Shown here piece after piece: positions 1-64,000 of a stretch of DNA of 64,000 nt. Made by a program: the position numbers and the translations under genes. Origin of the DNA: Escherichia phage PC3; sequence record ON184125; one strand, given 5' to 3'. The notes under the pieces are model-generated. The model saw only the letters and a program-made list of their open reading frames with translations. It was not told the origin of the DNA and did no database searches. How positions within the stretch are numbered: the first letter of the stretch is position 1; every line of letters starts with the position of its first letter.

Positions 1-9
1 CCAGAGTTA

Positions 10-1875
10 ATGTCGGACGCCAAATTTATTCAAACTGAAGATGACTACAAAGACTTCATCCGTGAATATTTCTATATGAAGAATGGCAACCTGAATTACC
101 AACTACTATCTTCACCCCTGTTGTCATCTTACCTTGGCGTAGACCCCCTCAAATATGCCAACCAGCACAACTCTGAAGAATCCGTGAACACCCGTGTATT
201 GGTCTGGTTACACGACGTCAAACCAACACCTTGTATCACCTGCGGTGCTAGAACTTCTGTCGAGATTAAGAAGTCTATCCCATCCTACCGGAAATATTGT
301 TCGGAGGAATGCTATGCCCAATCAATGAAGTTGGGTGGTGAAGCCCGTAAAGTCTTGGACAAGACAATACTGGACAAATATGGCGTGGAAAACGTGTTCC
401 AGGATGAATCCATAAAAGGGAAGGCACGGTTGACCATGCTGCAGCGTTTCGGCGTAGAACACATTATGCAGTCTGAAGAGGGGCGGCAGCTATTCAGAGA
501 TTCCGTTATGGAAAAATATGGGGTTGAGCACCCGATGCAGTTGGAAGAGATCAAACGGCGCGCATGGGATACCCTCGGTGCTCGGTCTTGGTATGCTACT
601 TCAGAAGGTAAAGCTGCGCGGGAGAAGGCATTTGGTGGATACCAAGGCGGTCATCCGATGCGTGACAGGGGTGTTATAGAGAAGATAATCTCAAACAATC
701 TCAAGCGGTATGGTGTTGAATGGCCTGCTCAAGACCCTGTTATCAAAGCTAAAGTTGTAGACACCATGTTGGAAAAATATGGTGTGTCCCACCCATTACA
801 AATACCAGAAGTGAAAGCCAGAGTCAAACAAAGTCACCAAACAAAGTACGGTAGATTCTATTTCAATAGACATGAGGTTATGTTATTGGCTTCGGAACGT
901 TCTAAAGAGACATGTGTTAGAAAATATGGTGTACCATATGCGTTGCAGAACAAATCCATGTGGGAACACATTACGTCATCCCTTAATTCGAAATCAAAAC
1001 CAGAAATAGAAATATCTGATTGGCTCACTTCAATGGGGGTTGCCCACAAATGCTCCGACTTCACCCTCCTAAACAATATGAATTGCCAGGACGGTGGAAC
1101 TCGACGCCAGATAGACATCTATTGCCCAGAACACAAACTGGCAATAGAATTTAATGGCCTGTATTGGCACAGTGAGATACACAAATATCGCCGTTATCAT
1201 CTCGAAAAGACAGAGGCATGTGAAGCACAAGGCGTTCAGCTGATACACATCTGGGAAGATGAGTGGCATAACAACCCAGAGATCGTGAAAGGGTTGCTGG
1301 CTGCCAAACTCGGGATCAAGAAGCCATCCGGGTACGCCCGTCAGTGTTATGTAGAGGAAGGTAAGAAGTCGGATATTCTAGAACTCCTGGCCTCTCAACA
1401 CATACAGGGCACCATTCATTCGGCCACGCATTACCTTCTCCTCAGAGATAAGAGAGACAACCGGGTTCGGGCTGTCATGACCTTTATCAAACGTGTGGTG
1501 AAGGGGGAACAGTGTATGGAACTTACGAGGTTTGCCTCCGACGGCATTCACGGGGCGTTCTCTAAACTGCTGGCGTACTACAAGGAACATCTCTGGGATG
1601 GCGTGAAGACTTTCTCCTTTGGCGATAGGTGTGTTGTTAGTCGGTTGTCCAACATTTACCTTTCTCACGGGTTCGTCGAGGAAGAAATACAAGACCCGGA
1701 TTACAAATATCACAAACCAGGGACTCTCATGCGGGAGCACAAGTTTGGATTCAGAAAGGCAGACTTTGCTCAGATGGGCTATGACGTAGAAGGTAAGACA
1801 GAAGATCAGTTAGCAACCGAAGCCGGGCTGGTCAGGATTTGGAATTGTGGACTGATCAAATATGTCTTGAACTAA
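10..1875 (+). CDS. Putative homing-type endonuclease: N-terminal tandem repeats plus C-terminal PD-(D/E)xK (DUF559/Vsr-like) nuclease domain
   Basis: 621-aa ORF; about 7 tandem ~33-aa repeats with KYGV-x-x-P-x-Q motif; C-terminal IDIYCPEHKLAIEFNGLYWHS...IHIWEDEW resembles restriction-endonuclease-like fold; no in-frame stop between window start and ATG at 10, so the 5' end may lie upstream. Confidence 0.5.
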   Translation: MSDAKFIQTEDDYKDFIREYFYMKNGNLNYQLLSSPLLSSYLGVDPLKYANQHNSEESVNTRVLVWLHDVKPTPCITCGARTSVEIKKSIPSYRKYCSEECYAQSMKLGGEARKVLDKTILDKYGVENVFQDESIKGKARLTMLQRFGVEHIMQSEEGRQLFRDSVMEKYGVEHPMQLEEIKRRAWDTLGARSWYATSEGKAAREKAFGGYQGGHPMRDRGVIEKIISNNLKRYGVEWPAQDPVIKAKVVDTMLEKYGVSHPLQIPEVKARVKQSHQTKYGRFYFNRHEVMLLASERSKETCVRKYGVPYALQNKSMWEHITSSLNSKSKPEIEISDWLTSMGVAHKCSDFTLLNNMNCQDGGTRRQIDIYCPEHKLAIEFNGLYWHSEIHKYRRYHLEKTEACEAQGVQLIHIWEDEWHNNPEIVKGLLAAKLGIKKPSGYARQCYVEEGKKSDILELLASQHIQGTIHSATHYLLLRDKRDNRVRAVMTFIKRVVKGEQCMELTRFASDGIHGAFSKLLAYYKEHLWDGVKTFSFGDRCVVSRLSNIYLSHGFVEEEIQDPDYKYHKPGTLMREHKFGFRKADFAQMGYDVEGKTEDQLATEAGLVRIWNCGLIKYVLN

Positions 1876-1883
1876 AAGAACAT

Positions 1884-1920
1884 TTCAATAACGGGGCGAG
1901 AGGTATTATTGCCCCGTCTA
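1884..1920. repeat. Copy 1 of a ~37-bp stem-loop element (ttcaataacggggcgagaggtattattgccccgtcta)
   Basis: GC stem acggggc/gccccgt with 13-nt loop; near-identical copy at 2145-2181; positions approximate. Confidence 0.5.
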
Positions 1921-1938
1921 TTAATCGAGGAAATCGCA

Positions 1939-2139
1939 ATGAGCCTGAAAGAAGATTCTGTAAACACCACAGTCGCCAACTCCACCTTCCGTGAGTGGCA
2001 CGACGTATTGTGTAAAGTCGCGAAAAGCCAGGGTGGTTCGGCCGCCGACGCCGACGCCTGGCGTGATGACTACGAAGCGGGCAAGACCCCGCGCCAGTCT
2101 TGGGAAGATGAATGGGGTTGGGAAGAACAAGAAGGATAA
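1939..2139 (+). CDS. Hypothetical small protein (66 aa)
   Basis: ORF 1909-2139 trimmed to internal ATG after GAGG; the upstream MPRLL codons are just the repeat element read in frame. Confidence 0.3.
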   Translation: MSLKEDSVNTTVANSTFREWHDVLCKVAKSQGGSAADADAWRDDYEAGKTPRQSWEDEWGWEEQEG

Positions 2140-2144
2140 CAGTT

Positions 2145-2181
2145 TTCAATAACGGGGTGAGAGGTATTATTGCCCCGTCTA
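2145..2181. repeat. Copy 2 of the ~37-bp stem-loop element
   Basis: ttcaataacggggtgagaggtattattgccccgtcta; one mismatch to copy 1. Confidence 0.5.
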
Positions 2182-2199
2182 CTATCCGAGGGTTGTACC

Positions 2200-2424
2200 A
2201 TGTACTTGAAAAAGATCGTGAAGAAGCCGAAAGCCGGTGTTGCCGAGGTGTGCCTCATCGAGGTTTACGTTGATTCTTGTAACAATGAGCAGTGTTACTT
2301 CATGGTCGACACGATGGTGTATGTGCCAGCCTCTCACCTGAACCGTGATTTCATCACAACCGAGAACATCGTCCGCTGGGAGATTGCAACGCAGTCCGAT
2401 ATCGACGAACACAACATTCTTTGA
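2200..2424 (+). CDS. Hypothetical small protein (74 aa)
   Basis: ORF 2170-2424 trimmed to ATG after GAGGG; follows second stem-loop copy. Confidence 0.3.
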   Translation: MYLKKIVKKPKAGVAEVCLIEVYVDSCNNEQCYFMVDTMVYVPASHLNRDFITTENIVRWEIATQSDIDEHNIL

Positions 2425-2441
2425 AAGGAAGGATCTATATC

Positions 2442-2885
2442 ATGTCAAAAGAGAAATACATTTTCATCAGTCCTGCCACGAAGGAGTTCTTCATCTCTGA
2501 CGTGAAAGACCGTGTTGAGAAGTTCCGCTACATGCGCAGCTATGGTCTGGCGTCTGGTGAGATCGATTACCAGTCCCTGGATAATGATCGCCAGGATCTG
2601 ATTGATGACGGCTGGCGTTTGGTCCCATCCCCTCAGTATATCCATATCAAGCTGTACTACATGAAGGACAGCGGGAAGTATTATTCTGAAGGTGAACTCG
2701 TCCTCAATCGTGGAGAGGCTGAAGCTGAACCTGCTAAGTCCTGGATGGAGACTATGGATAAAATCCGCTATCTGCTTGACTCAGGCAATTTGCCTGGTTT
2801 GGTTAAAGGTGCCCGGTACGAGGTCTTCGTGACCGGAGAAGGGCATCCAGGTGGGTATCCGGCGGCATTCCGCGTTAACAACTGA
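2442..2885 (+). CDS. Hypothetical protein (147 aa)
   Basis: ORF with AGGA + ctatatcATG initiation context; no recognisable motif. Confidence 0.5.
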   Translation: MSKEKYIFISPATKEFFISDVKDRVEKFRYMRSYGLASGEIDYQSLDNDRQDLIDDGWRLVPSPQYIHIKLYYMKDSGKYYSEGELVLNRGEAEAEPAKSWMETMDKIRYLLDSGNLPGLVKGARYEVFVTGEGHPGGYPAAFRVNN

Positions 2886-2893
2886 GGTTAAAC

Positions 2894-3130
2894 ATGATTA
2901 TCAAAAAGATCGGCGCAAGTCCTCTCACTGGTACTATATTCCAGGGCAGGTTGAACACCAAAACCAGCATGTGGGTTGGTGAGAAGACCGACGTGACAGA
3001 TGACTGCGTAGCAGCTGTAGCTGAACACTTGCGTCACATCAAGAAAGACTATTGCTTCCCAACGACGGATGGTAAGTTTCTGGTGCTGAGCGCCGAGGTT
3101 CACGACACCCTTCCTGATCGCTTCAAATAA
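2894..3130 (+). CDS. Hypothetical protein (78 aa)
   Basis: ORF preceded by GAGG. Confidence 0.45.
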   Translation: MIIKKIGASPLTGTIFQGRLNTKTSMWVGEKTDVTDDCVAAVAEHLRHIKKDYCFPTTDGKFLVLSAEVHDTLPDRFK

Positions 3131-3141
3131 ATTTTAAATTT

Positions 3142-3240
3142 ATTCAATAAACGGGGTTTAATTCTTCAATAAACCCCGTATACTTCATTCCATAAGCAGC
3201 ACAACACTGACTTGAAATGAAGGAACTATCACCACTCTCG
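3142..3240 (+). promoter_or_regulatory. Conserved intergenic element, copy A (stem-loop plus ~50-nt block tatacttcattccataagcag...acttgaa..ggaactat)
   Basis: Near-identical block recurs at about 36690-36741 and partly at about 49100-49152; TTCTTCAATA box upstream of TATACT; positions approximate. Confidence 0.4.
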
Positions 3241-3331
3241 TTACAAAGTAACATTGCAGCAATTTGTTCTAAACCTTTGAACAGGGTGTGTTAACCACAT
3301 ACCCTATTCCCTACAAATAGAGGACTTTATC

Positions 3332-3652
3332 ATGGCTAACAGCATCCCGATTTTAGAAGCGGTCGTAAAAGAGAACCCTCGTGCGCGCAAATCACGTCGC
3401 CGCCTGACCACCAAACTGGATATTCTGAAACAGAAGTTCGGCGACCACAGCGTGTTCACTCGCATTCGCAATGCAATAAAGGAAGGGCGAACTGAGCTGG
3501 AGCTATATCGACCGAACGGTTCGACACGCGCGTATCAGACCACTGACGGCTTACTGGAACTGATCCGCCTGAGCGGGATGACGATCGAACCTCGTTCGTC
3601 AGGTACTCCTCTGTGCTCCCTGTACGTAATCGGCAATCTTGGGGCGCTGTGA
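3332..3652 (+). CDS. Hypothetical basic protein (106 aa)
   Basis: ORF with AGAGGA SD-like sequence; Arg/Lys-rich N-terminus. Confidence 0.5.
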   Translation: MANSIPILEAVVKENPRARKSRRRLTTKLDILKQKFGDHSVFTRIRNAIKEGRTELELYRPNGSTRAYQTTDGLLELIRLSGMTIEPRSSGTPLCSLYVIGNLGAL

Positions 3653-3656
3653 TTCT

Positions 3657-4079
3657 ATGAAGAAGTATATCGTTCTCATTACGGGTTCCCGCTCAATCAC
3701 CGAGCGGGATAAGGTATTCGCCAAGCTGGACGAACTCTTGGATCCTCGTGAGGTCTATACACTGATTGAGGGTGAAGCCTCTGGTGTAGACAAGATTTGC
3801 CGTGATTGGGCTGAAATCAATTATGTTCATATCACTCCTATGCCAATACCTCCGAGCTATTATGAAAAGTATGGGAAAGGGATGGGCAACAAACGCAATC
3901 AGGACATGTTAGACAAGGCATTGGATCTCGTCAGACAGACCAAGCTGGAAGTGTATCCGATTGCGATGTGGGATGGTTCGTCCACTGGCACCCTGGACAT
4001 GATCAACCGTTGCAAGAAAGCTGGCCTCCCTGTGGATATCACTCTAATGGGTAAGCCGAAGACCAAGCGCCTTTTGTAA
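3657..4079 (+). CDS. SLOG-superfamily (DprA/LOG-like, DUF2493-like) Rossmann-fold protein
   Basis: Starts MKKYIVLITGSRSITERD; GSR-type glycine-rich motif and overall pattern as in phage YspA-like SLOG proteins; assignment from motif memory only. Confidence 0.45.
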   Translation: MKKYIVLITGSRSITERDKVFAKLDELLDPREVYTLIEGEASGVDKICRDWAEINYVHITPMPIPPSYYEKYGKGMGNKRNQDMLDKALDLVRQTKLEVYPIAMWDGSSTGTLDMINRCKKAGLPVDITLMGKPKTKRLL

Positions 4080-4119
4080 CATACCATAAATAATTGAATA
4101 CACACAGCGGAGATACATC

Positions 4120-4290
4120 ATGTTTGTCGTCATCAATCTGTTCTGTTATATCTTCACGGCGTACTTCTTGGGCGCGGTAGGGATCGAGACCTACAATGAC
4201 CTGAAGGATGGGGAATACGCCAACCGAATGGTTTATGTCAAGAAGTTTGTTCGTAAGTTCTGGTCCAACTTCGTTTACAAACTACCATGA
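4120..4290 (+). CDS. Hypothetical small membrane protein (56 aa)
   Basis: Unlisted short ORF MFVVINLFCYIFTAYFLGAVGI... after GGAG; hydrophobic N-terminus; stop overlaps next ATG. Confidence 0.3.
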   Translation: MFVVINLFCYIFTAYFLGAVGIETYNDLKDGEYANRMVYVKKFVRKFWSNFVYKLP

Positions 4291-4294
4291 TCCC

Positions 4295-4331
4295 TAAATA
4301 CCCCCATCATCCATGGGGGTATTTTCTTATG
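4295..4331 (+). promoter_or_regulatory. Hairpin cassette: TAAATA-containing 5' arm, SD-containing 3' arm (GGGGGTATTTTCTTATG), start codon
   Basis: Stem atacccccat/atgggggtat; 3' arm plus start almost identical to the endolysin cassette at 43204-43242. Confidence 0.45.
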
Positions 4332-5057
4332 AACGCACAGATCTATGACGCCCTATCACAGGGCAACGCCTTTACCAATCCTCTCCCGTCCCTCAGCAGC
4401 GCCTCACAGGGGTTAATCACCAGCGGTAAGGCGACTACAGAGTCACTGGCTAACACCGGAAATGCGCAGATTCAGGAAGCGCTGACGGCAGGTGGGTTGA
4501 CTACAGCCAAACTCAACGAATCTACAGCAATGTTCAACTCAGCCAACAACAGCATCACTACTTTGAACAACTATGGCGACCAGTCAGTGAAAGAGGCATA
4601 TTCCCGCATCGGTACATCTGTGTCGTATAAGTCCGCCCTGAAGTCTATAGGTCGAGAACCGAACAACTGTGATCTGATCAATAATGCATTTGGGGTTATT
4701 CAGAACCTCGGCAAACAGTGGATCAACACCATGCAAAGTGTTCTCACAACTATCACAAACAAGATGAATGAGCTGGCTGAGTTGGTAGCTCAGGGCGTCG
4801 GTGCTGGTCTTGATGCTATTCAGGCACTGGCTGCTGAAGTTACTCAGGCCATCGACACTGCTGTCGCATCAGTAGCCTCTATTGCTCAGGACATCACGAA
4901 CGGTATTGCAGCAGAGTTAGCCCATATCCAAGACATGGTTGGTAAGTGTCTTAACTTCTCTTTTGCCAACGTGATCTCAGAGTGGGCGAAAGATATCTGC
5001 GCCGGAGGTGTCATCAACAGCATTGGTTCCGATAATCTGAAGAACGCACTGAAGTAA
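4329..5057 (+). CDS. Hypothetical protein (242 aa), Ser/Thr/Ala/Asn-rich, likely late gene
   Basis: ORF 4287-5057 trimmed to ATG directly after hairpin cassette; no enzymatic motif. Confidence 0.45.
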   Translation: MNAQIYDALSQGNAFTNPLPSLSSASQGLITSGKATTESLANTGNAQIQEALTAGGLTTAKLNESTAMFNSANNSITTLNNYGDQSVKEAYSRIGTSVSYKSALKSIGREPNNCDLINNAFGVIQNLGKQWINTMQSVLTTITNKMNELAELVAQGVGAGLDAIQALAAEVTQAIDTAVASVASIAQDITNGIAAELAHIQDMVGKCLNFSFANVISEWAKDICAGGVINSIGSDNLKNALK

Positions 5058-5465
5058 TCAGTGCTCCCGCGCCGGAAGAACTCCCACTGGTTCGATGCCA
5101 TCCAACAGCAGGGAGTTCACACCCACATTACTCAGTCTGATCAAGATCGTTCCCCCTGGGTTAACTTCAAAGATACTCATCCCATTTCCAACCGCGTCGT
5201 TGTTAACGAACACGCCCTGAGTTGCGATTCGTACTGGTTTATCTGTGTCATTCATGATCTTGAACGTCACGATTATATCCGATGTTGTACCCAGTCGTCC
5301 AACCATGCGTTGCTTCAGCTTGGCGTAGAATGATGGATTAAAGGTGATAATGATGCTGTTGTTCTGAGAGTAATAAATACTTGCTGAAATGTATGGTATC
5401 TTCCCTTCATCGCCATGCCGCAGGAGAGGAATTGTGGTCTTCCAGTATGGCTTGAGGGTGCTCAT
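5058..5465 (-). CDS. Hypothetical protein (135 aa)
   Basis: C-terminal part of minus ORF 5058-5873 from internal ATG (MSTLKPYW...); the upstream part of that ORF is low-complexity and overlaps a better plus-strand frame. Confidence 0.4.
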   Translation of the reverse strand: MSTLKPYWKTTIPLLRHGDEGKIPYISASIYYSQNNSIIITFNPSFYAKLKQRMVGRLGTTSDIIVTFKIMNDTDKPVRIATQGVFVNNDAVGNGMSIFEVNPGGTILIRLSNVGVNSLLLDGIEPVGVLPAREH

Positions 5466-5523
5466 GTTCTCATCAAAGCAACCTAAAGGTACGAGTTTCT
5501 GGAAGGGCTGGAACTCTTGCACG

Positions 5524-6249
5524 ATGATGTCCAGCATACCCTTGTCACAAGTAGGAACGCTGGCCGACAACGTCACAGGTACAGTGCGCACTTCTGGGTT
5601 CCAGAATTCGGAAACAGAAATTATTGGCGTGACAAAGATGCGACAGCTCGTAAACAAGAGCATCGAGCATGCCAACAACAATCTACTGATCCCGCGCATC
5701 AGGGTCACAAAATATCTCCACAGCAAAGGTGCTATTATGTCCAACGTACAATTCAAGAACGAAAACCCTAATTTCGCGGCGTCCGATAAGTGGCGTCTGA
5801 CTATCGGAGACCTTATACTCCTAACCCGTAACATACACGACTTCAGTATACCAGGAGTGTACTCCGAAGGCATCGATGGTCCGTCTCCTGGTGACGTGTT
5901 GGTTTCTATACCTTCAGAGCGTTTAACCTATGACCCCGTCGTATTTACTTTCGTTATAGACGAGGACTGGAAATCATGGTTACAGATCCACCAATGGATT
6001 ACCAGCAACGTCGGCAAGGATTTGCCTGTCAGCAAGGACATTACCATTGAATTGCTGGATAACCTCAACCGACCGATTGGCCTCACTCTCGTGCTGGAGG
6101 AAGCCCGCCCGACTGCTTTGGACAACGTACTGGTGGACGTAGACGCGGCTGTACCTCAGCTGGTGACGACAGTGACCTTCAAGTTCCAACAGCTGGTTCC
6201 ACTATCTGGTGGGAAGGCGATTGATTCTAATCCGCAAAATGCGGTATAA
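5524..6249 (+). CDS. Hypothetical protein (241 aa)
   Basis: ORF 5389-6249 trimmed to MMSSIPLSQ... so it does not overlap the minus-strand gene; start uncertain. Confidence 0.4.
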   Translation: MMSSIPLSQVGTLADNVTGTVRTSGFQNSETEIIGVTKMRQLVNKSIEHANNNLLIPRIRVTKYLHSKGAIMSNVQFKNENPNFAASDKWRLTIGDLILLTRNIHDFSIPGVYSEGIDGPSPGDVLVSIPSERLTYDPVVFTFVIDEDWKSWLQIHQWITSNVGKDLPVSKDITIELLDNLNRPIGLTLVLEEARPTALDNVLVDVDAAVPQLVTTVTFKFQQLVPLSGGKAIDSNPQNAV

Positions 6250-6279
6250 TTCTATGACATTGACAAGCTGGGATATTTT

Positions 6280-6732
6280 ATGAAAGAACAACTACAGACA
6301 ATGGCTACCGAGGACATCATGAACGAACTGGAGCCGCTGATCACAGTGGACCCAGAAGACATGAACCTTGACCAGATCTCACTGAAAATCGGGCGCTCTT
6401 GGATGGCTGTGCAGCGGCATTATCTGCGCGAGGGACGTTATCTTGAATTTCTCAACGGGCGCTTCCGCCAAATCGATCTCTATCTGCGCCGCTACTATGC
6501 AGGGGAGTTACCCCCTAACATCTACGCAGATCGCCCCCTGAAGGTTCGCCCCCTGAAGTCTGACCTAGATACATGGGTCAAAGCAGACGATGACTATGTG
6601 GAGTTGTCTGTTCTGTTACAAGAACAAAAAGCAAAAGTCAAGTTCATAGAGACTTGTTTGGATCGCCTAAACAAACTGGGATACGAAGTGAAAAATGCTA
6701 TTGAGTGGAGAAAATATATTGATGGTGTATAA
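6280..6732 (+). CDS. UvsY-like recombination mediator (tentative)
   Basis: 150 aa; YYAG motif and C-terminal C..LD..G..K.I pattern resemble T4 UvsY; lies two genes upstream of a UvsW-like helicase. Confidence 0.4.
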   Translation: MKEQLQTMATEDIMNELEPLITVDPEDMNLDQISLKIGRSWMAVQRHYLREGRYLEFLNGRFRQIDLYLRRYYAGELPPNIYADRPLKVRPLKSDLDTWVKADDDYVELSVLLQEQKAKVKFIETCLDRLNKLGYEVKNAIEWRKYIDGV

Positions 6733-6747
6733 CGAGGATCACACATA

Positions 6748-7494
6748 ATGGCATCTCTCCAGGATCTACGCAAGCTGAATGACTTCGAAAACCGTCATTA
6801 CACATTTCAGCAATACGAACTTCCTCATAAGGAACTGGAGTGTGTTACGACGGAGAATGGTCGTCATTACGTTTCACCGTCTGGTGTAAAACTGACATCC
6901 GTCACGACTATGCTGGGACGCACTGGAGATCATGAATGGCTTGAGTCTTGGAGGAAGAAGCTGGGCGCAGAGGCCGCTGATCTTGAGACCATGCGCTGTG
7001 CTGACCGAGGGGAGAAGCTGCACCTTGCGTGTGAACTGTATCTAAAGAACCGCCCAATGAAAGAAGTGTTGGAAGCGGCTGGCGAATACATGTTCATGTT
7101 CAAGCAGCTGTTCCCTTACCTGAACAAGATGACAAAGATCTATGCTCAGGAGATCCCATTATATAGCGAGGTGCTTGGTCTTGCAGGTCGTGTAGACCTT
7201 ATCGGGGTTTATGAGGGTAAACCTGCTGTCATCGACTTCAAGACATCGAACACCATGAAGACGCGGGGCATGATCGAGGATTACAGTATCCAGCTGTGCT
7301 TATATTCGGTCATGTTCCAGCAGATGTTCGGCGTCAAGATCACCCGCCTCATCAACGTTATTGCCAACGAGTCTTCCCCTCTACCAACCGTCATTGAGTT
7401 CAACCGTGATGACATTCTGACAAAGATGTTTGAGCGTGTTCGTCTGTATCATCGCATGGATAAAGAACAAAACGGAGTCTGGTCGGATCACTAA
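6748..7494 (+). CDS. PD-(D/E)xK family nuclease (RecB/Cas4-like exonuclease fold)
   Basis: Motif RVDLIGVYEGKPAVIDFKTSN typical of PD-(D/E)xK nucleases. Confidence 0.55.
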   Translation: MASLQDLRKLNDFENRHYTFQQYELPHKELECVTTENGRHYVSPSGVKLTSVTTMLGRTGDHEWLESWRKKLGAEAADLETMRCADRGEKLHLACELYLKNRPMKEVLEAAGEYMFMFKQLFPYLNKMTKIYAQEIPLYSEVLGLAGRVDLIGVYEGKPAVIDFKTSNTMKTRGMIEDYSIQLCLYSVMFQQMFGVKITRLINVIANESSPLPTVIEFNRDDILTKMFERVRLYHRMDKEQNGVWSDH

Positions 7495-7522
7495 ATACCC
7501 CATAATCCTTGGGAGATTTTGT

Positions 7523-9031
7523 ATGGCAGACATTCAGATTGTTAAGGTTAACGAAGTCCGCATGCGTTGCATCGCAGATCTTTCTATCAGGGAAGAACTT
7601 AATGACTACTTCAAATTCGAAGACCCGAACTTCGTTCCCAACCCCTTCTCTAAATGGGACGGGGTTGTCCGCCTATTTACCAAGTCATCTGGTCTAATCG
7701 ATATCGGTCTGCTGTTTGAGGTATTTAAGTTCTGTAAGAACAACGGATACACCATTGAACTGGATCCGGCACTGAAGTACATTCAGGACATCCCAGATGA
7801 AGAAATCCGTGAATTCATCGACAGTCTGCATCCAAAGATCCGTACCGAAAATCACGAATATATCGATGCCGAGACTCGTGACTACCAGTACGACACCATC
7901 GCCAAGGCTATGCGTCAAACCAGATGCGTCTGTGAACTGGCTACGAGTGCCGGTAAGTCCTTTATTCTGTATGTCATGGCGCGGTACTACAGGCGGCGCA
8001 GAGAAGCTCTCGAAAGTCCTCTGAAGACGCTTATCGTGGTGCCGTCAATCCACCTAGTCACTCAGCTGTACGACAACTTCGAAGAGTATGCGCATGGCAG
8101 TGATTGGAAGCCCGTTGTTAACACCCAGCTGATTTTTGAGGGCGCGACAAAGGAGATCAGCAAACCAATCGTCATCAGCACATGGCAAGGCATTCAAGAC
8201 CAGCCGAAGGAATGGTTCCACCAGTTCGGTGATATCGTGGTGGATGAAGTGCACACCTCCAAGTCTGAGAAACTGTCTTACATCCTAAACAACTGCATCT
8301 ATGCCGACCAGCGCCTGGGGGTTACAGGTACGCTGGCGAATACCAAAGTTGCCGGGCTTCAGGTGGTGGCTCACTTCGGGGCGTACCATAAGATCATCAC
8401 GGCTCGCGATCTCATCAATCTCGGGTACGCCACTGACATCAAAGTGAAGATGATTCAGCTGAAGCACACTCCGGCGGATGCTGTTGGTCTGGACGGGGAT
8501 TATTCCAAGGAAATAGAATACCTCATTACACACCAGTCCCGCAACGAACTGATCGCCAAGATGGCACTGAATCTGAAAGGAAACGTGGCCATCATGTTCG
8601 AGCGTATTGATGGTCACATGATGGTCGTGTATGATATGCTGAGCGCAGTCAAGCCCAACGTGTTTGTCATCAACGGGGAAGTGAAGATCGAAGACCGCCG
8701 CCGCATACAGAAAGCGATGGAGGATGGAGAGGACATCACCCTGTTGGCATCATACGGGACAATGCAGCAGGGAGTGTCGATCAAGAAGCTACACCACCTT
8801 GTACTGGCACACCCGAGCAAGTCATATATCCGCGTCATACAGACATTGGGTCGTCTGATGCGTCAGCACTCCTCTAAGGACGTCGCGTGGATATGGGACT
8901 TAGTGGATGATGCATCGTACAACGCCAGCACGAACCACACTCTTAGGCACTCTCACGAGCGTTACAAGTTTTACCTGGCAGAGCGCCACCCCGTGGAGTT
9001 CATGAAGGTGGCGCTGGGTAATCACGATTAA
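7523..9031 (+). CDS. uvsW: SF2 DNA helicase, UvsW-like
   Basis: Walker A TSAGKSF, DEVH box, further SF2 motifs; ORF 7430-9031 trimmed to ATG after GGGAG. Confidence 0.6.
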   Translation: MADIQIVKVNEVRMRCIADLSIREELNDYFKFEDPNFVPNPFSKWDGVVRLFTKSSGLIDIGLLFEVFKFCKNNGYTIELDPALKYIQDIPDEEIREFIDSLHPKIRTENHEYIDAETRDYQYDTIAKAMRQTRCVCELATSAGKSFILYVMARYYRRRREALESPLKTLIVVPSIHLVTQLYDNFEEYAHGSDWKPVVNTQLIFEGATKEISKPIVISTWQGIQDQPKEWFHQFGDIVVDEVHTSKSEKLSYILNNCIYADQRLGVTGTLANTKVAGLQVVAHFGAYHKIITARDLINLGYATDIKVKMIQLKHTPADAVGLDGDYSKEIEYLITHQSRNELIAKMALNLKGNVAIMFERIDGHMMVVYDMLSAVKPNVFVINGEVKIEDRRRIQKAMEDGEDITLLASYGTMQQGVSIKKLHHLVLAHPSKSYIRVIQTLGRLMRQHSSKDVAWIWDLVDDASYNASTNHTLRHSHERYKFYLAERHPVEFMKVALGNHD

Positions 9032-9399
9032 TCTTGATTCACATAGGCGGGGGTGGCCTCGCCTTCATCAGCTACTACACCGAACAATTTGTCCAGAGAA
9101 GCCAGACATTGTGCGTTCAGGTGTTCACTGATCGTATCCTTCAGCATTTGTTCGCTGTTCAATTGGAATGGCAGAACCTTCGCTTCGATGCCGTTTTCAA
9201 ACGTCACAACGCCAACATACAGACCAACTTTCAGACCTGTCATCAAGCCAAGGGGGACAAATCGCGGCTCCGATGGTAAGTGCTTGTCTGACGCCAGCTG
9301 TGTCAGATAAACTGGGGTGCCTGTGATAAATTGACCTGTGGTGAGGTTGGCGTCTGGCTTACTACACCCGACTGCGTATAATCCTACGAACTGTTTCAT
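9028..9399 (-). CDS. Hypothetical protein (123 aa)
   Basis: Minus-strand ORF with GAGAG SD-like sequence; convergent with helicase gene. Confidence 0.45.
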   Translation of the reverse strand: MKQFVGLYAVGCSKPDANLTTGQFITGTPVYLTQLASDKHLPSEPRFVPLGLMTGLKVGLYVGVVTFENGIEAKVLPFQLNSEQMLKDTISEHLNAQCLASLDKLFGVVADEGEATPAYVNQD

Positions 9400-9529
9400 A
9401 TATTACTCTCGTGTGTTGGTTAACATGACATACATATTATTTCGCGTGCATGTTTAGACCAAATAAATTATTTTTGCTGTTGAATAAAAACTGCTTTCTT
9501 GTTGAACAATGGCGTGGTATTATACGAGT

Positions 9530-9630
9530 TGTGAGCGAAGCGAACAACGAGTATTTGTTTTATGAGCGAAGCGAATAGGATTAATAAAGATTATTATCTT
9601 TAATAAAGGTTATTATCTTTAATAAAGTCC
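9530..9630. repeat. Intergenic direct repeats (gagcgaagcgaa twice; ttaataaag / ttattatc tandem units)
   Basis: Short direct and tandem repeats in the AT-rich 360-bp gap upstream of gene 45; 20-bp atgagcgaagcgaataggat also occurs inverted near 52140-52159. Confidence 0.4.
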
Positions 9631-9759
9631 ATAAATGCCGAAGGCATTTATTAATAACGCGTAGCGCAATTTGCCACTTGTTCTATAAGCAAAACACAGC
9701 GATACTAGATTGCGTCAAACATGACTTGAACCCCCACTATATTTTGAGGATACATACAA

Positions 9760-10428
9760 ATGCAAGAGATCACTCTCTCCGAACGTACACTTCAGTTGCT
9801 GGCCAACTTTGAGACCATCAACCCATCTATCGTTCTGACACCGGGCAAGATGCTGCGCAGTATTAATGATTCTTCTACTGTGATCGCCGTGGCGCAGATC
9901 GAAGAAGACTTCCCGTTTGAGTTCCCGATTCTGGACCTGACCAAACTTCTGGCCATCCAGCGCCTACCTTCCTTCAAAGGTGCCAAAGCCGAATTCCATC
10001 AGGACTACATCCTGTTGAAAGGCGAAAGCTCTCAGCTGCAATTCTGGCGTTCTGCTAAAGAACTCACGGTTGTCCCGGCTGATACTATTGAACTGCCGTC
10101 TGTCGACTTTGAAGCGATCATCACTCCAGAGAAGATGAAAGAACTGACCCGCGCCTGTTCTACCCTCGGACACAAGACTGTGCGCCTGGTTGCTCAGGGT
10201 GGCAAAACTCGCCTGGTTGCAACCACCACTACCCTGGACAACTCCAACAACTACACTGTTGAGCTGGGCGAAACCGCGCTGCCGGACTTCGTAATGCCAC
10301 TGGATGTTGCCAACCTGAAAATGATCGAAGGCAACTACACTCTGCGTGCATGTGCTGATCTACAAATGGTGAACTTCCAATCATCCGACGCGACGATCAA
10401 TTACTTCGTCGGCGCGCAGATTGAGTAA
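9760..10428 (+). CDS. 45: Sliding clamp (gp45-like)
   Basis: 222 aa; similar to T4 gp45 along its length (N-terminal LLANFETINPSIVL..., C-terminal KMIEGNYTL...); followed by clamp-loader genes. Confidence 0.85.
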   Translation: MQEITLSERTLQLLANFETINPSIVLTPGKMLRSINDSSTVIAVAQIEEDFPFEFPILDLTKLLAIQRLPSFKGAKAEFHQDYILLKGESSQLQFWRSAKELTVVPADTIELPSVDFEAIITPEKMKELTRACSTLGHKTVRLVAQGGKTRLVATTTTLDNSNNYTVELGETALPDFVMPLDVANLKMIEGNYTLRACADLQMVNFQSSDATINYFVGAQIE

Positions 10429-10509
10429 TCAATCTCCAGCCTGATGCTATAATGTGTGGGCGGGGGAGTTCCCCGCCTATTTGAAATGATTCTTCTACAC
10501 GAGGCTGAA

Positions 10510-11166
10510 ATGAGGAACCAACCGTTTGTATATCATTTGTTAGGGAAGGATGGTTCTTTCTATTTTGGTTCTAGAACGAAATTGGGTGCACATCCTTTAC
10601 AATTGTTCACTTCATATTTCACTTCTTCACAAACAGTCAAGGAAATCATATCTAAGAAAGGTTCTGATTTCTTTGATGTAGAATTCGTAGAACTGTTTGA
10701 CTCCCCAGAAGAAGCATATTGGAGAGAGCAGCAGTTGATTAGTGAGAACATTGATCACCCAAAATGTTTAAACAAATCATTTCAGCCACTGGGTTGTGGT
10801 ATCGCCAACGGTAGGTCAGCGGGACCCAAACATCACCGAGTTGGTGTCTCGAGTTGGTTGAAGGGTAAGTCTGGGAATCTTCATCCCATGCACGGAAGAA
10901 CTGGTAAAAGTCACCCCGCCGCAGGAATAAAACCTTGGGACACCGGGGCTGCGCTGCTACACAACACCAGACCGATGTGGTTAAAGGCTGGGGTAGTGTA
11001 TGATCACTGGGTTTCTACTGGTGATGGGTGCCATAGAATTGCCCGTTTGTTCTCTATCAAAGAGAACACCGTAACGAGTATGTTAAACAAATTCAAAGAG
11101 GGCTGGAACCCGTATGATGACGACGCTTGGGTTCTGTTCTGTAAACTATATCATGGAAATACATAA
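10510..11166 (+). CDS. GIY-YIG homing endonuclease (Seg-like) with NUMOD-like C-terminal motifs
   Basis: FVYHLLGKDGSFYFGSRT ... EAYWREQQLISENI match GIY / YIG / conserved Arg, Glu, Asn; locally AT-rich; inserted between genes 45 and 44. Confidence 0.6.
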   Translation: MRNQPFVYHLLGKDGSFYFGSRTKLGAHPLQLFTSYFTSSQTVKEIISKKGSDFFDVEFVELFDSPEEAYWREQQLISENIDHPKCLNKSFQPLGCGIANGRSAGPKHHRVGVSSWLKGKSGNLHPMHGRTGKSHPAAGIKPWDTGAALLHNTRPMWLKAGVVYDHWVSTGDGCHRIARLFSIKENTVTSMLNKFKEGWNPYDDDAWVLFCKLYHGNT

Positions 11167-12155
11167 TGTCTAATATCACGATTGTAAAAGACCAGTACGC
11201 CTGGGAGAACCGTTTCCGCCCTGACAACCTGGACGAGATTATCATCCCTCAAGACGTCCGCGCTAAAATCCATGGCTACATCACCAGCGGTAACGGCAAC
11301 ATCCCGTCTATGCTGTTTTACTCCCCTCAGCCTGGTACTGGCAAGACCACTTCTGCTTTGGCCGTGTGTAATGAAATCGGTTGTAAGCAACCACTGATGA
11401 TCAACGCATCCCTGGACAACAGCATCGACGTTATCCGTGACCGCGTGATTCAGTATTCTACTGGTGTGAGCGTATTCGGTGGCCGCAAAGTCGTTATCCT
11501 CGACGAAGTAGAGCGTCTGTCTATGGCGGCACAGGAGTCGCTGAAGGGTATTGTGGAGAAGGTCTCCAAGAACTGTTCATTCATCTTGACCACCAACGCC
11601 AAGCAACGTGTGAACGAACCTCTGCGCTCTCGTTGCCGTGAAATCGACTTTATCTGGAATGAGGCTGAGGCTGATGAGGTAAAACTTCAGTTCATGCGCC
11701 GCTGTGCTGAAATCCTTCGCAGCGAAGGTGTTGAGTATGACCCTCCTGTGTTGGCTGCTATTGTCAAGCGCCATTTCCCTGATAACCGCCGCATCATGGG
11801 TGTTCTACAGGATAACGTCACCACTTACGGCAAGATCGACGAACGTGCACTGGCTGTGTTAAAATCGGCCGATATGGGCATGTTGGTGAATATGTTGAAG
11901 GATAATGACTGGGCTGGGATGAAGCAGTGGGTGACCGACAACCAGAACTATATCACTGAAGACTTCTATTCCCGCTTCTTCCAGTTCTGTGTACCACAGG
12001 ATAAAGAGAAGCAAATGTTGGTTCAGAATGAGTCTATCCCTGATCTGGTGTGCGTATGTGGTCAGTCTCAGATTGAACACCGTCAAGTCGGCGATGTCTG
12101 GCTGCATGCTGTGTTTTTCCTGACCAATGTCATGCTCAACATCAAGTGGAAGTGA
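11166..12155 (+). CDS. 44: Clamp loader large subunit (gp44-like, AAA+)
   Basis: Walker A SPQPGTGKTT, DEVE box, SRC motif; collinear with T4 gp44 to the C-terminal ...KWK. Confidence 0.9.
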   Translation: MSNITIVKDQYAWENRFRPDNLDEIIIPQDVRAKIHGYITSGNGNIPSMLFYSPQPGTGKTTSALAVCNEIGCKQPLMINASLDNSIDVIRDRVIQYSTGVSVFGGRKVVILDEVERLSMAAQESLKGIVEKVSKNCSFILTTNAKQRVNEPLRSRCREIDFIWNEAEADEVKLQFMRRCAEILRSEGVEYDPPVLAAIVKRHFPDNRRIMGVLQDNVTTYGKIDERALAVLKSADMGMLVNMLKDNDWAGMKQWVTDNQNYITEDFYSRFFQFCVPQDKEKQMLVQNESIPDLVCVCGQSQIEHRQVGDVWLHAVFFLTNVMLNIKWK

Positions 12156-12159
12156 TATT

Positions 12160-12582
12160 ATGGCCGCCCTTGGATTGTTCGATTACCTGGCTGCTCTGAA
12201 CAGCAGCAAAGAAAACCTTTTGCGGTCTGATGACCCAGAAGTGTTGAAAGGATTCGACCCGTTTATGACGCGGCGTGGTTTAGCTCAGAGCAAAGACACT
12301 CTAGTGGCTGCACAACAGATGAATAAGCTACATGCTGTCACTCCATGGATGCAATGGTCATATGCCTTTTACACCATTCCGGCTCGGAAACGCTACGACA
12401 AATGGTCTAAGAAAGGTCCGATTGATCCTGACGTGAAGTTACTCTCCCAGTACTTCTACATCAGCATGGAGAAGGCATCGGAGTACGTCCGTTTCTTGCC
12501 GAAGGAAGTCCTGGCCGAAATACGCGAGAAGATGAGACGCACTGAGCTGAACGCCAAAGCGAAACCGCGCAAGGCTAAGTAG
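12160..12582 (+). CDS. 62: Clamp loader small subunit (gp62-like)
   Basis: ORF 12127-12582 trimmed to ATG just after gene 44 stop; RKRYDKWSKK resembles T4 gp62 RGKRYGKWAK; position conserved. Confidence 0.65.
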   Translation: MAALGLFDYLAALNSSKENLLRSDDPEVLKGFDPFMTRRGLAQSKDTLVAAQQMNKLHAVTPWMQWSYAFYTIPARKRYDKWSKKGPIDPDVKLLSQYFYISMEKASEYVRFLPKEVLAEIREKMRRTELNAKAKPRKAK

Positions 12583-12680
12583 TTCAAACTATTGTAAAAG
12601 GGGAATGAGTCATGGCGCGTAATACGCTAGACATATTGAATATTTCAGCAGTCAACGATGAGGCCAGCATCGTTGATTGT

Positions 12681-13076
12681 ATGGTTGAAGTTCAATTGAA
12701 CCAAGATCGGCCAGGTATATTCCTGGGGATCAAGGAAACACTGAGTCGAATTGGGGTAAACACGCGCCAAGAGCCGAATACTCTGTATCAGACTTGCCAT
12801 ATTCTTCATAAGTGTGGCAAGTATTATATCGTCCACTTTAAGCATCTATTTATGCTGGACGGGCATTACAACGGATTTAACCGCGAAGATGTCCTGAGGA
12901 TGAACCGAATCATCAAGCTGCTGGAGCAGTGGAACATGGTGAAGGTCATTCATCCTGAGCAGGTCACCGAAGCAGCCGATATGTCTCGCATTAAAGTGGT
13001 TAAACACGATCAGGTTCCTGAATGGAAACTGGTTCCAAAATACATCATCCGGCCTACGAAGGCAAAAAGCGAATAA
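12681..13076 (+). CDS. regA: Translational repressor RegA
   Basis: YQTCHILHKCGKYYIVHFK ... EWKLVPKYIIRP closely matches T4 RegA; start chosen by alignment, the upstream ATG at 12612 is an alternative. Confidence 0.7.
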   Translation: MVEVQLNQDRPGIFLGIKETLSRIGVNTRQEPNTLYQTCHILHKCGKYYIVHFKHLFMLDGHYNGFNREDVLRMNRIIKLLEQWNMVKVIHPEQVTEAADMSRIKVVKHDQVPEWKLVPKYIIRPTKAKSE

Positions 13077-13092
13077 CTGGAGTCGCTAAATC

Positions 13093-13965
13093 ATGACAAC
13101 TACATTTTCCAAGAACGTGAATCTGAATCTGGCTTTCGGTAATGCAAAGGGCGACGTCACATCGCCCGACTTTGGTAAGATCCGCAATCAGGCGAAACTG
13201 GTGCTGGAAGAAACCCGTGAACTGCTGGAAGCGGCGTATTTCGACCACGAGGTGAAAATTGAGTTCACTGCATCTCCGCGAGTCCTGAAAGAACCCGTTG
13301 TTGTCGACATCAAAGACATTATGCGCCAGATCATGGATGCCCAGGGTGACATCACAACAGTCAACGACGGCGTGGCTCATATTGCTGGTTTCGACGGTGA
13401 CGAATGCCTACAGCGCGTGTATGCCTCTAACATGAGCAAGTTCATCCGTAATGAAGGTGAAGTTGTGCCAGCACTGGATTACTACTACAACAAAGGATTC
13501 CCACGCGAAAGTCTGCGCATCGAAGGGGAATTCCCTCAGGCGTGCATCAAAGTGGTAGACACCATCACCGTCGACGGCAAAGAGTACCCGGCTGGCAAGT
13601 TCCTGAAGAACATGGCAACCTTCAAAGAGCCGGACTTCTCTGATATGTTGACCGCCGAGCCTAAGCGCCAGATCACTGAAATCATTCTGACGGGTACGGC
13701 CATTCCAGGCCAGCTCGGTTCTAACGAACACGCTGGTGTTGCCTTCGCTCCGTTCGATTTTATTGACGAGATCATGGGATACACCAAGATGGGCTTCCAG
13801 GCGTTCTCTGGCGAAACAGTCGAGAGCTACATTCCCGTGTTTGTTTTCAATGAAGACAACTTCCCAACTCTACCGTTGATCTGGGGTGAATGGAAAGCCA
13901 ACGTCCGTATCTATGTGGCCAGCCCAGTGCAATCATCTATCACCCAACTGACCCGTATCGATTAA
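13093..13965 (+). CDS. Hypothetical protein (290 aa); weak MazG-like helical motif at N-terminus
   Basis: ORF with GGAG SD; LEETRELLEAAYF ... DIMRQIMDAQGD is a weak, unverified resemblance. Confidence 0.45.
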   Translation: MTTTFSKNVNLNLAFGNAKGDVTSPDFGKIRNQAKLVLEETRELLEAAYFDHEVKIEFTASPRVLKEPVVVDIKDIMRQIMDAQGDITTVNDGVAHIAGFDGDECLQRVYASNMSKFIRNEGEVVPALDYYYNKGFPRESLRIEGEFPQACIKVVDTITVDGKEYPAGKFLKNMATFKEPDFSDMLTAEPKRQITEIILTGTAIPGQLGSNEHAGVAFAPFDFIDEIMGYTKMGFQAFSGETVESYIPVFVFNEDNFPTLPLIWGEWKANVRIYVASPVQSSITQLTRID

Positions 13966-13987
13966 GATATACAGTTATTCACTAAAC

Positions 13988-14016
13988 AACAGAGGCTATA
14001 ATGGCCTCTGTTTTCG
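13988..14016 (+). terminator. Rho-independent terminator
   Basis: acagaggc-tataat-ggcctctg stem-loop followed by TTTTCG. Confidence 0.7.
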
Positions 14017-14033
14017 TATTCTAAGAGGATACC

Positions 14034-15254
14034 ATGAAAGATAAAGCCCTGGACGTCCCGTACTGCGGTGTCCGTGAAGAAAAGATAAAGTCGGCCAAAC
14101 CGGTTCTCAGTCCGACCCATACCAGCCTGTCTTACGAATGGATGCGCGATCGTTATCAGATCCACGTCAAGAAGGACGTCCAGCGCCTTCCTGCTCCTTG
14201 GACTGATAATCCCATATTACGGCAGGTCAAGTTCTGTAACGTCCGGAGAGAGCACGACAGGCAGTCTCTCAACCTGATCAACAACATCGTCAACAACGAT
14301 GCTCTGGGTATGGCCGACAAGATGTTCAACTGCGTGATGTTTCGCATGTTCAACCTCTGGGATCCAATCCAGGCTATCGGCGGCGCGATGACGATCAAAG
14401 AATTCGCCGAGATCAACCTCGATGCAACCCGCGAACGACTTCAGAAGTTCGAGGCCGACGGCGGTAAGGTATTCACCAATGCCTTCAACACGGGCGGCCT
14501 GAAGCAATGCCTGGCTTTCCCTGAGATGGTTGTCAACCACAAGGAGCAGCGCTTCGGTGGGATGATGGTGAATCTGATCTGTAAAGATGGTTCAACCCAG
14601 AACATGGATTATAAAGAAGCCAAGGCGATAGCCGAAGCAGAACCGGACTTCTACACCATCGAAGGTTGGGAACCGTACATGCCAATGCGTGTCATCCGCT
14701 CCCTGAAGGCATTCGTCAACAAGTATCCAAATTATTTCCATGACCTGCTGCGCCTTGGTACTCCTTTGGAAGTATACCAGCGCATGTACGACGACATCGA
14801 AGGGCTTGGTCCATTCCTGGCCTATCAGATCTGGGTAGACTTCACTTACATTCCTGAATATCCTTTCAGTGAGAACCACTTCACGGTTGCTGGACCAGGC
14901 TGTCGCGCAGGGATCGACCTGATGTTCCAGGACAAAGATGGCATGACGCATGAAGAATGCATCTTCTGGTTGCGGGACAATCAGGACGCGGTTTATGGCC
15001 CTCTTGGGTATAACAGGGAAGAATTTTGGTCTGCGGAAGAGCCTTGGGATCGCCATTTAAATATAATGGCAGGAGAAAATATGTTTTGTGAACTTCAGAA
15101 ATATACCCGTTGTGTAGAGGCCATACAGCAAGGTAAAAAGCCGCGCGGGAAGGTTGGATATGACGGCGGTGGGGAATACAAAAAGCGCTGTGATGAAGTC
15201 GTGCTCAAACGTGGTTCCGTCAATTTGCTGGACCGTTTGAAGAAACCTGAATAA
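14034..15254 (+). CDS. Hypothetical protein (406 aa)
   Basis: Well-formed ORF with AGAGGA SD; no motif I can assign. Confidence 0.5.
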   Translation: MKDKALDVPYCGVREEKIKSAKPVLSPTHTSLSYEWMRDRYQIHVKKDVQRLPAPWTDNPILRQVKFCNVRREHDRQSLNLINNIVNNDALGMADKMFNCVMFRMFNLWDPIQAIGGAMTIKEFAEINLDATRERLQKFEADGGKVFTNAFNTGGLKQCLAFPEMVVNHKEQRFGGMMVNLICKDGSTQNMDYKEAKAIAEAEPDFYTIEGWEPYMPMRVIRSLKAFVNKYPNYFHDLLRLGTPLEVYQRMYDDIEGLGPFLAYQIWVDFTYIPEYPFSENHFTVAGPGCRAGIDLMFQDKDGMTHEECIFWLRDNQDAVYGPLGYNREEFWSAEEPWDRHLNIMAGENMFCELQKYTRCVEAIQQGKKPRGKVGYDGGGEYKKRCDEVVLKRGSVNLLDRLKKPE

Positions 15255-15368
15255 AGATTCCCTTTACTTCGTTCTTCAATAACTCAATCCAGCGTATATT
15301 GACCTCACTTAAACGAAGCGCCCTGGCAAACGGGGCGCACATTTGAACTGAAACAGGAAGATTACATC

Positions 15369-17387
15369 ATGTCAGATTTTAAGCCCTTCGCAGTAGCTGT
15401 CAACAATAACGTGCTGGCCATGTCAGCAACTGGTCTGTTCATGACCAACATCGATAAAGATGCTCTGTGGGATCTGTATCTGTCTTCTTTCCCTGCTGGC
15501 ACTAACCCGCTTTATCGTGAGCGTACCGAGCACGACTGCACCTGCTGTAAACAATTCATCCGTAACATCGGCGGTGTGGTCACCATCGACTCCGACCTGA
15601 ACGTGATCTCTATCTGGGATAACATTCAGCTGGGTAACGAATACGACGTTGTCGCTGCGGCGCTGTCAGCATATGTTAAGCAGCACGCAATCGTCGACGT
15701 GTACTTCAACGACACCAAGAAAGTTGGTGTTGAGTCGAATCACGAAATGAAAGACGGTATTGTCCGCACCTACAACCACTTCCACACCGACCTGCTGGGT
15801 AGCTATGTTCTGCGGGCAGATACCATCGCTTCTAAGAAGGGTGAAATCCGCCAGGCGATTGAAGTGTTTGAGCGCGGCCTGCGTGAACTGTCTCTGGAAT
15901 CGGCTGAAATCGTTCTTGAATTGATTGACCAGAATTCTCTGTATCGCGGTGAAGAGCACAAAGCGGCAGTGCAGGCGTTCGTGGTGAACAAGACCCTGTA
16001 CGAACAAACTGCAGAAGAGAAACGCGCTCTGTGGGCTTGGCGCACTGGCTACCGTGCAAACGGTCATACCCCTCACGGCATTCGTAATACCGTGATTGGC
16101 TCTCTGCTGGTAGACCTCAATGAAGGTCGGGATCTGGAAACCGCCGTGAAGTCCTTTGAAGCCAAAGTCGCTCCGACGAACTACAAGCGCCCAACCGCGC
16201 TGGTCACGAAGTCGATGATTGAAAACGCGCAGAAAGAAGTCGAAGCACTGGGTCTGACTGATTCACTGGGTCGCCGTTATGCCGTGTATGACGATCTGAC
16301 CATCAACAACGTTCTGTTCGCCGACCTAGCAGCTCAGAAGAAGATGGACCCGTTTGCTCAGCTGGCGTCTGAAGTGAAGACTCCGACCAAGTCCCTGGAC
16401 AAGGTTGAAGAGATCACGATCGACGACTTCCTGACCAACGTGTTGCCAAAGGCGCATTCCCTGGAAGTGCTGGTCGAAAACTCTCACATTGGCAACCTGA
16501 TGTCCCTGATCGCTCCGGCCACCGCAGGCGCTCCTAACCTGTTCAAGTGGAACAACGGCTTCAGCTGGTCGTACAATGGCGAAGTGGCCGACTCCATCAA
16601 AGAGCGCGTGAAGACCGCAGGCGGCAATGTCGACAGCTTCCTCCGTGTGTCACTGGCTTGGCATAACAACGACGACCTGGATCTGAGCCTGAACGATCCT
16701 CTTCACAACCACGTGTATTATCACAACCGTCGTTCGACAACTGGCGCAACTCTAGACATCGACATGAACGGTATGGACGGCATTGATCCAAACCGCCGTC
16801 CGGTGGAGAACATCTTCTTCAGCGATGAACGCAAGCTGCGTGATGGTCTGTACGAGTTCTATGTCACTAACTTCAGCCAGCGTGAAACCTGTGATATGGG
16901 ATTCGAAATCGAAGTTGAATACAAAGGCCAGACCAAGCGTTTTTCGCATCCTGGCCTGAAGCACAAAGATCGCACTCTGGCTGTTGTGATTGATGTCCGC
17001 GCTGGACAAGTGGTAGACATCCGTTCTACCCTGAAAGACGACGCTCGCTCTCAGGAAATCTGGGGCATCAAGACCTCCGTCTTCCAGAAGGTACAGCTGG
17101 TTCTGAACTCACCAAACCATTGGGACGGCGAGCAGACTGGCAACAAGCACGTGTTCTTCATCCTGGAAGGTTGTGTTAACCCTGTCGGCACCCGTGGTTT
17201 CTATAACGAATATCTGAAGCCGGAACTTGATAAACACCGCAAGGTTTTTGAAATGTTAGGCAGTAAGATTAAAGTACAGCCAAGCACTGAGCAGCTGTCC
17301 GGTCTGGGCTTCTCTACCACCCAACGCAACCACGTGTTCGTGAAGGTGAGCGGTTCTTTCAACCGCACTGTGAAAGTTGTGTTCTAA
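15369..17387 (+). CDS. Hypothetical large protein (672 aa)
   Basis: Long ORF with AGGAAG + attacatcATG context; no motif I can assign. Confidence 0.55.
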   Translation: MSDFKPFAVAVNNNVLAMSATGLFMTNIDKDALWDLYLSSFPAGTNPLYRERTEHDCTCCKQFIRNIGGVVTIDSDLNVISIWDNIQLGNEYDVVAAALSAYVKQHAIVDVYFNDTKKVGVESNHEMKDGIVRTYNHFHTDLLGSYVLRADTIASKKGEIRQAIEVFERGLRELSLESAEIVLELIDQNSLYRGEEHKAAVQAFVVNKTLYEQTAEEKRALWAWRTGYRANGHTPHGIRNTVIGSLLVDLNEGRDLETAVKSFEAKVAPTNYKRPTALVTKSMIENAQKEVEALGLTDSLGRRYAVYDDLTINNVLFADLAAQKKMDPFAQLASEVKTPTKSLDKVEEITIDDFLTNVLPKAHSLEVLVENSHIGNLMSLIAPATAGAPNLFKWNNGFSWSYNGEVADSIKERVKTAGGNVDSFLRVSLAWHNNDDLDLSLNDPLHNHVYYHNRRSTTGATLDIDMNGMDGIDPNRRPVENIFFSDERKLRDGLYEFYVTNFSQRETCDMGFEIEVEYKGQTKRFSHPGLKHKDRTLAVVIDVRAGQVVDIRSTLKDDARSQEIWGIKTSVFQKVQLVLNSPNHWDGEQTGNKHVFFILEGCVNPVGTRGFYNEYLKPELDKHRKVFEMLGSKIKVQPSTEQLSGLGFSTTQRNHVFVKVSGSFNRTVKVVF

Positions 17388-17431
17388 ACCTGATTTGAAA
17401 TTGTAACCCATTCATCATTGAGGATAGTAAA

Positions 17432-17803
17432 ATGTTTGATAAAGCAACCCGTATGAAACTGCGCTTCGAGTCTAACAAAGGTCTGCTGTCTGTTGAGCAG
17501 GTCTGGGACCTGAGCCTGACTGCCCTGAACGAAATGGCGAAAGGTCTGAGCCGTCAGGTGAAAGCAGCAGAAACCGATGAAGAAGATTTCATTGGCACCA
17601 AAAGCAACGTTGACTCCGAACTGCAGCTGCGCTTCGACGTTGTCAAGCACATCATCGGCGTTAAGCTGAAAGAACGTGACGACAGCAGAGAAGCGGCAGA
17701 GCGTAAGGCGAACAACCAGGTTATCCTGGAGCTGATCCAACGTAAGAAACAGCAAGAGCTGGAAAGCAAATCTGTTGAAGAACTGGAAGCACTCCTGAAA
17801 TAA
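17432..17803 (+). CDS. Hypothetical protein (123 aa), charged, coiled-coil-like C-terminus
   Basis: ORF with GAGGA SD, followed by terminator. Confidence 0.5.
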   Translation: MFDKATRMKLRFESNKGLLSVEQVWDLSLTALNEMAKGLSRQVKAAETDEEDFIGTKSNVDSELQLRFDVVKHIIGVKLKERDDSREAAERKANNQVILELIQRKKQQELESKSVEELEALLK

Positions 17804-17825
17804 TCTGTCTGACCTCAGCCTGAGC

Positions 17826-17854
17826 AACCCCGCCATGTGCGGGGTTTCTTTTGG
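17826..17854 (+). terminator. Rho-independent terminator
   Basis: aaccccgc-catgt-gcggggtt stem-loop followed by TCTTTTGG. Confidence 0.7.
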
Positions 17855-17863
17855 ACAAAGAAT

Positions 17864-18238
17864 ATGAAACCTGTCATTTGTGATTACTGCGGCCTCCCAG
17901 CCGAATTCGTCGGTGGTGATGTTCTCTACCCTCATCGCCCTGACCTCCGCAATCTGAAGTTCTGGGTGTGCACTCCATGTGATGCCCGTGTCGGTTGCCA
18001 TACCCATGGCGACGGCAGACAACCTTTGGGAAGGATGGCGAATGCCGCTCTCCGTGCTGCTAAGCAGGAAGCCCATAGATCGTTTGACCCATTGTGGAAA
18101 AGCGGAGAGAGGAGCAGGAGCGACGCTTATAGTTGGCTGGCGCATAAGCTGGGGATAAAGAAGCGTGAGTGTCATATTGGCTTGTTCGATATCGACATGT
18201 GCCGTAAAGTAGTGGAGGTCTGTAAACAAATATCATAG
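17864..18238 (+). CDS. Zinc-ribbon protein (paired CxxC motifs)
   Basis: CDYCG ... CTPCD ... C.H cysteine pairs; ORF 17837-18238 trimmed to MKPVICDYCG. Confidence 0.45.
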   Translation: MKPVICDYCGLPAEFVGGDVLYPHRPDLRNLKFWVCTPCDARVGCHTHGDGRQPLGRMANAALRAAKQEAHRSFDPLWKSGERSRSDAYSWLAHKLGIKKRECHIGLFDIDMCRKVVEVCKQIS

Positions 18239-18246
18239 GATAACAC

Positions 18247-19119
18247 ATGACAAATCGTACTGGCATAAAACTCACTCCTGAAGTCCTGAAGTCACATATC
18301 GCTGAGGTGATTTACGAAGACCGCGAAGTCGGCGGTCACCGGGCTATCACTTGTCATTTCAAGATGGATAACGGCTTCGTCGTTCACGGCACCAAGCCCA
18401 GCACATCCATAGACCCGGCCAACTTTGATGAAGCCCTGGGCAAAGAGATTTCCTACAATAATACCTTCGACCAGCTGTGGCAGCTCGAGGCGTACCGGGC
18501 GCTTGTTGAACAAGATCTGTTGGCCAAAGCCACGGAAACGGCAGAGATCCGGATCGATAAATACGCTGTTGAACGTAGCGCCCTCTATCCGGCCTATCAC
18601 CTCGGCTTCAATGTGATGATTCAGGACGTGATGTTCAGAGCGGAAAATGGCGAGCGCTTCTTGGCGTCTTTCGTTTGTGGGCCGGATGACATGGAACTTG
18701 TTGTTGAATCTCACAACGCCAAATCTCGTAAGGCTGTTAGTGATTTCCTGCGCGCCAACTCCAAACTCGATCTCACTTATTCGCCATTGGTTCTGCGCAT
18801 CGCCAAGATTTGTCATGAAGCCAACCGCGCATACTGTAAGTCTGTTGGTGACGACTCTCAACTGCCTTGGGAACAATCTCCGGCCTGGCAACGTGAGAGC
18901 GCTTGCAAAGGTGTTATCTTCCATCTCACTGGTGATCGTAAGCCCAGCGAATCACATGAGAGATGGATGGCGGAGAAGGAGTCTGAGGGTTGGGTGTATG
19001 GCCCAGTCAAAGACCCTCAGACCAAACAACACCCTTGCATGGTTCCGTATGGAGAACTCCCGGTACAACAACGCTCCAAAGATTATATTTTCAAATCCAT
19101 TGTAGACTCCTTTAAATAA
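18247..19119 (+). CDS. RyR-domain-containing protein
   Basis: C-terminal GWVYGPVKDPQTKQHPCMVPYGELP matches the RyR-domain signature as I recall it. Confidence 0.5.
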   Translation: MTNRTGIKLTPEVLKSHIAEVIYEDREVGGHRAITCHFKMDNGFVVHGTKPSTSIDPANFDEALGKEISYNNTFDQLWQLEAYRALVEQDLLAKATETAEIRIDKYAVERSALYPAYHLGFNVMIQDVMFRAENGERFLASFVCGPDDMELVVESHNAKSRKAVSDFLRANSKLDLTYSPLVLRIAKICHEANRAYCKSVGDDSQLPWEQSPAWQRESACKGVIFHLTGDRKPSESHERWMAEKESEGWVYGPVKDPQTKQHPCMVPYGELPVQQRSKDYIFKSIVDSFK

Positions 19120-19153
19120 GCTCTGAATAATATTTCAACCTGTCAATAATATA

Positions 19154-19186
19154 ATGCCCGGTTATATTCAATCGGGCATTTTTATT
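19154..19186 (+). terminator. Rho-independent terminator
   Basis: atgcccg-gttatattcaat-cgggcat stem-loop followed by TTTTTATT. Confidence 0.7.
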
Positions 19187-19193
19187 ATATTAA

Positions 19194-19224
19194 TTGACAT
19201 CAATACCGCCTGTCGTAATATAAT
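19194..19224 (+). promoter_or_regulatory. Sigma70-like promoter (TTGACA, 17-19 bp spacer, TATAAT)
   Basis: ttgacatcaataccgcctgtcgtaatataat just after a terminator and upstream of ORF 19270. Confidence 0.45.
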
Positions 19225-19269
19225 AGTTCCATGTTGAAATAGTTGGGAAATATAACTCACGAGAGCCTG

Positions 19270-19446
19270 ATGACCGACAACAAATTAAAACGTGCCGGAC
19301 TTGATTGTCTTGACAAATCATTCCGCCCCAGTGATGTTCTGGTCGCCCAAATGGAAAACAACCGGGATTTCATTGAAACTATGCTGGAGAACGCCGACGC
19401 GAACTCCAAACACTCCAAAGCCCAAAAAGGTCAAAACGATGATTGA
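19270..19446 (+). CDS. Hypothetical small protein (58 aa)
   Basis: ORF 19243-19446 trimmed to ATG after GAGAG; overlaps start of vWA gene by 8 nt. Confidence 0.3.
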   Translation: MTDNKLKRAGLDCLDKSFRPSDVLVAQMENNRDFIETMLENADANSKHSKAQKGQNDD

Positions 19447-21640
19447 ATCATTAACATTTAAGAATGCGGTTGCGACCGTCGCGCCGTCTAACCATGTAAT
19501 CGTTGTGGATATCTCCGGTTCCATGTATCGTTCACTTCCAGAAGTCCGTAAGCATCTGAAGGAGAACATGCCTTCCCTGGTGAAACCCGAAGATACTGTG
19601 AGCATCCTTTACTTTTCATCTCGCGGTGATTTCGGAACGGTATTTGCCGGGCGTCAGATCGGTGCCGCATCTGACCTGAGCGAGCTGAACAAACTGATCG
19701 ATCGCTTCCTGCAACCGTCCGGATGTACTGGCTTTGTTGAGCCGTTGAAACTGGCAATGGACACTGCTCGTGGCCTGAAGAAGCCTGGCTATGTCAACAA
19801 CCTGGCGTTCATGACTGACGGGTATGACAACTGCTGGCGTACCAACGAAATTCTACTGGTTGCTGAGACCCTGCCATTTGCTTTCGATAACATTACATTT
19901 ATCGAATATGGCTGGTACTGTAACCGCGAACTGCTGGCGCAGATGGCCGAACGCTCTGGTGCTACTCACGTGTTTGCCGAAGGTCAGACCGAATACCAGA
20001 CCGAGCTGGAAAACGTGCTGAAGTCATCAGTGCCGAAGGTGGTTGTTGATGTGCCTCTGCTATACACCCACGCCATCTATGTTGAAAACGGCGTAGCAAC
20101 TGTTCTGGCGGTACAGCCGGATGAAGACCATCCTATCGGCCACGTGAGCATCCCTGAGAGCGTCGCCAAGCTGTGGGTTGTAAACCCTAACATGATCGAC
20201 CAGCTTGATGCGCTGGCGGATATCCAGGCGGCATACGTGCTGGCGTTCTACGGCGTACACATTATGGACGCGGACCTGGTGTGGGCTGCACTGAAGAAAA
20301 CGGGTGACGTTCGCTTCATCAAACAGTACAGCAACTGCTTCACCAAGCAGGACTACTCCAACATCAAAGTTGATCTGACCCAGGCCATCGTTGATGACCA
20401 GCTGCGCGGCGTTGACGGTATTGACTATGACCTGGTTCCGGCTGAAGATGCGACGACCGTCGTTGACGTGCTGACGTATCTGGCTGAAGCTGGCGTGTGT
20501 GTTGCTACCAAACATCCTATGTTCTCCTACAAGAGCATCGGGCGCGGTACTGTGCAGAAAACCGACGACACCGAAGACAAGCTGGCAGAACAGATCGCGA
20601 ATGCTCAGTCCAAAGAAGAGCGTAAAGCCCTGGCTCTCAAGCTGGCAGAGCACGAAGAGTGGAACCCGACGTTCGAACCTACCAACGACCTGGGTGTTGT
20701 GCCAATCAGCGATTTGGTCTATAACTCCGAGCGCCCGAACATCAGTGTGCGTACAATTCAACACGGTACTGTGGCTGTGCCTGAATTCGCACAGAAGAAG
20801 TTTGGCCTGCCTGAAGAACTGGATACTTTCCAGTGGCGCAACTACACCATCGTCAAAGACGGTATCATTAACGTGAAGACTCTGCCGTTCAAGGCTGATA
20901 TCGAAGTTGTACAGAAGCTGATCGAAATGGGTGTCCACGTGTTTGGTGGTCCGGAAGTGTTTGTCCTGAACCTGGAAAGCGTACCGCTGGTCAACCGCGC
21001 CATGGTCAAAAACATCAGTGCTGCTCAGTTCTTTGCGGATAATGTCCGTCTGGAAGCCCTGAAAGGCAAGCAGAAGGTGCTGAAGTTCTATCGAGACGCC
21101 CTGGTTGGTAAGGGTAACGCCAAAGGCCTGGCAGTACAGTACGGCGCTGAGGCGGCCGAGTTCCTGTCCTCCTACGGTATCCGCGATTACGGCTTCTCAC
21201 CGAAGACTGAGACCAAAGAGTCTACCGACTTCTACATGAGCCGTGAGCTGAACGTTAAGATCGCCGGGGCGTCTTCACTACCGAGCATCGCGGCAGTACA
21301 GAAGAAGATTGCCGAGAACAAGAAACTCAATGCTGGTGACTTGTTCATCGCTAATGCGCTGAAGGAGTACGAAGCATTCGTGAAGTCTCCTATGATCACT
21401 GCCGTGCCTGAATCCTTACAGAAATATCTGATCGAAAACTGGATCGACGCTGCTGCCAAGGCGGCCATCACCGAAGTCCGCGCCCTGAACAAGACACTGT
21501 CTAAAGTGGTTTATGGTATCGTTGCTGGTCATGGCTGGTTCACCGACCTCGACCTGGAAGAGTCCACCATGGAAGTTGAAGTGGATGGCGTGAAGTACAA
21601 GGTCACTGCCGAACTGACAGAGAAAGAAATCAAAATCTAA
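19439..21640 (+). CDS. von Willebrand factor A (vWA) domain protein (733 aa)
   Basis: N-terminal VVDISGSMYRS ... FMTDGYDN (MIDAS-like DxSxS and downstream acidic motif); ORF 19292-21640 trimmed to MIESLTF. Confidence 0.55.
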   Translation: MIESLTFKNAVATVAPSNHVIVVDISGSMYRSLPEVRKHLKENMPSLVKPEDTVSILYFSSRGDFGTVFAGRQIGAASDLSELNKLIDRFLQPSGCTGFVEPLKLAMDTARGLKKPGYVNNLAFMTDGYDNCWRTNEILLVAETLPFAFDNITFIEYGWYCNRELLAQMAERSGATHVFAEGQTEYQTELENVLKSSVPKVVVDVPLLYTHAIYVENGVATVLAVQPDEDHPIGHVSIPESVAKLWVVNPNMIDQLDALADIQAAYVLAFYGVHIMDADLVWAALKKTGDVRFIKQYSNCFTKQDYSNIKVDLTQAIVDDQLRGVDGIDYDLVPAEDATTVVDVLTYLAEAGVCVATKHPMFSYKSIGRGTVQKTDDTEDKLAEQIANAQSKEERKALALKLAEHEEWNPTFEPTNDLGVVPISDLVYNSERPNISVRTIQHGTVAVPEFAQKKFGLPEELDTFQWRNYTIVKDGIINVKTLPFKADIEVVQKLIEMGVHVFGGPEVFVLNLESVPLVNRAMVKNISAAQFFADNVRLEALKGKQKVLKFYRDALVGKGNAKGLAVQYGAEAAEFLSSYGIRDYGFSPKTETKESTDFYMSRELNVKIAGASSLPSIAAVQKKIAENKKLNAGDLFIANALKEYEAFVKSPMITAVPESLQKYLIENWIDAAAKAAITEVRALNKTLSKVVYGIVAGHGWFTDLDLEESTMEVEVDGVKYKVTAELTEKEIKI

Positions 21641-21645
21641 TCCAA

Positions 21646-21670
21646 CGGGCGGGGCAACCCGCCTTTCTTT
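21646..21670 (+). terminator. Putative rho-independent terminator
   Basis: ggcggg-gcaa-cccgcc stem followed by TTTCTTTGG. Confidence 0.5.
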
Positions 21671-21681
21671 GGAGTAATAAC

Positions 21682-22005
21682 ATGAGCAGTAAACCAACAT
21701 ATGTTGAAGTCATGCGTCATCTGGCTCAGTACGCCACTGACAATCTGAATATGGATCTGTGGCGTGACGATGACAAGCGCAAATTGCTGGACGACGTGGC
21801 ATCTCAGAACGAGGACGCCCTGGACAAGCTGGCTGGTCTCCGTACCAAGAAAGACCTCGGCGGTGACGAACTGGATGCCATCGAAATCGTAATGGAACTA
21901 GAAGAAGAGTTTCAGGTCGAAATCGACGACGGGTGGCTAGGTAGTAAAGGCGATGACCCGACCATGGGTGAACTCGCTGAACTCGTGGTTGCCCTGCGCA
22001 AATAA
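21682..22005 (+). CDS. Acyl-carrier-protein-like four-helix protein lacking the phosphopantetheinylation serine
   Basis: DLGGDELDAIEIVMELEEEFQVEIDD parallels ACP [20 protein letters not shown] but has DEL in place of DSL. Confidence 0.5.
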   Translation: MSSKPTYVEVMRHLAQYATDNLNMDLWRDDDKRKLLDDVASQNEDALDKLAGLRTKKDLGGDELDAIEIVMELEEEFQVEIDDGWLGSKGDDPTMGELAELVVALRK

Positions 22006-22010
22006 CAGAA

Positions 22011-22040
22011 GTCCCCAACAAACGTTGGGGATTTTTACTT
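22011..22040 (+). terminator. Rho-independent terminator
   Basis: gtccccaac-aaac-gttggggat stem-loop followed by TTTTTACTTTT. Confidence 0.75.
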
Positions 22041-22127
22041 TTAGGGGTTTACTTCCTCTAAGGAATGTCCTATTATTCAATAACTGGCGAACGATGGGTT
22101 CACCGGGTTGAAAGGTAAGATTATATC

Positions 22128-22367
22128 ATGAAGAACAAAATGGTCGAAACTTCAGTAGAGATTGATCGCAATTGGGGATTGCTCCGCGCTAAAGGGTTCC
22201 GTCGTGTGTATGCGACCAAAGAAGTCTACGCACAGCGCCGTGACGTTATCATCAGCAAGAAAGGCAAAGAGTGGGTTGCTGAAGAAGTTGATGTCGAGAC
22301 AGGCATCGTAGGAAAGGTAAAGGCCAAGGCCGTGATCCTCTTCGCTCTTCTGAAGCACATCAGTTAA
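22128..22367 (+). CDS. Hypothetical small protein (79 aa)
   Basis: ORF with ttatatcATG context. Confidence 0.4.
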   Translation: MKNKMVETSVEIDRNWGLLRAKGFRRVYATKEVYAQRRDVIISKKGKEWVAEEVDVETGIVGKVKAKAVILFALLKHIS

Positions 22368-22426
22368 TTCTATAACTTTGGGCGGGGTATGATTACCCCG
22401 TCTATTTGAAACCAAGAGACTATATC

Positions 22427-22801
22427 ATGAAAAAGTTAATCCTCGCTGTTGCCCTGCTGGGCGCTTCCTTTGCTGCTGTTTCCGCCCCTCCTGTCATCAC
22501 CGGAGTGTCTACCAACGGTGTTTATGCTTTCAAGGCGTATGGCCAAGACCTCGTTCTGTATAAGAACGGGAAGATGATTGAGCGCTGCGTATCAGACGAC
22601 GTGAATCGTGGGATCGACAATCAGGGTAGCCCATACGTCCTGGACATCTATTCCTGCTCCAACGGGACGAAGTCCTTTGGCGTCAAGACCTTTGGCAACG
22701 TCGCCGACGGTGGCTGGGGCTTCATGTTCGAAACCCGCAACCACCACCCGGTCAAGACCATGCAAGAAGAGTTCTTGATCTCTGTCGGGGGTACGTTATG
22801 A
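22427..22801 (+). CDS. Secreted/periplasmic small protein (N-terminal signal peptide)
   Basis: MKKLILAVALLGASFAAVSA signal-peptide-like N-terminus; ORF 22406-22801 trimmed to ctatatcATG. Confidence 0.5.
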   Translation: MKKLILAVALLGASFAAVSAPPVITGVSTNGVYAFKAYGQDLVLYKNGKMIERCVSDDVNRGIDNQGSPYVLDIYSCSNGTKSFGVKTFGNVADGGWGFMFETRNHHPVKTMQEEFLISVGGTL

Positions 22802-23085
22802 CACCATCAGAGAGAAGTTCTATCAAGGAGATGATCAGAGACAAGGCGTGTGTTGGTCATACTCAGTCAGAGAACATCTTGCGCCTGATGGTAATAAAGA
22901 ACGATATCGACAACAGCCGATTCCAAACAGCGTTGTATGGCATGCTGGAGTTTATATCGCGGTCATCTGATCTTGGCACGGTCCGATATCTTGACGATCT
23001 TACCAAGCTGCTGAACACGGGCGGGGAAACTTTCGACACCGCTCGTATCCTGATTGACGGTAGACCTGAAGAAGACGAGGTATAA
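22798..23085 (+). CDS. Hypothetical protein (95 aa)
   Basis: ATGA overlap with upstream gene. Confidence 0.4.
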   Translation: MTPSERSSIKEMIRDKACVGHTQSENILRLMVIKNDIDNSRFQTALYGMLEFISRSSDLGTVRYLDDLTKLLNTGGETFDTARILIDGRPEEDEV

Positions 23086-23086
23086 T

Positions 23087-23245
23087 TTGGATAAAGAATT
23101 GGTTTGGGAAATTGTGAAGGGTGTCCTAGTAATAATCGCGGTGGTTTTCATCTTGGGTGGGAACTTCTTCTATTGGTTATTCCGATCCGACCAGAAACGT
23201 CGCGAACGCAAGGAGAAAGAGAGAAAGGATCGATGGATGCGCTAA
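23087..23245 (+). CDS. Possible small single-pass membrane protein
   Basis: Hydrophobic VLVIIAVVFILGGNFFYWLF followed by RERKEKERK; start codon uncertain (TTG or GTG). Confidence 0.25.
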   Translation: MDKELVWEIVKGVLVIIAVVFILGGNFFYWLFRSDQKRRERKEKERKDRWMR

Positions 23246-23277
23246 CTAAGGGATAACCCTATATCCCGAGGTGTGTC

Positions 23278-23727
23278 ATGTTCCTTACATCCTTTATTGA
23301 CTGGTTGAACATCATTAACGGCCTGAGGATCCCTGTTGGGAACCTCGGGCTTTCGCGTTCTTCTATGCCACAAATCGATGCCGACAAACAAGAAGATTTT
23401 CACAAATATCTTGAAGACAACGGCGTGTCCATAGATGCTGTACAAGTGCCCATCAAAATGCTTCGTCTCACCCAGAACGAAATCAACAAGATGAAGGTCT
23501 GGAAGATCATGAAGAACATCAGAAATAAGAAACCTATGGGTCGAGTTTGGGTGTCTTCTGACAATTACGTTGTTGACGGTTCTCACCGATTTGTCGCTGC
23601 GTTGAACATGGACGGCAAACAGCGCATGAAGGTCTACAAAGTTGATTTGCCAGCGATGGAATTTGTTAAACTCGCTAAACAGTTTCAGGGTGTGCGATAC
23701 AGAACGGTCAGCGATACTCGTTTCTGA
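23278..23727 (+). CDS. ParB-like nuclease domain (ParBc/Srx-like) protein
   Basis: VVDGSHRFVAA matches the ParB-like DGxHRxxA signature; GAGG SD. Confidence 0.5.
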   Translation: MFLTSFIDWLNIINGLRIPVGNLGLSRSSMPQIDADKQEDFHKYLEDNGVSIDAVQVPIKMLRLTQNEINKMKVWKIMKNIRNKKPMGRVWVSSDNYVVDGSHRFVAALNMDGKQRMKVYKVDLPAMEFVKLAKQFQGVRYRTVSDTRF

Positions 23728-23806
23728 ATACGATAGTTTATTGAATCCCTTTACTCATCATGGTGAGCCGCCTATCATTTCATCCAATGAAATAAGGAGA
23801 ATCACC

Positions 23807-24493
23807 ATGAAACGTTTAATCCTCGGGGTTGTGCTGGCTGGTCTGGCATTACCCGCCGCTACCAAGCTGAATTCCACAGGTGATAAACTGTGGTCTGACC
23901 TTTCCTATTGTGCTGGGTTCTCCCAGGCGGTTGCCATCGACAAGTCTGGTTCCATAGAGAACTTCGCTGAACTCTGGAACACAGGCAACGTCTCCACTGC
24001 TGTCATCAATGCCGGAATTGAGTTCAACCGTTACAAACAGGGAGCCTATAACCTCAAAGGCTACCTCAATGACGACGAATTTAACCGTGGAGGCATGGAG
24101 GCTGGCGATTTGATCATGACTGGGCGTATGGGCACCCAAGGCCGAATGACCGTAAGACAGTGCCGTTCGCTCCCTTCTCCGGCATTACAGAAGGGTGTGC
24201 AGGTTGGTCGCCGCCACCTGAACCTTATCAACGATGGCAACCAGTGCATCAAAGTATTCGAATACAGCGCTACGCAGACCTCTGATCGCGTCCTGAAGAA
24301 GGAATGGCGCACCCGCGCTCTTGGTCTCAGAGCCTGGCTGGTTGAGAACGATTATTACTTTGAAGACAGGGTTCAGAACGGTCTGAAAGACCTGGCCACG
24401 AATCTGAGCGTGAACCTTGATGATCCCCGCATGTCGCGCGAACTCCAGCAGACTCGTGTTGACTGCGACAATATGATGAAGGAGAACGAGTGA
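23807..24493 (+). CDS. Secreted protein (signal peptide), unknown function
   Basis: MKRLILGVVLAGLALPAATK signal peptide; AAGGAGA SD; ORF 23642-24493 trimmed. Confidence 0.5.
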   Translation: MKRLILGVVLAGLALPAATKLNSTGDKLWSDLSYCAGFSQAVAIDKSGSIENFAELWNTGNVSTAVINAGIEFNRYKQGAYNLKGYLNDDEFNRGGMEAGDLIMTGRMGTQGRMTVRQCRSLPSPALQKGVQVGRRHLNLINDGNQCIKVFEYSATQTSDRVLKKEWRTRALGLRAWLVENDYYFEDRVQNGLKDLATNLSVNLDDPRMSRELQQTRVDCDNMMKENE

Positions 24494-24819
24494 TGAAATG
24501 TAAAATCCTGCTCTTGTTGGTACTGATAGCCGGGTGTGTAAATGCCGCGCCACCGTCTAAACTGAACACATGTGTGGCATGGATGGAGACGTATCAGCAG
24601 TTCCACCCAGATGACAAAGACACATCTATCCTCCTGTCCGACTTCGAGGGGGAGCTGAAGCGCCTTGATCTGTTCAGTGTTGATCAGATAGAGAATGCGC
24701 TGGATCTTCCCATGATGCTGACTGCGGCTGATAACAGTCCACAAACGAAGAAAGACCTGATGTATTGCCGGGGAATTGCCCAGGACTTTGTCGGATTTCA
24801 AAATAAAGTTTCGGGTTAA
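24493..24819 (+). CDS. Putative lipoprotein (lipobox LIAGC)
   Basis: MKCKILLLLVLIAGCVNA signal peptide with lipobox cysteine; start overlaps upstream stop. Confidence 0.5.
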   Translation: MKCKILLLLVLIAGCVNAAPPSKLNTCVAWMETYQQFHPDDKDTSILLSDFEGELKRLDLFSVDQIENALDLPMMLTAADNSPQTKKDLMYCRGIAQDFVGFQNKVSG

Positions 24820-24858
24820 AATTTAGCCCTACATTGTGAACTGAAGGAATACACTGTG

Positions 24859-25725
24859 ATGCTCCTGACCAAAACAATCGCTGCGGCGATTATCGAAAAG
24901 AATAAGGCTTTTGCCCCCAACGCAGCCAAAGTTATGTTGGTACACGAAGACGCTCGCGTGATCTTCGCCGAGAAGTTCGAGATGGGCGCGAAGTTCTGGT
25001 ATGCCGACAACTTACGTGAGAGCAAACTTCAGGGTATCATCCACAAACTGACTCTGGTCGCCAAGCGTAATGACCAGGGTGACTGGGTCGGCGTTTCTGA
25101 CTTCAGTACGAAGATCACCCCAAAGGCTCCGCTTTCTCGTCAAGAGCGCATTCTGGAAGCCCAGGAAAAGCTGCGTGCGGCTCGGAGTACCCCAAAGGCG
25201 AAACCAGATGCAAGCCCTGTCATCAAGCCAGCGGTTGTTCCTAAGTCCAAATACCTCCCGCCCGTGAGTCAAAAGGCTGTGGAGCAATTGGTCGAGAAGC
25301 GCAAGGGTGACGTTGTGATGAAGTCTGACTCTTCAGTGGAGTCGTTCAAGCCGGATCCAGCAGAAGTACAGGCGCTAGCAGAAAAGGTAAAGAATTCACA
25401 ATTCATTTCCCTGCGTGAACTTGAACCGCCTACTCGCCGTCGTGTCGCCAACGAGCTGTTTGTGTCGTTCAGGTCGGATGGCAAGATCGTCCTGTGCAAA
25501 GCCCTGCGCGATGCAATCCCTTGGACAACTCTGAACATGATGGTCACTCGCGACTTCAAGCGTTTTGGTATCATGCAAGGCAAGGACTACAACGTGAACC
25601 AGAGTGGGACTTATGTCAATCGCGCCATGTGCTCTAAGCTGTCATTCCCTGAAGATACCGGAACGATCCGTGTCGTTCTGAATTGGGATGACAATCTGAA
25701 CATGTATGTTGGCGATTTCCAATAA
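24859..25725 (+). CDS. Hypothetical protein (288 aa)
   Basis: ORF with AAGGA SD; Lys/Pro-rich central linker. Confidence 0.5.
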   Translation: MLLTKTIAAAIIEKNKAFAPNAAKVMLVHEDARVIFAEKFEMGAKFWYADNLRESKLQGIIHKLTLVAKRNDQGDWVGVSDFSTKITPKAPLSRQERILEAQEKLRAARSTPKAKPDASPVIKPAVVPKSKYLPPVSQKAVEQLVEKRKGDVVMKSDSSVESFKPDPAEVQALAEKVKNSQFISLRELEPPTRRRVANELFVSFRSDGKIVLCKALRDAIPWTTLNMMVTRDFKRFGIMQGKDYNVNQSGTYVNRAMCSKLSFPEDTGTIRVVLNWDDNLNMYVGDFQ

Positions 25726-25781
25726 TCAATAACCTCGGGCGGCTTATCATAAAGCTGCCCTTTCATTTGAGTGACTATATC

Positions 25782-26444
25782 ATGGAAAAACTTTATTCTA
25801 TTATCGTCGGTCCTGATCCTGACGGATTATTCTTCGCCCCGTTGTCTTATATTGCCCACGCCCGTATCGGTAGCCATTACGCATATTGCACACGTGGCCA
25901 CGACGGTTCCAATATCCTCCATTATAGCCGCCTGAACGATTTCCTGGCACTTCAACCAGAAGATGTTGTGCTGGCGCGTCGCGTGTTCATCGACTTCAAC
26001 GCGATGCACAACAACGAAATCGACGCTCGCTATCATGCCATGCGTTCTATGGAAGGGGGAGACTGCATTTATCGTATCGACCATTTTAGTGAGTTTACCG
26101 AATGTATTGATTGGTTTATCTCTGATAAAGTGATGGGTGAAAGAATCGTCACAACTTCGTGGGTACATGCGGAACAACTTCGTGTGTCTACCGATGCATA
26201 CAAAGAAGTCGAAAATCTGTGCAACAAGTTCCGCATCTCGGTGGCCTGTAATCAAGACCTGGGCGAAGAGATACAATGGACAGCTGAGTCTCCTCATTTC
26301 AGTGGCCTGGTGATGACGGCCGAAACCCGTTCCCGTGCTGTTGTCCAGTTAGTACTCTGGGCGTTCTACCAGCGCACCCCGTTCTCATACATGGGACAGA
26401 AAGAGATTGATGAACTCCTGAAGTCTCACGCGGTGGAGGTGTGA
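25782..26444 (+). CDS. Hypothetical protein (220 aa)
   Basis: ORF 25767-26444 trimmed to ctatatcATG. Confidence 0.45.
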   Translation: MEKLYSIIVGPDPDGLFFAPLSYIAHARIGSHYAYCTRGHDGSNILHYSRLNDFLALQPEDVVLARRVFIDFNAMHNNEIDARYHAMRSMEGGDCIYRIDHFSEFTECIDWFISDKVMGERIVTTSWVHAEQLRVSTDAYKEVENLCNKFRISVACNQDLGEEIQWTAESPHFSGLVMTAETRSRAVVQLVLWAFYQRTPFSYMGQKEIDELLKSHAVEV

Positions 26445-26445
26445 C

Positions 26446-26730
26446 ATGGCTGGCGTATGGTGTGATGTCTTGCTGGTTCGTTACAGCGTAAATGGGTGTG
26501 CCCAAGTGCGTTCCGCCTTCTATCCAGTACCGTTCTCCTCTGGTGGCCTGACGGTTCAGCGAGTTCTCGATATTGAGGCAGAACTGAACAAACGATCTTG
26601 GGGTGTGCGTGGTGTACAAGTCCTGGGGTACGATCTTCTGAACGAAATGTTGATCGATGAAGATCGTGTAGAAACGATTATTTCCCGGACAGACATGGAA
26701 TCATTCATCTCTAAAGGAAACACCCAATAA
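26446..26730 (+). CDS. Hypothetical protein (94 aa)
   Basis: ORF after GGAGG, abutting upstream stop. Confidence 0.4.
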   Translation: MAGVWCDVLLVRYSVNGCAQVRSAFYPVPFSSGGLTVQRVLDIEAELNKRSWGVRGVQVLGYDLLNEMLIDEDRVETIISRTDMESFISKGNTQ

Positions 26731-26820
26731 TTTCGCTTTATTCAATATGTTTTGTTAGGTAAGATGTAGTCCTCTTGTAGTGAACATGAAAGTAAACATT
26801 AACCCAACGGAGAAATCCAG

Positions 26821-27099
26821 ATGAATCGTACTGAATTTGTTGCCCACATTGCTTCGACCCAGAATATCACCAAAGGCGAAGCGGAGAAAGTAGTGGCATC
26901 CTTTATCGACGGTGTTAAAACTGCAGTTGCTGCAGGCGCATCTGTACAGCTGGTTGGCTTCGGTGCGTTCGAAGTGAAACACCAAGAAGCGCGTGAAGGT
27001 CGCAACCCTCTGAACGGCCAGACCATTCAGATCGCGGCGAAAAACGTTGTGAAATTCAAAGTGGGCGAAGGTCTGAAGAACGCTGCCAACGGCAAGTAA
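26821..27099 (+). CDS. HU/IHF-family DNA-binding protein
   Basis: 92 aa with HU hallmarks: MNRTEF..., GFGAFEV, REGRNPLNGQTIQI arm, KFKVG. Confidence 0.85.
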   Translation: MNRTEFVAHIASTQNITKGEAEKVVASFIDGVKTAVAAGASVQLVGFGAFEVKHQEAREGRNPLNGQTIQIAAKNVVKFKVGEGLKNAANGK

Positions 27100-27148
27100 T
27101 TCTATCTGACGCGCGGCCAGGCTCTGCAATCAGGGTATGGCAAAAGAG

Positions 27149-27182
27149 AAAGCCGGAGTACAATGCTCCGGCTTTTTCGTTC
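27149..27182 (+). terminator. Rho-independent terminator
   Basis: aaagccggag-tacaatg-ctccggcttt stem-loop followed by TTCGTTCTT. Confidence 0.8.
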
Positions 27183-27227
27183 TTGGGGATCGGGTAAACT
27201 ATAGGCGAATCCCATAGGAGGAAGAAA

Positions 27228-28946
27228 GTGACAGCATTCAACCAATATACCAAGGCGCTTGACGGCGTCGGACCAGTCAGCATAGACCGCATCAAGTCTC
27301 TTGCCACTGAGTTCTTCCCGTATGACACCGCCAACCCCGGCCAGATGGAATGCATCGTTGAAGCCATTGATGCCCTTGTGAATAAGAAATTCAAACACGT
27401 GATCATCGAGGCTCCGACTGGTGTAGGTAAATCCCTCATCGGCACTACCATCCATAACGTGCTTCGCCATTTGGTTCTTGAGCACAACCCGTATGGTCAG
27501 TTCCGCACGTCTATCACGACGCCGACCAAAGGTTTACAGGATCAGTATGCAGCAGAGAAAGCCGTGGCGATAGACATCCTGAAGGGCAAGAAGAACTATC
27601 GTTGCCACATCAGTCCCGACCTATACTACAACGCCATTCAGTGCCGTATGGCATGCCGTGATGGCCACTGTAGTAAGAATCGTTGCCCATATGTTCAGGC
27701 GCGTAGACAGTGGACCGACGTCTCCTCCCTGCGCTGCACCAACGCCGCCATGATGGTGGAGATGTGTACGACGATTTGTATGAAGCCGGAAAACCGTGCC
27801 GATATGCTGATCCTTGACGAGTGTCATAAGATGCCCTCTACGCTCCTAGAGCATACTATCATGGAATACAACATAAAGGCTGTGGAAGGGTTGCTTACGA
27901 TCCCCGAGGGAGTGCCTATCGTGGAGACCATCAAGGATATCATCATCCGCACAGAGAACTATGAATTGGGCAAGCTGTATTCCCTGTCTGGTGAGATGCA
28001 TGCGATATTTGATGAACTGCACGGCAAGGTTGAATCCCTGTTGGAAACTCTTGAGGAACTGGTAGAGGACGAGCGCCTGACTGAAGCCCAGGTGATGAAG
28101 CTGTCTGATATTATTGATACTCTTCACAACCTCAGCGACTACTGTGGTATCATGGGGCAGACCAACGCCAGCACTTTCATCGTGCAGGAGAAGGACAAGG
28201 GTATGATTCAGTTCAAGCCTGTCATCGCCTCTGATGTATCCCAGTTCGGCCTGTTCCGCAAGGGTGACTACCACGTTCACATGTCGGCTACCATTTGTGG
28301 GATTGACTCGTACGCCCGGTCACTGGGTATCCGCGAGGGTGAGTACCACAAGATACAGATCGGCAACCCTATCCCGATTGAGAACCGGAAAGTCAACTAC
28401 ATGCCCATCATGAAGATGACAGCGAACATGGGTGACTACGAGATGAAGAAGCTGGCTGAATACGTGGATGAAATTATCGCGTTCCACCCTGGGCAGTCTG
28501 GCATCATTCACACAGTCAGTTATGACCGCGCCCTGGCTCTACAAAAGTTCAGTAAGTACCGGAATATGATTCACGTTCCTCGTACTCGTAAGGCTCTGAT
28601 GGACATCATGGAACACGCGTTCAGGACGAAGACACCTTGTGTCATCGCCAGTCCGGCCATGGAAGAGGGGTATGACTTCAAAGGCGATTATAGTCGATTT
28701 CAGATCTTGATCAAGGTGCCATATGATTACCTTGGTGATCCTCTGGTGGCCCACGTCAACAGCGTGGACCCATCGGCGTACTTCAGGATGGCGGTACTGC
28801 GTATCGTTCAGATGTGTGGGCGTTCGGTCAGGGGTGTGAATGACTGGGCTGCGACGTACATCCTTGATTCTTCTTTTGAATCACTGATGATGCGCAACCC
28901 AGAGTTCTTCCCCGCTTGGTTCACTGATGCCGTGTTTGAGGTTTAG
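27228..28946 (+). CDS. DinG/Rad3-family (XPD-like) Fe-S helicase
   Basis: Walker A EAPTGVGKS, DECH box, four-cysteine cluster CRMACRDGHCSKNRC between them; GTG start after GGAGGA. Confidence 0.6.
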   Translation: MTAFNQYTKALDGVGPVSIDRIKSLATEFFPYDTANPGQMECIVEAIDALVNKKFKHVIIEAPTGVGKSLIGTTIHNVLRHLVLEHNPYGQFRTSITTPTKGLQDQYAAEKAVAIDILKGKKNYRCHISPDLYYNAIQCRMACRDGHCSKNRCPYVQARRQWTDVSSLRCTNAAMMVEMCTTICMKPENRADMLILDECHKMPSTLLEHTIMEYNIKAVEGLLTIPEGVPIVETIKDIIIRTENYELGKLYSLSGEMHAIFDELHGKVESLLETLEELVEDERLTEAQVMKLSDIIDTLHNLSDYCGIMGQTNASTFIVQEKDKGMIQFKPVIASDVSQFGLFRKGDYHVHMSATICGIDSYARSLGIREGEYHKIQIGNPIPIENRKVNYMPIMKMTANMGDYEMKKLAEYVDEIIAFHPGQSGIIHTVSYDRALALQKFSKYRNMIHVPRTRKALMDIMEHAFRTKTPCVIASPAMEEGYDFKGDYSRFQILIKVPYDYLGDPLVAHVNSVDPSAYFRMAVLRIVQMCGRSVRGVNDWAATYILDSSFESLMMRNPEFFPAWFTDAVFEV

Positions 28947-29710
28947 TAACCCGCAACGAAGGACAGATGGCACTTGACATTCGGTTCCAACGACGTCACA
29001 GAAACCGTCATATTGTCCGTATCTTGGCTGAAGTCAATGGTGGCGAGAGGTTTGGTCTGAATATGGTTGTAGACACTGTAGATCAGATCCTCGCCACGAT
29101 ACCCTACCTTCCCGTCGGTGTCTTGCCAATGACCCAGTGTCTCATCGTAGACATGCACTCTGAACTCGATCATATGGAAGAGTGCCTTGGGGATGTCCTT
29201 GAGTACGCTGGTGCCAACCACGGGAATTTCTATGCTGGAATTATTGGAGTTCCCTTCATAGACCGAAGCCCATGCAAAGGTAGGATCACCCCCAGCAACA
29301 GGGGTTCGCTTCCAGTATTGGAATTCTGGGTTGCCCGAAGCGTTCTTCTGAAGTAGAATGACCTCACCACCTTTGAAGTTCGAGGTATCGATGTCGCCTC
29401 GCTGAAGTTCATCTGCTGGAGATCCAATAAATTTCCAGCCTTCGCGATCCAGTAAAGACTTATAATAGTCGGTGAACACGTTGCTGTCTTCTGCATCGTT
29501 GATGGCATCTTTGAGACCTTGGCCTGTCACCATCTCGTTGAGCTTCAACCACATGTTCTTGACAGCAGAAGCTGCTGCGACTTGTCCAGCAGTCCCACCT
29601 GCAGCATAATCATAGATGATATCTTCTGACTTGATAGCATCATAGATAGAGAGGAGCAATTGCTCAATCTGCGGGGCGGTGAGACTGAAACGATATGCGC
29701 GGGGTGCCAT
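28943..29710 (-). CDS. Hypothetical protein (255 aa), likely late/structural
   Basis: Minus ORF 28943-29869 trimmed to internal ATG with GAGG SD; TATAAATA late-promoter-like box about 36 nt upstream. Confidence 0.45.
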   Translation of the reverse strand: MAPRAYRFSLTAPQIEQLLLSIYDAIKSEDIIYDYAAGGTAGQVAAASAVKNMWLKLNEMVTGQGLKDAINDAEDSNVFTDYYKSLLDREGWKFIGSPADELQRGDIDTSNFKGGEVILLQKNASGNPEFQYWKRTPVAGGDPTFAWASVYEGNSNNSSIEIPVVGTSVLKDIPKALFHMIEFRVHVYDETLGHWQDTDGKVGYRGEDLIYSVYNHIQTKPLATIDFSQDTDNMTVSVTSLEPNVKCHLSFVAGY

Positions 29711-29745
29711 AGTTTCATTCCTCTTTCTATAAAACCAGTTTGGGA

Positions 29746-29753
29746 TATTTATA
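29746..29753 (-). promoter_or_regulatory. T4-type late promoter-like box TATAAATA (minus strand)
   Basis: Exact TATAAATA on minus strand upstream of minus gene start at 29710; a gp55-like late sigma is encoded in the window. Confidence 0.4.
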
Positions 29754-29755
29754 TC

Positions 29756-30283
29756 ATGATAGAAATTTATTCTGACGGGGGTTCTAACCCGAAGACCAAC
29801 CAGGCCGCAGGATGGGCATTTGTCATCAGGCCAATAACGGGTATGCAATGGAAGGTGTTCTTCGGTCATCTACCTCCCCCGTCCACTAACAATATCGCCG
29901 AGTTGTTGGGTGTGACCAACGCATTGAAGCTACTGTGGGCATTCTCAGGAAAGGGTGAGCGCAGAATACCAAAGGCAACAATTTGGTCTGACAGCCAATA
30001 TGCTATCAAGAGCGTCACCGAATGGCGAGCGAAGTGGGAGTATCAGGGTTTCCCAGAAAAGAACGTTGAACTCATCAAAGATCTGTTCAGAATCTATGAT
30101 CTCGTTTGTTCAATTTGTGATGTTGAACTAAAATGGGTTAAGGGTCATGCGGGGCACGAAGGCAACGAACTTGCCGATGACTGGGCCACAGCAGCCAAAA
30201 ACGACAGCAACTTCCTGATTGAGAATGACAAGATCTCGGTGAAGAAGGTTGTTGGATCTTTTGATGAATTTATCGGTATCTGA
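29756..30283 (+). CDS. rnh: Ribonuclease H (RNase HI-like)
   Basis: MIEIYSDGGS ... NNIAELLGV ... WSDSQYAI ... KGHAGHEGNELADDWA catalytic signature; ORF 29660-30283 trimmed. Confidence 0.8.
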   Translation: MIEIYSDGGSNPKTNQAAGWAFVIRPITGMQWKVFFGHLPPPSTNNIAELLGVTNALKLLWAFSGKGERRIPKATIWSDSQYAIKSVTEWRAKWEYQGFPEKNVELIKDLFRIYDLVCSICDVELKWVKGHAGHEGNELADDWATAAKNDSNFLIENDKISVKKVVGSFDEFIGI

Positions 30284-30294
30284 GGGATTTCATA

Positions 30295-31086
30295 ATGGGA
30301 ATGAACTTCGTGGACAGAGGGGAGAATGTCGTCAAATATTTCACAGACGAAGATAACGAGCGTGTCATCAGTATCCTTCGTGATTGGATCCCTGCTCGTA
30401 AGAAGGCTCTGGCTGAAGGCACCAGGCTTCCAAAGATCCCCAACTATGTTGCTCTACAGGTCCAGCGCATCATCACCAAGATGAGCACCCGCTACAACTA
30501 TCGCGACTATCCCTTCCGTGAAGACATGGTCTCTGAAGCAATAGTCAACATCTTGCGCTACCTCCACACATTTGACGTCGAACACATTGGAAAGAAAGGG
30601 AAGATCAACTTCTTCTCTTGGGTGACCATGTGTGCTGATCGATCATTCGCTCGTAAACTGAATATCGAAGAAGAGCACACGTACATTAAATTGCGCTCAT
30701 TTGAAGAGGCGGGTGGGTTCGCAGGCCTGGCAGACGATCCCGACTTCCAACAAGAGGTCTTTGTTGATGCTACAGGAATTGGCATGGACTTCCGTGAACG
30801 TATCGGCAACTTTGAGAACAAAAAGGACGCTCAAAGGCAGAAGGAACGAGAGAAGGTGGAGGCAGCTCGTCTCGCAGAATCGAATAAAAAGATTGCGAAA
30901 GGCATACTTCAATACATGGCGCAGGCTAAGAATACGGTAACAGCGCAGGCCGAAGACAATTCAGATCAGGACTTCGGCAAAACCCAATTCAATCTGGAAG
31001 ATGATATCTGTGCGATGGAACCAGATTGGGAAGCCCTCAAACAAAGATTAGAAGAACGGGAGAAAAAGAACAATGGCGATTGCTAA
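30295..31086 (+). CDS. 55: Late-transcription sigma factor (gp55-like) with C-terminal charged extension
   Basis: N-terminal 150 aa collinear with T4 gp55 (DW.., ..FD.., NFFSWVTMCADRSFARK vs NPHAYITQACFNAFVQR). Confidence 0.7.
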   Translation: MGMNFVDRGENVVKYFTDEDNERVISILRDWIPARKKALAEGTRLPKIPNYVALQVQRIITKMSTRYNYRDYPFREDMVSEAIVNILRYLHTFDVEHIGKKGKINFFSWVTMCADRSFARKLNIEEEHTYIKLRSFEEAGGFAGLADDPDFQQEVFVDATGIGMDFRERIGNFENKKDAQRQKEREKVEAARLAESNKKIAKGILQYMAQAKNTVTAQAEDNSDQDFGKTQFNLEDDICAMEPDWEALKQRLEEREKKNNGDC

Positions 31087-32188
31087 AATTGGCGATCTGC
31101 ATATCGGGAGCCGTAATGGTTCTCGATACGTTCGCGACTTCATCAAGAACTATCTCATCAATTATTTCATTCCTGAACTTGCCGACTCTGATATCAAAGA
31201 GGTCTGGCAGTTCGGTGATATGTTTGATGTCCGCAAATTCATGTACGGTCGTGACAAAGACTGGCTGAAGGATGAACTCACCCCTGCATTGAAAGCGGCT
31301 GGTATCAAGTGGAATGGCATCGTGGGTAACCATGACATCACCCTGGAAGAGTCCAACCGCATCAACTGGCCATCCTACCTGAACGAACTCGACCCGGATG
31401 TGTACTGCTATTACAGCGAACCGACCGAAGTGATGATCGAGGGTGTCAAGACTCTGCTGCTGCCTTGGATCAACAAGGAGAACTATGATGCGTCTATTAA
31501 AGCGATACAAGATACAGACGCCGAGTACTGTTTTGCGCATCTGGAGCTGGCGGGGTTCAAAATGTACCAGTCTTCTACTTGTGATCACGGTCAGATCGAC
31601 GTTGCTCTGCTTTCCAAGTTTACCAGGGTCGACACGGGCCATTTCCATACCCGTTCGATGGAAGGTAACATTCAATATATTGGGACTCCATATCACCTGA
31701 ACTGGGAAGACTACAAAGACGGCACTAACCGTGGCTTCTATGTGGACGACATGCGTGGTGGTGAGATCTTTATCCCGAACGCCGAGCACCAGACGCTGTT
31801 CCGCTATGTGGAATATGATTACACCAAGTTGTCCTCTGATGAAGAAGGTAATTGGATCGACCCGGAATGGCTGAACACAGGCTTGGGTATTGAAGGGCAA
31901 ATTGTTAAGGTTATTGTACAGAACCGTGACAATGCTAAGCATTATGAAAAGTTCTGTGATGCGATGAAGCGATGCAAGTGTATTGACTACAACTTCATCG
32001 ACCGGACGATTACTGTTGCTGCCGAGAAGGTTGAGGTCACCGAAGAGATGGTGGCGACCGATGCGGTGGAAGTCCTGAAGAAGGATATCCGCGCCGGGAA
32101 CAACATTCAGCGCCCCGACAACGTCTGTAAACTGGCAGAGCACTTCTATAATGCTGCCCAACAACGCCTGAACAAACTGGATGCATAA
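31073..32188 (+). CDS. 47: Recombination endonuclease subunit (gp47-like, Mre11/SbcD family)
   Basis: Phosphoesterase motifs GDLHIG, GDMFD, GNHD, GHFH; collinear with T4 gp47. Confidence 0.85.
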   Translation: MAIAKIGDLHIGSRNGSRYVRDFIKNYLINYFIPELADSDIKEVWQFGDMFDVRKFMYGRDKDWLKDELTPALKAAGIKWNGIVGNHDITLEESNRINWPSYLNELDPDVYCYYSEPTEVMIEGVKTLLLPWINKENYDASIKAIQDTDAEYCFAHLELAGFKMYQSSTCDHGQIDVALLSKFTRVDTGHFHTRSMEGNIQYIGTPYHLNWEDYKDGTNRGFYVDDMRGGEIFIPNAEHQTLFRYVEYDYTKLSSDEEGNWIDPEWLNTGLGIEGQIVKVIVQNRDNAKHYEKFCDAMKRCKCIDYNFIDRTITVAAEKVEVTEEMVATDAVEVLKKDIRAGNNIQRPDNVCKLAEHFYNAAQQRLNKLDA

Positions 32189-34526
32189 CATGACTCAGAG
32201 CACAGATATCTTGACCAAATTTGGTAATCTTTTGAAGGAAGCCGACGCCCCGGTCGAGGTTGAAGTCCCATTTGAAGTGCGTAACGTTGTTACACACAAA
32301 CTGACCTTCCGCAAAGGCCGCGCCAAGAACTTCCGCTCCATCGGCAATCAGTTCATGGAGATTGATTATCAGCGCAACCCGGCCACCCTTGTCACGTCTG
32401 ATGACAACGGCGCGGGTAAATCCACGATGCTGGTATGGCTGCTGTTTTTCGTACTGTACAACGACACATACAGCAAGAAGGAGAAGAAGGCAGGCCTGGT
32501 TAACTCACAGAGCCGCAAGGAATGTGTGGGTGAGGTGGAGTTTGCCTGCCGTGGTAGCGAATGGAAGGTTCGCCGGGGTATCAAGCCCGACTTTGTTGAA
32601 GTCTACCAGATGGTGGACGGCAAGTGGTTGCAGATCGATAACGAAGCAGCCAAAGCCGACATGAACAAGTACATCGTGAACCTCATCGGTGTAGACCAGA
32701 AGATGTTTGAGAACTCTCTGGTGTTAGGTAAAGAGAAGTTCATTCCGTTCACGGAGATGTACACAGCCGACCGCCGCGCCATGGTGGAGACTATCTGGGA
32801 CTTGGGCTTCTTCAGCCTGATGAACGAAGATGTCAAGGCCGCCATCAAAAGGACAAATGCAACTCTGGACTCTATATCTAACGAATGCGCACTGAAGGTT
32901 GTTGACCACACCAACAAGAAGACGCAGCTTCAGCAGATCGAGCAATCCAACGCCCTGATCCAACAGCAGTCGGCCGATATCCTTGTACAGCAACAGGAAG
33001 CCCTGAATTCCCTGGATGCTGACATTGCCGCGCAGAATGAGGAGCGCACCCGCCTCACGGCTGTGGAGTTTGAAGCCACCCAGGAAATGAAGACGGTGGA
33101 AAGCCGCCTGCATGATGAATCCATGGTAGAGATCGAGGCTGTCAAGAAAGACTTTGATGCCAAGATCCAGGCGGTGAAGGATGCCGCGCAGGACAAGGCT
33201 GACGATTATGAGCGCATCGAAGTGTCTACTGCGGAGCATGATCTTCAGGTCTTGCGTGACCGCGCCTTTACAGTGGCCGAACGCAAGAACACCCTGCTCA
33301 CCGAGCGCAACACAAACCTGGACACCCTGAACGCTGCTATTCAGCGCCGCCAGCAGGGTGAGAACTTCCGTATCAAGTTCCAGACTGAAATGGAGGGGCA
33401 TCAGTCGGCCATCAAGCGCTTCCACGACATGGGGACTTGCCCAACATGTACCCAACTGGTGTCCGACGATACCAAGGCGCGCATTGAAAGCGAGTACAAT
33501 CCTCGGATTCAGGATCTACAGGCGAAGCTGGACCAGCTGGATAAAGTCACCGCCGAAGTCACTGTGTTGATCGATGACCACAAAGCCCAGGACGACAAGC
33601 TGGTTGCTGACATTGCTGTGTTGGATGCTGAACTGGATGCAATGCGCAAGCAGGCCGACGAAATCGTTGACAACATCAAGCAGCTGCGCCGTGATATTCA
33701 AGGTTTTCATGATGCTGCCACGATTGAGTGTAATTCGCTGAACCGTGAATGCCAACAGAAGATCCTTGACATCCGTAAGGCACTGAACGTTCGTTTTGAA
33801 GACATCACTGCTTCGCTGCAACAGACGCGAGAGAACGCCGTCAGCGGGATTAAAGCCGTCGATGATAAGATCGCCGAGCTGAAAGCCCGTCGTGCTCCTC
33901 TCGTGGCGTCTATTGCCGATCTAGAGCGTAAACTGGCTGTACAGTCAACACCTACCACCGACCTAGAGAACTCTATCGCTGCGTTGGAGGGTGAACTGGA
34001 GGATCTATACCAGCGCCGCGAGGATGCCGACCAGGAACTCCAGGACTTACAACACCTGCTGTTCTTCTTGAAAGATGACCAGACCAAGGCGCGTATCATC
34101 GCCCTGTATCTGCCATTCCTCAATAGCAAGATCAACGAGTATCTTGAAGCCCTCAACATGTTCTTGGACATCGTTGTTGACGATACCTTTGAGATCACCA
34201 TGAGCGCAGCAGGCCGCAAAGGACAGAGTATCTTCTCCCTGTCTACTGGTCAGCGCAGTCGTCTGAACCTGGCTGTGACATTAGCTCTGCGCGATGTGGC
34301 TAACCTCAAGGCGTCTGTACAATGTAACCTGTTCGTGTTGGACGAGATCCTTGAGAACATGAGCGAGCGCGGGGTGCAGGAATCTGTTGAGATGTTGAAG
34401 CATAAGTTCGGTGGGAACAACCTGTTTGTCATCAGTCAGCGTGAGCAGGAGTTCCAGGAATACTTCCAACACAACATTCGCTACGGTCTGCGAAACGGCC
34501 TGACTGAAGTTATCAAGAAGGATTGA
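32181..34526 (+). CDS. 46: Recombination endonuclease subunit (gp46-like, Rad50/SbcC family)
   Basis: N-terminal Walker A NDNGAGKST, long coiled-coil centre with CPTC zinc hook-like motif, C-terminal Walker B FVLDE. Confidence 0.85.
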   Translation: MHNMTQSTDILTKFGNLLKEADAPVEVEVPFEVRNVVTHKLTFRKGRAKNFRSIGNQFMEIDYQRNPATLVTSDDNGAGKSTMLVWLLFFVLYNDTYSKKEKKAGLVNSQSRKECVGEVEFACRGSEWKVRRGIKPDFVEVYQMVDGKWLQIDNEAAKADMNKYIVNLIGVDQKMFENSLVLGKEKFIPFTEMYTADRRAMVETIWDLGFFSLMNEDVKAAIKRTNATLDSISNECALKVVDHTNKKTQLQQIEQSNALIQQQSADILVQQQEALNSLDADIAAQNEERTRLTAVEFEATQEMKTVESRLHDESMVEIEAVKKDFDAKIQAVKDAAQDKADDYERIEVSTAEHDLQVLRDRAFTVAERKNTLLTERNTNLDTLNAAIQRRQQGENFRIKFQTEMEGHQSAIKRFHDMGTCPTCTQLVSDDTKARIESEYNPRIQDLQAKLDQLDKVTAEVTVLIDDHKAQDDKLVADIAVLDAELDAMRKQADEIVDNIKQLRRDIQGFHDAATIECNSLNRECQQKILDIRKALNVRFEDITASLQQTRENAVSGIKAVDDKIAELKARRAPLVASIADLERKLAVQSTPTTDLENSIAALEGELEDLYQRREDADQELQDLQHLLFFLKDDQTKARIIALYLPFLNSKINEYLEALNMFLDIVVDDTFEITMSAAGRKGQSIFSLSTGQRSRLNLAVTLALRDVANLKASVQCNLFVLDEILENMSERGVQESVEMLKHKFGGNNLFVISQREQEFQEYFQHNIRYGLRNGLTEVIKKD

Positions 34527-34528
34527 TC

Positions 34529-34693
34529 ATGAACTACGAACAAATTAAACTCGCAATCCTGGTCTTTGCATGCATCATTGACATCGTTTCGTTTTCTCGT
34601 GAAGTCGAAAGGAAAAACTACCTGAAAGCACTGGGGTATCTCGGGTTCTCTGTCTGGTTCTGTTATCTACTTGCAGGTCAGATCCTGAAATGA
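34529..34693 (+). CDS. Possible small membrane protein (54 aa)
   Basis: Unlisted short ORF MNYEQIKLAILVFACIIDIVSF...; overlaps flanking genes; coordinates approximate. Confidence 0.2.
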   Translation: MNYEQIKLAILVFACIIDIVSFSREVERKNYLKALGYLGFSVWFCYLLAGQILK

Positions 34694-35019
34694 AAGTCGT
34701 CCACTTCAAGAAGGAGCCATATGACGTCTACATTGGTCGGCCTGGTAAATGGGGGAACCCGTTTGAGGTCAAAGACCATGGACGAAGCGTCTGTATCGAA
34801 CTGTTTGAGGACGACCTGTATGTGCGCCTGATTGAAGGGGATATCACTGAGGATGAACTCCTTGATCTTGACGGGAAGGTATTGGGGTGCTGGTGTAAGC
34901 CGCGCCCCTGCCACGGAGATGTTTACGTCAAAGTCGTCGGGCGTATTAAACTATTCCGCAAGCTGGGTAAATCCTTTACTGAACATCTGAGACAAACGTA
35001 TGTCAGAAAACAAAGATGA
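34690..35019 (+). CDS. DUF4326-like protein
   Basis: YIGRPGKWGNPF ... GCWCKPRPCHGDV pattern as recalled for DUF4326. Confidence 0.45.
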   Translation: MKVVHFKKEPYDVYIGRPGKWGNPFEVKDHGRSVCIELFEDDLYVRLIEGDITEDELLDLDGKVLGCWCKPRPCHGDVYVKVVGRIKLFRKLGKSFTEHLRQTYVRKQR

Positions 35020-35284
35020 AATTCAGGAATCCTGTGACATTGCTGTGGAGATATGGAATCGCAGGAATCCTCATTACCAAGTGACCGTCACTCCGAATCG
35101 TTATCTTGAGCAGGGTGGTCTGATTGTGGTTGATGCTGTACTCGCTTTCAACAAGTACCAAGATATGCAGATCCTGGACGGCAACTTTACCGTCGCGACC
35201 AAGACGGCATGGGATGACCCTCTACAGTTTGTCTATGGCTGGCTGGAGTGTATCGAGGAATCCTACCACCTCATCTACGAATGA
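35000..35284 (+). CDS. Hypothetical protein (94 aa)
   Basis: ORF overlapping upstream gene by 20 nt; followed by terminator. Confidence 0.4.
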   Translation: MSENKDEIQESCDIAVEIWNRRNPHYQVTVTPNRYLEQGGLIVVDAVLAFNKYQDMQILDGNFTVATKTAWDDPLQFVYGWLECIEESYHLIYE

Positions 35285-35289
35285 GGCTG

Positions 35290-35324
35290 AAGGGCACTAA
35301 ATATCACGTGCCCTTTATCTTTTA
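35290..35324 (+). terminator. Rho-independent terminator
   Basis: aagggcac-taaatatca-cgtgccctt stem-loop followed by TATCTTTT. Confidence 0.65.
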
Positions 35325-35381
35325 ACCCCTGTCAGGAGGCTCAAGCGAGCTGCAAGTCGACAAAACATAAGGAACGCCATC

Positions 35382-35996
35382 ATGACGATGACAACGTTGA
35401 AGGCCATGGCCTTGTCCGTGACCTTTACCATTGCCAGCGGGAATGTGCACGCTTCCCAAAGTACCACCCAATGTGATTATAATTTCTCCGAGCAACAACT
35501 TAATACGATGGCAACCGCCTATCACGTAGGCAAGACACAAGATCTTGGCTACACTCTGGCCGCCATATCTTGGCGTGAGAGCCGCGCTGGCGAAGATGTA
35601 GTGTCAATGCGATACGGCCTCAAGGCGGCCAACATGGGAGCCTTTCAGAACAAGGTGAAGACAGTTGGTGATCGCGAAGGTTGTAAGAATCGCAAGTGCT
35701 ATGCCAATGTCGCTATAAAGTTGCTGACCGACCAAGAATATGCCGCGCAAGCCGCCCTCGATGAGATGCAGTTCTGGCTGACCTATCACAATCAGAATAT
35801 CCGCAAATCCCTCTCCTCTTACAATGCTGGCTTCGCCCGTAATCCTGCATCGAACGCTTATGCTGCCGACGTCGTGAAGAAAGCTAAATATCTTCAGAAA
35901 TGTGTGTCCTTCGAAGGCCGGACCATCTCCGAGGTAGATCCTCAGGTGATCGCCATGAACAAGCACACAATAGAGAAACTGAAGAGGACAAGATAA
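35382..35996 (+). CDS. Secreted protein (signal peptide), unknown function
   Basis: MTMTTLKAMALSVTFTIASGNVHASQ signal-peptide-like N-terminus; AAGGA SD. Confidence 0.5.
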   Translation: MTMTTLKAMALSVTFTIASGNVHASQSTTQCDYNFSEQQLNTMATAYHVGKTQDLGYTLAAISWRESRAGEDVVSMRYGLKAANMGAFQNKVKTVGDREGCKNRKCYANVAIKLLTDQEYAAQAALDEMQFWLTYHNQNIRKSLSSYNAGFARNPASNAYAADVVKKAKYLQKCVSFEGRTISEVDPQVIAMNKHTIEKLKRTR

Positions 35997-36634
35997 TGAA
36001 CATCACTCCATCTCAGGCCGGATATGAACATATCTTGGTCTTCATTGCTCTACAGGGTGCGAAGGAAGGCATCATCGTATCCGAGTACTCAGGTACGGTT
36101 CGCCTTGCTGATTATGTCGCACCGGAGGCATTTATCAAGAAGTGTATTGACGCATGGTGCCTCTATGCCCTCAGCACATACCCTGCTCCTCCTGAGGGTG
36201 AGCTGTTGTTTACTGTGCCGACTCCGGCTGTTGGCGATACAGACGCGATCTTTGCCGATATGCTGACCAAGGGGTATCTGGTGTATGACATCACCCACGA
36301 TGTCTACTCCTTTACATCACTGAACACCGTGTTTGGATTCACCATCACATCTGAAGCCAACATCCCTGACTGGGGTATCTTGGCATGGGGCGTTGACGGT
36401 CTGGGTGCAACCTACGCATCGTCTGACGTCGGTGCGGTTCTGATTGATGAGGGTGTCACCATGGAGCAGTACCTTGCCCAGTTCCCTCAGCACAATATCA
36501 CAGGCAGCGACATCATTTTGGTCCAGCCTGGCGCTATCGCTCTCCCCCGTTTGGTAAATGGCTGGAAACCGCAGCTGAAGGATATCATCGCAGGTATTCG
36601 ATCCCACATTCCGGTTGTGAATCCGACGCCGTAA
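35996..36634 (+). CDS. Hypothetical protein (212 aa)
   Basis: ORF 35900-36634 trimmed to ATG overlapping upstream stop. Confidence 0.45.
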   Translation: MNITPSQAGYEHILVFIALQGAKEGIIVSEYSGTVRLADYVAPEAFIKKCIDAWCLYALSTYPAPPEGELLFTVPTPAVGDTDAIFADMLTKGYLVYDITHDVYSFTSLNTVFGFTITSEANIPDWGILAWGVDGLGATYASSDVGAVLIDEGVTMEQYLAQFPQHNITGSDIILVQPGAIALPRLVNGWKPQLKDIIAGIRSHIPVVNPTP

Positions 36635-36639
36635 AAATA

Positions 36640-36741
36640 ATTCAATAAAAGGGGCAAACGCCCCTTTACTTCTTCAATATCCTTCCCTATACTTCATTCC
36701 ATAAGCAGTACGACACCAACTTGAATAGCAGGAACTATATC
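36640..36741 (+). promoter_or_regulatory. Conserved intergenic element, copy B (stem-loop plus ~50-nt block ending at start codon)
   Basis: ttcaataaaaggggcaaacgcccctt then TTCTTCAATA ... tatacttcattccataagcagtacgacaccaacttgaatagcaggaactatatcATG; copy A at 3142-3240. Confidence 0.4.
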
Positions 36742-37077
36742 ATGACACAACTCAAGAACTTCACTGCCGATGACATGTTTGCCTTCCAGGGTGCTGAGCA
36801 CTTTGCTGACGGCTCTGTACCTCGCATCTACTACTTCTCCGACGAAGAAATGGAAGATTTCTTCTCCCTGATGGAAAAGGACTACGAACCAGACGACTTC
36901 GTTTATATCATCCATCACGCTGAAGGACTGACATTGGGTTGGACGGCCAACAACGAACCAGAAGAAGTAAACTTTCCTGAAGGTATCATGTCAGAGCGCG
37001 TCGAATATCTACTGGAAGCTCTGGACCCCCACACCCTCCCGCTCTGGGCGATGTCTGTAGCCCAAGTTCAAAAATAA
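36742..37077 (+). CDS. Hypothetical acidic protein (111 aa)
   Basis: ORF 36721-37077 trimmed to ctatatcATG; strongly Asp/Glu-rich. Confidence 0.5.
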   Translation: MTQLKNFTADDMFAFQGAEHFADGSVPRIYYFSDEEMEDFFSLMEKDYEPDDFVYIIHHAEGLTLGWTANNEPEEVNFPEGIMSERVEYLLEALDPHTLPLWAMSVAQVQK

Positions 37078-37152
37078 GATAAGGGGGCTGACGCTCCCTT
37101 TTGGTTTCGCTAATTAGAAGAAACCGCCATTAATTCAGTCAGGAGATATAAA

Positions 37153-39582
37153 ATGTCAAAGCTAAGTTTCCTCCAGTTCATGCAGGAAAGAGATCAGTTG
37201 GACGAAGCGTTCAACTCCGCTCCGTATGAGCTGACCATGGGTAAGAAGAACGCAGGCGATGTGTTCTTCACCTTCATCGACGAAGATGAAAAGGAATACC
37301 GTATTCAGTTCTATACCCCTCAGGGGCTGGGCAAGAGCGTTCGTCAGGTTTTCATCGGCCAGAAGCGCGGCTCCGTCTATCCTGACGCCATCGCTCGCTT
37401 CAAGAACCCAATGCGCGTTATCGCTTCCATGATCGAAGCGACCAAACAATTCATGGCGACTCCTCTGGGTAAGACCATCGATGGCTTTGCTGTCAACTTC
37501 TCTAAGAAAGCGCTGGATCGCGGTATGACCCTGATTCCTAAGATCATCCGCCAGTCCGGCCTGAAACAGAAGCTGAATGTCATGGACCTGACCTACGCGC
37601 CTGTCCCCGACCGTGGTTATGTGTGGTTGGTCCGCAAGGGTAAAGATCCGGCTCAGGTATTCGACGGTCCGAAGATGCAGGGCATCACCTGGGATGATCC
37701 AGACAAGGTCGGTGACGTTCCTGAGCAGCCAGTTGTACCAGCAGGTTCGGACAGAAATAACCCAGCCAACATTGTCGGTTCTGGAACTGCTGTTATTGAT
37801 GCCAAACGACTTGGTGCTCGGGAAGTAAACGTGGAACGATTCAAAAACGGTGTTCGCATGCGTTCTCAAAACGGTGACGTCGACATCAGTATTTCCGACC
37901 CAGACTTTTCAAATGCAGCAAGTGCGACTGATGCTGCCACAGCCTCTGTTGTGGTCAAGAACGGGCGTTACGAAGGTGCCATCAATTCAAAGCGCAAGAT
38001 TGCTCGCATCTCGAACGAGCAGGGTACTGAATGGGATATCATCGGTGTCAACGGGGAAACCCTTGTCTCTATCAAGTTGAACAAAGTGTCTAAATCCGCA
38101 TCGGATTCGACCGAGAGTACAACCAGTGTTGATCAATTACGTGACAGCGGTTTCATCGCTCGTGTTCTGGGTATCATTGATACCCACGTTGGGCTGGACA
38201 CTTCTATTCTTCCTGGTGAGAACATCCGTCGTGTGGGCGCTGGTCGTTACACGACGGCAGGCGGGTTGGTTATCGTTGTCAACTTCACAAACGTCCTCGC
38301 TGGTTTCGTTCAATACTCAGTTTTCAGCGAAATTGCTGAAGAGAAGAGCGTGGCCAAAGGTAGCGCCCGTGACGTCGCCAATGCGGTAATTGCGTCCATC
38401 TTTGAGGTTGCCAAGACCCAGTACACTGGCGAATGGGAAATCGGAGCAGTGCAAACAAGCGCTCCATACCCTATCAAGGCCATCCGTCATTCTCAGGGCT
38501 GGGGATATGTAGAAACCGCAAACTGGACTCTGAAAGTGTCCGACGCTGTCCTGAATCGTGTGAAGCCAGGGAACACTGCTCTGCTGGAACTCATCAAAGA
38601 GCCTCCGCGTGGCAAGCACCCGCTGGAAATCATCCCAGAGAAGGGCGACAAGACCCTGATGCTGAAAGATCGTATTACCGGGGCCATCTATGGTTCTATC
38701 GACCTGAATGCCCAAGGCGCTGATCTGGTCAACTCTGGAACCCTGAATATACCAAGCAACGCCATGGTGTTTGGTGAGACTGTCAACGGTATGTCCATCA
38801 CTTGGTCTGGCGTCAATTTCCCGAAAACTGGGAAGTATGATGGTGCTGTATTGACCACGAATGTGACCTATTACTACGACAAAGGCAAAGTGGCGATCAC
38901 GCCTATTGTATCCAATAAAGGTCGTACCCTGAACAATCCGAAGACATATGAACTTACTTTGAAGAAAGATATTGTTCAGGCCGTGATCGATGAAATTTCT
39001 TCTAAAATGGAAATGATATCTCGGAATATACAAACTCTGAAAAGCACGTCGTATAATCCGAAACAAGTATTTTTGGACGACATTTCTGTTGACAACAACG
39101 GTTCAGTCCTTTGGCGCGGGTACGACATGGCGGATCGCCGCACTAATGAATTTATGTTGGGTATCCTGTCCAAAGAAACCGAGAGACTGGAGAAAGAGTC
39201 GGGTACTGCGAAGAAGACTGGTGCCGACCTTGCGGCATACGCCGACTCCATCCGCGACAACGCACCAAAAGGCCGCGACCTGGATTGGCAGATCTATGCA
39301 AGCCGTGATGGTCAGACTCTGAACGTGGACTGGGATATCACCTTCCGCCGCAACACAACTGAAGGGGCATATCGCGAGTTCAAATCTCAGATTGACCGCG
39401 CCAACCAGTACCTGCAGACTCTGTACCGGGATGCGAAGTCCAAGGGTTACAACCCGACTGAACCAAACCTGATGACTCTGGATAGCGCCCAGCAGTCTGA
39501 CCAGTGGGCACGAGACTACGGGGAAGGCGCATACAGCGAGTACGAGCAGTCCCTGGGTGGCAACATGCAGATTAAGATCTGA
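37153..39582 (+). CDS. Hypothetical large protein (809 aa)
   Basis: Long ORF with AGGAG SD; no motif I can assign. Confidence 0.55.
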   Translation: MSKLSFLQFMQERDQLDEAFNSAPYELTMGKKNAGDVFFTFIDEDEKEYRIQFYTPQGLGKSVRQVFIGQKRGSVYPDAIARFKNPMRVIASMIEATKQFMATPLGKTIDGFAVNFSKKALDRGMTLIPKIIRQSGLKQKLNVMDLTYAPVPDRGYVWLVRKGKDPAQVFDGPKMQGITWDDPDKVGDVPEQPVVPAGSDRNNPANIVGSGTAVIDAKRLGAREVNVERFKNGVRMRSQNGDVDISISDPDFSNAASATDAATASVVVKNGRYEGAINSKRKIARISNEQGTEWDIIGVNGETLVSIKLNKVSKSASDSTESTTSVDQLRDSGFIARVLGIIDTHVGLDTSILPGENIRRVGAGRYTTAGGLVIVVNFTNVLAGFVQYSVFSEIAEEKSVAKGSARDVANAVIASIFEVAKTQYTGEWEIGAVQTSAPYPIKAIRHSQGWGYVETANWTLKVSDAVLNRVKPGNTALLELIKEPPRGKHPLEIIPEKGDKTLMLKDRITGAIYGSIDLNAQGADLVNSGTLNIPSNAMVFGETVNGMSITWSGVNFPKTGKYDGAVLTTNVTYYYDKGKVAITPIVSNKGRTLNNPKTYELTLKKDIVQAVIDEISSKMEMISRNIQTLKSTSYNPKQVFLDDISVDNNGSVLWRGYDMADRRTNEFMLGILSKETERLEKESGTAKKTGADLAAYADSIRDNAPKGRDLDWQIYASRDGQTLNVDWDITFRRNTTEGAYREFKSQIDRANQYLQTLYRDAKSKGYNPTEPNLMTLDSAQQSDQWARDYGEGAYSEYEQSLGGNMQIKI

Positions 39583-39606
39583 TCATCGAAAGCCCCTTCG
39601 GGGGCT

Positions 39607-39614
39607 TATAAATA
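39607..39614 (+). promoter_or_regulatory. T4-type late promoter-like box TATAAATA
   Basis: Exact TATAAATA about 24 nt upstream of ATG 39638, just after a stem-loop. Confidence 0.45.
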
Positions 39615-39637
39615 ACTGAAATCCCGAGGAGATTAAG

Positions 39638-39943
39638 ATGAAACCGTTTATCGAATATTTTAAAGAACAAGCCGCTAAACCTCAGACCCATGCTGGTGTC
39701 CAGGGTAAGACCGTATCCATCACCAAGCAAGCTGACGGCACTCAGTGGTGCTCCGGTGCTACCGTGACCCAGATCACCCCTGACAATCAGGCGGATGTCT
39801 ACAACCTGGAGTTAACCAACGGCAACACTATCAAGGTGAAACTGACCCCAGACCAGACTCACGGTATCTCCCAAGGTCAGGAAGTCGTTGCTGTCCATGA
39901 CGGTTTCGAATTCTTCTTTGGCAAGTCTGCCGACAAAGACTAA
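39638..39943 (+). CDS. Hypothetical protein (101 aa), likely late gene
   Basis: ORF with GAGGAG SD downstream of TATAAATA box. Confidence 0.5.
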   Translation: MKPFIEYFKEQAAKPQTHAGVQGKTVSITKQADGTQWCSGATVTQITPDNQADVYNLELTNGNTIKVKLTPDQTHGISQGQEVVAVHDGFEFFFGKSADKD

Positions 39944-39982
39944 GTGAAACCATCAAGATGACTCTGGTCAAACAGTGATTAC

Positions 39983-40015
39983 AATCCCCCTAAATACAGG
40001 GGGATTTCTTTTTCT
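39983..40015 (+). terminator. Rho-independent terminator
   Basis: aatccccc-taaataca-gggggatt stem-loop followed by TCTTTTTCT. Confidence 0.8.
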
Positions 40016-40028
40016 GAGGAAACAAATC

Positions 40029-40382
40029 ATGGTTAACGCGAGTATTTTCATCAACCGTGGACTGCTTGCTATAGCCCACTCTCATGCCTTGCACTTCGTT
40101 ACAACGTCCTATGCCAAGCACAAGGCACTCGGGGAGTTCTACGGGGAACTGGAGGGCTTGCTGGACACGTTTACCGAAGCATACATCGGTGCTGGTGGTC
40201 AGTATGTTCCATCATTCGAGAATATCAAATTGTACAACCCAGACCCTATCTCCTATATTAACAGTGTGGTGATAGACGTCGATGGCATCTACAAGCAGTG
40301 TGACTCCCACCTTCAGAGCACTCTTGACGATATCAAGACACTGTGTTATCAGACGATCTACAAACTGAAGCAGCTGTCGTAA
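40029..40382 (+). CDS. Hypothetical protein (117 aa)
   Basis: ORF 39975-40382 trimmed to ATG after GAGGA. Confidence 0.45.
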   Translation: MVNASIFINRGLLAIAHSHALHFVTTSYAKHKALGEFYGELEGLLDTFTEAYIGAGGQYVPSFENIKLYNPDPISYINSVVIDVDGIYKQCDSHLQSTLDDIKTLCYQTIYKLKQLS

Positions 40383-40626
40383 GTCAATACGAAATAAAGG
40401 CATATAATTTTGCTCATTATTCACCGAAAGGAAAGGACAATGAGCAAAATCTTTATCCCGTCACATGCGCAGCTACATGAATCTCTTGGACAACTTCGCC
40501 CACTTCGAGCACAACACGGCTGGTAAACAAATATTTTGTATAGAGGGCTTGTCGACCACTGTGTATAGCTCAAAGTCGTGATGTAGACTATACTGTGACC
40601 GAAGTGTTCCAGAGGCAGAAGATCTA

Positions 40627-41685
40627 ATGAAATTTCTTGATGAACAATTCATAAATTACGTTGCTCCCAGACTCGATAAATTCAAGTGGGAGCGCGTTGG
40701 TGCTGTCGCAAACTTCCGTTGTCCCCTGTGTGGAGATTCTCTCAAAAGTGCTAATAAGCGACGCGGTTATTTTTTCTTCGATCGAGATAATGACTGCTTC
40801 CGGTTTAAATGTCACAATTGCCATAACATGAATGGCTGGTCATTTGAGTTCTGGCTGAAGAAGTTCGACGAACGCCTCTCAACAGAGTACAACATGGAGA
40901 AGTTCCGTCTGCTGGGTGATACGTCGGGCAGACCACTTCCTTCCCTGAAGCCGTTGCCAAAGCTGACACAGACCGCCCGTATTGGCTCAGTGGCGGCGAA
41001 ACGCGACGAGAGCCTCCTCGGCAATATGCTACGGCTTGATCTGCTACCGCCTGACCATAAGGCTCGACAGTACGTACAGTGGCGTGGACTGCCGGAGAGC
41101 GCTTTGTCCCTCCTGTATTACACACAGCACTTCCGCCAGGATCTACTCCAGTTCGAAACGAACCCTGAGAAGCAGCTGAAAATTCCCGATGACGAGCGCC
41201 TGGTAATCCCATTCTGGACTCAGGATGGTCGCATGAAGATCGTTCAGGGGCGTGCATTCGACAAGAATGCGACACTGCGCTACGCAACAGTCAAGCCCAA
41301 GGATGAAGACACTAAGGTGTATGGTGAAGACCGGGTGAACATTCACAAGACCAAGCTGGTTGTGGAAGGTCCGATTGACAGCCTGTTCCTACCCAACTGT
41401 CTTGCATCGGCCGACGCTGATCTACTGAGCGTGAAGGGTGACATTTATATCCCTGATAATCAGTACCGGAACCCGCAGGTGTGTGACAGTATTCAGAAGA
41501 TGATAGATAAAGGTGTCAAAGTTGTACTGTTCCCACCAGACGTTCCTTGGAAGGATATCAACGACATGGTCATGCCATCAAAGGGCAACATGTCCATACA
41601 AGACCTCCTGAAACTGATCGCCAAGAACGTTTACCAAGGTATGGCTGCATCATTACAATTCGCTGAACTGAGGAAAGTGCGATGA
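40627..41685 (+). CDS. 61: DNA primase (gp61-like: zinc ribbon plus TOPRIM)
   Basis: RCPLCGDS ... CHNCH zinc ribbon; TOPRIM LVVEGPIDSLFL; collinear with T4 gp61. Confidence 0.8.
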   Translation: MKFLDEQFINYVAPRLDKFKWERVGAVANFRCPLCGDSLKSANKRRGYFFFDRDNDCFRFKCHNCHNMNGWSFEFWLKKFDERLSTEYNMEKFRLLGDTSGRPLPSLKPLPKLTQTARIGSVAAKRDESLLGNMLRLDLLPPDHKARQYVQWRGLPESALSLLYYTQHFRQDLLQFETNPEKQLKIPDDERLVIPFWTQDGRMKIVQGRAFDKNATLRYATVKPKDEDTKVYGEDRVNIHKTKLVVEGPIDSLFLPNCLASADADLLSVKGDIYIPDNQYRNPQVCDSIQKMIDKGVKVVLFPPDVPWKDINDMVMPSKGNMSIQDLLKLIAKNVYQGMAASLQFAELRKVR

Positions 41686-41888
41686 CGTTAGAAGAACTGA
41701 ACAAACTGGACGACGGAGAGATCGTGCGGGGGTACTTGAAATCTCGTGAGGGGTATGTCTTATCTGGGGAAGAATCTCCGAGTTTCATCCACGGCTGGAA
41801 GAATGGTCAGGCGGACTTCCATGGGGTTCCCATCAGTGATGAGCAAGCCGAATTGGCTCACGAGTTTGTAAGATTTCGCCCGAACTAA
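41682..41888 (+). CDS. Hypothetical protein (68 aa)
   Basis: ATGA overlap with primase gene. Confidence 0.4.
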   Translation: MTLEELNKLDDGEIVRGYLKSREGYVLSGEESPSFIHGWKNGQADFHGVPISDEQAELAHEFVRFRPN

Positions 41889-41915
41889 AACTTTTTACTT
41901 CACATTACTTCCCTC

Positions 41916-41942
41916 CAGGCCTCATTCGACGAGGCCTTTTAA
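41916..41942 (+). terminator. Rho-independent terminator
   Basis: ggcctc-attcgac-gaggcc stem-loop followed by TTTT. Confidence 0.75.
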
Positions 41943-42085
41943 AATACTTCAAAAATAATTTTTTAAAAATTATTGAAAAAGACTTTACTCTTCAATAATG
42001 ATGCACTATTATAGTTCACATAGGGCGGCAACACACCGCCGAATGAAAAGTGAAACGCACCAACTACATTATGAGGAATTACATC

Positions 42086-42574
42086 ATGGCTACTACCAAA
42101 ACTCTGATCACCAACGGCACCATCTCTTTCGAACTGAACACCGAAGTTGCTAAAGTTGAAATGTTCCGCATCGCTCAGGCAGCTGGCTTCACTGGTGGTA
42201 AAACTTCCTTCATGAACCTGCTGAACGGTAAAGTGAAATCGACAAACGGCTTCACCCTGGTAGAGCAGGTTGTGGTTGATAAAGCTGTGGTTGCTAAGAC
42301 TGCCGACAAAGTTGGTATGCTGAAAAACCTGGGTCACGACATCCACATTGTCGAAGCAAACACCGAAACTTACGGCACCATCGTAGTCGGTAAAGGTCGC
42401 ATCCAGCTGAACCCGCTGAACAACGGTTCCTTCTCTGTGATGGTCTTCCCTAAGAAAGGCTACGCAAACGAAGACATCGTGAAAGCGGCTGGTGGTGAAG
42501 CAAAAGCTCAGTACGTCAAAATGGGTAAACTGAGCGCCGACGCAGTTGAAGCTCTGGTGAGCAAACTGGCCTAA
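42086..42574 (+). CDS. Hypothetical protein (162 aa), codon usage typical of a highly expressed gene
   Basis: ORF 42050-42574 trimmed to GAGGaattacatcATG; flanked by promoter-like box and terminator. Confidence 0.5.
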   Translation: MATTKTLITNGTISFELNTEVAKVEMFRIAQAAGFTGGKTSFMNLLNGKVKSTNGFTLVEQVVVDKAVVAKTADKVGMLKNLGHDIHIVEANTETYGTIVVGKGRIQLNPLNNGSFSVMVFPKKGYANEDIVKAAGGEAKAQYVKMGKLSADAVEALVSKLA

Positions 42575-42635
42575 GCCAGACGCATAACAGGGGAGGCAAC
42601 TCCCCTCCCATTCAGATTTTTGGTAGGAGATTACC

Positions 42636-42824
42636 ATGTCCCTCGCAGTCATCCAAGCCTCAGCAGGCACTCTCTGGGTTGCCGACCGCATTCCGAACAA
42701 AGTCTTCCCTCAGTTCCAAGAGGAACTCGAGCAGGTGATGTTGGCAGTCTTGGAAAAATACGGGTACGACGCCGAAGTTCGTACGTCCTTCAAAGAAGTT
42801 ATGCCAGTGGTGGTAGCAAGATGA
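42636..42824 (+). CDS. Hypothetical small protein (62 aa)
   Basis: ORF with AGGAG SD. Confidence 0.4.
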   Translation: MSLAVIQASAGTLWVADRIPNKVFPQFQEELEQVMLAVLEKYGYDAEVRTSFKEVMPVVVAR

Positions 42825-43162
42825 ACCAGATCGATATCAAGGTTGAATGGTTCGCGAACAAACGATCTTATTATGCGTTCATATACGCCATAGAATGTTG
42901 TCAGAAACTTCAGAATCTCGCGAATAAGGGATACACATTCATTGACCAATATTCTAATGTTCGGAAGAACTGGGAGATTGAGATCGACGGCTCAGAGTCA
43001 TGTGTACTCCTCGACAGAACATGTTTCGCTGGTGGGGAATGGGTTGAAACTCCAGAAGGGAATAAGATCTGGTGTACCAAGAAAGCCGTTGACAGCTTCT
43101 TGAGACACATCAGATGCATACCACCTTCTAATTTGAAGACTGCTTTGTCCCACGTTTCATAG
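42821..43162 (+). CDS. Hypothetical protein (113 aa), AT-rich codon usage
   Basis: ORF 42620-43162 trimmed to ATG in ATGA overlap with upstream stop. Confidence 0.4.
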   Translation: MNQIDIKVEWFANKRSYYAFIYAIECCQKLQNLANKGYTFIDQYSNVRKNWEIEIDGSESCVLLDRTCFAGGEWVETPEGNKIWCTKKAVDSFLRHIRCIPPSNLKTALSHVS

Positions 43163-43203
43163 TATAATTCTGTTCCTCGAGTAGTTCACTTTCACTTTCA
43201 CTT

Positions 43204-43242
43204 TAAATACCTCTGCATTCATTGTGGAGGTATTTTCTTATG
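43204..43242 (+). promoter_or_regulatory. Hairpin cassette at endolysin start: TAAATA-containing 5' arm, SD-containing 3' arm (GGAGGTATTTTCTTATG)
   Basis: Stem aaatacctc/gaggtattt; same architecture as 4295-4331 and resembles T4 gene e early/late translational control. Confidence 0.45.
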
Positions 43243-44034
43243 GCCATTCTAAAACTTGGCAACCGTGGCACTGAAGTGAAGGCACTCCAGGATAGCCTCA
43301 ACAAAATCGGCTTCACCCTCGTCGCTGATGGTATCTTTGGCAAGGCAACAGAGAACGCCGTCAAGACTGTTCAGGCGGGTGCGGGGCTTGTCATTGATGG
43401 TATCGTGGGTCCAAAGACCTCCTATGCTATTCGCAACGCCGGAGACGCCCATCAGGATCATCTAACTGAGTCAGACCTGATTGATGCTGCTAACGATCTG
43501 GGTGTTGACCTTGCCTCTGTCAAGGCGGTGAATCAGGTTGAGTCGCGCGGCACGGGCTTCACCAAGTCAGGTAAGATCAAGACATTATTTGAGCGCCACA
43601 TCATGTATAAGAAGCTGATGGCGAAGTTCGGACAGGCTCGGGCGAATGCCATGGGGCATATGTACCCGACGTTGGTCAACCCTTCTGCAGGCGGGTACAC
43701 GGGCGGCGACGCGGAGTTGGATCGACTTCATGCGGCCATCAACATCGATGAGGATTGTGCGTACGAGAGCGCCTCTTACGGTCTCTTCCAGATCATGGGA
43801 TTCAACTGCCAGGTCTGTGGATATGCCAACGCCAAGGAGATGTTCAACGACTTCCTGACAGGAGAACGTGCTCATTTGATGGCATTCGTGAAGTTCATCA
43901 AGGCCGACGCCAAGCTCTGGCAGGCTCTGAAGGACAAGAACTGGTCTGAATTTGCGCGGCGCTATAATGGTCCAGCGTATGCCAAGAACCAGTACGACAA
44001 GAAGCTCGCAGCAGCATACAAGAGTTTCAGTTAA
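43240..44034 (+). CDS. Endolysin: N-terminal peptidoglycan-binding domain plus muramidase-like catalytic domain
   Basis: LKLGNRGTEVKALQDSLNKIGF ... DGIFGKATENAVK PG-binding repeat; C-terminal domain resembles phage N-acetylmuramidase family. Confidence 0.7.
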   Translation: MAILKLGNRGTEVKALQDSLNKIGFTLVADGIFGKATENAVKTVQAGAGLVIDGIVGPKTSYAIRNAGDAHQDHLTESDLIDAANDLGVDLASVKAVNQVESRGTGFTKSGKIKTLFERHIMYKKLMAKFGQARANAMGHMYPTLVNPSAGGYTGGDAELDRLHAAINIDEDCAYESASYGLFQIMGFNCQVCGYANAKEMFNDFLTGERAHLMAFVKFIKADAKLWQALKDKNWSEFARRYNGPAYAKNQYDKKLAAAYKSFS

Positions 44035-44038
44035 CTCA

Positions 44039-44064
44039 AAGGCCGGAAACGGCCTTTTCTTTAT
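44039..44064 (+). terminator. Rho-independent terminator
   Basis: aaggccg-gaaa-cggcctt stem-loop followed by TTCTTTAT. Confidence 0.8.
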
Positions 44065-44136
44065 CCAATCCTCAGGTATGCTGGGGTTGTCACCTTAATT
44101 AGAGGTGATGACACCCTGAGATATAGGAAGGTTCCC

Positions 44137-44979
44137 ATGCAATCTGCCACCAAAGTTGTAAGTAAGAAGCCAGCGGGCAAGACCAAGTCAGCACGTAAGA
44201 AAGAGACAATCCAGAAAGAAGATGACTGGATGAAGTTCTCTAAAGGTGACTTCAGAATCGCTCCGTTCAATGGCCTCTCAGAAAATCAGAACCTCGCGTA
44301 TCAATCTGCTCTTGAAGAAAACCTCACCATCGCAATCGGTCCGGCAGGCACAGGTAAATCGTATTGTGGTGCCTCAGCCGCCGCCAAGCTCCTGATCGAT
44401 AAAGTGGTCAGTAAGATCGTCATCACGCGCTCTCCGCTGCCAACAGGCCAGACTGCAGGCTTCCGCCCTGGCGACACATACGAAAAACTGATGCCATATC
44501 TGATGCCCCTGATTCAGACACTGAAGAAGGTGCTGAAGACTGACACAGGCAGCGACGGTTTCTTCAACTATCTGTGGGAGAAGCGGATCATTGAGATCCA
44601 GGATCTGGAGACCATCAAGGGGATGACCTTCGACGACACCTTCCTGATCATTGAAGAAGCGCAGGAATGTGATATGGAGCAGCTGAAGAACCTACTGACC
44701 CGCGCATCCGACTCGACTTACATCTTTGTCAACGGTGACATCAAACAGTCCAACAAGCGCCTGCGCGACAGCGCCCTTGAAAAGTACGTCAGTTCCTTCC
44801 GCGACTTCAACGCCAAGCTGGAGGCCGGAACCCTGAAGATCGATGGTGTTGGCGTCGGTGATGAGTACCCTGAATGGGTTCAGCCGTTCAGTATCATCGA
44901 GTTCGACAAGTCTGACCGCAACGGGCGCGGTGACTTCACCCGCCTGATGCTGGAAGTCAACGATCTGTACGACATTTAA
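44137..44979 (+). CDS. phoH: PhoH-family ATPase
   Basis: Walker A GPAGTGKSY and PhoH-like downstream motifs. Confidence 0.8.
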   Translation: MQSATKVVSKKPAGKTKSARKKETIQKEDDWMKFSKGDFRIAPFNGLSENQNLAYQSALEENLTIAIGPAGTGKSYCGASAAAKLLIDKVVSKIVITRSPLPTGQTAGFRPGDTYEKLMPYLMPLIQTLKKVLKTDTGSDGFFNYLWEKRIIEIQDLETIKGMTFDDTFLIIEEAQECDMEQLKNLLTRASDSTYIFVNGDIKQSNKRLRDSALEKYVSSFRDFNAKLEAGTLKIDGVGVGDEYPEWVQPFSIIEFDKSDRNGRGDFTRLMLEVNDLYDI

Positions 44980-45062
44980 GTAACTCGCCAACCCTCCCCG
45001 CCGCCTTCAATCTACGAGGGCGGCGTATAATAAAACCTGCGTAAACAAACCCGAGGAACACC

Positions 45063-47345
45063 ATGATTAACGTTATAAAACGTGACGGATCTTCTGTCCC
45101 ATTTGATATTGAGAAACTACACGCAGTCGTAGACCGCGCCTGTGATGGCCTGTCTGGTGTGTCAATGTCAGAGGTGATCGCTGCATCGAAGATTCAGTTC
45201 ACCGACAACATGAGAACAGATCGCATTCAGGATATCCTCATCCAGGCTGCGGCTTCACTGATCTCTGTAGACAAACCCAATTACCAGTATGTGGCTGCTC
45301 GTCTGAAGTCGTATGATCTGCGCAAGGCTGTCTACGGTCAGTACAAGCCGCCTCACCTGCTGGACATCTTCGTCAAGAACATCAAACAGCGCGTGTATGA
45401 TCGTGAGTTCCTTGATCTCTACACGACCGAAGAGTTCAACGAGCTGAACGATGTCATCAATCACAAACGCGATAAGAACTTCACGTGGGCGGCCATGGGT
45501 CAGCTGACTGAGAAGTACCTGTTGCGCGACCGTTCCAAGAAAGACAGCAAGATCTTCTACGAAACCCCTCAGGTCATGTACATGGGCATCGCCATGGCGT
45601 TGTTCTCTAACTGGGACAAAGCCAGCCGCCTGGAGATGGTGAAAAAGTTCTATGAATATGCCAGCACAGGCAAGTTCAGTCTTCCCACCCCGATTATGGC
45701 AGGTGTTCGTACTCCTACCCGTCAGTTCAGTTCCTGTGTGTTAATCAAGACTAATGACACCCTGAACTCTATCAACGCAACAGCCAAGACCATCGTTGAC
45801 TATGTGTCCAAACGTGCGGGTATCGGCTTCGATGTCGGGGTAATCCGTGGGATTGGTAGTCCTATTCGCGGCGGAGAGATGGTTCACACAGGCCTGATCC
45901 CGTTCATCAAGTATCTCACTGGGGCACTCAAATCGTGCTCTCAGGGCGGCATTCGTGGTGGTGCAGCAACAGCGTACATCCCTCTGTGGCATTACCAGTT
46001 CGATGACGTCGTTGTTCTGAAGAACAACCGTGGTACTGAAGAAAACCGCGAACGCCGTATCGACTATGGCATTCAGATCAACCGCGTGATGTTTGAGCGC
46101 CTTGTTGCCAAGCAGCCTCTGTATCTGTTCGACCCGAAAGACAACCGCGAAATGTATGAAGCATACTTCGCTGACGTTGACAAGTTCCGTACTCTGTATG
46201 AGAACATGATCAAGGCCGCCGATGCCGGTTTGGTTCGTGCTAAAAAGTTGCAGGCAGAAGAGGTGTTCCAGATGCTGTTAGACCAGCGTTCAGACACAGG
46301 CCGCATCTACATCGCGTTTGTCGATCACATGAATGAATACAGTCCATTCAACCTAGACACGATTTATTCTTCAAATCTTTGTTTAGAAATCGCCCTGCCG
46401 ACCCGTGAGTTTGAGCAGTACAACGATGAAAACGGGCGCGTGGCTCTGTGCACCCTGGCTTCCTTCAACCTGACGGCGTTCGAAGATCCTACGGAAATGG
46501 AAGACGTGGCGTTCGTGTTGGTATCTGCGCTGGACATGCTGTTGGAATATCAGGACTATCCAGCGATTCAGGCTCGTAAAGCTGTTGAAGACTATCGTCC
46601 TCTGGGTGTTGGTATCGTGAACGTGGCTCACTTCTTGGCCAAGAACTTCACGGGCTATGGCTCACCAGCTGGTCTTGAAATGCTGGATGCGTGGATGGCA
46701 CACCTACACTTCTATCTGGTCAAGGCTTCCAACCGCCTGGCTATGAAGTTCGGGGCGTGTAAACGCGGAACCATCCACAATAATGGGCAGGTCACCGCCG
46801 ACCTTCAGCCGCTTCCACTTGATATCCTACCAAATGGCAAGAAGCCAGAAGGGATGGCATACGGGCTGGATTGGGATGGGTTGAAGGATAATCTGAAGAC
46901 CTATGGTATCCGCAACGCCACCCTGCTGGCCGTAGCCCCTACCGAAAGCTCCTCACAGGTCCTCAACGCAACGAACGGTATTGAGCCACCGAAGGGCTTG
47001 GTGAGCATCAAGGGTAGCAAGGACGGCACTTATAAGCAGGTCGTCCCGGACGTTGAGACCCTTGGACCGATGTATGACCTCAAGTGGGACCTGGACTGTA
47101 TTGAGTACCTGAAGACCGCTGCTGTCATCCAGCGCTGGGTTGACCAGTCCATCAGTACCAACACGTGGTATGACCCAGAGAAGTACCCTGACAGCAAGAT
47201 CCCTCGCGCCAAGATGATGCAGGATATCCTGTCGTTCTATATGTGGGGTGGCAAGACTCTGTATTACAACACAAACAAGGACGCCAAGGAAGACGAAGAG
47301 CTGAAACAGGCTGAGGAAACTCAGTGCGACAGCTGTGTTGTATAA
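45063..47345 (+). CDS. nrdA: Ribonucleotide reductase class Ia large subunit (NrdA)
   Basis: N-terminal ATP-cone (VIKRDGSSVPFDIEKL), catalytic NxCxE region (SSNLCLEIALP), C-terminal CDSCVV tail. Confidence 0.9.
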   Translation: MINVIKRDGSSVPFDIEKLHAVVDRACDGLSGVSMSEVIAASKIQFTDNMRTDRIQDILIQAAASLISVDKPNYQYVAARLKSYDLRKAVYGQYKPPHLLDIFVKNIKQRVYDREFLDLYTTEEFNELNDVINHKRDKNFTWAAMGQLTEKYLLRDRSKKDSKIFYETPQVMYMGIAMALFSNWDKASRLEMVKKFYEYASTGKFSLPTPIMAGVRTPTRQFSSCVLIKTNDTLNSINATAKTIVDYVSKRAGIGFDVGVIRGIGSPIRGGEMVHTGLIPFIKYLTGALKSCSQGGIRGGAATAYIPLWHYQFDDVVVLKNNRGTEENRERRIDYGIQINRVMFERLVAKQPLYLFDPKDNREMYEAYFADVDKFRTLYENMIKAADAGLVRAKKLQAEEVFQMLLDQRSDTGRIYIAFVDHMNEYSPFNLDTIYSSNLCLEIALPTREFEQYNDENGRVALCTLASFNLTAFEDPTEMEDVAFVLVSALDMLLEYQDYPAIQARKAVEDYRPLGVGIVNVAHFLAKNFTGYGSPAGLEMLDAWMAHLHFYLVKASNRLAMKFGACKRGTIHNNGQVTADLQPLPLDILPNGKKPEGMAYGLDWDGLKDNLKTYGIRNATLLAVAPTESSSQVLNATNGIEPPKGLVSIKGSKDGTYKQVVPDVETLGPMYDLKWDLDCIEYLKTAAVIQRWVDQSISTNTWYDPEKYPDSKIPRAKMMQDILSFYMWGGKTLYYNTNKDAKEDEELKQAEETQCDSCVV

Positions 47346-47414
47346 ATTGGTCTAAACCTACTACCGTTATATCATCAGGGGTGAGAGATCACCCCTATTC
47401 ATCAGGAGTTCTAT

Positions 47415-47708
47415 ATGTTCCAAACGTTATTGTTAGTCCCTGGCCAACCAGGTATCTTGCTCGAACACAACAGCAAAATGGAAGCGGAGAATGTTCTCCG
47501 CAACGTGAAGGTGGCCACTGCTTGGCACAACGGCGGCGAAGTCACGGCTATCCCGTTGAATTACACGGATCCAATGGATACTGTGAACCGTACTCACATC
47601 CTTCTAGACCTTAGCAAATTACCTGCAGACAAACGCCAGGATTTTGTTGTTAACATCAAGAATTACATCACCACTGAACAGATCAAACTCCACGAAGGCA
47701 AGGCATAA
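47415..47708 (+). CDS. Hypothetical protein (97 aa)
   Basis: ORF with AGGAG SD between nrdA and nrdB. Confidence 0.4.
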   Translation: MFQTLLLVPGQPGILLEHNSKMEAENVLRNVKVATAWHNGGEVTAIPLNYTDPMDTVNRTHILLDLSKLPADKRQDFVVNIKNYITTEQIKLHEGKA

Positions 47709-47709
47709 C

Positions 47710-48813
47710 ATGAGCGAACAGAAACAATTCTCCGTATTCGACCCAAGCTCGGACAACACTGGTCTACCGTTCTTCGGTGACCCAGTGAGCATCCAGCGTT
47801 ACGATGTCGTGGCCTGGCCATTCGTACAGAAGTGGTATGAGAAAGGTCTCAGCCAGTTCTGGCGCCCTGAAGAGGTGGACATCACCAAGGACAAGGCAGA
47901 CTTCGCTACTCTGAACGAAGCAGAGAAACATGTCTACTTCAGCAACCTGAAGCGCCAGACCATGCTGGACTCTATCCAGGGTGCGGCACCGTTCGAGGCG
48001 TTTGGTCCATGGGCGTCTACCCCTGAAATGCAGTTTGCTGTCCTTGAATGGACGCGCCAGGAAGCCATTCACTCTTTATCATACACCCACATTTTGCGCA
48101 ACACTGTGAACGATCCAGGTATCGTGTTTGACCACGTACTGGATGTTGTGGAGATCGTGGACTGTGCTCACCAGATCAGTGTGTACTACGATGACATGGT
48201 ACAGTACAGTGGCATGCGTATGGCCGGACGCATCTTCACCCGAGAAGATCTGATGAATGCCAAACGCGCATTCTGGCGTGCTCTGTTTGCTGCCAACACA
48301 CTGGAAGGTATCCGCTTCTACGTGTCCTTTGCATGCTCTTGGGCATTCACACAGTTCCAGAAGAAAATGGAAGGCAATGCCAAAATCATTCGACAGATCG
48401 CCCGTGATGAGCAGGATCACCTGATCCTGACCCAGACGCTGCTAAACCGCCTGCCTGGTATGGACCCCGACTTTGCAATCATCCGTGAGGAACTGCGTGG
48501 TGAGATGACCCAGATGTTCCTGGACGTGGTCCATCAGGAGAAGGAGTGGGCGAACTACCTATTCAAAGACGGTTCCATCCTGGGGCTGAACGCCAAGATC
48601 CTTCATCAGATGGTAGACTGGCTGGCAACCCACCGGATGGGCGCTATCGGGCACCCATATCCCGGTGAACCTCGCAAGGAGAACCCAGTCCCATGGATTA
48701 ATGACTGGCTAGATAATAAGGCAATGCAGTACGCGTTGCAGGAAGCGGAAGCTCCTGATTATCTGATGGGTGTACTGACTGGTTCGGTATCCGATGGCCT
48801 CAAATTCGCTTAA
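47710..48813 (+). CDS. nrdB: Ribonucleotide reductase small subunit (NrdB)
   Basis: Di-iron ligand pattern (E..H twice) and RNR small-subunit layout; ORF 47644-48813 trimmed to MSEQKQF. Confidence 0.85.
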   Translation: MSEQKQFSVFDPSSDNTGLPFFGDPVSIQRYDVVAWPFVQKWYEKGLSQFWRPEEVDITKDKADFATLNEAEKHVYFSNLKRQTMLDSIQGAAPFEAFGPWASTPEMQFAVLEWTRQEAIHSLSYTHILRNTVNDPGIVFDHVLDVVEIVDCAHQISVYYDDMVQYSGMRMAGRIFTREDLMNAKRAFWRALFAANTLEGIRFYVSFACSWAFTQFQKKMEGNAKIIRQIARDEQDHLILTQTLLNRLPGMDPDFAIIREELRGEMTQMFLDVVHQEKEWANYLFKDGSILGLNAKILHQMVDWLATHRMGAIGHPYPGEPRKENPVPWINDWLDNKAMQYALQEAEAPDYLMGVLTGSVSDGLKFA

Positions 48814-48822
48814 AGGTGAGAA

Positions 48823-49047
48823 ATGATTACGATCTATTCCAAACAAGGTTGCGCTCAGTGTGTAACAGCCGAAAATCTGTGCAAAATGAAAGGGCTGGAG
48901 CACAAGATCCTCAAGCTGGACAAAGATTACCGGCTGGAAGAACTTCAGCAGTTGACGGGTAAGCCGCGCGTGTCGATGCCTGTAATCGTCCTCGCTGACC
49001 AGACCGTGACCGACGTTAATGGACTCGCCGCCAGCCTTAAACGCTGA
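48823..49047 (+). CDS. Glutaredoxin/NrdH-like redoxin
   Basis: 74 aa; N-terminal IYSKQGCAQC CxxC active site; immediately downstream of nrdB. Confidence 0.7.
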   Translation: MITIYSKQGCAQCVTAENLCKMKGLEHKILKLDKDYRLEELQQLTGKPRVSMPVIVLADQTVTDVNGLAASLKR

Positions 49048-49053
49048 CAAGCC

Positions 49054-49084
49054 AAAGCCCCTCAATGAGGGGCTTTACTTTTGA
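49054..49084 (+). terminator. Rho-independent terminator
   Basis: aaagcccctc-aatg-aggggcttt stem-loop followed by ACTTTTG. Confidence 0.7.
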
Positions 49085-49152
49085 AACACCCTCCACTATA
49101 CTTCCCAGTAATTCATTGGCATTCGCCACAAATTGAAAGCGGGAACTATATC

Positions 49153-49614
49153 ATGACAAACAAAGTACTCACCAACCCACTGCACAACTTCGGTTACATT
49201 CAACTCCCTCTGGTGATCGACACCCTGTACGCCGACGACAAAGAAGAGATCTGCTGGTCACCCACCGCACTGATTGAACGCGAAATCTTCAAGTCTGTTG
49301 TTGATGTCATGTTCCGTATCGGTCGCAATGGACCTCTGGTCTACCTCGGCAAGGTGACTGAGTTGAAGACAAGCCACAACGAACGCTTCCTTCGTATCGA
49401 TACAACGGGGTGCTCTCATCAGGACTTCAACACATTGCGCAATTATGTTCTGGTCAACCGCCCGGTCAGTCAACACCGCCCGTATCTGACTTCAATGCAC
49501 ATCGACAATTTCATCACCGACGTGCACCTCCGCGCCGAAACCCTCCATGAAGAGGAAACAGGCCGAGCTATCGACACAGTCTTAAATATGGTTGTGATCA
49601 CCCTGGCGGAGTAG
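49153..49614 (+). CDS. Hypothetical protein (153 aa)
   Basis: ORF 49081-49614 trimmed to ggaactatatcATG (partial copy of conserved element). Confidence 0.45.
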   Translation: MTNKVLTNPLHNFGYIQLPLVIDTLYADDKEEICWSPTALIEREIFKSVVDVMFRIGRNGPLVYLGKVTELKTSHNERFLRIDTTGCSHQDFNTLRNYVLVNRPVSQHRPYLTSMHIDNFITDVHLRAETLHEEETGRAIDTVLNMVVITLAE

Positions 49615-49619
49615 TCCTC

Positions 49620-49970
49620 ATGCAAGATTACAAAGAGTTGAGAATGCAGCTGACAGTCCCCATACCAGACAAAGGTTTATACCAAAACCTGCATCATCTG
49701 ATGTCTGAAGGGCATATGCTGCCTTTGCGGTCTGAGGATGGATCTCAAATCGGTTATGCCACCAGTTGCGTGGTCTACGACAAACCAGGAGACGAAGAGC
49801 GCGGACAGGTCAGTGTGGGTTCCAGATTTGTGTTGAACAAGAAGCTGGAGGGATCAGTGGTTGACGTCAGGCCGATGATTATCCTCTACCAATTCAACGG
49901 TAAAGAGATGTTCAGGTTATTGAGCCACTTCATGTTAGTCGTGGCTCCGGCATTCAGGACGAAATTCTAA
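49620..49970 (+). CDS. Hypothetical protein (116 aa)
   Basis: ORF with GGAG SD; 3' end overlaps convergent minus-strand gene. Confidence 0.4.
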   Translation: MQDYKELRMQLTVPIPDKGLYQNLHHLMSEGHMLPLRSEDGSQIGYATSCVVYDKPGDEERGQVSVGSRFVLNKKLEGSVVDVRPMIILYQFNGKEMFRLLSHFMLVVAPAFRTKF

Positions 49971-50347
49971 TTCGTCCTTTTCAACCACACGGTGTCTGTT
50001 ATTGGATCTGGATTGTTGACCACATAGAATGTGATGGTCACGCCCAGAGAATGGTAATCCTCTGACAGACTCACCGTGACTTCTTCTACCTCTGCTCTGG
50101 GTTCATACAGGGCGATGGCGTCCTCTACTTTGTTCTTCACATCTACCTGGATAGTCGGTGTCGTGTTTTCACCCAGCAGCCCATAAAGCCCCGCGCCGAT
50201 CCCAGGATAAGTGGGCCAGTCCCCGACTGAAGACATGACGATATTCCGCACGGATTGTAAGACAGCATACACACCTGATTTCATAGTGACGTCTTTGGTC
50301 ACCGGATGCATGCCGAACTTCAGATCGACATCTTTATACTCTTTCAT
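49967..50347 (-). CDS. Baseplate wedge protein (gp25/GPW-like)
   Basis: 126 aa; VLQSVRNIVMSSVGDWPTYPGIGAG ... YEPRAEV resembles the gp25/GPW family; GAGAGGA SD. Confidence 0.6.
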   Translation of the reverse strand: MKEYKDVDLKFGMHPVTKDVTMKSGVYAVLQSVRNIVMSSVGDWPTYPGIGAGLYGLLGENTTPTIQVDVKNKVEDAIALYEPRAEVEEVTVSLSEDYHSLGVTITFYVVNNPDPITDTVWLKRTN

Positions 50348-50420
50348 TTCGCGATCCTCTCAGGATGCCTATAAGGAGCAGAGAGACGTGCTGTCCCTCT
50401 GCCACTAAACTTATACCAAC

Positions 50421-52031
50421 TTACTCTTTGGTGCCGAAATTACCACCATTGTCTTTTAATTCTGCCTTGATGTCAATCTCACCCGGACCCGTAGGGGATG
50501 CAGGGGTTGCACCTGACAGAGAAGAAGCGCGACCAGCACCTTCGGCATATATGATGTTACCATTGATCGTCTGAGCGACAGTCAGTTTGTCAGCGATTAT
50601 CTCAGTCGTTAGAATCTTAGGAACCTTCAATGTCCCACCGACCTCCAGAGTCTCGCAGATAATGCGCAGAATATTCTGCGCTTGCATTTCCGCCAAGTCA
50701 CTGAATTTCATCAGCGCTGTGCCCGCAACCACGTTGGAGTAATTGTTGGAATGCAAATGATAGACCTCACCTGTCTTGCGCTGAACTTCAGTTCCTTTGA
50801 CCGTCAGGTTGTGGTCCCCGCCGACATAATAACGCTTGTTGAACATCGTCAGGTCATAGTGGTCTTTGACGGACTTGTTGACCACATCACCATCCGGCAA
50901 CATTTGCTTGTAAGACCCAGACTTATGCATCCAGTGAAGACGTTCACCACCAGGGGTGTCATCCACTTCCATAATATGCCCAGCTCGGGACACCATGACG
51001 TTATTGTACGGGTATTTGGAGCCACCCGCAGCCGGAACCATGGTTTCTCCAGTGTTGTCAATATCCTGTACTCGCCCAGTAGGAGCCGGAGTCGGTTGTT
51101 CCTTTGGAGTACGATCTGGGATAGGTTCTGACCATTTACCATTCTGCTGCGCAGGCACGGCTGTGGCTGTGTTAGCAGGACCAGGCCAACGATATCCCAA
51201 GACCGAAGAACGTCTGAAACGACTGACCTTCACTGAATCGGATTGGTTGCCACCAATACACCAGACATAGTTTGCATCGAACTTCTGCACAAACGCTACG
51301 TGTCCAAATGTAGGGTTGTTACCACGCCGGAAGACTACGATAGCGCCATATTGTGGTGCTGACAGTGGAGTGCCCCATGTAAGGTAAGATCGGGCAAGAG
51401 CGGAGCGTGTAGACGTATATCCAGCCTGTATCATAACCCAACCCACGAACGCCGCACACCACGACACTTCATCTTCAGAAGCACCAAGGGAGGTTGTCTT
51501 GTGATATTCTATAATGCGCGGGTTGTTGTTGAACTTTCCAGCATACTCCTTGATACCTAATTCGCCACGAGCGATTGTCATCCACTTCTCTGGATCATAC
51601 CCGCCAACAGGTGGTTGTGGATCTGGTTGTGGTTCGTCTTCTTGTTTCACAGGAACGTCAGTGACGGCGTTGTACGCCTGACGTTCCACAGATTGAACGA
51701 CCTGCCCGAGAGCCAGTGGGTTTGTGTCGGCACCATCAGTAGGGCTTGAACCAGTCCAAGTCCAGGTGATGCGTAAATTCTGGTATGCTTCGTCAAGGGC
51801 GAACCCCATAACCTCAGTGCCAGGAATGATACCCGTCGGAGACCAACCTAAACCAGCAGAAGAGGCGTTTGAAGCAGGCATCAGTACCTTCGCCCATGGG
51901 AGTTTGTCCGTAGGCAGGAGGACGGGATCGTCGGTGTGTACGCCATAGATGCGGACGGCGACGCGCCCGTTTTGGTCTGGATCGTTGACATCTTCAACGG
52001 TGCCGTAAAACCATCTCATATTGTCTAACAT
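50421..52031 (-). CDS. Baseplate hub/central spike protein (gp5-like) with CHAP peptidoglycan-hydrolase domain
   Basis: N-terminal WFYGTVEDVNDPDQNGRVAVRIYGVH OB-fold like gp5; central CHAP-like Cys (WCAAFVGW) and His (GHVAFV); Gly-rich C-terminus. Confidence 0.6.
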   Translation of the reverse strand: MLDNMRWFYGTVEDVNDPDQNGRVAVRIYGVHTDDPVLLPTDKLPWAKVLMPASNASSAGLGWSPTGIIPGTEVMGFALDEAYQNLRITWTWTGSSPTDGADTNPLALGQVVQSVERQAYNAVTDVPVKQEDEPQPDPQPPVGGYDPEKWMTIARGELGIKEYAGKFNNNPRIIEYHKTTSLGASEDEVSWCAAFVGWVMIQAGYTSTRSALARSYLTWGTPLSAPQYGAIVVFRRGNNPTFGHVAFVQKFDANYVWCIGGNQSDSVKVSRFRRSSVLGYRWPGPANTATAVPAQQNGKWSEPIPDRTPKEQPTPAPTGRVQDIDNTGETMVPAAGGSKYPYNNVMVSRAGHIMEVDDTPGGERLHWMHKSGSYKQMLPDGDVVNKSVKDHYDLTMFNKRYYVGGDHNLTVKGTEVQRKTGEVYHLHSNNYSNVVAGTALMKFSDLAEMQAQNILRIICETLEVGGTLKVPKILTTEIIADKLTVAQTINGNIIYAEGAGRASSLSGATPASPTGPGEIDIKAELKDNGGNFGTKE

Positions 52032-52365
52032 ATTGAATTCCGGTTGTCAAACAAGGATTTGAAGGTATTTATGCGCAGCTGATTTTGCCTTATATACTAT
52101 AGGAAGCTCTGCTTCCGTTCATTTTATTTGTTTTATTCGATCCTATTCGCTTCGCTCATCAAACCGCCCTATGCGGGCAGCACCATTCCAATGCCATGGA
52201 GGCATAAGGGCGAGGCAATAACTGTACACCCCAGAACACTCCTTGAAAAATGGTATTTTACTGACAATCTGATTCAAAACAGACAAACACCAACAAATAA
52301 CTCGGGAATAAGCCCATTATAGCAATTTCAGGTAAAGAAAGTTCGTGTTAACCGATTTTACAGTT

Positions 52366-52396
52366 AAGCCAATAAAAATCCCGCCGAAGCGGGATT
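52366..52396 (-). terminator. Rho-independent terminator (minus strand)
   Basis: aatcccgc-ttcg-gcgggatt stem followed on minus strand by TTTTTATT; downstream of minus gene ending at 52544. Confidence 0.6.
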
Positions 52397-52543
52397 ACTG
52401 TTTCTTAGACAACCTGACCTTGAGGGCTTCGGTTAACAAGTCAAGATGCCATGGCATCGACTCGTTGATTTCAAATATGCTATAGCCGTGTAACTTCAAT
52501 TCATCACACATCACGAAGTAGGATAATAAATCAGTTTCAAACA

Positions 52544-53350
52544 TTAAATGAAAATTTCATTAATACTATTGAATTCGATTTTGTGCTCCTTACCACATTT
52601 CGGACACTTGATCGAACTCTTGTAGTGGATGCGCGGTATTTTATGGAAGAAGTTCTTCGTAATGCTGTCAATAACATCTGATTCGATGTTATCCTTCACC
52701 CACTCAACAAACGCTTCTTTCACACGGCGGCGCTCAGTAGCCTCTTCCGGAGTGATCCCGATTTCTTCAGGATTCTCAACCTTCCACACCTGACCGTCGT
52801 CATCGTATAGACAGTCGATAAAGGTGGCCAGCATCATCTCAACGCTTGCAGCATCAGACAGTGCCGTAGCGTCCGAGAAGGAAGGTTGGCGCATCTTGAG
52901 GTGATATCCACCTGGCAGGTCAAACGTCTCCTGGAAGCCGTCCTGAGCAATGCATTTGACGTTGTTCAACGGGATAGGTAGAGTCAGTTCCTGCTCACAG
53001 GGAACCATCTGGTGCTTTTCTTGACCATCTCCCAGATCGATCATTTCTTCAATCTGATTATTGCACTTATAACGAATCTTCATCAATTCACCGATGGAGA
53101 TCATGCGCATGCGGATGAACACTTCCTCAACAACGCCGATTGGCAGTTTACTGAAAGGTGCGCCTGCATTTACACACTCGCTAAAGAGACTCTCCATCAT
53201 GGCCGCGCGTTCTTCAATCGGCGTTTGCGGATCTGACACCTGAAGTAATAAAGTTTGTTGCCCCGCAGTAAAGGCGCGATATTTGATCACAGTAGGCCAA
53301 AAGTCGCTTTTATATGTCTTTTCTGTTCTGGGCAATGATGGTAAATTCAT
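52544..53350 (-). CDS. Hypothetical protein with C-terminal zinc ribbon (CPKCG)
   Basis: Minus ORF 52544-53464 trimmed to internal ATG with GGAGA SD. Confidence 0.45.
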   Translation of the reverse strand: MNLPSLPRTEKTYKSDFWPTVIKYRAFTAGQQTLLLQVSDPQTPIEERAAMMESLFSECVNAGAPFSKLPIGVVEEVFIRMRMISIGELMKIRYKCNNQIEEMIDLGDGQEKHQMVPCEQELTLPIPLNNVKCIAQDGFQETFDLPGGYHLKMRQPSFSDATALSDAASVEMMLATFIDCLYDDDGQVWKVENPEEIGITPEEATERRRVKEAFVEWVKDNIESDVIDSITKNFFHKIPRIHYKSSIKCPKCGKEHKIEFNSINEIFI

Positions 53351-53399
53351 AATGTATCTCCACGGTATATTGTAAGAGTAATTATAACGAGGAATGAAA

Positions 53400-53924
53400 A
53401 TGCGCGGATTTTGTTTTAGTGAAATAGGCAAAGAACTGTCTATACAATATCCCGATCCCAACACAGACTTCTTTATCTTCCTGACCGATTATGCCAAGAA
53501 AGAGAATATCCTCCATGTGGCAATGAAACACGAAGATTATAAGTTCTGTCGGCTGGGTGTCAAAGACCTGCTGCGTTATGGTCTACAAGTGGTCATCGTA
53601 GACCCATACTACAGCCCTATCGACGATGAAGAAGTTCTACCCGTATATGTTCACCGCAACATCAATACATTGGACAAGCATTATCCAGATTGTATTGTCA
53701 TCGGCGAACTCATCTCGTATTACCATCGTGTGCGAAAGCTGGAACAGATTAAAAGTTATTTTCAAGAGGGTGTTGGTCAATATAAGATGAATGCCCTTAG
53801 TAGTGGATGGATGGTGCTGTCTTCAGCAGGCAGTGCTGACTATATTAAGATGCGTGTCTACCAATACGTTGTGGAGCGCGATTATGAACTGGAGAAAAGT
53901 AATGCAAAACGAAAAACCCGTTGA
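53400..53924 (+). CDS. Hypothetical protein (174 aa)
   Basis: Divergent from minus gene at 53350; second ATG chosen for SD spacing. Confidence 0.4.
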   Translation: MRGFCFSEIGKELSIQYPDPNTDFFIFLTDYAKKENILHVAMKHEDYKFCRLGVKDLLRYGLQVVIVDPYYSPIDDEEVLPVYVHRNINTLDKHYPDCIVIGELISYYHRVRKLEQIKSYFQEGVGQYKMNALSSGWMVLSSAGSADYIKMRVYQYVVERDYELEKSNAKRKTR

Positions 53925-54393
53925 ACGTGCTCCGATTGAGGAAGTACAACAACACGTCCTGGACCTTATGAAACACACAGTTTCTGATGCCGAAGGTAAA
54001 GTGCCGGATGAGTTCATCGGTGCGTTCGATCAGGTGGCTTTCGATACCGAGGGAGTTCCTTTGATCCAGACGATCGCTGGTATGGTTTTGTTTGAACCAA
54101 AAGCAGTAGAAAATGGCGTAATCGTCTACTCAGCCAACATCGGTGTGGACGGTGAGTCCCTGTCTCTCGAAGTTAGCAACATTGCTAAGTACCTGATCAA
54201 GTGTGGTTATGATCTGCAGGTTGTGACAGCCCACTACATCGATCCTCAGGGGCAGATCTCCTACGGTGATGAAGCTCGCAAAGTGAAACGCCACATCGAC
54301 ACTACCGTGATCCTGCAGAGTATCCAACAGATGCAGAAGAACCTGGACCACCCTGGTCTGATCCTGCCTGATAGCAAAAACATCACCCGTTAA
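53902..54393 (+). CDS. Hypothetical protein (163 aa)
   Basis: ORF 53791-54393 trimmed to ATG after GGAG. Confidence 0.4.
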   Translation: MQNEKPVERAPIEEVQQHVLDLMKHTVSDAEGKVPDEFIGAFDQVAFDTEGVPLIQTIAGMVLFEPKAVENGVIVYSANIGVDGESLSLEVSNIAKYLIKCGYDLQVVTAHYIDPQGQISYGDEARKVKRHIDTTVILQSIQQMQKNLDHPGLILPDSKNITR

Positions 54394-54400
54394 CCCGGCG

Positions 54401-54447
54401 TAAATAGCCCATACACCAATGAAACTTCGTTATGGGCTATTTACATG
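54401..54447 (+). promoter_or_regulatory. 13-bp inverted-repeat hairpin abutting the RuvC-like start codon; 5' arm contains TAAATA
   Basis: taaatagcccata ... tatgggctattta ending 1-2 nt before ATG 54445. Confidence 0.4.
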
Positions 54448-55035
54448 AAATATTGCGGAATCGACTACTCCTATGGCTGTCCATCCCTGTGCTTCTGGGA
54501 TGATAAAGACCCTCTTGATTTTGATCATCTGCGCTTCTACGCATATTATACTGTGGAGAAGTACTGCACTCAGATTCGTCAGAACATCCTTATCATGAAG
54601 CAACCGAAGTGGGATACCCCAGAAGAACGCTTCTATAACATCTGTAAATGGGCTGAGGCTGTCCTGTTGACTGAGAAGCCGGATGTGATCACTCTTGAAG
54701 GGTATGCTATGGGCAACTCTAAGAACTCCAATAACATATGCCAGACCGCAGAGAATACCTCACTGTTGAAGCAAGCCCTGCGCCGTAACAATTTCGACTT
54801 CCAGATCGTGACGCCATCCCATGTGAAGAAGATGTTCACCGACAAGGGCAACGCCGATAAACACGTCATGATCGCTCACTTCGAGTCACTGTTCAATGTT
54901 AGCATGCGCGGTATAATGGATATGTTGGAAGTTAAGGATCCCAAGCCAATCGATGACCTCGTGGATTCGTTTGCGATAATGGCTTGTGGCTCTTACTTCA
55001 TTGAGAATAATCCAGACTTCAACAGAGGTATATGA
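54445..55035 (+). CDS. RuvC-like Holliday junction resolvase
   Basis: N-terminal MKYCGIDYSYG and later acidic residues in a RuvC-like arrangement; assignment from motif memory. Confidence 0.5.
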   Translation: MKYCGIDYSYGCPSLCFWDDKDPLDFDHLRFYAYYTVEKYCTQIRQNILIMKQPKWDTPEERFYNICKWAEAVLLTEKPDVITLEGYAMGNSKNSNNICQTAENTSLLKQALRRNNFDFQIVTPSHVKKMFTDKGNADKHVMIAHFESLFNVSMRGIMDMLEVKDPKPIDDLVDSFAIMACGSYFIENNPDFNRGI

Positions 55036-55346
55036 TGGTCGATTACTGGTTGTTGGCGAACTTCCTGACGTTCGCTTTGTTGTTAGTGGTTGTCTTGGTC
55101 TGGGTGAAGTCGTTCTTCACTCTGGTTCATGCGTATGTGTACCAGATCAACTTCTACACACTGTCCCCACATCGTGACACGAACGTTCGTGCCGATCAAC
55201 AGGCCGAGGCTATCCTCTCATATCAGTTCATCCACATGCGCGATAAAATGATCAAGCGTGTAGTGTTTTCTACAGTGATGTTGCTGGTTATCATTATGGT
55301 ACGTTTCGTACTGACAACTGTGGGGGTGTTCCATGCCGCTGTATGA
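55032..55346 (+). CDS. Membrane protein with two hydrophobic segments (possible holin or immunity-type protein)
   Basis: Hydrophobic stretches WLLANFLTFALLLVVVLVWV and VVFSTVMLLVIIMVRFVLTTV. Confidence 0.4.
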   Translation: MMVDYWLLANFLTFALLLVVVLVWVKSFFTLVHAYVYQINFYTLSPHRDTNVRADQQAEAILSYQFIHMRDKMIKRVVFSTVMLLVIIMVRFVLTTVGVFHAAV

Positions 55347-55578
55347 TTATCAATGCAAGGGCTGTGGTAACGCGATGACACTGCGTAAATCTATTGCAGA
55401 TCGCCATGAGCCTGAATCCAACCCCTGCACTGAGTGCGGAGGGGAGATTAAAATGATCGTGGGTGCTCCCAAGATTGTCTCTGGGGTGAAGGGACCACAA
55501 TCAGCTCCAGACGGCTTCAAGGACGTCTTGCGTACGATAAAGAAGGGTTCGGGTAAGGGGAACACAATCGATGTCTGA
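55333..55578 (+). CDS. FmdB-family zinc-ribbon protein
   Basis: MPLYDYQCKGCGN ... CTECGG paired CxxC beginning with the characteristic Y-x-Y-x-C. Confidence 0.5.
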   Translation: MPLYDYQCKGCGNAMTLRKSIADRHEPESNPCTECGGEIKMIVGAPKIVSGVKGPQSAPDGFKDVLRTIKKGSGKGNTIDV

Positions 55579-55816
55579 CGAAAAACAGCCAGCGCTTGTG
55601 ATGACACCAGAATTATTTTCTGAAATCGTCCTACTACGCGCCGCCCAAACCAAGGATAGTATCCTTGAGACTCTGGCAGCTGTCTGTGAAGAGAACGACA
55701 TAGACGAGACCAAAGTCAAAAAGATGATTACAGCACCATTGTTGTCACGACTGACAGCTGAGTGCTCCGATGCGCGCCTGATCAAAGACGCGCTAAAGTC
55801 CAAGAAATTAGTGTAG
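55571..55816 (+). CDS. Hypothetical protein (81 aa)
   Basis: ORF overlapping upstream gene by 8 nt. Confidence 0.4.
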   Translation: MSDEKQPALVMTPELFSEIVLLRAAQTKDSILETLAAVCEENDIDETKVKKMITAPLLSRLTAECSDARLIKDALKSKKLV

Positions 55817-55823
55817 GTCTATT

Positions 55824-56063
55824 ATGAGCAAAGAATCAATTTACAGCGCAATGAAAGCTGCCGAGTTTCTTCCTGGCGCAATGCGCTGGCGTGTGGGTAG
55901 TATGAACGAGAATGCCGACCAGACGGATCGTATTCGTTACGTTACCCCTGATGGTCGCTCATATGTCGTTGAGTATCACACGCACGACGAAGGCAAGAAG
56001 ACGTTTTCGGACGTGTTCGACATTATTGAAATTGACCCAGCAAATCAAGTGCTTAAAGGTTAA
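55824..56063 (+). CDS. Hypothetical protein (79 aa)
   Basis: ORF; weak SD. Confidence 0.4.
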   Translation: MSKESIYSAMKAAEFLPGAMRWRVGSMNENADQTDRIRYVTPDGRSYVVEYHTHDEGKKTFSDVFDIIEIDPANQVLKG

Positions 56064-56162
56064 TTCAATGTAAGATCGGGGTATAATTACCCCGCTTTGT
56101 AGAAAACTGAAAATACATGTAACAGAATAGCCCTGAGGGGCGGAAACATAGGAAATTAAGAA

Positions 56163-57179
56163 ATGGGTAATTTATTCGATCGTCTGAAAGCATCCCGTGG
56201 CCAGCAAACTGAAGCTATGCAGGCGCGTCTTGCACAGCAAGGCCAGAAGTCCGGTTTCCAGAAGGATCCTCGCATCTGGAAATGGACTTGGAACAAAGAT
56301 GGTATCTCCGAGAACATCATCCGCTTCCTGCCAGTCCCGCTGGTAGACCTCAAAGCACAGGAAGAAGGAACGATCGATAAAGATCAGATCCTCACCCCTT
56401 GTGCCATGATCATGAAGCATCAGTTCCAGGGACCTGGTGGTTGGTACATTGAGAACTCACCTCAGACGTTCGGCAACGACGATCCGGTGCGCGACCATGA
56501 CCGCCCGCTGTGGGCGCAGCAGAAAGAAACGAACGACGAAAAGCTGAAGGACATCCTGAAGAAACGTCTACCCGACACCAAATACTACGCTAACATTCTG
56601 GTGATCAAAGATGTCAACGTACCGGAAAACAACGGCAAGGTCTTCCTGCTGGAATTTGGTAACGCCATCAAGAAAATCCTGGATCAGGCGCAGAATCCTA
56701 AGTTCCCAACCGACCCTAAATTCGATCCGTTCGATCTGTGGGAAGGTGCCAACCTGAACCTGAAGCTCTTTGGCGAGCAGAAGAAGTTTGGGAACTGGGA
56801 AGGTCTGGTGGCAAACTTCAGTAAGGTGGTGTGGGAGAACCCTGCCCCGCTGAGTGATGACGAAGCATATATGGAAGACGTCTGGTCTCGCGAGCACAGC
56901 CTGTTTGAATTCTTCAATCCGGCTAACTTCAAAGACTACGACTCCCTGGAAAAGCGCCTGCGCAAAGTTCTGGCAATCCCTGATGACCAGCCTCTGGTTG
57001 AAGGTGGTGCAGCCACGATGGCTCATGCTCCTAGCACCCAGACTACACATCAGCCAACTGCTCAAGACAGCCTGAAACAGCAACAGGCCGCGCCGTCGCA
57101 GGCTCAGGCTCAGTCTCAACCAGATGCCAGAAACACGGCTTCCATTGACGACTTCGAGCGGTATCTCAAGTCTAACTGA
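56163..57179 (+). CDS. 32: Single-stranded DNA-binding protein (gp32-like)
   Basis: N-terminal region matches T4 gp32 (...IIRFLPVP vs VIRFLPSK); acidic/Gln-rich C-terminal tail; AGGA SD. Confidence 0.8.
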   Translation: MGNLFDRLKASRGQQTEAMQARLAQQGQKSGFQKDPRIWKWTWNKDGISENIIRFLPVPLVDLKAQEEGTIDKDQILTPCAMIMKHQFQGPGGWYIENSPQTFGNDDPVRDHDRPLWAQQKETNDEKLKDILKKRLPDTKYYANILVIKDVNVPENNGKVFLLEFGNAIKKILDQAQNPKFPTDPKFDPFDLWEGANLNLKLFGEQKKFGNWEGLVANFSKVVWENPAPLSDDEAYMEDVWSREHSLFEFFNPANFKDYDSLEKRLRKVLAIPDDQPLVEGGAATMAHAPSTQTTHQPTAQDSLKQQQAAPSQAQAQSQPDARNTASIDDFERYLKSN

Positions 57180-57184
57180 TCAAC

Positions 57185-57214
57185 AAGCCATCTTCGGATG
57201 GCTTTTTATTTTCC
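57185..57214 (+). terminator. Rho-independent terminator
   Basis: aagccatc-ttcg-gatggctt stem-loop followed by TTTATTTTCC. Confidence 0.8.
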
Positions 57215-58150
57215 CATCACGTCTTGCAATATTCCCAACAGGCTTGTCTTCTCCGCCGCCGTCAGGTTATCGTTACCCATGATGTCACGAGAGATACCTA
57301 CCGAGATGCGCTCGAAGTCCTGTATGCTTATCCCAGCCAGGTTGTTTACAAGTTGGTCAAGCTGTTTGTAAGCCAGGAGAGCCTCCCCTGTGAAGTTCCC
57401 TTCTTTCACCTTGCGATAAAGCTGTCCAGCTTTTGAGGCCGCAGTTTCCCAGTCACCACTGGTAAGAGCGTCAGCAATGCCGAGAGGAAGAAAATCGCTG
57501 GAAAGGCTGCGTGTTTCATATTCTGTCTCCGAAAGCACTTTGTTGTAAGAGAAAGAAATGTTGTACTGGTTGAACTGGTCTGTGGCGCCTTTATCCAGCT
57601 CAATAGAACTGAAATTTATTGGGTGAGCCTCGACGATGTAGACGCGGTGGACCACTTGATCTTCGGTGTCAAGCTGTTCAATGCATATGTCAGTCACGAA
57701 GTCTTCGTAATATCCCATTTTGGTGGTGTGTGGATCAAAGATCAGACTCTTCCACTTGTCCATCACAGACTTCTCATAATAGTCATTGGCTAATAAGAAT
57801 GACAAGTCGAGGTCGACGTTGGACTTGTTGTTCGGCATCTTGATGTGATTACCGTTGTTTGTCATTGGAGTAGTGTCGATACCAACCCCTGGCAATGAGG
57901 CAACCATACACATCATCTGAAGGGAACGGGACGTCTGGTTTGTCCCTCCAAAGAAAGCGTTTACAATACGGGCTGACTGCTTAAACAAGTCACCGAAAGA
58001 TGAATTGGTTCTGTACGCCTTTCCGTCATTAGCCAGAGTGGCATTGGAGTCAAAGATCCCTGGTGGTAGAGGGATGGTCACTCTGAAGCGGTTCTTGCGC
58101 GACAAGCCCCGCTGTAATATCTGTGTGATAAAATTGCGATAGTCTTCCAC
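57206..58150 (-). CDS. Hypothetical protein (314 aa), likely late/structural
   Basis: Minus ORF with GTG start after GGAG; TATAAATA box on minus strand about 40 nt upstream. Confidence 0.45.
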   Translation of the reverse strand: MEDYRNFITQILQRGLSRKNRFRVTIPLPPGIFDSNATLANDGKAYRTNSSFGDLFKQSARIVNAFFGGTNQTSRSLQMMCMVASLPGVGIDTTPMTNNGNHIKMPNNKSNVDLDLSFLLANDYYEKSVMDKWKSLIFDPHTTKMGYYEDFVTDICIEQLDTEDQVVHRVYIVEAHPINFSSIELDKGATDQFNQYNISFSYNKVLSETEYETRSLSSDFLPLGIADALTSGDWETAASKAGQLYRKVKEGNFTGEALLAYKQLDQLVNNLAGISIQDFERISVGISRDIMGNDNLTAAEKTSLLGILQDVMGK

Positions 58151-58189
58151 GGTGAGGACTCCACTTAAATAAAATAAAATAACTGTTAT

Positions 58190-58197
58190 TATTTATA
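58190..58197 (-). promoter_or_regulatory. T4-type late promoter-like box TATAAATA (minus strand)
   Basis: Exact TATAAATA on minus strand in the 58-bp divergent gap upstream of minus gene start at 58150. Confidence 0.4.
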
Positions 58198-58208
58198 GGA
58201 GTTGACAA

Positions 58209-58913
58209 ATGGCAAAGAATGCAGCTGGCGAAGAAGATCCGTTGCTGTTTCCGGCCGAGATGGACGCCCCCGAGCTGGTCAAGCGTTACATCCGCAAGTA
58301 CCGTCAACACTTCGGTCCAGAGGCGAAGCGTAACATCCGCCGTTCGCATGTGTGGTTCATGGAGCGTGTGTCTAAGGACGCCAACCTGAGTCCCAACCAT
58401 ATGAAACAGGCGTTTGCTGATCACAAACGTCCGGTACAAGGTGTGCGGTATATAGTCGGGCGTATGTTCTATTTCAAATATGATGCTCTGACGAAGAATG
58501 AACTACCCTACTGGGATATGTACCCTCTGGTGTTCTTCTTCAACTTTGTCAAGGGTGATGGTATCACCTTTGGAGAGAAGGGTGTGACATACCTCTGGGG
58601 GCTCAACATGCACTACCTGCCACCGAAGCTCAGGCTGTTGGTGTTTGAGGATCTGATCAAGTTGCGTAACGAACGGGCATACCGCTCAAAGACGCGTCTG
58701 AAGCTCACCTGGGAAGCCCTGAAGCGCTTCGCCAACCATCCGCTGTACAATCACTGTGTGAAGCTGTACCGCGCCGATCAGTTCCGTTCACAGCTTTACG
58801 AGATTGAGCCACAGTACTGGGAGATCGTTCTCTTCATGCGCACTGCCCGCTTCCAGAAACAGAGCCAGATGTCTGTGTGGAAAGATGCACGTCGTATGCA
58901 TAAGAAGAAATAG
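58209..58913 (+). CDS. Hypothetical protein (234 aa)
   Basis: ORF with AGGAG SD; possibly virion-associated, not assignable from sequence. Confidence 0.5.
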   Translation: MAKNAAGEEDPLLFPAEMDAPELVKRYIRKYRQHFGPEAKRNIRRSHVWFMERVSKDANLSPNHMKQAFADHKRPVQGVRYIVGRMFYFKYDALTKNELPYWDMYPLVFFFNFVKGDGITFGEKGVTYLWGLNMHYLPPKLRLLVFEDLIKLRNERAYRSKTRLKLTWEALKRFANHPLYNHCVKLYRADQFRSQLYEIEPQYWEIVLFMRTARFQKQSQMSVWKDARRMHKKK

Positions 58914-58975
58914 TTCTATAACCCGTTCCGAGGGATAATTCGTGAACAGGTAATCCTAAATGATGAGGCTATAAC

Positions 58976-59725
58976 ATGTCACAAATTTATCGTATGTTCG
59001 GGTTAGAGTTTACCCCAGCTCGCCTTGATATGAAACTCCCAAATTTTGAAAAGAGTGGATTCGAAGTCGGTTGTGTTCTGGGTTTCGATCGAAACGGCAG
59101 ATCCGTTCGTGAACAAAATATTTTCGATGTTCTGGGTGTGAAACCGGACAGTGAAACAGCAATCCGCTTCGAAGAGGACATCCGTTTTGGTCATTCCGAC
59201 CTGTACGATTATGTCCGTGATGTGATCGCTGGTTATGAACACGCTAAAGCACACATGAAGATGGCCACCGATGCATGCCTGAAACTGGCGCATTGTCTAT
59301 ACTTCTTTGGTCGCAAGCGTCAGAATCTCGATATGGTATTCCCATCAGAACTGCTTGAACGCTTCTCTGAAACCGAATTTCTGCTGAAGCAAGCCGACGG
59401 AGTTGCTGTCAAATCTAGTGAAGTATTCAAATACCCGATAAATCTGGTTTCTGGACATCTGCTGGTAGGGCGTGATCAGGTCGACCTGGCGATTCATCCG
59501 GATATGGAGTATGATCAGAACTCCTGTCGTGCCATCCACAACTACGTAGGTGTCATTCTAGAAAACTTGTACTCAGCCATGGAAGAAGTGATGGCAGCAG
59601 AACAACAGGAAGAAGTGATTCGTCGTATCCGCGAAGATATCGAAGGGAAGGTGAAACAGGATGTTCTAGGGGAATATCCACCAGAGTATTTCCCTGAAGT
59701 TCCAAACTTCTACTTGTCCAAATAA
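58976..59725 (+). CDS. Hypothetical protein (249 aa)
   Basis: ORF with GAGG SD. Confidence 0.5.
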   Translation: MSQIYRMFGLEFTPARLDMKLPNFEKSGFEVGCVLGFDRNGRSVREQNIFDVLGVKPDSETAIRFEEDIRFGHSDLYDYVRDVIAGYEHAKAHMKMATDACLKLAHCLYFFGRKRQNLDMVFPSELLERFSETEFLLKQADGVAVKSSEVFKYPINLVSGHLLVGRDQVDLAIHPDMEYDQNSCRAIHNYVGVILENLYSAMEEVMAAEQQEEVIRRIREDIEGKVKQDVLGEYPPEYFPEVPNFYLSK

Positions 59726-59745
59726 CTCCACTGTGAGAGGTGTGT

Positions 59746-60021
59746 ATGAAACGTTATCTGAAGCTGACGACTGTCCTTGAGTCGATCATAGAGTATTTCA
59801 TCATGCAACACCTCCGCGCCGACAACATGCATTTAGACGGTTGCCTGACGTATGACCACAAGATCATTGTCCATTCTGTTGAAGTGGTGGATGATGATCT
59901 GATGATTGCAAATGTAGAACACTGTCTGTTTGATGAGTCGGTTGATGCGTACTGCCAACCACGGTTCGCAAAAGTCGAGCTAACAAATTGTTGGCCGCCG
60001 GAAATGGTTTTTCTATATTGA
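59746..60021 (+). CDS. Hypothetical protein (91 aa)
   Basis: ORF 59740-60021 trimmed to ATG after GAGG. Confidence 0.4.
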   Translation: MKRYLKLTTVLESIIEYFIMQHLRADNMHLDGCLTYDHKIIVHSVEVVDDDLMIANVEHCLFDESVDAYCQPRFAKVELTNCWPPEMVFLY

Positions 60022-60210
60022 CGTAGAAAGTTAATATTCACGCAAGTTCGCGCTCCGCTTGGTCGCGCACCTTATAACACTAAGGTGTTAACTTTCTTTT
60101 CAATAAAAAGTAGTTTACATCTATGAAAATGCAGTATATTATGTTCTCACTACACAGTCAGAACAACAATATGCCGCGGATACGGTCTTAATAACGAAAG
60201 GGTTTTTATT

Positions 60211-61047
60211 ATGTCATATATTCTTCATGTGGAATCTGGAACCAAAATTGAAATTGAAGGCAAAGACGTTGCTGCTATTCAGGCTGAAATCAAAGAAGCA
60301 GGTCTGATCATCGGAAACGTTACCCTGCGCCGTATGGTTGAAGGTGTTCTTCAGGCTGCCAACGGCTTCGAACTGATTGAAGGTCTGAGCGCCGAAGAGA
60401 AGGAAGAAACCCAGCAGGCTCTGGCGCAAGCCCAAGAGCAAGCCCAAGCTGAAGTATCCCTGAAAGTCGCTGAAACCGTCGATGCTGAAGCACCGATCTC
60501 TGCCGATGCATGTGAAGTCCCAGTGTCCGACGCCCCGGTAGACGCGGTTGAAGATGCCGTCAACGCGGCGCTGGAAGAAGGCAATCAGCCGTCCGACGCG
60601 AAAATCGGTTCCTTGGCGTCTTCGATGCTGAAAGAAGCATCGAAGGGTAAGACCCTGACCCCGCAGGCAGCGCTGGTAGAGCGTAAACGCCGTCACACCA
60701 AACGTGAGGAAATGGTTGACTTGGCTCGCGCTTCTAATCACGGTCCGGTCTTGGCGGCGATTGAAGCTGGTGTTGTCCCCGGCGTGTTCCTGAGCTACGT
60801 GAACCCAGACATGCGTTGGTTCCAGTTCCCGGTCACCGAACTGGCTAACCCTGAAAACCTTCACGCTCGCACCAATACGTATGTCGACGTTGCGCCTATC
60901 GTTTCCGGTGGCTGGGGCTTCAGTCTGTACGTGAACGGCAAGTCCTTCACCAAACGTCAGAAGATCAAAGAGTCTGATGCTGAGTCTCTGGTTAAGGCGA
61001 TCAATGAATGGCTTCCACAGGCTCTGGCTGAAGCGAAAGCTGTGTAA
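60211..61047 (+). CDS. Hypothetical acidic protein (278 aa)
   Basis: Plus-strand ORF with host-like codon usage; the overlapping minus ORF 60214-60864 is low-complexity. Confidence 0.5.
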   Translation: MSYILHVESGTKIEIEGKDVAAIQAEIKEAGLIIGNVTLRRMVEGVLQAANGFELIEGLSAEEKEETQQALAQAQEQAQAEVSLKVAETVDAEAPISADACEVPVSDAPVDAVEDAVNAALEEGNQPSDAKIGSLASSMLKEASKGKTLTPQAALVERKRRHTKREEMVDLARASNHGPVLAAIEAGVVPGVFLSYVNPDMRWFQFPVTELANPENLHARTNTYVDVAPIVSGGWGFSLYVNGKSFTKRQKIKESDAESLVKAINEWLPQALAEAKAV

Positions 61048-61122
61048 ATTTAAGTTCAGAAACTGTTCAATAGATGAAGGGGTTGCTATAATAGCAGCTC
61101 CTTTTGTTTATCGGAGCAGTTT

Positions 61123-61782
61123 ATGTCCTACTCCCTGAAGGGGCTGATGAAGCGCCCCGTCCACACATTCTTTAAACCACCCGTCGTAAAGGGGATCTAC
61201 CCAGCACGAGGGCAAATCTACTACGTCAAAGGCTCCAATGGTAGCGGTAAATCCACTGTGCCGTCTCAGCTGGCGGAGAGGGATCCTCAGGCGTATGTCG
61301 TGACCCATAACGGCAAGGTAATGCTGACTGTCTGTCCTTCGTTCAACGTGGTCTGTATCGGTAAATATGACAAGTCGAAGTCCAAGGGGGTTGATTCCCT
61401 GAAGGACACTGAGCAGATGTTGTTCGCGTTGTCTATTGCTGACCAACCAGAATACTTGAAATATGATGTGATTTTCGAAGGTATCATTCCATCCACATTA
61501 TTGAGTTCTTGGATCCCCCGCCTGACACGCCCACCACGTGAATTGGTTGTGCTCTTTATGGACACTCCCCTTGAAACGTGTATCTCCCGCGTTAAATCAC
61601 GTAACGGCGGTGTGGACTTCAATGAAAGTCTGGTGGTCGAGAAGTGGGAGAGAGTTCATGACCATCGTCAACGACATAAAGACTTGTTCCCTACGGTAGC
61701 TGCGGGTATGATGAAGTCTCACGGCCTAACGGTAGACCAGGCTGTGATGGCATTCCTCTGTCGTGATTTTGGGAGTATCTGA
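61123..61782 (+). CDS. P-loop kinase (candidate DNA/nucleotide kinase of a pyrimidine-modification pathway)
   Basis: Walker A GSNGSGKST near N-terminus; 219 aa; immediately upstream of, and overlapping, the TS-family gene. Confidence 0.5.
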   Translation: MSYSLKGLMKRPVHTFFKPPVVKGIYPARGQIYYVKGSNGSGKSTVPSQLAERDPQAYVVTHNGKVMLTVCPSFNVVCIGKYDKSKSKGVDSLKDTEQMLFALSIADQPEYLKYDVIFEGIIPSTLLSSWIPRLTRPPRELVVLFMDTPLETCISRVKSRNGGVDFNESLVVEKWERVHDHRQRHKDLFPTVAAGMMKSHGLTVDQAVMAFLCRDFGSI

Positions 61783-62828
61783 TGGAAATCAAAGCAATTA
61801 ACAACAATGACATGCTGAAGCAGGCTGTCTTGGCTATCCGTGAATTCGGGATCGAATCTGATCCTGGTAATGCTGAAATAAATACTGATAGCACCCGCTT
61901 CCTTGATGGCGTGACCATAACCGTCGCCGACATCCGTGACCGCTGGCTATCCGTTGAAGGTCGTAACTCATCGGCTATCGCTGCCATCGGCGAGACCTTC
62001 TGGGTTCTGTCCGGGCGCGATGACGTTCGCTTCCTGTCCCGCGTATTACCTCGCGCTGCTAACTTTTCGGATGATGGGGTAACATGGCGAGCTGCTTATG
62101 GTCCGCGTCTGTACGCCCATGGCCAGCTGGATAGCGTTATCAACCGCCTGCGCAAGAACCCAAACACTCGCCAGGCGTACCTCACCATCTATGACCCGGC
62201 TCTAGATTCGGATGCTGGTCTGGCGAAGTTCAGCGAGAGCGGCGAAGCAAAGACTAAGGACATGGTGTGTAACCTGGCTCTGTTGTTCGCCATCGTTGAA
62301 GGTCGTCTGAACCTGACGGTCATCAACCGCTCACAGGATGTTCTGTGGGGGATGAGTTCAATCAACTTCATTGAGTTCTCTATTCTTCAGGAAGTGATTG
62401 CTCGGGTGCTGGACGTTGACGTCGGTCAGTACAAGCTATTCTCTAACAATCTTCATTACTACAACAATGAAGTCAGCCAGAAGCAGCTTGGCAAGATTAC
62501 CAAAGACACAAAAGTCACTGGTGGTTTCATCAACTCCATGATTCACTTCACGAACGTGACCAACCAGAACCATATCCGCAATCTGTTCACTGGTGTGCTT
62601 CATCACTGTGATATCGGCAGCCCGTGGGAAACTGTGGTCGCCCACCTGAAGGAATATGATGCTGATCGTGGCCTGATTGTACAGATGGCGTACTGTCTGC
62701 ACTGCAAACTGAACGAAAAGCTCATTAACCTGGACCTGATTCAGGATCATGGCTTGAACACCGCGCTCACCCATTCTCCGGTTGACCGCAAGATCGTTGA
62801 TCCTAAGTTCCTGGAAGGTGTAGTATGA
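61782..62828 (+). CDS. Thymidylate-synthase-family pyrimidine hydroxymethylase (dUMP or dCMP hydroxymethylase-like)
   Basis: TS-fold signatures: catalytic Cys in DMVCNLALLF and RSQDVLWG (cf. ThyA PCH.. and RS.DV); diverged from canonical ThyA. Confidence 0.65.
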   Translation: MEIKAINNNDMLKQAVLAIREFGIESDPGNAEINTDSTRFLDGVTITVADIRDRWLSVEGRNSSAIAAIGETFWVLSGRDDVRFLSRVLPRAANFSDDGVTWRAAYGPRLYAHGQLDSVINRLRKNPNTRQAYLTIYDPALDSDAGLAKFSESGEAKTKDMVCNLALLFAIVEGRLNLTVINRSQDVLWGMSSINFIEFSILQEVIARVLDVDVGQYKLFSNNLHYYNNEVSQKQLGKITKDTKVTGGFINSMIHFTNVTNQNHIRNLFTGVLHHCDIGSPWETVVAHLKEYDADRGLIVQMAYCLHCKLNEKLINLDLIQDHGLNTALTHSPVDRKIVDPKFLEGVV

Positions 62829-63394
62829 TGTACCCAAATCTTGAATTCTTTACGGGGCGCAAACGCTCCGGCAAGGACTTCTGTTTGGAGTCCCTGATCA
62901 GTTACCACCACTTACAGGGTGATATGGACATACAGCGCCTTTCTTTCTCTGATGAACTGCGCCGTGTAGCCAACTACATCTACCCATGGCTCCCAGCGGA
63001 GGTAGAGGATGCCGTGAAGGACGTTCCTTACGTGCACCCTGATAACCCCAAGGGCTTAACTCCACGGCAGATCTGGCTTCATCTAGGCAGCGATACGGGC
63101 TTGCGTTATGTACAGCCTGATCTGTTCCTGGCATTCTTCAAGCGCTTCCAGCTTCCTCTGGTAGAGCAGAACCCCCACGTCCATTATATCGTGAGCGATC
63201 TGCGTACCCCTCAGGAATATGAATGGGCGCTGAGTACGAAATGTCCTATCACCCGTATTTCAAAGGCCGACCGTGCTGGTATCATAGAGGACGATATAGA
63301 GGCTTTCATTGACCAAATGAAAGTGGACTACGAATTCCTCAATCCATTTGATGGTTGGGAACCGTTCGTTAAATTCTACGGAGAACGTAAATGA
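62825..63394 (+). CDS. Deoxynucleoside monophosphate kinase-like protein (T4 gp1-like)
   Basis: N-terminal FFTGRKRSGKD resembles T4 dNMP kinase LSGVKRSGKD. Confidence 0.6.
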   Translation: MMYPNLEFFTGRKRSGKDFCLESLISYHHLQGDMDIQRLSFSDELRRVANYIYPWLPAEVEDAVKDVPYVHPDNPKGLTPRQIWLHLGSDTGLRYVQPDLFLAFFKRFQLPLVEQNPHVHYIVSDLRTPQEYEWALSTKCPITRISKADRAGIIEDDIEAFIDQMKVDYEFLNPFDGWEPFVKFYGERK

Positions 63395-63945
63395 TCACAG
63401 CAGGGCATATCAAAAGCCTGCTCGAACTCCAAAAGGCCACCAACGTGGCCTACTTTGGGGAAGAGTGGAAGAATGTATGGAGTCAGAACGCAGTCATCAA
63501 CTCTATCTATCGTGAGTGGGCAGAGTTCCTTGATGAAACCACCCGTGACTGGAAGGTCTATGGCAACGACATCGGGTTTGACCATACGAACGCAGTTTAT
63601 GAACTGGTGGACGTGGTACACTTCATGTTGTGCTTCATCCTTGTGGACCGCACCAAAGGTGAGATCGAAGAAGAATTTGAAGTCCTTAGTAATCGCGAAT
63701 TCACCCCATCTGCTTTGGGTGTTGTAGGGCATCACAATGTTACGTACCGCCTTGGGCAATTCATGAACGATCCTTGCGTTGAGACTCTCATGTTCTTCCT
63801 GTCGTCTGCGTGTTCTTATATGGAGATCGACATTGAGACTTACATACTGGCACACAAACGCAAGAACGATCGCAATCGCCTGCGTGCTGCTGGTGGCGCG
63901 GATTACGATAAGTCTGCAGAAACCCCTCTGACCCTGGAGTTCTAA
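63391..63945 (+). CDS. MazG-like dNTP pyrophosphohydrolase (T4 gp56 dCTPase/dUTPase-like)
   Basis: YELVDVVHFMLCFILV matches gp56/MazG core FELVDIFHFVLNMFV; EWAEFLDET acidic helix. Confidence 0.6.
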   Translation: MITAGHIKSLLELQKATNVAYFGEEWKNVWSQNAVINSIYREWAEFLDETTRDWKVYGNDIGFDHTNAVYELVDVVHFMLCFILVDRTKGEIEEEFEVLSNREFTPSALGVVGHHNVTYRLGQFMNDPCVETLMFFLSSACSYMEIDIETYILAHKRKNDRNRLRAAGGADYDKSAETPLTLEF

Positions 63946-64000
63946 TGTTTACAGTCGTCGTTTCATATCATGCAGACAACGCGGCGAACGCATCCGCTAA

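What the first reader, a model, noticed from the sequence alone, without database searches (positions are those of the whole stretch)
10..1875. Large nuclease with about seven tandem KYGV-x-x-P-x-Q repeats and a PD-(D/E)xK (DUF559-like) domain
The architecture is unusual: an N-terminal Cys-containing region, about seven tandem ~33-aa repeats (plausibly a modular DNA-binding array), a restriction-endonuclease-fold domain (AIEFNGLYWHS ... IHIWEDEW) and a further C-terminal domain. It is probably a homing or site-specific endonuclease with a repeat-encoded recognition module. The gene may start upstream of the window.
Basis: partly seen in the sequence, partly recalled or inferred. Interest (0 to 1): 0.5.

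Follow-up and report, generated by a model that had tools for sequence, protein, structure and literature searches.

The report
Hef-type phage homing endonuclease gene
This is a selfish "homing endonuclease" gene of a known, very common phage family, sitting just after the major capsid gene of Escherichia phage PH4; its one under-appreciated feature is a C-terminal domain related to the DNA-modifying enzyme Mom of phage Mu.

Summary
The ORF and its repeats are real, but details need correcting. The window is Escherichia phage PH4 (Ackermannviridae). The gene starts 123 nt upstream of window position 10, giving 662 aa rather than 621. It has seven clear KYGV repeats plus two degenerate units, with a 23-aa period, not ~33.

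Domain order:
- two CxxC…CxxxC zinc fingers and a small helical domain
- the 23-aa helical repeat array (Pfam DUF7487)
- a GNAT-fold domain

It belongs to the Hef-like free-standing homing endonucleases (PHROG 3339, E 4e-152; 51% identical to F-LimVII). The locus after gp23 is polymorphic. Ag3 has no endonuclease there, and other phages carry shorter alleles with 1-2 repeats.

The architecture is common: the nuclease+GNAT module has 13,022 cluster representatives at E≤1e-10. Repeat number ranges from 1 to 16 in the 115 of 120 listed homologs with a hit. The repeats also occur with GIY-YIG and classical PD-(D/E)xK nucleases, which supports but does not prove a modular DNA-binding role.

New angle: the GNAT domain is Mom-family (profile-profile E 8e-8), and five of Mom's seven active-site residues are conserved or invariant. 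I found no paper describing this.

Verdict: new member of a known kind; moderate interest.

The parts
1..1875 (+). In-window part of the homing endonuclease ORF. The true ATG lies 123 nt upstream of window position 10, outside the window. The full protein is 662 aa; the stop codon is at 1873-1875.
10..219 (+). Small all-helical N-terminal domain (aa 1-70 of the 621-aa numbering). Function unknown; no structural match.
226..324 (+). Second zinc-finger-like motif, C75-x2-C78-x18-C97-x3-C101 ('YCSEEC'). The first finger lies in the 41 aa upstream of the window.
   Evidence: (C75, C78, C101 at least 90% conserved); weak L24e-type match
370..984 (+). Array of 23-aa helical repeats (Pfam DUF7487). 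Seven clear units are at nt 370-438, 439-507, 508-576, 700-768, 769-837, 838-906 and 916-984. Two degenerate units lie at 577-699. Each unit is a ~15-residue helix plus a KYGVxxPxQ connector.
985..1326 (+). Vsr-like (EDxHD-related) nuclease domain. Conserved residues: E332, D369, E380, N382, H387, H397, K400.
1327..1872 (+). Mom-family GNAT-fold C-terminal domain. H464, R507, S518, D539 and Y550 align with Mu Mom H58, R111, S124, D149 and Y159.

Best explanation
The ORF is a free-standing homing endonuclease gene of the Hef type, carried as an autonomous cassette immediately downstream of the major capsid gene (gp23) of Escherichia phage PH4.

Proposed mechanism (inferred):
1. During mixed infection with a related phage that lacks the gene, the protein binds a long DNA site through its N-terminal zinc fingers and its array of nine 23-aa basic helical repeats.
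2. The Vsr-like nuclease domain cuts nearby, probably as a dimer as in I-Bth0305I.
3. Recombinational repair from the PH4 copy transfers the gene and flanking markers.

The C-terminal Mom-like GNAT domain forms a compact unit with the nuclease. It most likely contributes to substrate DNA handling: base flipping or recognition, or possibly modification.

Shown here: domain identities, family membership, conservation of catalytic residues, locus polymorphism, and variability of repeat number.

Inferred: cleavage, target location, DNA binding by the repeats, and the role of the GNAT domain.
For: Family:
- PHROG 3339 'homing endonuclease', E 4e-152.
- 51% identity to F-LimVII and 39% to F-LimIII of Dickeya phages.
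- The LIMEstone1 paper classes these as Hef-like and places F-LimVII next to gp23 (PMC3296691).
- Hef of phage U5 is described as an endonuclease cleaving nrdB (PMC2988022).
- Taylor et al. place Hef-type enzymes in the Vsr-like family of I-Bth0305I (PMC3239194).

Nuclease:
- The family profile hits the I-Bth0305I catalytic domain 3r3p at E 7e-7.
- D369, H387, H397 and K400 are invariant in 121 sequences. E380 is conserved in 120/121 and E332 in 106/121.

Mobility signature:
- Of 264 phage records matching the flanks, only PH4 and A221 carry this allele.
- Ag3 has two small ORFs (~760 bp) where PH4 has ~2,110 bp. RPN242 and fGh-Ecl02 carry 490-aa and 508-aa alleles at the same spot.
- The cassette has its own terminator and sigma-70-like promoter just upstream of the start.
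- The family is multi-copy in many phages: 1,089 places in 426 records.

Repeats:
- Copy number ranges from 1 to 16 in the 115 of 120 listed homologs with a hit.
- The same repeats are fused to SegE-like GIY-YIG, T5orf172/MUG113 and classical PD-(D/E)xK nucleases.
- The repeat region has pI 9.5, with K3, K16, K18, K20, T22 and Q11 conserved in each unit.
Against: - No cleavage, binding or homing was measured for this protein or any close relative here. The Sandegren 2005 paper on Hef itself could not be read.
- The identity profile between PH4 and the endonuclease-less Ag3 shows no special divergence next to the cassette, so the target site cannot be inferred.
- The last Asp of the EDxHD motif is not conserved as such (position 399 is N/E/D).
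- The repeat array has no structural counterpart in the PDB and no match to NUMOD models, so DNA binding rests on context only.
- The gene replaces other DNA in Ag3 rather than being a clean insertion.
Confidence: 0.8

Rival explanations
1. The protein is a nuclease coupled to an active Mom-like DNA-modifying domain. The GNAT domain would modify adenine, Mom-style, using an aminoacyl-tRNA or acyl donor. It would act at or near the enzyme's own target, so the carrier genome is protected while unmodified relatives are cut. This would be a single-chain restriction-modification-like homing system.
For: - The C-terminal-domain family profile against the Mu Mom family profile gives Prob 94.5%, E 8e-8 over 139 columns. 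Controls with reversed or shuffled profiles give E no better than 0.048.
- Pfam Mom hits homolog P0020 above the gathering score (E 7e-8) and 8 of 75 members at E<=0.01.
- Mom H58, R111, S124, D149 and Y159 align to residues conserved in 121, 121, 104, 117 and 121 of 121 sequences.
- R111 and S124 are essential in Mom (PMC13219725).
Against: - Mom Y59 and the essential R151 are not conserved.
- The PH4 sequence itself does not reach the Pfam Mom model or PHROG 1384.
- The T4-like relative RPN226 has N in place of the D149 equivalent.
- Conserved pocket residues could serve binding rather than catalysis.
- No modified adenine is known to me in Ackermannviridae DNA (own knowledge).
Confidence: 0.15
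2. The gene is a domesticated or exclusion nuclease rather than a homing element. It would degrade or nick competitor or host DNA (marker exclusion, inter-phage competition) without promoting its own spread.
For: - The cassette replaces other genes rather than inserting cleanly.
- No co-conversion footprint is visible.
- Alleles are mosaic: the 3' 1.1 kb is 98% identical between PH4 and fGh-Ecl02 while the 5' part is ~70%. This suggests selection and recombination acting on the gene itself.
Against: - Sporadic distribution at a conserved locus, many paralogs per genome and an intact catalytic set are the usual signature of mobile endonuclease genes.
- Marker exclusion and homing are mechanistically the same event in T-even phages (PMC2988022).
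Confidence: 0.1
3. The gene is a decaying, inactive remnant of a homing endonuclease.
For: - Two of the nine repeat units are degenerate.
- The deposited annotation has a shortened start.
Against: - The 662-aa frame is intact and 99.3% identical at DNA level in A221.
- All family-invariant residues of both the nuclease and the GNAT domain are present.
- AF2 confidence is very high.
Confidence: 0.03

Closest known systems
Hef (phage U5) and Hef-like F-LimVII / F-LimIII / F-LimX of Dickeya phage LIMEstone1
   Same: Same family: PHROG 3339, and 39-51% identity to F-LimIII and F-LimVII. All are free-standing and intergenic. F-LimVII also lies next to the major capsid gene. They share the zinc finger, KYGV repeats, Vsr-like nuclease and C-terminal GNAT domain.
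   Different: The PH4 allele is the long form, with 7 clear plus 2 degenerate repeats against 1-2 in F-LimVII-type alleles. Only the last ~260 bp are shared at DNA level with RPN242. U5 Hef sits in the nrd region and was not compared directly.
I-Bth0305I (PDB 3r3p), prototype of the 'EDxHD' Vsr-like homing endonucleases
   Same: Same nuclease fold and equivalent residues: E170/E332, D196/D369, E206/E380, N208/N382, H213/H387. The DNA-binding part is N-terminal and the nuclease follows it.
   Different: I-Bth0305I is intron-encoded, 266 aa, uses two NUMOD2/HTH motifs and has no GNAT domain. Its D222 has no strictly conserved Asp counterpart here; H397 and K400 are invariant instead.
Mom of phage Mu (PDB 8bv8), a Gly-tRNA-dependent adenine-N6 DNA modifier
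   Same: GNAT fold, profile-level homology, and conservation of H58, R111, S124, D149 and Y159 equivalents.
   Different: Mom is a stand-alone 241-aa enzyme. Here the domain is fused after a nuclease. Y59 and R151 equivalents are not conserved, and activity is unknown.
NUMOD modules of I-TevI / I-HmuI-type phage endonucleases
   Same: Short, repeated, basic helical modules attached to several unrelated nuclease domains. The SEExKxKI-like pattern resembles NUMOD3; that resemblance is from memory and was not tested.
   Different: No HMMER match to NUMOD Pfam models in 75 family members at E<=0.01. The period is 23 aa, and arrays reach 16 units.

Membership tests
Hef-type / Vsr-like (EDxHD) homing endonucleases | Vsr-like variant of the restriction-endonuclease fold | tested here: met
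Hef-type / Vsr-like (EDxHD) homing endonucleases | Sequence homology to characterised or named members | tested here: met
   Family profile vs 3r3p E 7e-7; PHROG 3339 E 4e-152; 51% identity to F-LimVII
Hef-type / Vsr-like (EDxHD) homing endonucleases | Composite catalytic motif E-D-x-H-D | tested here: inconclusive
   E332 (106/121), D369 (121/121) and H387 (121/121) are present. The position aligned near D222 is variable (N/E/D), while H397 and K400 are invariant.
Hef-type / Vsr-like (EDxHD) homing endonucleases | Sporadic presence at a conserved genomic site (mobility signature) | tested here: met
   Only 2 of 264 flank-matching phage records carry this allele. Ag3 lacks any endonuclease there, and other alleles occupy the same site.
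Hef-type / Vsr-like (EDxHD) homing endonucleases | Site-specific double-strand cleavage and gene conversion | not testable with these tools
   Needs cleavage assays and phage crosses
(D/E)-x-K catalytic triad | tested here: not met
   The strand motif is E380-F-N382 (ExN, as in I-Bth0305I E206/N208), with His387 as the Vsr-type general-base equivalent. The fold superfamily is shared, but the motif is not.
Pfam DUF7487 | Score above the gathering threshold | tested here: met
   109.8 bits against a cutoff of 27, E 2.5e-31. Only profile positions 1-97 (the repeat part) are matched.
Mom family (Pfam PF25680) | GNAT fold | tested here: met
Mom family (Pfam PF25680) | Own sequence reaches the Pfam Mom model | tested here: not met
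   No Mom hit for the PH4 protein at E<=1 and none to PHROG 1384. Homolog P0020 does reach it (32.8 bits against a cutoff of 27.1), and 8 of 75 members hit at E<=0.01.
Mom family (Pfam PF25680) | Profile-profile homology to Mu Mom and relatives | tested here: met
   hhalign Prob 94.5%, E 8e-8, 139 columns. Reversed and shuffled controls give E no better than 0.048.
Mom family (Pfam PF25680) | Active-site residues H58, Y59, R111, S124, D149, R151, Y159 | tested here: inconclusive
   Five of seven are conserved (H464, R507, S518, D539, Y550). The Y59 position is I/L and the R151 position is variable.
Mom family (Pfam PF25680) | Modification of adenine in dsDNA | not testable with these tools
   Needs nucleoside LC-MS
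NUMOD DNA-binding modules | Match to the NUMOD1 or NUMOD3 models | tested here: not met
   No NUMOD family appears in the 25 most-matched of the 44 Pfam families hit by the 75 members at E<=0.01 (the rest were not shown). There is a single NUMOD1 hit, E 0.29, on a separate HTH in P0118.
TALE-like one-repeat-one-base arrays | One or two hypervariable specificity positions in an otherwise constant repeat | tested here: not met
   In 445 unique units, variability is spread over positions 8-10, 12-13, 19, 21 and 23

The most novel reading that the evidence does not exclude
The Mom-like GNAT domain, fused to the nuclease in this very large family of homing endonucleases, is catalytically active on DNA. 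It would install a Mom-type adenine adduct from an aminoacyl-tRNA or acyl donor at or near the cleavage site, giving the carrier genome self-immunity or marking the target. Homing endonucleases of this family would then be combined cut-and-modify enzymes. In addition, the 23-aa DUF7487 repeat would be a new class of modular DNA-binding repeat.
Probability: 0.15. Interest if true: 0.8.

Novelty: new member of a known kind. Interest (0 to 1): 0.4.

Why it matters
The gene itself is an ordinary member of a known selfish-gene family and is already labelled 'homing endonuclease' in GenBank.

What could matter is at family level. The nuclease+GNAT module is extremely abundant (13,022 cluster representatives at E≤1e-10), yet two of its parts are uncharacterised.

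- The 23-aa DUF7487 repeat has no solved structural counterpart. It is attached to at least four kinds of nuclease domain, which makes it a candidate new modular DNA-binding array.
- The C-terminal domain proves to be a relative of Mu Mom with most of Mom's active site preserved. Mom was only recently shown to be a tRNA-dependent DNA aminoacyltransferase.

If either part does what its relatives suggest, the family would offer programmable-length DNA binders or a nuclease with a built-in DNA-modifying activity.

Tried and rejected
- Paralogs: tblastn of the full protein against the window found no second copy.
- Target-site inference: the PH4 vs Ag3 identity profile shows ~91% identity throughout, with no footprint next to the cassette.
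- NUMOD relationship: no HMMER support. A profile-profile test against NUMOD3 was not run because no NUMOD3 alignment was available.
- TALE-like code: rejected on the per-position variability.
- Defence-system membership: PADLOC gives only a weak 'HEase' hit, E 4.6e-4.
- NCBIfam gives only a sub-threshold Vsr hit.
- Literature: Sandegren et al. 2005 (Hef) is not held. There are no papers on DUF7487. I found none describing a Mom-like domain in Hef-type enzymes.
- There are no tRNA genes in the window.

Full report
**Source and gene limits**

The first 4 kb of the window are 100% identical to Escherichia phage PH4 (ON184126.1, 32001-36000; Ackermannviridae, Aglimvirinae). The ORF at window 10..1875 (+) is PH4_000025, annotated 'homing endonuclease'. 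It lies directly after the gp23 major head gene.

The reading frame is open to window base 1. In the source genome an ATG 123 nt further upstream adds 41 residues (MIHICRTCKTSF...YCSVDCRTFY...). The homologs P0003, P0010, P0011 and P0013 all share this N-terminal CxxC...CSxxC finger. Phage A221 annotates the 662-aa form, and protein cluster P0001 (99% identical) is 662 aa. The real product is therefore 662 aa, and the deposited 621-aa start is too short.

A hairpin terminator (L001 4808-4831) and a sigma-70-like promoter (TTGAAA-18-TAAAAT, 4836-4865) sit between gp23 and this start. The gene thus looks like a self-contained cassette.

**The repeats**

Seven matches to [KR][YF]G[VR]x4[QR] start at aa 123, 146, 169, 233, 256, 279 and 305 (621-aa numbering). 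No shuffle out of 20,000 gave more than one match. The spacing is 23 aa (once 26), not ~33. The 64-aa gap between copies 3 and 4 holds two degenerate units.

Pfam places the region in DUF7487 (E 2.5e-31). From 445 distinct units in 120 homologs the consensus is LEKYGVENPLQSEEIKEKIKQTN. K3, Y4, G5, V6, E7, Q11, K16, K18, K20 and T22 are conserved. Variation is spread over many positions, so there is no TALE-like hypervariable pair. The repeat region has pI 9.5.

Copy number ranges from 1 to 16 in the 115 of 120 listed homologs with a hit. Close alleles differ mainly in copy number: P0002 scores 5 repeats, P0003 scores 2, and F-LimVII-type proteins score 1 by the model, although a second, weaker unit is visible in their sequences.

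A search with the repeat region alone recovers ~1,800 proteins. In these the repeats are joined to other nucleases:
- a classical PD-(D/E)xK module ('VDIF...CIEVKS'; P0139, P0121)
- a SegE-like GIY-YIG domain (P0190)
- a T5orf172/MUG113 domain (P0207)

. This nuclease-associated, modular distribution is the main argument for DNA binding. It remains an inference.

**The nuclease**

I mapped residues using the published roles in I-Bth0305I (PMC3239194):

| I-Bth0305I | This protein | Conservation in 121 homologs |
|---|---|---|
| E170 | E332 | 106/121 |
| D196 | D369 | 121/121 |
| E206 | E380 | 120/121 |
| N208 | N382 | 103 N, 16 D |
| H213 | H387 | 121/121 |

The region aligned with D222 has invariant H397 and K400 but a variable residue at 399. 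This is a Vsr-type active site, not a canonical D...(D/E)xK.

**The C-terminal domain**

A profile of the domain from 121 family members, aligned against a profile of Mu Mom and its relatives, gives Prob 94.5% and E 8e-8 over 139 columns. Reversed and column-shuffled controls give E no better than 0.048.

Mom active-site residues align as follows:

| Mu Mom | This protein | Conservation in 121 homologs |
|---|---|---|
| H58 | H464 | 121/121 |
| R111 | R507 | 121/121 |
| S124 | S518 | 104/121 |
| D149 | D539 | 117/121 |
| Y159 | Y550 | 121/121 |

Y59 and R151 are not conserved. In Mom, R111 and S124 are essential. The enzyme transfers glycine from Gly-tRNA to N6 of adenine in dsDNA (PMC13219725).

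I found no paper that describes this domain in Hef-type endonucleases, but the searchable library is incomplete.

**Family and mobility**

PHROG 3339 'homing endonuclease' matches at E 4e-152. Named relatives are F-LimVII (51% identity), F-LimIII and F-LimX of Dickeya phages, and 'Hef' of Campylobacter phages. The LIMEstone1 paper classes these as Hef-like and places F-LimVII beside gp23. Hef of phage U5 is cited as an endonuclease cleaving nrdB.

Occupancy of the site after gp23 varies among relatives:

| Phage | What lies after gp23 |
|---|---|
| PH4, A221 | the 662-aa allele; the only 2 of 264 records matching the flanks that carry it |
| Ag3 | ~760 bp with two small ORFs, where PH4 has ~2,110 bp |
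| RPN242 | a 490-aa allele sharing only the last ~260 bp at DNA level |
| fGh-Ecl02 | a 508-aa allele; 3' 1.1 kb 98% identical, 5' part ~70% |

The fGh-Ecl02 comparison points to a recombination junction at the repeat array. A T4-like phage (RPN226) carries a 503-aa relative between gp24 and gp23.

The nuclease+GNAT module is very common. It has 18,120 cluster representatives at E≤1e-3, 13,022 at ≤1e-10 and 1,327 at ≤1e-30. All of the top 150 span both domains. The architecture is therefore not unusual.

**Mechanism**

Most likely this is a free-standing homing endonuclease. The zinc fingers and repeat array would give long, mostly backbone-directed DNA contacts. The Vsr-like domain would cut, probably as a dimer as in I-Bth0305I. 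Recombinational repair would then copy the cassette into relatives that lack it.

None of this was measured. The target cannot be deduced, because divergence from Ag3 is uniform (~91%) on both sides of the cassette.

The GNAT domain is packed against the nuclease (pTM 0.90). Its preserved Mom-like pocket argues for a retained ligand- or base-binding function. Whether it modifies DNA is open; I put that at about 0.15.

**Verdict**

The interpretation as a homing endonuclease is well supported by family membership and locus polymorphism. The gene is a new member of a known kind.

Interest is moderate. It rests on two family-level points: an uncharacterised 23-aa nuclease-associated repeat, and an apparently undescribed Mom-like domain with a largely intact active site.

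Noticed in passing
upstream of window 1 (ON184126.1 31887-32009; L001 4887-5009): The GenBank CDS for PH4_000025 starts 41 codons too late. The longer frame encodes a conserved CxxC...CxxxC finger present in all close homologs, and phage A221 annotates it as 662 aa.
   Followed up: yes
window 1883-1930 and 2144-2191: A 48-nt direct repeat (92% identical, 261 nt apart) contains a GGGGC...GCCCC hairpin and lies immediately upstream of two small genes. Copies are also present in related phages (Ag3, RPN242). It may be a regulatory or terminator element.
   Followed up: partly
L007 2575-4086 (Escherichia phage RPN226, Tequatrovirus): A 503-aa relative with the same zinc finger, repeat, Vsr-like and GNAT architecture sits between the gp24 and gp23 capsid genes of a T4-like phage. 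Hef-like genes therefore neighbour the major capsid gene in two phage families. Its D149-equivalent is N.
   Followed up: partly
L005 3272-4798 vs L001 4887-6875: The endonuclease alleles are mosaic. PH4 and fGh-Ecl02 share the 3' 1.1 kb at 98% identity, but the 5' part is ~70% identical and five repeats are missing. This implies recombination within or next to the repeat array.
   Followed up: partly
proteins P0139, P0121: The Pfam DUF7487 model (220 positions) appears to combine about five KYGV repeats with a C-terminal classical PD-(D/E)xK nuclease module (VDIF...CIEVKS). So the 'DUF' is itself a repeat-plus-nuclease family.
   Followed up: partly
window 985-1872 (PHROG 559 match): PHROG 559 is labelled 'HNH endonuclease', but it matches the Vsr-like plus GNAT region here. 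The label looks like a misnomer.
   Followed up: no
L001 4808-4865 (upstream of the window): A strong hairpin terminator after gp23 is followed at once by a 10/12 sigma-70-like promoter in front of the endonuclease gene.
   Followed up: no

Follow-up and report, generated by a model that had tools for sequence, protein, structure and literature searches.

The repeated block that the original prediction singled out in PH4, an Escherichia phage of the Ackermannviridae (Aglimvirinae) that is distantly related to T4, is part of a composite cassette and no free-standing element. Its three copies in the window, the 64,000-nt stretch of PH4 DNA analyzed here, are referred to as A, B and C, and they probably represent a multi-copy regulatory cassette of Ackermannviridae that joins an early sigma70 promoter and a leader to swapped cargo genes, much like the promoter-early stem-loop (PeSL) cassettes of the T4-type phages RB49/phi1, T4/PST and KVP40/nt-1 (Arbiol et al. 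2010, PMC2839356; Comeau et al. 2014, PMC4122927). The block itself is a -10 box followed by a G-poor, unstructured 5' leader of ~41-50 nt and an AGGA...CTATATCATG start region, and upstream of it lie a GGGG/CCCC hairpin and the T4-type, sigma70-like promoter TTTACT-N16/17-TATACT, which together form intergenic units of 99-107 nt. Both the early timing and the sigma70 dependence of the cassette are inferred from its sequence.

Copies of the cassette and their anatomy

The claim that a near-identical block recurs 33 kb apart is borne out by the alignment of copy A (3176-3229) with copy B (36685-36738), which share 54 nt at 85% identity (family D4). The 21-mer TATACTTCATTCCATAAGCAG has two exact occurrences in the window, at 3179 and 36688 and both on the plus strand, compared to an average of 0.01 matches in shuffles, of which not one in 100 reached two. 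A profile search of the whole PH4 genome at E <= 1e-18 recovered five full cassettes, two of them beyond the window (genome positions 23621 and 143495), and four were recovered in CBA120. The 3' start-region module by itself is found at many more PH4 gene starts than the full cassette. All features described below are on the plus strand.

Copy A begins with an AT-rich region in the position of an UP element (3133-3150), which may function as one and which carries an upstream TTCAATAA box at 3143-3150. The hairpin that follows (3151-3179; ACGGGGTTTA, a 9-nt loop and TAAACCCCGT) encloses the -35 and the spacer, has a folding energy of -14.2 kcal/mol (z -4.72, with 0/200 shuffles folding equally well) and is kept in Ag3, CBA120 and Madison. 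Since there is no U-tract behind it, a role as terminator is doubtful. The -35-like hexamer (3157-3162) stands 16 bp from the -10 and reads TTTAAT in PH4 and RPN242 and TTTACT in Ag3, CBA120, Madison, AV101 and fGh-Ecl02, and it is this C-to-A change that causes the promoter scanner to miss copy A of PH4. Within the spacer, 6 nt before the -10, lies a second TTCAATAA box (3165-3172), which the original prediction gave as the TTCTTCAATA box (3162-3171), 7 nt before TATACT. The -10 box TATACT, a sequence match, is at 3179-3184, and the standard -10 to +1 spacing predicts that transcription would start at ~3191-3192. The conserved leader (3185-3229) has the Shine-Dalgarno sequence AAGGA at 3220-3224 and ends in ...GGAACTAT, after which the relatives read on into ATCATG; from stop codon to ATG the region is 97% identical to that of CBA120. 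A conserved upstream small ORF was considered and rejected: A-type cassettes do have an ATG, in GAAATGAAGG, but not in frame, and B-type cassettes lack it.

As had been predicted, the next gene starts about 100 nt beyond copy A, the annotated start of ORF 3332 being 102 nt past the end of the block. From the alignments with relatives, this gap is a deleted gene and not a longer leader. Positions 3230-3261 are an internal fragment of a deleted ORF of the Ag3 orf178 type, left between a first deletion of 51 nt, which includes the ATG and is bounded by ACTAT repeats, and a second one bounded by ATTTGTT repeats (3262-3268); both deletions are also present in RPN242. The remainder (3262-3331) is the native upstream region of ORF 3332 and lines up collinearly with the spacer between orf178 and orf177 in Ag3. 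It contains TTCTAAAC (3267-3274), 12 nt, TGTGTT (3287-3292) and the Shine-Dalgarno sequence GAGGA, with TGTGTT, for which the relatives have TATGTT, located within a hairpin at 3283-3305. The first intact ORF past copy A (3332-3652, 106 aa) is the orthologue of Ag3 orf177 and CBA120 orf175, with 80% DNA identity to the latter. Copy A of PH4 thus appears to have had its own cargo gene destroyed by the two short-repeat deletions, that is by way of 5-7-nt microhomologies and without cassette-to-cassette recombination, and its promoter would now read across ~140 nt of debris into ORF 3332.

Copy B has an AT-rich region and a terminator-like hairpin at 36635-36667, with an upstream TTCAATAA box at 36641-36648. 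Its hairpin, AAAGGGGC-AAAC-GCCCCTTT (36648-36667; -13.6 kcal/mol, z -4.64), has a T-rich tail that doubles as the -35. The sigma70-type promoter (36665-36693) consists of TTTACT (36665-36670), a 17-nt spacer that holds TTCAATAT (36673-36680), and TATACT (36688-36693); it matches the consensus at 9/12 positions and was called by the promoter scanner. The TTCTTCAATA box is at 36670-36679, 8 nt before TATACT. As proposed, both A and B have a box and a GC stem-loop, and by its coordinates the stem-loop precedes or overlaps the box. The start of transcription is predicted at ~36700-36701. The leader (36694-36741), with AGGA at 36730-36733 and CTATATC ahead of the ATG, is unstructured (MFE -2.6 kcal/mol, z +0.59, open centroid) and runs, again as described originally, straight into the start codon of an acidic-protein gene (36742-37077, 111 aa, pI 4.1, phrog_9866). 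At the same locus CBA120 has an unrelated 91-aa ORF.

Copy C (49074-49155) confirms that a third, degenerate copy precedes ORF 49153, and it is a true but diverged member of the group. Its hairpin and promoter (49054-49102) were recovered by nhmmer at E 2.5e-19; the putative terminator hairpin AAAGCCCCT-CAATG-AGGGGCTTT (49054-49076) overlaps the -35 TTTACT (49074-49079), and a 17-nt spacer lacking the TTCTTCAATA box separates this from the -10 TATACT (49097-49102). In both B and C, TTTACTT directly follows the hairpin. Copy C is 68-77% identical to A and B overall, and what it has in common with them, TTTACT, TATACTTC and TTGAAAGCGGGAACTATATCATGAC, is limited to -35, -10 and ribosome-binding end. 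Its predicted start of transcription is at 49109-49111. The 5' half of its leader (49103-49152) has diverged, while TTGAAAGCGGGAACTATATC forms its 3' end, ahead of the start codon at 49153 (families D2 and D13), and the leader as a whole is 92% identical to its CBA120 orthologue. The cargo ORF (49153-49614, 153 aa, phrog_3902) has as its orthologue CBA120 orf095, where an extra 77-aa ORF (orf096) lies between the cassette and orf095. A more distant relative of the cassette at 41984-42085 (profile E 6e-4, and 6.6e-4 for its CBA120 orthologue) has TTTACT-N17-TATTAT with CTTCAATAA at the same spacer position, an inverted TTATTGAA upstream and a longer leader of ~70 nt that contains a hairpin.

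If these parts work as their sequences suggest, the GGGG/CCCC hairpin would end the upstream transcription unit, its T-tail serving as the -35 in B and C. The T4-type host sigma70 promoter, TTTACT-N16/17-TATA(C/A)T, would be fired by unmodified host RNA polymerase immediately post infection, and the open leader with its well-spaced Shine-Dalgarno sequence would lead to strong translation of the single small gene directly behind the cassette.

The spacer box and the translation start region

One part of the original prediction, that the element does not have sigma70 spacing, is wrong, because the TTCTTCAATA box sits inside the spacer of a TTTACT/TATACT promoter. A -35-like TTTACT is found 17 bp (B and C) or 16 bp (A, with the weaker TTTAAT in PH4) upstream of TATACT, which is within the 16-18 bp range of sigma70 promoters. 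The cassette -35 matches TTGACA at only four of six positions and none of the cassette promoters has a TGn extended -10. Within the spacer, conservation is restricted to the initial 10 nt (TCTTCAATAA) and the remainder varies, a pattern that a plain sigma70 promoter does not explain. The box may be a putative site for a phage or host factor.

The word contained in the box is not confined to the cassettes. TTCAATA[AT] occurs 43 times in the PH4 genome compared to ~11 expected, and the TTCAATAA box keeps to two sharply defined spacings from -10 boxes. In the cassettes it ends 6-7 nt before the -10, and in a separate set of eight sites it stands exactly 12 nt before TATAAT-like boxes that have no -35, compared to 0.1 such sites expected. 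The latter arrangement is that of the Viunalikevirus motif TTCAAT[N14]TATAAT, as quoted in PMC7283392, which occurs in the window at 1884, 2145 and 15275, for example, with the box 12 nt before the -10 and no -35. At such sites in the window the -10 is often in a hairpin loop. The elements at 1883 and 2144 are 92% identical to each other and flank an ORF at 1939-2139. The box of T4 middle promoters and of the nt-1 PmSLs, the MotA box, is positioned 12 +/- 1 bp from the -10. Although the cassettes carry the same TTCAATAA word, in them the box is 6-7 nt from the -10, within a normal sigma70 spacer and with a -35 present, and therefore they neither belong to the published motif nor show the geometry of a MotA box.

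Two readings of the box as the site of a factor can be considered. First, the TTCAATAA sequence could be the operator of a factor, from the phage or the host, that switches Ackermannviridae from early to middle transcription, a candidate role that we consider unlikely on balance. At some 8-12 sites in each genome, where exactly 12 bp separate the box from a good -10 that has no -35, it would replace the missing hexamer in a MotA-like manner. In the cassettes, where the box lies in the spacer 6-7 bp from the -10 and often has a partner, inverted or direct, on the other side of the -35, it would let the same factor turn off the early promoters, so that one 8-mer in two phasings would mean "early off" and "middle on". 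Second, the TTCTTCAATA/TTCAATAA box and TATACT together could be read by a phage factor, either a MotA-like activator or an alternative sigma, which would make the cassette promoters a phage-specific class as first proposed. The enrichment of the word, the MotA-box geometry of the sites without a -35 and the prior publication of the genus-specific motif are all consistent with this second reading, as are the retention of the box in four of the five PH4 cassettes, next to a variable 3' half of the spacer, and the pairing of boxes on either side of the -35, either inverted (TTATTGAA...TTCAATAA) or directly repeated. We nevertheless regard it as quite unlikely. The cassette box is about half a helical turn closer to the -10 than the box at the N12 sites and cannot hold the same position relative to the polymerase, and a good TTTACT at the canonical 16-17 bp is present in every cassette. 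The box is missing from copy C and from its orthologue in CBA120, both of which retain TTTACT-N17-TATACT and the leader. Furthermore, the Ackermannviridae are reported to lack homologues of MotA and AsiA (Kutter et al. 2011), and Pfam scans of the genes annotated as "transcription factor" or "regulator" returned HU, RegA, DUF5856, a sub-threshold DUF4078, or nothing. A literature search found no transcription-start or RNA-seq studies of Ackermannviridae phages.

The other end of the cassette is a fixed translation start region, TTGAA..(A)GGAACTAYATC-ATG-AC, and here a post-transcriptional reading has to be weighed. T4 RegA binds sites overlapping the AUG of many early mRNAs, and the 3' module (UUGAA..GGAACUAUAUCAUGAC) could likewise be the operator of a RegA-type repressor, of another RNA-binding protein or of a nuclease, through which early messages would be switched off together; this is compatible with the promoter reading. 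PH4 has a RegA homologue at 12612-13076 (PF01818, E 2e-34). The sequence TAYATYATG marks the start of 20 PH4 ORFs with a length of 40 aa or more, and ~18 of these starts belong to annotated genes; shuffles give 5.5 occurrences over the genome as a whole. The module is common to the cassettes and the class-I promoters, and its conservation runs into codon 2 (ATG-AC). However, the start region of regA itself (GGGGAATGAGTCATG) is without the motif, although T4 regA is autoregulated, and for this reason we keep a RegA operator as a minor and rather improbable rival only. The starts of genes 45 and 44, classic T4 RegA targets, are also without the motif, which is not AU-rich, unlike known RegA sites, and such an operator would leave the conserved 5' half of the leader and the promoter unexplained.

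Conservation of the cassette and turnover of its cargo

As the original prediction required, the motif is clearly conserved in related phages: BLAST found the cassette in 275 Ackermannviridae records at 658 places. PH4 and CBA120 are from different subfamilies, and between them the cassettes are 97, 89, 92 and 100% identical compared to 84, 80, 78, 79 and 87% for flanking coding sequences, so the cassette is better conserved than the adjacent coding DNA. This degree of conservation supports the view that the element is a promoter with a conserved 5' leader, as far as sequence comparison can indicate. No match to the cassette was found by blastn in 5,426 complete E. coli genomes, which rules out a host origin or the mimicry of an E. 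coli leader. A scan of IMG/VR with the exact 15-mer TTTACTTCTTCAATA is left out of these counts; among the matches listed, most looked, from the sizes of their contigs, like chance occurrences in unrelated contigs and only two contigs were of Ackermannviridae size.

The genes behind the cassettes, in contrast, change. The first ORF is different or absent at every locus compared, and it differs between PH4 and CBA120 at all four shared loci, the B and D loci among them. The A locus exists in four states across the relatives: the ORFs of Ag3, CBA120 and Madison have no mutual similarity, and AV101 and fGh-Ecl02 have yet another mosaic ORF. Ten cargo ORFs belong to ten PHROG families, and the possibility that they are paralogues was rejected by both BLASTP and PHROGs. 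The cassette at 23.6 kb in PH4 (PH4-E) is inserted together with its ORF in the tail gene block and is absent from CBA120.

The cassettes themselves bear the marks of exchange. Copy B is of the A type at 21/21 positions over 36688-36708 and of the type of CBA120-B and PH4-E at 21 of the following 22, and by these matches it is a chimera of two cassette types. The B cassette of CBA120 is 94% identical to the non-orthologous PH4-E, and only 85% to copy B of PH4. One could thus suppose that a recent duplication or gene conversion within PH4 left the repeats alike, neutrally and without a function of their own, and the visibly recombinant copy B, with its 5' half identical to copy A, fits such a history. 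This is highly improbable, as orthologous cassettes have stayed more alike than coding DNA in four genera from two subfamilies, and the recombinant B type is common to Ag3 and Dickeya phages, and is therefore old and maintained. We propose instead that the two sites 33 kb apart are nearly identical because recombination between copies, together with functional constraint, keeps the cassettes alike. The cassettes would then act both as portable expression units and as homology patches around which small accessory genes are swapped. It is hardly credible that the block works as an RNA, structured or in trans (a small RNA, riboswitch-like leader or RNA thermometer), since the high conservation of a transcribed non-coding stretch is all that speaks for it, while shuffles fold at least as well as the leaders (z +0.59, +0.34 and +0.18, with an open centroid), no Rfam family passes its gathering threshold in the whole window, the variable positions (C/T, A/G, TG/CA) form no compensatory pairs, and a start codon always terminates the block except where the gene has been deleted.

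Relation to known systems and significance

The conserved cassette, the changing gene behind it and the recombinant copy B together amount to PeSL-like behaviour. PeSLs have an AT-rich region at the 5' end and a Shine-Dalgarno sequence with the start codon at the 3' end (PMC4122927, Fig. 3 legend), and the cassette has the same order of parts over ~100 bp: AT-rich region, GGGG...CCCC stem-loop, -35/-10 and Shine-Dalgarno/ATG. Its promoter is almost that of the T4/PST consensus, TTTACW-N17-TAYWAT (PMC4122927). As with PeSLs, there are several near-identical copies per genome, chimeric cassettes are present (copy B), and the adjoining small ORFs are inserted, deleted or replaced between relatives. 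In reporter assays PeSL stem-loops act as effective terminators and PeSL promoters are strong. There are also differences. About five dispersed copies are found here rather than dense arrays, and the flanking-pair arrangement that yields mini-circles from PeSLs is not seen for the Ackermannviridae cassette type. The ~45-nt transcribed leader is itself highly conserved, an extra conserved TTCAATAA box is present in the spacer, and the hairpin of copy A wraps the -35, whereas the PeSL hairpin precedes it. Finally, PeSLs come from Straboviridae/Tevenvirinae; as PH4 lies outside Tevenvirinae, we file the cassette as PeSL-like in a new family. In the papers searched, the term PeSL was not found to co-occur with any Ackermannviridae name.

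Two other systems are worth comparing. T4 early promoters carry UP elements (Hinton 2010, PMC2988021), and the cassette resembles them in its AT-rich region at the UP position, its -35/-10 and its association with small, presumably pre-replicative genes, the use of sigma70 being inferred here; it differs in the lack of a TGn extended -10 and in having TATACT rather than TATAAT. Lambdoid morons are likewise single accessory ORFs bracketed by their own promoter and terminator, as predicted for the 23.6-kb cassette of PH4, but they have no shared conserved flank, and in the cassettes it is the regulatory flank that is conserved and repeated.

Early promoters of CBA120 could not be identified by informatics, and the early and middle control of ViI-like phages was described as unknown (Kutter et al. 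2011); a 2024 review of the Ackermannviridae never uses the words promoter or transcription. The present analysis provides a set of candidate early promoters with predicted starts, five in PH4 and four in CBA120, that is cleanly separated from the published TTCAAT-N14-TATAAT class. A specialist in phage transcription would find none of these findings surprising. For phage engineering, the cassettes would offer ready-made portable expression units and natural insertion sites. The ORFs they would drive can be flagged as fast-evolving early cargo of the Ackermannviridae. None of them has a known function and one encodes a strongly acidic protein, which makes a part in host takeover or anti-defence plausible. 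More broadly, the cassettes suggest that PeSL-style shuffling of small accessory genes reaches beyond the T4 subfamily.

Anatomy of the repeated element

By megablast the window equals positions 32001-96000 of Escherichia phage PH4 (ON184126.1; Ackermannviridae, Aglimvirinae) at 100% identity. It is the mostly rightward-transcribed half of that genome, with replication and nucleotide metabolism genes and numerous small hypothetical ORFs. The repeat within it is real, and its sequence at copies A, B and C is as the original prediction had described: the 21-mer TATACTTCATTCCATAAGCAG occurs in the window only at 3179 and 36688 (expectation 0.01), and copies A and B (3176-3229 and 36685-36738) form a 54-nt repeat of 85% identity (repeat family D4). 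The TTCTTCAATA box lies at 3162 in copy A and 36670 in copy B, the GC hairpins are significant at both (3151-3179, z -4.7; 36648-36667, z -4.6), and copy B adjoins the ATG of a gene for an acidic protein (111 aa, pI 4.1). The third, degenerate copy is likewise present: copy C (49074-49155) has nothing more in common with the others than the -35, TATACTTC and the final ~25 nt before the ATG.

While the observation itself is confirmed, its interpretation was only partly right. The promoter had been read as lacking sigma70 spacing, which is incorrect because the TTCTTCAATA box sits inside the promoter spacer: in copies B and C TTTACT precedes TATACT by 17 bp, and the spacing in copy A is 16 bp. 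The copy A -35 is TTTAAT in PH4 and its close relative RPN242, and TTTACT in Ag3, CBA120, Madison, AV101 and fGh-Ecl02; at copy B, TTTACT-17-TATACT is also called by a promoter scanner. This layout matches the published promoter consensus of the T4/PST promoter-early stem-loop (PeSL) cassettes, TTTACW-N17-TAYWAT (PMC4122927), and the "conserved 50-nt element" therefore begins at the -10 box. From there it is predicted to run through the initially transcribed region and a short 5' UTR to an AGGA Shine-Dalgarno sequence, which 8 nt separate from the ATG. Folding shows the UTR to be unstructured (MFE -2.6 kcal/mol, z +0.59, open centroid), and Rfam gave no match at the gathering threshold anywhere in the window.

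Conserved cassettes with changing cargo

A profile built from the copies found five full cassettes (AT-rich stretch, GGGG/CCCC hairpin, promoter, leader and start region) in PH4, at genome positions 23621, 35132 (copy A), 68633 (copy B), 81050 (copy C) and 143495, and four in CBA120. The motif is conserved in relatives, with the copy B unit found by BLAST at 658 places in 275 phage records, all of Ackermannviridae type, and in none of 5,426 complete E. coli genomes. PH4 and CBA120 are members of different subfamilies; their cassettes are 97, 89, 92 and 100% identical compared to 78-87% for adjacent coding sequences, so that the non-coding cassette is more strongly constrained than the surrounding genes.

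The first ORF behind the cassette, its cargo, varies. At the A locus, no similarity is detectable among the ORFs of Ag3 (93 aa), CBA120 (154 aa) and Madison (99 aa), the 109-aa ORF of AV101 and fGh-Ecl02 is related to that of CBA120 only in its C-terminal 56 residues, and PH4 and RPN242 are in a deletion state. The PH4 and CBA120 ORFs are unrelated at the B and D loci, and at the C locus an additional 77-aa ORF separates the orthologue of the PH4 gene from the cassette in CBA120. Of ten cargo ORFs no two share a PHROG family, and none has a known function. The acidic copy B ORF (36742-37077; 23 Asp+Glu versus 5 Lys+Arg) has no Pfam domain; among small acidic early proteins, some are DNA mimics or anti-restriction proteins. 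The PH4 23.6-kb cassette and its ORF lie within the tail-gene block, where CBA120 has no equivalent. This fifth cassette (genome 23621-24080, outside the window; L006) fronts a 118-aa basic ORF (phrog_13016), flanked by the tail tube gene and by a conserved 631-aa ORF at the position of the CBA120 tail sheath gene, and adjoins a homing endonuclease; it is a moron-like insertion that places a predicted early-type promoter inside a late gene block.

In copy A, ORF 3332 had been noted to start only about 100 nt past the block. The gap exists, but it is the remains of a deleted gene. In Ag3 (Shigella), CBA120 (E. coli) and Madison (Klebsiella) the orthologous element continues directly into ...GGAACTAYATCATG and a small ORF, and in the PH4/Ag3 alignment 3230-3261 is a stretch from the interior of Ag3 orf178, and 3262-3331 is the normal spacer preceding the next gene. 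Two deletions took away the remainder of the orf178-type gene, one of 51 nt, ATG included, between ACTAT repeats and a larger one between ATTTGTT repeats; RPN242 has both, together with the TTTAAT change. Copy A is thus a cassette deprived of its cargo, not one with an extended leader. The element upstream of ORF 3332 itself has a -10-like box without its key A in PH4 (TGTGTT at 3287-3292, versus TATGTT in RPN242, Ag3, AV101 and fGh-Ecl02), its hairpin being retained via a G-U pair. Along with the weaker copy A -35, this suggests that regulation has drifted since the gene was deleted.

Cassettes also exchange parts. At 94% identity, the cassette at the CBA120 B locus is closer to the non-orthologous PH4 23.6-kb cassette than to PH4 copy B (only 85%). 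Copy B is of A type at 21/21 positions from the -10 through AAGCAG and of CBA120-B type at 21 of the following 22 nt. It is thus a chimera of two cassette types, which is directly why copies A and B look near-identical.

Box phasing and the start region

Four of the five PH4 cassettes have a conserved 10-nt stretch, TCTTCAATAA, at the start of the spacer, the remainder of which is variable. The box core TTCAATA[AT] occurs 43 times in the genome, where ~11 are expected, and its distances to good -10 boxes fall into two sharp classes. Six sites lie at 6-8 nt, comprising four full cassettes, a diverged one (window 41984) and one probable chance match, and eight exact-box sites, all without a -35, lie at 12 nt (expectation 0.1 per distance). 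The 12-nt sites correspond to the Viunalikevirus motif TTCAAT[N14]TATAAT, as quoted in PMC7283392, and are spaced like the T4 MotA box (PMC2988021); according to the CBA120 paper, no MotA or AsiA is known in Ackermannviridae. They belong to a second promoter-like class, which has TTCAATAA (or TTCTATAA, TTCACTAA) exactly 12 nt 5' of a TATAAT-like box and no -35, at window 1883-1930, 2144-2191, 13980-14010, 15275-15300, 22368-22400, 56064-56095 and 61065-61095 and at genome 99301, 101870, 131193(-), 134029(-), 139129(-) and 151126(-). Its -10 is often within the loop of a GGGG/CCCC hairpin, and the elements at 1883 and 2144 (92% identical) flank unrelated small ORFs. Box enrichment, bimodal phasing, spacer conservation and the frequent pairing of boxes across the -35 suggest a box-binding factor that would act differently at the two promoter classes. 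However, copy C has promoter and leader without the box, and Pfam scans gave no candidate among the annotated regulators.

In a second, partial rival reading, the start region that the cassettes share, TTGAA..GGAACTAYATCATGAC, would serve as a translational operator. This module stands at the starts of 20 PH4 ORFs of at least 40 aa (~18 annotated gene starts) and the RegA homologue is a candidate binder, yet regA itself does not have the motif in its start region. The extended motif TAYATCATG is found at the starts of 20 PH4 and 22 CBA120 ORFs of at least 40 aa, compared to ~5-8 occurrences anywhere in the genome in shuffles, usually downstream of TTGAA-N6-9-GGA and in genes that are mostly first after a promoter; examples in the window are 2436, 4114, 15363, 22122, 22421, 25776, 29750, 36736, 42080 and 49147. 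The RegA homologue (12612-13076, labelled "translation repressor"; PF01818, E 2e-34) has ~23 extra N-terminal residues, and the ORF labelled "transcription factor" (26821-27099) belongs to the HU family of DNA-binding proteins (PF00216, E 6e-30).

Elsewhere in the window, the two largest intergenic regions (9400-9759 and 52020-52394) share GAGCGAAGCGAA, on the + strand at 9533 and 9564 and the - strand at 52146 (expected 0.28), and the former has a tandem AATAAAG(A/G)TTATTATCTTT repeat at ~9580-9625; the two could hold replication-origin or iteron-like sequences. CTAAATA(C/T)C-type motifs at 4294, 7491, 35297 and 43203 fit CTAAATAcCcc, the second published Viunalikevirus motif in what PMC7283392 quotes, and may be late-promoter candidates because several lie at a hairpin 5' arm just before a gene start.

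Relation to PeSL cassettes

In anatomy and behaviour the Ackermannviridae cassettes match the PeSLs of RB49/phi1, T4/PST and KVP40/nt-1, short composite terminator/promoter units ending in a Shine-Dalgarno sequence and ATG, with ~100 bp conserved, GGGG...CCCC stems, chimeric cassettes and an association with small-ORF gain and loss (PMC4122927). They differ in phage family, and the gene at PH4 copy A was lost by microhomology, not through paired cassettes. Early promoters could not be identified in the CBA120 paper, the LIMEstone paper gives five "putative early promoters" by T4 similarity without detail, and we found no paper linking PeSLs to Ackermannviridae. On these grounds the cassettes are best classed as PeSL-like. 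The box-phasing pattern is the sole lead that could gain in interest. Everything said here on cassette activity and timing is inferred from sequence. The feature itself is a genuine regulatory cassette, present throughout the family and under functional constraint; it most likely unites a sigma70-type early promoter with a translation leader, and it doubles as a recombination module.

Follow-up and report, generated by a model that had tools for sequence, protein, structure and literature searches.

Within the window (the whole stretch of 64,000 nucleotides that was analysed), a 360-bp gap at 9400-9759 separates two divergent genes, an ORF on the minus strand (9028-9399) and gene 45, which codes for the sliding clamp (9760-10428, plus strand). 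Record positions given below are those of Escherichia phage PH4 (ON184126.1; Ackermannviridae, Aglimvirinae), a ViI-like phage, with position 1 of the window at record position 32001; whole-genome scans covered the 155,895 bp of PH4. Gene 45 heads a T4-like cluster in the order 45, GIY-YIG homing endonuclease, 44, 62 and regA. The GIY-YIG/Seg-like endonuclease gene (10486-11166, plus strand) is inserted between genes 45 and 44, and several further homing endonucleases are annotated in the PH4 genome. The divergent neighbour codes for a 123-aa protein of unknown function (PHROG 4255), confined to the Ackermannviridae, for which Pfam gave no match and a fold search no informative one. Its residues 109-123 are predicted to be disordered and form a nearly invariant tail, EGEATPAYVNQD, which looks like a protein-docking peptide; a homologue of this protein is named “clamp loader subunit” in one source.

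The gap is AT-rich, as an earlier note on this DNA had described it: the G+C content is 26-36% at 9400-9700, with a minimum of 26% at 9550-9649, versus about 48% in the flanks, so that an A+T-rich segment of the kind that iteron origins have for unwinding is present. The gap aligns over its full length, at 70-100% identity, in 273 phage records, all of them from Ackermannviridae. Such identity is unusual for non-coding DNA and was counted in favour of the preferred explanation, and the gap upstream of gp5, which enters the comparison below, is likewise conserved across relatives. The best explanation for the 360-bp gap is a conserved divergent control region.

Promoter-like boxes can be placed on both of its strands. 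For the minus-strand gene, sequence and alignment suggest a putative sigma-70-like promoter at 9434-9462, with a -35 box TTGGTC (reverse complement of 9457-9462), a 17-nt spacer and a -10 box TAATAT (reverse complement of 9434-9439), overlapping the invariant block GTTTAGACC. On the plus strand, the conserved upstream box AAAACTGCTTTCTT (9487-9500) is shared, genome-wide, only with the locus upstream of gp6 (AAAACTACTTTTCT). We had considered AAAACTRCTTTYCT as a general phage promoter class and rejected it, as it occurs at the gene-45 and gp6 loci only. The -10-like hexamer TATTAT at 9518-9523, which is TAnTAT in other genera and lies 4 nt upstream of the first hairpin described below, is a putative distal gene-45 promoter on the basis of the alignment and of Erwinia phage phiEa2809; its -35 box is poor, and the consensus promoter scan missed it. 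A putative proximal gene-45 promoter at 9678-9706 (TTGTTC, 17 nt, GATACT) is suggested by the alignment, both boxes being conserved family-wide. Just upstream of the putative distal promoter there is also a direct repeat, TTTGCTGTTGAATAA and TTTCTTGTTGAACAA, with 22-bp spacing (9473-9509), and the related boxes CTTGTTC and CTTGAAC recur at 9677-9683 and 9725-9731.

The repeats for which the earlier note had singled out the gap are all there. The 12-mer GAGCGAAGCGAA occurs twice, at 9533-9544 and 9564-9575, followed by a tandem array (19-bp unit, 2.5 copies, 9581-9627) and by a short hairpin (9631-9651), and the 20-mer ATGAGCGAAGCGAATAGGAT at 9562-9581 has an inverted copy at 52140-52159 on the minus strand. 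A chance match that relatives would not keep was what the note named as a refutation; the 20-mer gave 0 matches in 100 shuffles with 3 mismatches allowed, which puts it far beyond chance, and the motif is kept family-wide at both loci and also at a third one. Small peptides over the 20-mer (…ERSE-stop, MSEANR…) were discarded, since other genera keep neither their ATG nor their frame. The exact 12-mer has only three occurrences in the whole 155,895-bp PH4 genome, and its exact repetition in the gap is a trait of the PH4 lineage: in A221 and AV101, the closest relatives of PH4, the centre of the first copy is GTTA and not GAA. In an alignment of nine genera or species, the second 12-mer is essentially invariant, and the first varies centrally (GAGC-GAA-GCGA, GAGC-TTT-GCGA, GAGT-GTTA-ACGA).

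This pattern is that of a stem-loop, in which closing pairs are followed by G·A and A·G, by G-C and C-G, and by a loop of 3-4 nt. Hairpin 1 (9528-9548, plus strand) reads GTTGT / GA / GC / GAA / GC / GA / ACAAC, with the tandem G·A next to its outer stem; in relatives its loop is GAA, TTT, GTTA or GTCA, and an inner pair changes from C-G to U-A. Hairpin 2 (9561-9577, plus strand) reads TAT / GA / GC / GAA / GC / GA / ATA and includes most of the 20-mer; its closing pair changes from U-A to C-G in other genera. We aligned 19 hairpin instances from three loci in about ten phages. The six positions of the core G-A-G…C-G-A are invariant in 19/19 instances across five genera, while the loop may be GAA, TTT, GTTA, GTCA, TTCA, GTA, AAC or ATA, or be replaced by a 7-bp stem extension. 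The closing pairs covary (CG in 9 and UA in 7 instances, UG in 2; AU in 11, GC in 5), and of the two inner G-C pairs the C-G one shows a compensatory change to U-A, once. Paired cells amount to 82.7%, versus 25-55% in slid controls with the 3′ partners shifted, and RNAalifold predicted both hairpins of the gap independently. As the compared phages are related, shuffle controls overstate significance. Both are kept, with other loops, in Erwinia phage phiEa2809, whose gp45 is only 54% identical and was reached by tblastn, whereas inspection by eye of the Vibrio Ackermannviridae reached in the same way showed no motif. A search for related loci with gp45 returned close relatives only, and an IMG/VR scan for the 14-mer CGAGCGAAGCGAGT gave mostly chance matches and was uninformative.

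The strand on which the element is read can be judged from the same data. G·U wobbles occur in the sense strand only, where the opposite strand would have A·C mismatches, and the sense RNA folds at -34 kcal/mol (z -4.15) versus -22.5 for the antisense. The covariation, the sense-strand wobbles and the non-Watson-Crick G·A pairs together point to RNA rather than to a double-stranded DNA operator, and a non-palindromic core with a freely variable centre is unlike a dimeric binding site in duplex DNA. A covariance model of the hairpin found exactly five in the 156-kb PH4 genome, all intergenic and all in sense orientation to the downstream gene: the three known copies and two new ones at record positions 151229-151341, upstream of gp6. 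The flanks of the hairpin differ by lineage (AUGAGC…GCGAAUAGGAU in Aglimvirinae, ACGAGC…GCGAGUAG in Kuttervirus, ACGAGC…GCGAGUUGA in Taipeivirus), and within a lineage they change in concert at all three loci, as with GUAG to GUUG in Taipeivirus, indicating either one shared reader or gene conversion between loci. The shared operator for a phage regulator proposed in the earlier note is thus supported as a shared recognition element, which is conserved and has flanks that vary in concert, and is unlikely as an operator in duplex DNA, the covariation being RNA-like.

At the gp5 locus the inverted 20-mer belongs to a larger structured module of 82 nt (52130-52211, minus strand), which consists of a stem-loop SLA (ATGCC..GGCAT), a pseudoknot (CCAT with ATGG) formed by pairing of the SLA loop (CCAU) with a downstream AUGG, a second stem-loop SLB (CTGCCC..GGGCGG) and then the G·A hairpin. 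In 13 aligned gp5 and gp6 copies, 234/234 pair cells are standard and 6/18 pairs show compensatory double changes, among them a pseudoknot pair that changes from A-U to C-G at both loci in Taipeivirus, while slid controls were 27-47% paired with almost no compensation; the result was repeated on 25 distinct IMG/VR sequences. The PH4 genome contains exactly two copies of the full module, at gp5 and gp6. In IMG/VR, the pseudoknot signature was found in 42 stretches, of which 38 lie on contigs of 152-162 kb, two for nearly every such contig, and a 39th on a 9.8-kb fragment in which the full module is also present. The signature, GCCTCC(A/C)TGGC…GGAA(T/G)GG, also occurs in three G+C-rich contigs of IMG/VR that do not resemble Ackermannviridae and have no other part of the module, which could be chance or a more widespread small motif.

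The module at gp5 is framed by transcription signals. Upstream of it, and downstream of the terminator of the gp26 operon (52377-52396), lies the extended -10 promoter TGCTATAAT (52316-52324, minus strand), which matches the consensus and is present in all genera. Downstream, a hairpin GGAAGC-aga-GCTTCC (52102-52116, minus strand), with the compensatory form GGATGC..GCATCC in Taipeivirus, is possibly the end of the upstream transcript. It is followed by the T4-type late promoter CATAAATA (52066-52073, minus strand); the start codon of gp5 comes 35-42 nt further on, at 52031. At both gp5 and gp6 a late promoter, (C)ATAAATA or CTAAATA and then CTTCAA, lies between the module and the start codon, at 35-45 nt from the latter, so that late mRNAs should not carry the module. 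A “hypothetical protein” is annotated at 52128-52322 (plus strand) and has equivalents elsewhere, such as CPT_May_153, with strand and frame differing between genera. The ORFs over the gp5-upstream element themselves differ between genera, and a 1-nt indel within its conserved block breaks any common reading frame, which makes these annotations doubtful; they are probably a mis-annotated non-coding element.

The third locus is a gap between divergent genes that precedes gp6, a baseplate wedge gene (record positions 151065-151417, outside the window). It opens with the same upstream box and hairpin 1 as the gene-45 gap and continues with sequence like that upstream of gp5, so that it carries the hairpin-1 type element, the 82-nt pseudoknotted module and a G·A hairpin with the 7-bp stem extension. 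Every element at the three loci lies in sense orientation just downstream of a conserved promoter-like box, these promoters being putative and judged from sequence, and after every G·A hairpin the sequence turns A/U-rich. Pairs are thus kept by compensatory changes in a region that is non-coding, as in a structured RNA, and the repeats, as far as their sequence tells, are copies of a conserved RNA hairpin belonging to an undescribed family of promoter-proximal structured non-coding elements at three loci.

The remaining repeats of the gene-45 gap behave differently. The 19-bp tandem TTAATAAAGATTATTATCT (9581-9627, plus strand; 2.5 copies) consists of A and U only and forms an A-U hairpin in the RNA fold; it has 1.5 copies in AV101, Ag3 and LIMEstone1, 2.5 in PH4 and 3.5 in A221. 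It is a slippage-prone A/U hairpin region and not a conserved iteron array. The iteron-like character that the earlier note had seen in the repeats is therefore not supported: the 12-mers are covarying hairpins, and the one real tandem array differs in copy number between close relatives. The perfect 9-bp palindromic hairpin ATAAATGCC-gaa-GGCATTTAT (9631-9651) is terminator-like and has ATAAATG on both strands, one base off ATAAATA, the late-promoter core of the family, which is found before gp5 and further late genes. Three of the nine pairs in its stem are G-C, its plus-strand tail is TAATAA, and the terminator scan was positive on the minus strand only. It is conserved in Aglimvirinae and Kuttervirus only, and not in Taipeivirus or Miltonvirus, so that the genera show no obvious terminator in common. 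The palindrome could terminate transcription in both directions or act as two weak late promoters.

The best reading of the three loci, to which we give about an even chance, is that they carry cis-acting structured RNA signals recognised by one shared factor. Given the observed structure, conservation, copy number and position of the elements, the box AAAACTGCTTTCTT together with TAnTAT would start a sense transcript upstream of gene 45, whose first ~50 nt would fold into two like stem-loops followed by the A/U-rich stretch, and the same G·A hairpin closes the 82-nt pseudoknotted module upstream of gp5 and gp6. One trans-acting factor, which may be a phage or host protein or RNA polymerase itself, would recognise these signals by their invariant G·A platform and would determine, for transcripts begun at the upstream promoters, either read-through versus termination or stability. 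A search for a candidate binding protein gave none, the adjacent ORF having no informative fold match, and literature searches found no Ackermannviridae transcriptome or description of non-coding RNA. The expected position of the module outside late mRNAs is as compatible with a separate small RNA or a primer RNA as with a leader.

If the RNA were a primer, the three loci might be origins of the T4 oriF/oriG type, where a structured primer RNA from the conserved promoter would form a persistent R-loop in the downstream A+T-rich segment and its 3′ end would prime the leading strand; we regard this as possible, though on the unlikely side. A structured primer RNA is known from ColE1 (RNA II), and T4 oriE is reportedly located in the gene 5 / gene 6 baseplate region. 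The PH4 loci adjoin uvsW, gene 45 and baseplate genes, much as T4 origins lie at or near divergent transcription and beside replication or late genes, and the G+C content at 9550-9649 falls to its 26% minimum. T4 origins are often found where transcription diverges, and oriE, which has short direct repeats, relies on an early promoter (PMC3016281). A promoter followed by an A+T-rich segment, to which the promoter-like box and A/T-rich tract at all three of our loci may correspond, is also the anatomy of the R-loop origins oriF (uvsY) and oriG (gene 34), with oriE showing the same likeness (PMC3016281). However, R-loop formation in T4 is sequence-independent and needs no specific RNA structure (PMC3016281), whereas the PH4 loci conserve a covarying pseudoknotted fold, so that the pseudoknot and the invariant G·A hairpin would be left unexplained. 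The A/T-rich segment, moreover, is short at the gp6 locus (~20 bp) and variable in length at the gene-45 locus. T4 origin promoters are MotA-dependent and the Ackermannviridae have no MotA; the spacing from TGCTTTC to the -10 box is 19 nt here and not 12±1. An iteron origin would need at least three regular, conserved direct repeats of ~17-22 bp, and here the array has 1.5, 2.5 or 3.5 copies and the centres of the 12-mers vary. Cumulative GC skew, to which the earlier note had looked for signs of an origin, is flat (0.08-0.09) across 6-12 kb, with no inflection at 9.4-9.8 kb, this being a weak test for T4-like phages with multiple origins; no initiator gene was recognised in the one gene screened, the neighbouring ORF 9028-9399. 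On these data a replication origin at the gap is not supported, yet it stays a live rival. A related idea, which we find highly improbable, is that the loci are RNA-primed clamp-loading sites next to late promoters, that is, a cis-encoded “enhancer” of T4-type late transcription. An R-loop of the structured transcript would arise in the A/U-rich tract, with the pseudoknot and the G·A hairpin holding or positioning the RNA, and the 3′-OH of the transcript, having the polarity of the non-transcribed strand, would load gp45 facing the late promoter 50-100 bp downstream at gp5 and gp6, and might also prime replication. The argument on polarity is one that we infer from the clamp-loading rules reviewed in PMC2988020.

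The elements may instead be independent trans-acting small RNAs of ~125-210 nt, made from the upstream promoters, ending at the hairpins at 9631-9651 and 52102-52116 and titrating or guiding a host or phage factor. The arrangement at gp5 would suit them, with the consensus extended -10 box between the terminator and the module and the late promoter beyond the 3′ hairpin, which places the modules outside late mRNAs, and so would the A-rich, ARN-like stretches that precede the terminal hairpin. Yet the 3′ hairpins have no proper U-tract and are not conserved in all genera, complementarity to a target was sought and not found, and Rfam holds nothing similar, which makes small RNAs of this kind doubtful. 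Sites in double-stranded DNA, whether operators or iterons for a phage DNA-binding regulator or initiator, would agree with two copies spaced 31 bp apart (three helical turns), with a third 42 kb away and with the conservation and concerted flank changes of all copies, but are very unlikely: no pair of half-sites forms a Watson-Crick palindrome (GAGC faces GCGA, not GCTC), the centre varies freely in sequence, and in length by up to 16 nt, all five copies are sense-oriented, the true tandem array varies in copy number, and the covariation of the pseudoknot beside the motif could not be read in duplex DNA. Hardly credible is a middle promoter of the T4 kind, dependent on MotA and lying on the opposite strand. 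The LIMEstone1 record (HE600015/NC_019925) annotates one there, taking its -35 “CTT” from the reverse complement of hairpin 2 and its -10 box from TAATAC. GCTTCGC does resemble the TGCTT core of the MotA box, but the “putative middle promoter” of LIMEstone1 was predicted by pattern matching only (PMC3296691), ViI-like phages have neither MotA nor AsiA (PMC3184105), and such a promoter would explain neither the covariation nor the variation of the loop.

Antitermination signals are among the known RNA elements closest to the structured cis-acting RNA that we prefer. The nut/boxB sites of lambda and putL/putR of HK022 lie shortly after early promoters and act in cis on the polymerase as it transcribes; like the PH4 elements they are short, promoter-proximal stem-loop RNAs in two or three copies per genome. 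In boxB, however, the loop is recognised and conserved as a GNRA-like pentaloop, whereas in the PH4 family the loop varies freely in sequence and length and the G·A platform of the stem is invariant; the PH4 elements also lack a counterpart of boxA and any sequence similarity to the lambda system, and an N homologue was not recognised. The autoregulatory operator of T4 gene 32 has in common with them a 5′ pseudoknot and, after it, an A/U-rich tract that is unstructured and contains UAAA-type repeats. That operator is part of the gene 32 mRNA and extends into the ribosome-binding site, whereas in PH4 the A/U tract stops 90-130 nt short of the start codons and the genes concerned are 45, 5 and 6 rather than gene 32. 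The 5′-GA/3′-AG tandem mismatch beside G-C pairs recalls kink-turns and loop E, and the tandem G·A/A·G is found in 19/19 instances; a kink-turn was nevertheless rejected, there being no 3-nt bulge and the G·A pairs being flanked directly by Watson-Crick pairs on both sides. The loop region in PH4 spells GCGAAGC, the sequence of the very stable d(GCGAAGC) mini-hairpin known from phage origins. As a conserved feature this mini-hairpin was dismissed, because its GAA loop is freely replaced in relatives. None of the families in Rfam release 15 showed a likeness at the three loci, where a search at E ≤ 10 returned nothing relevant, the best match (E = 0.09) being to unrelated small RNAs overlapping a terminator.

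In ViI-like phages, which have neither MotA nor AsiA, the signals of early and middle control have been described as unknown (Kutter et al., CBA120; PMC3184105), and the genome papers of 2011 and 2012 both describe this control as such. The elements are a concrete, testable candidate for it: a structured RNA in several copies, without a counterpart in Rfam, which has a pseudoknot and an unchanging G·A platform and precedes one operon for the sliding clamp and two for baseplate genes. Were they true origins or antitermination signals, they would define the timing of replication and of late expression in the Ackermannviridae, phages widely used in biocontrol and therapy. The analysis also suggests that many “hypothetical protein” calls in GenBank over the gp5-upstream element are wrong.

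Two minor observations concern the surroundings of the gp6 locus. The gp6-upstream gap of PH4 is ~94% identical to that of Kuttervirus and only ~78% identical to those of Agtrevirus and Limestonevirus, and from these identities the baseplate/tail-spike module of PH4 looks mosaic. Record positions 147480-150494 comprise 3 kb without an annotated CDS and contain at least a tRNA-Ser(GCT) and a tRNA-Met(CAT), both on the minus strand.
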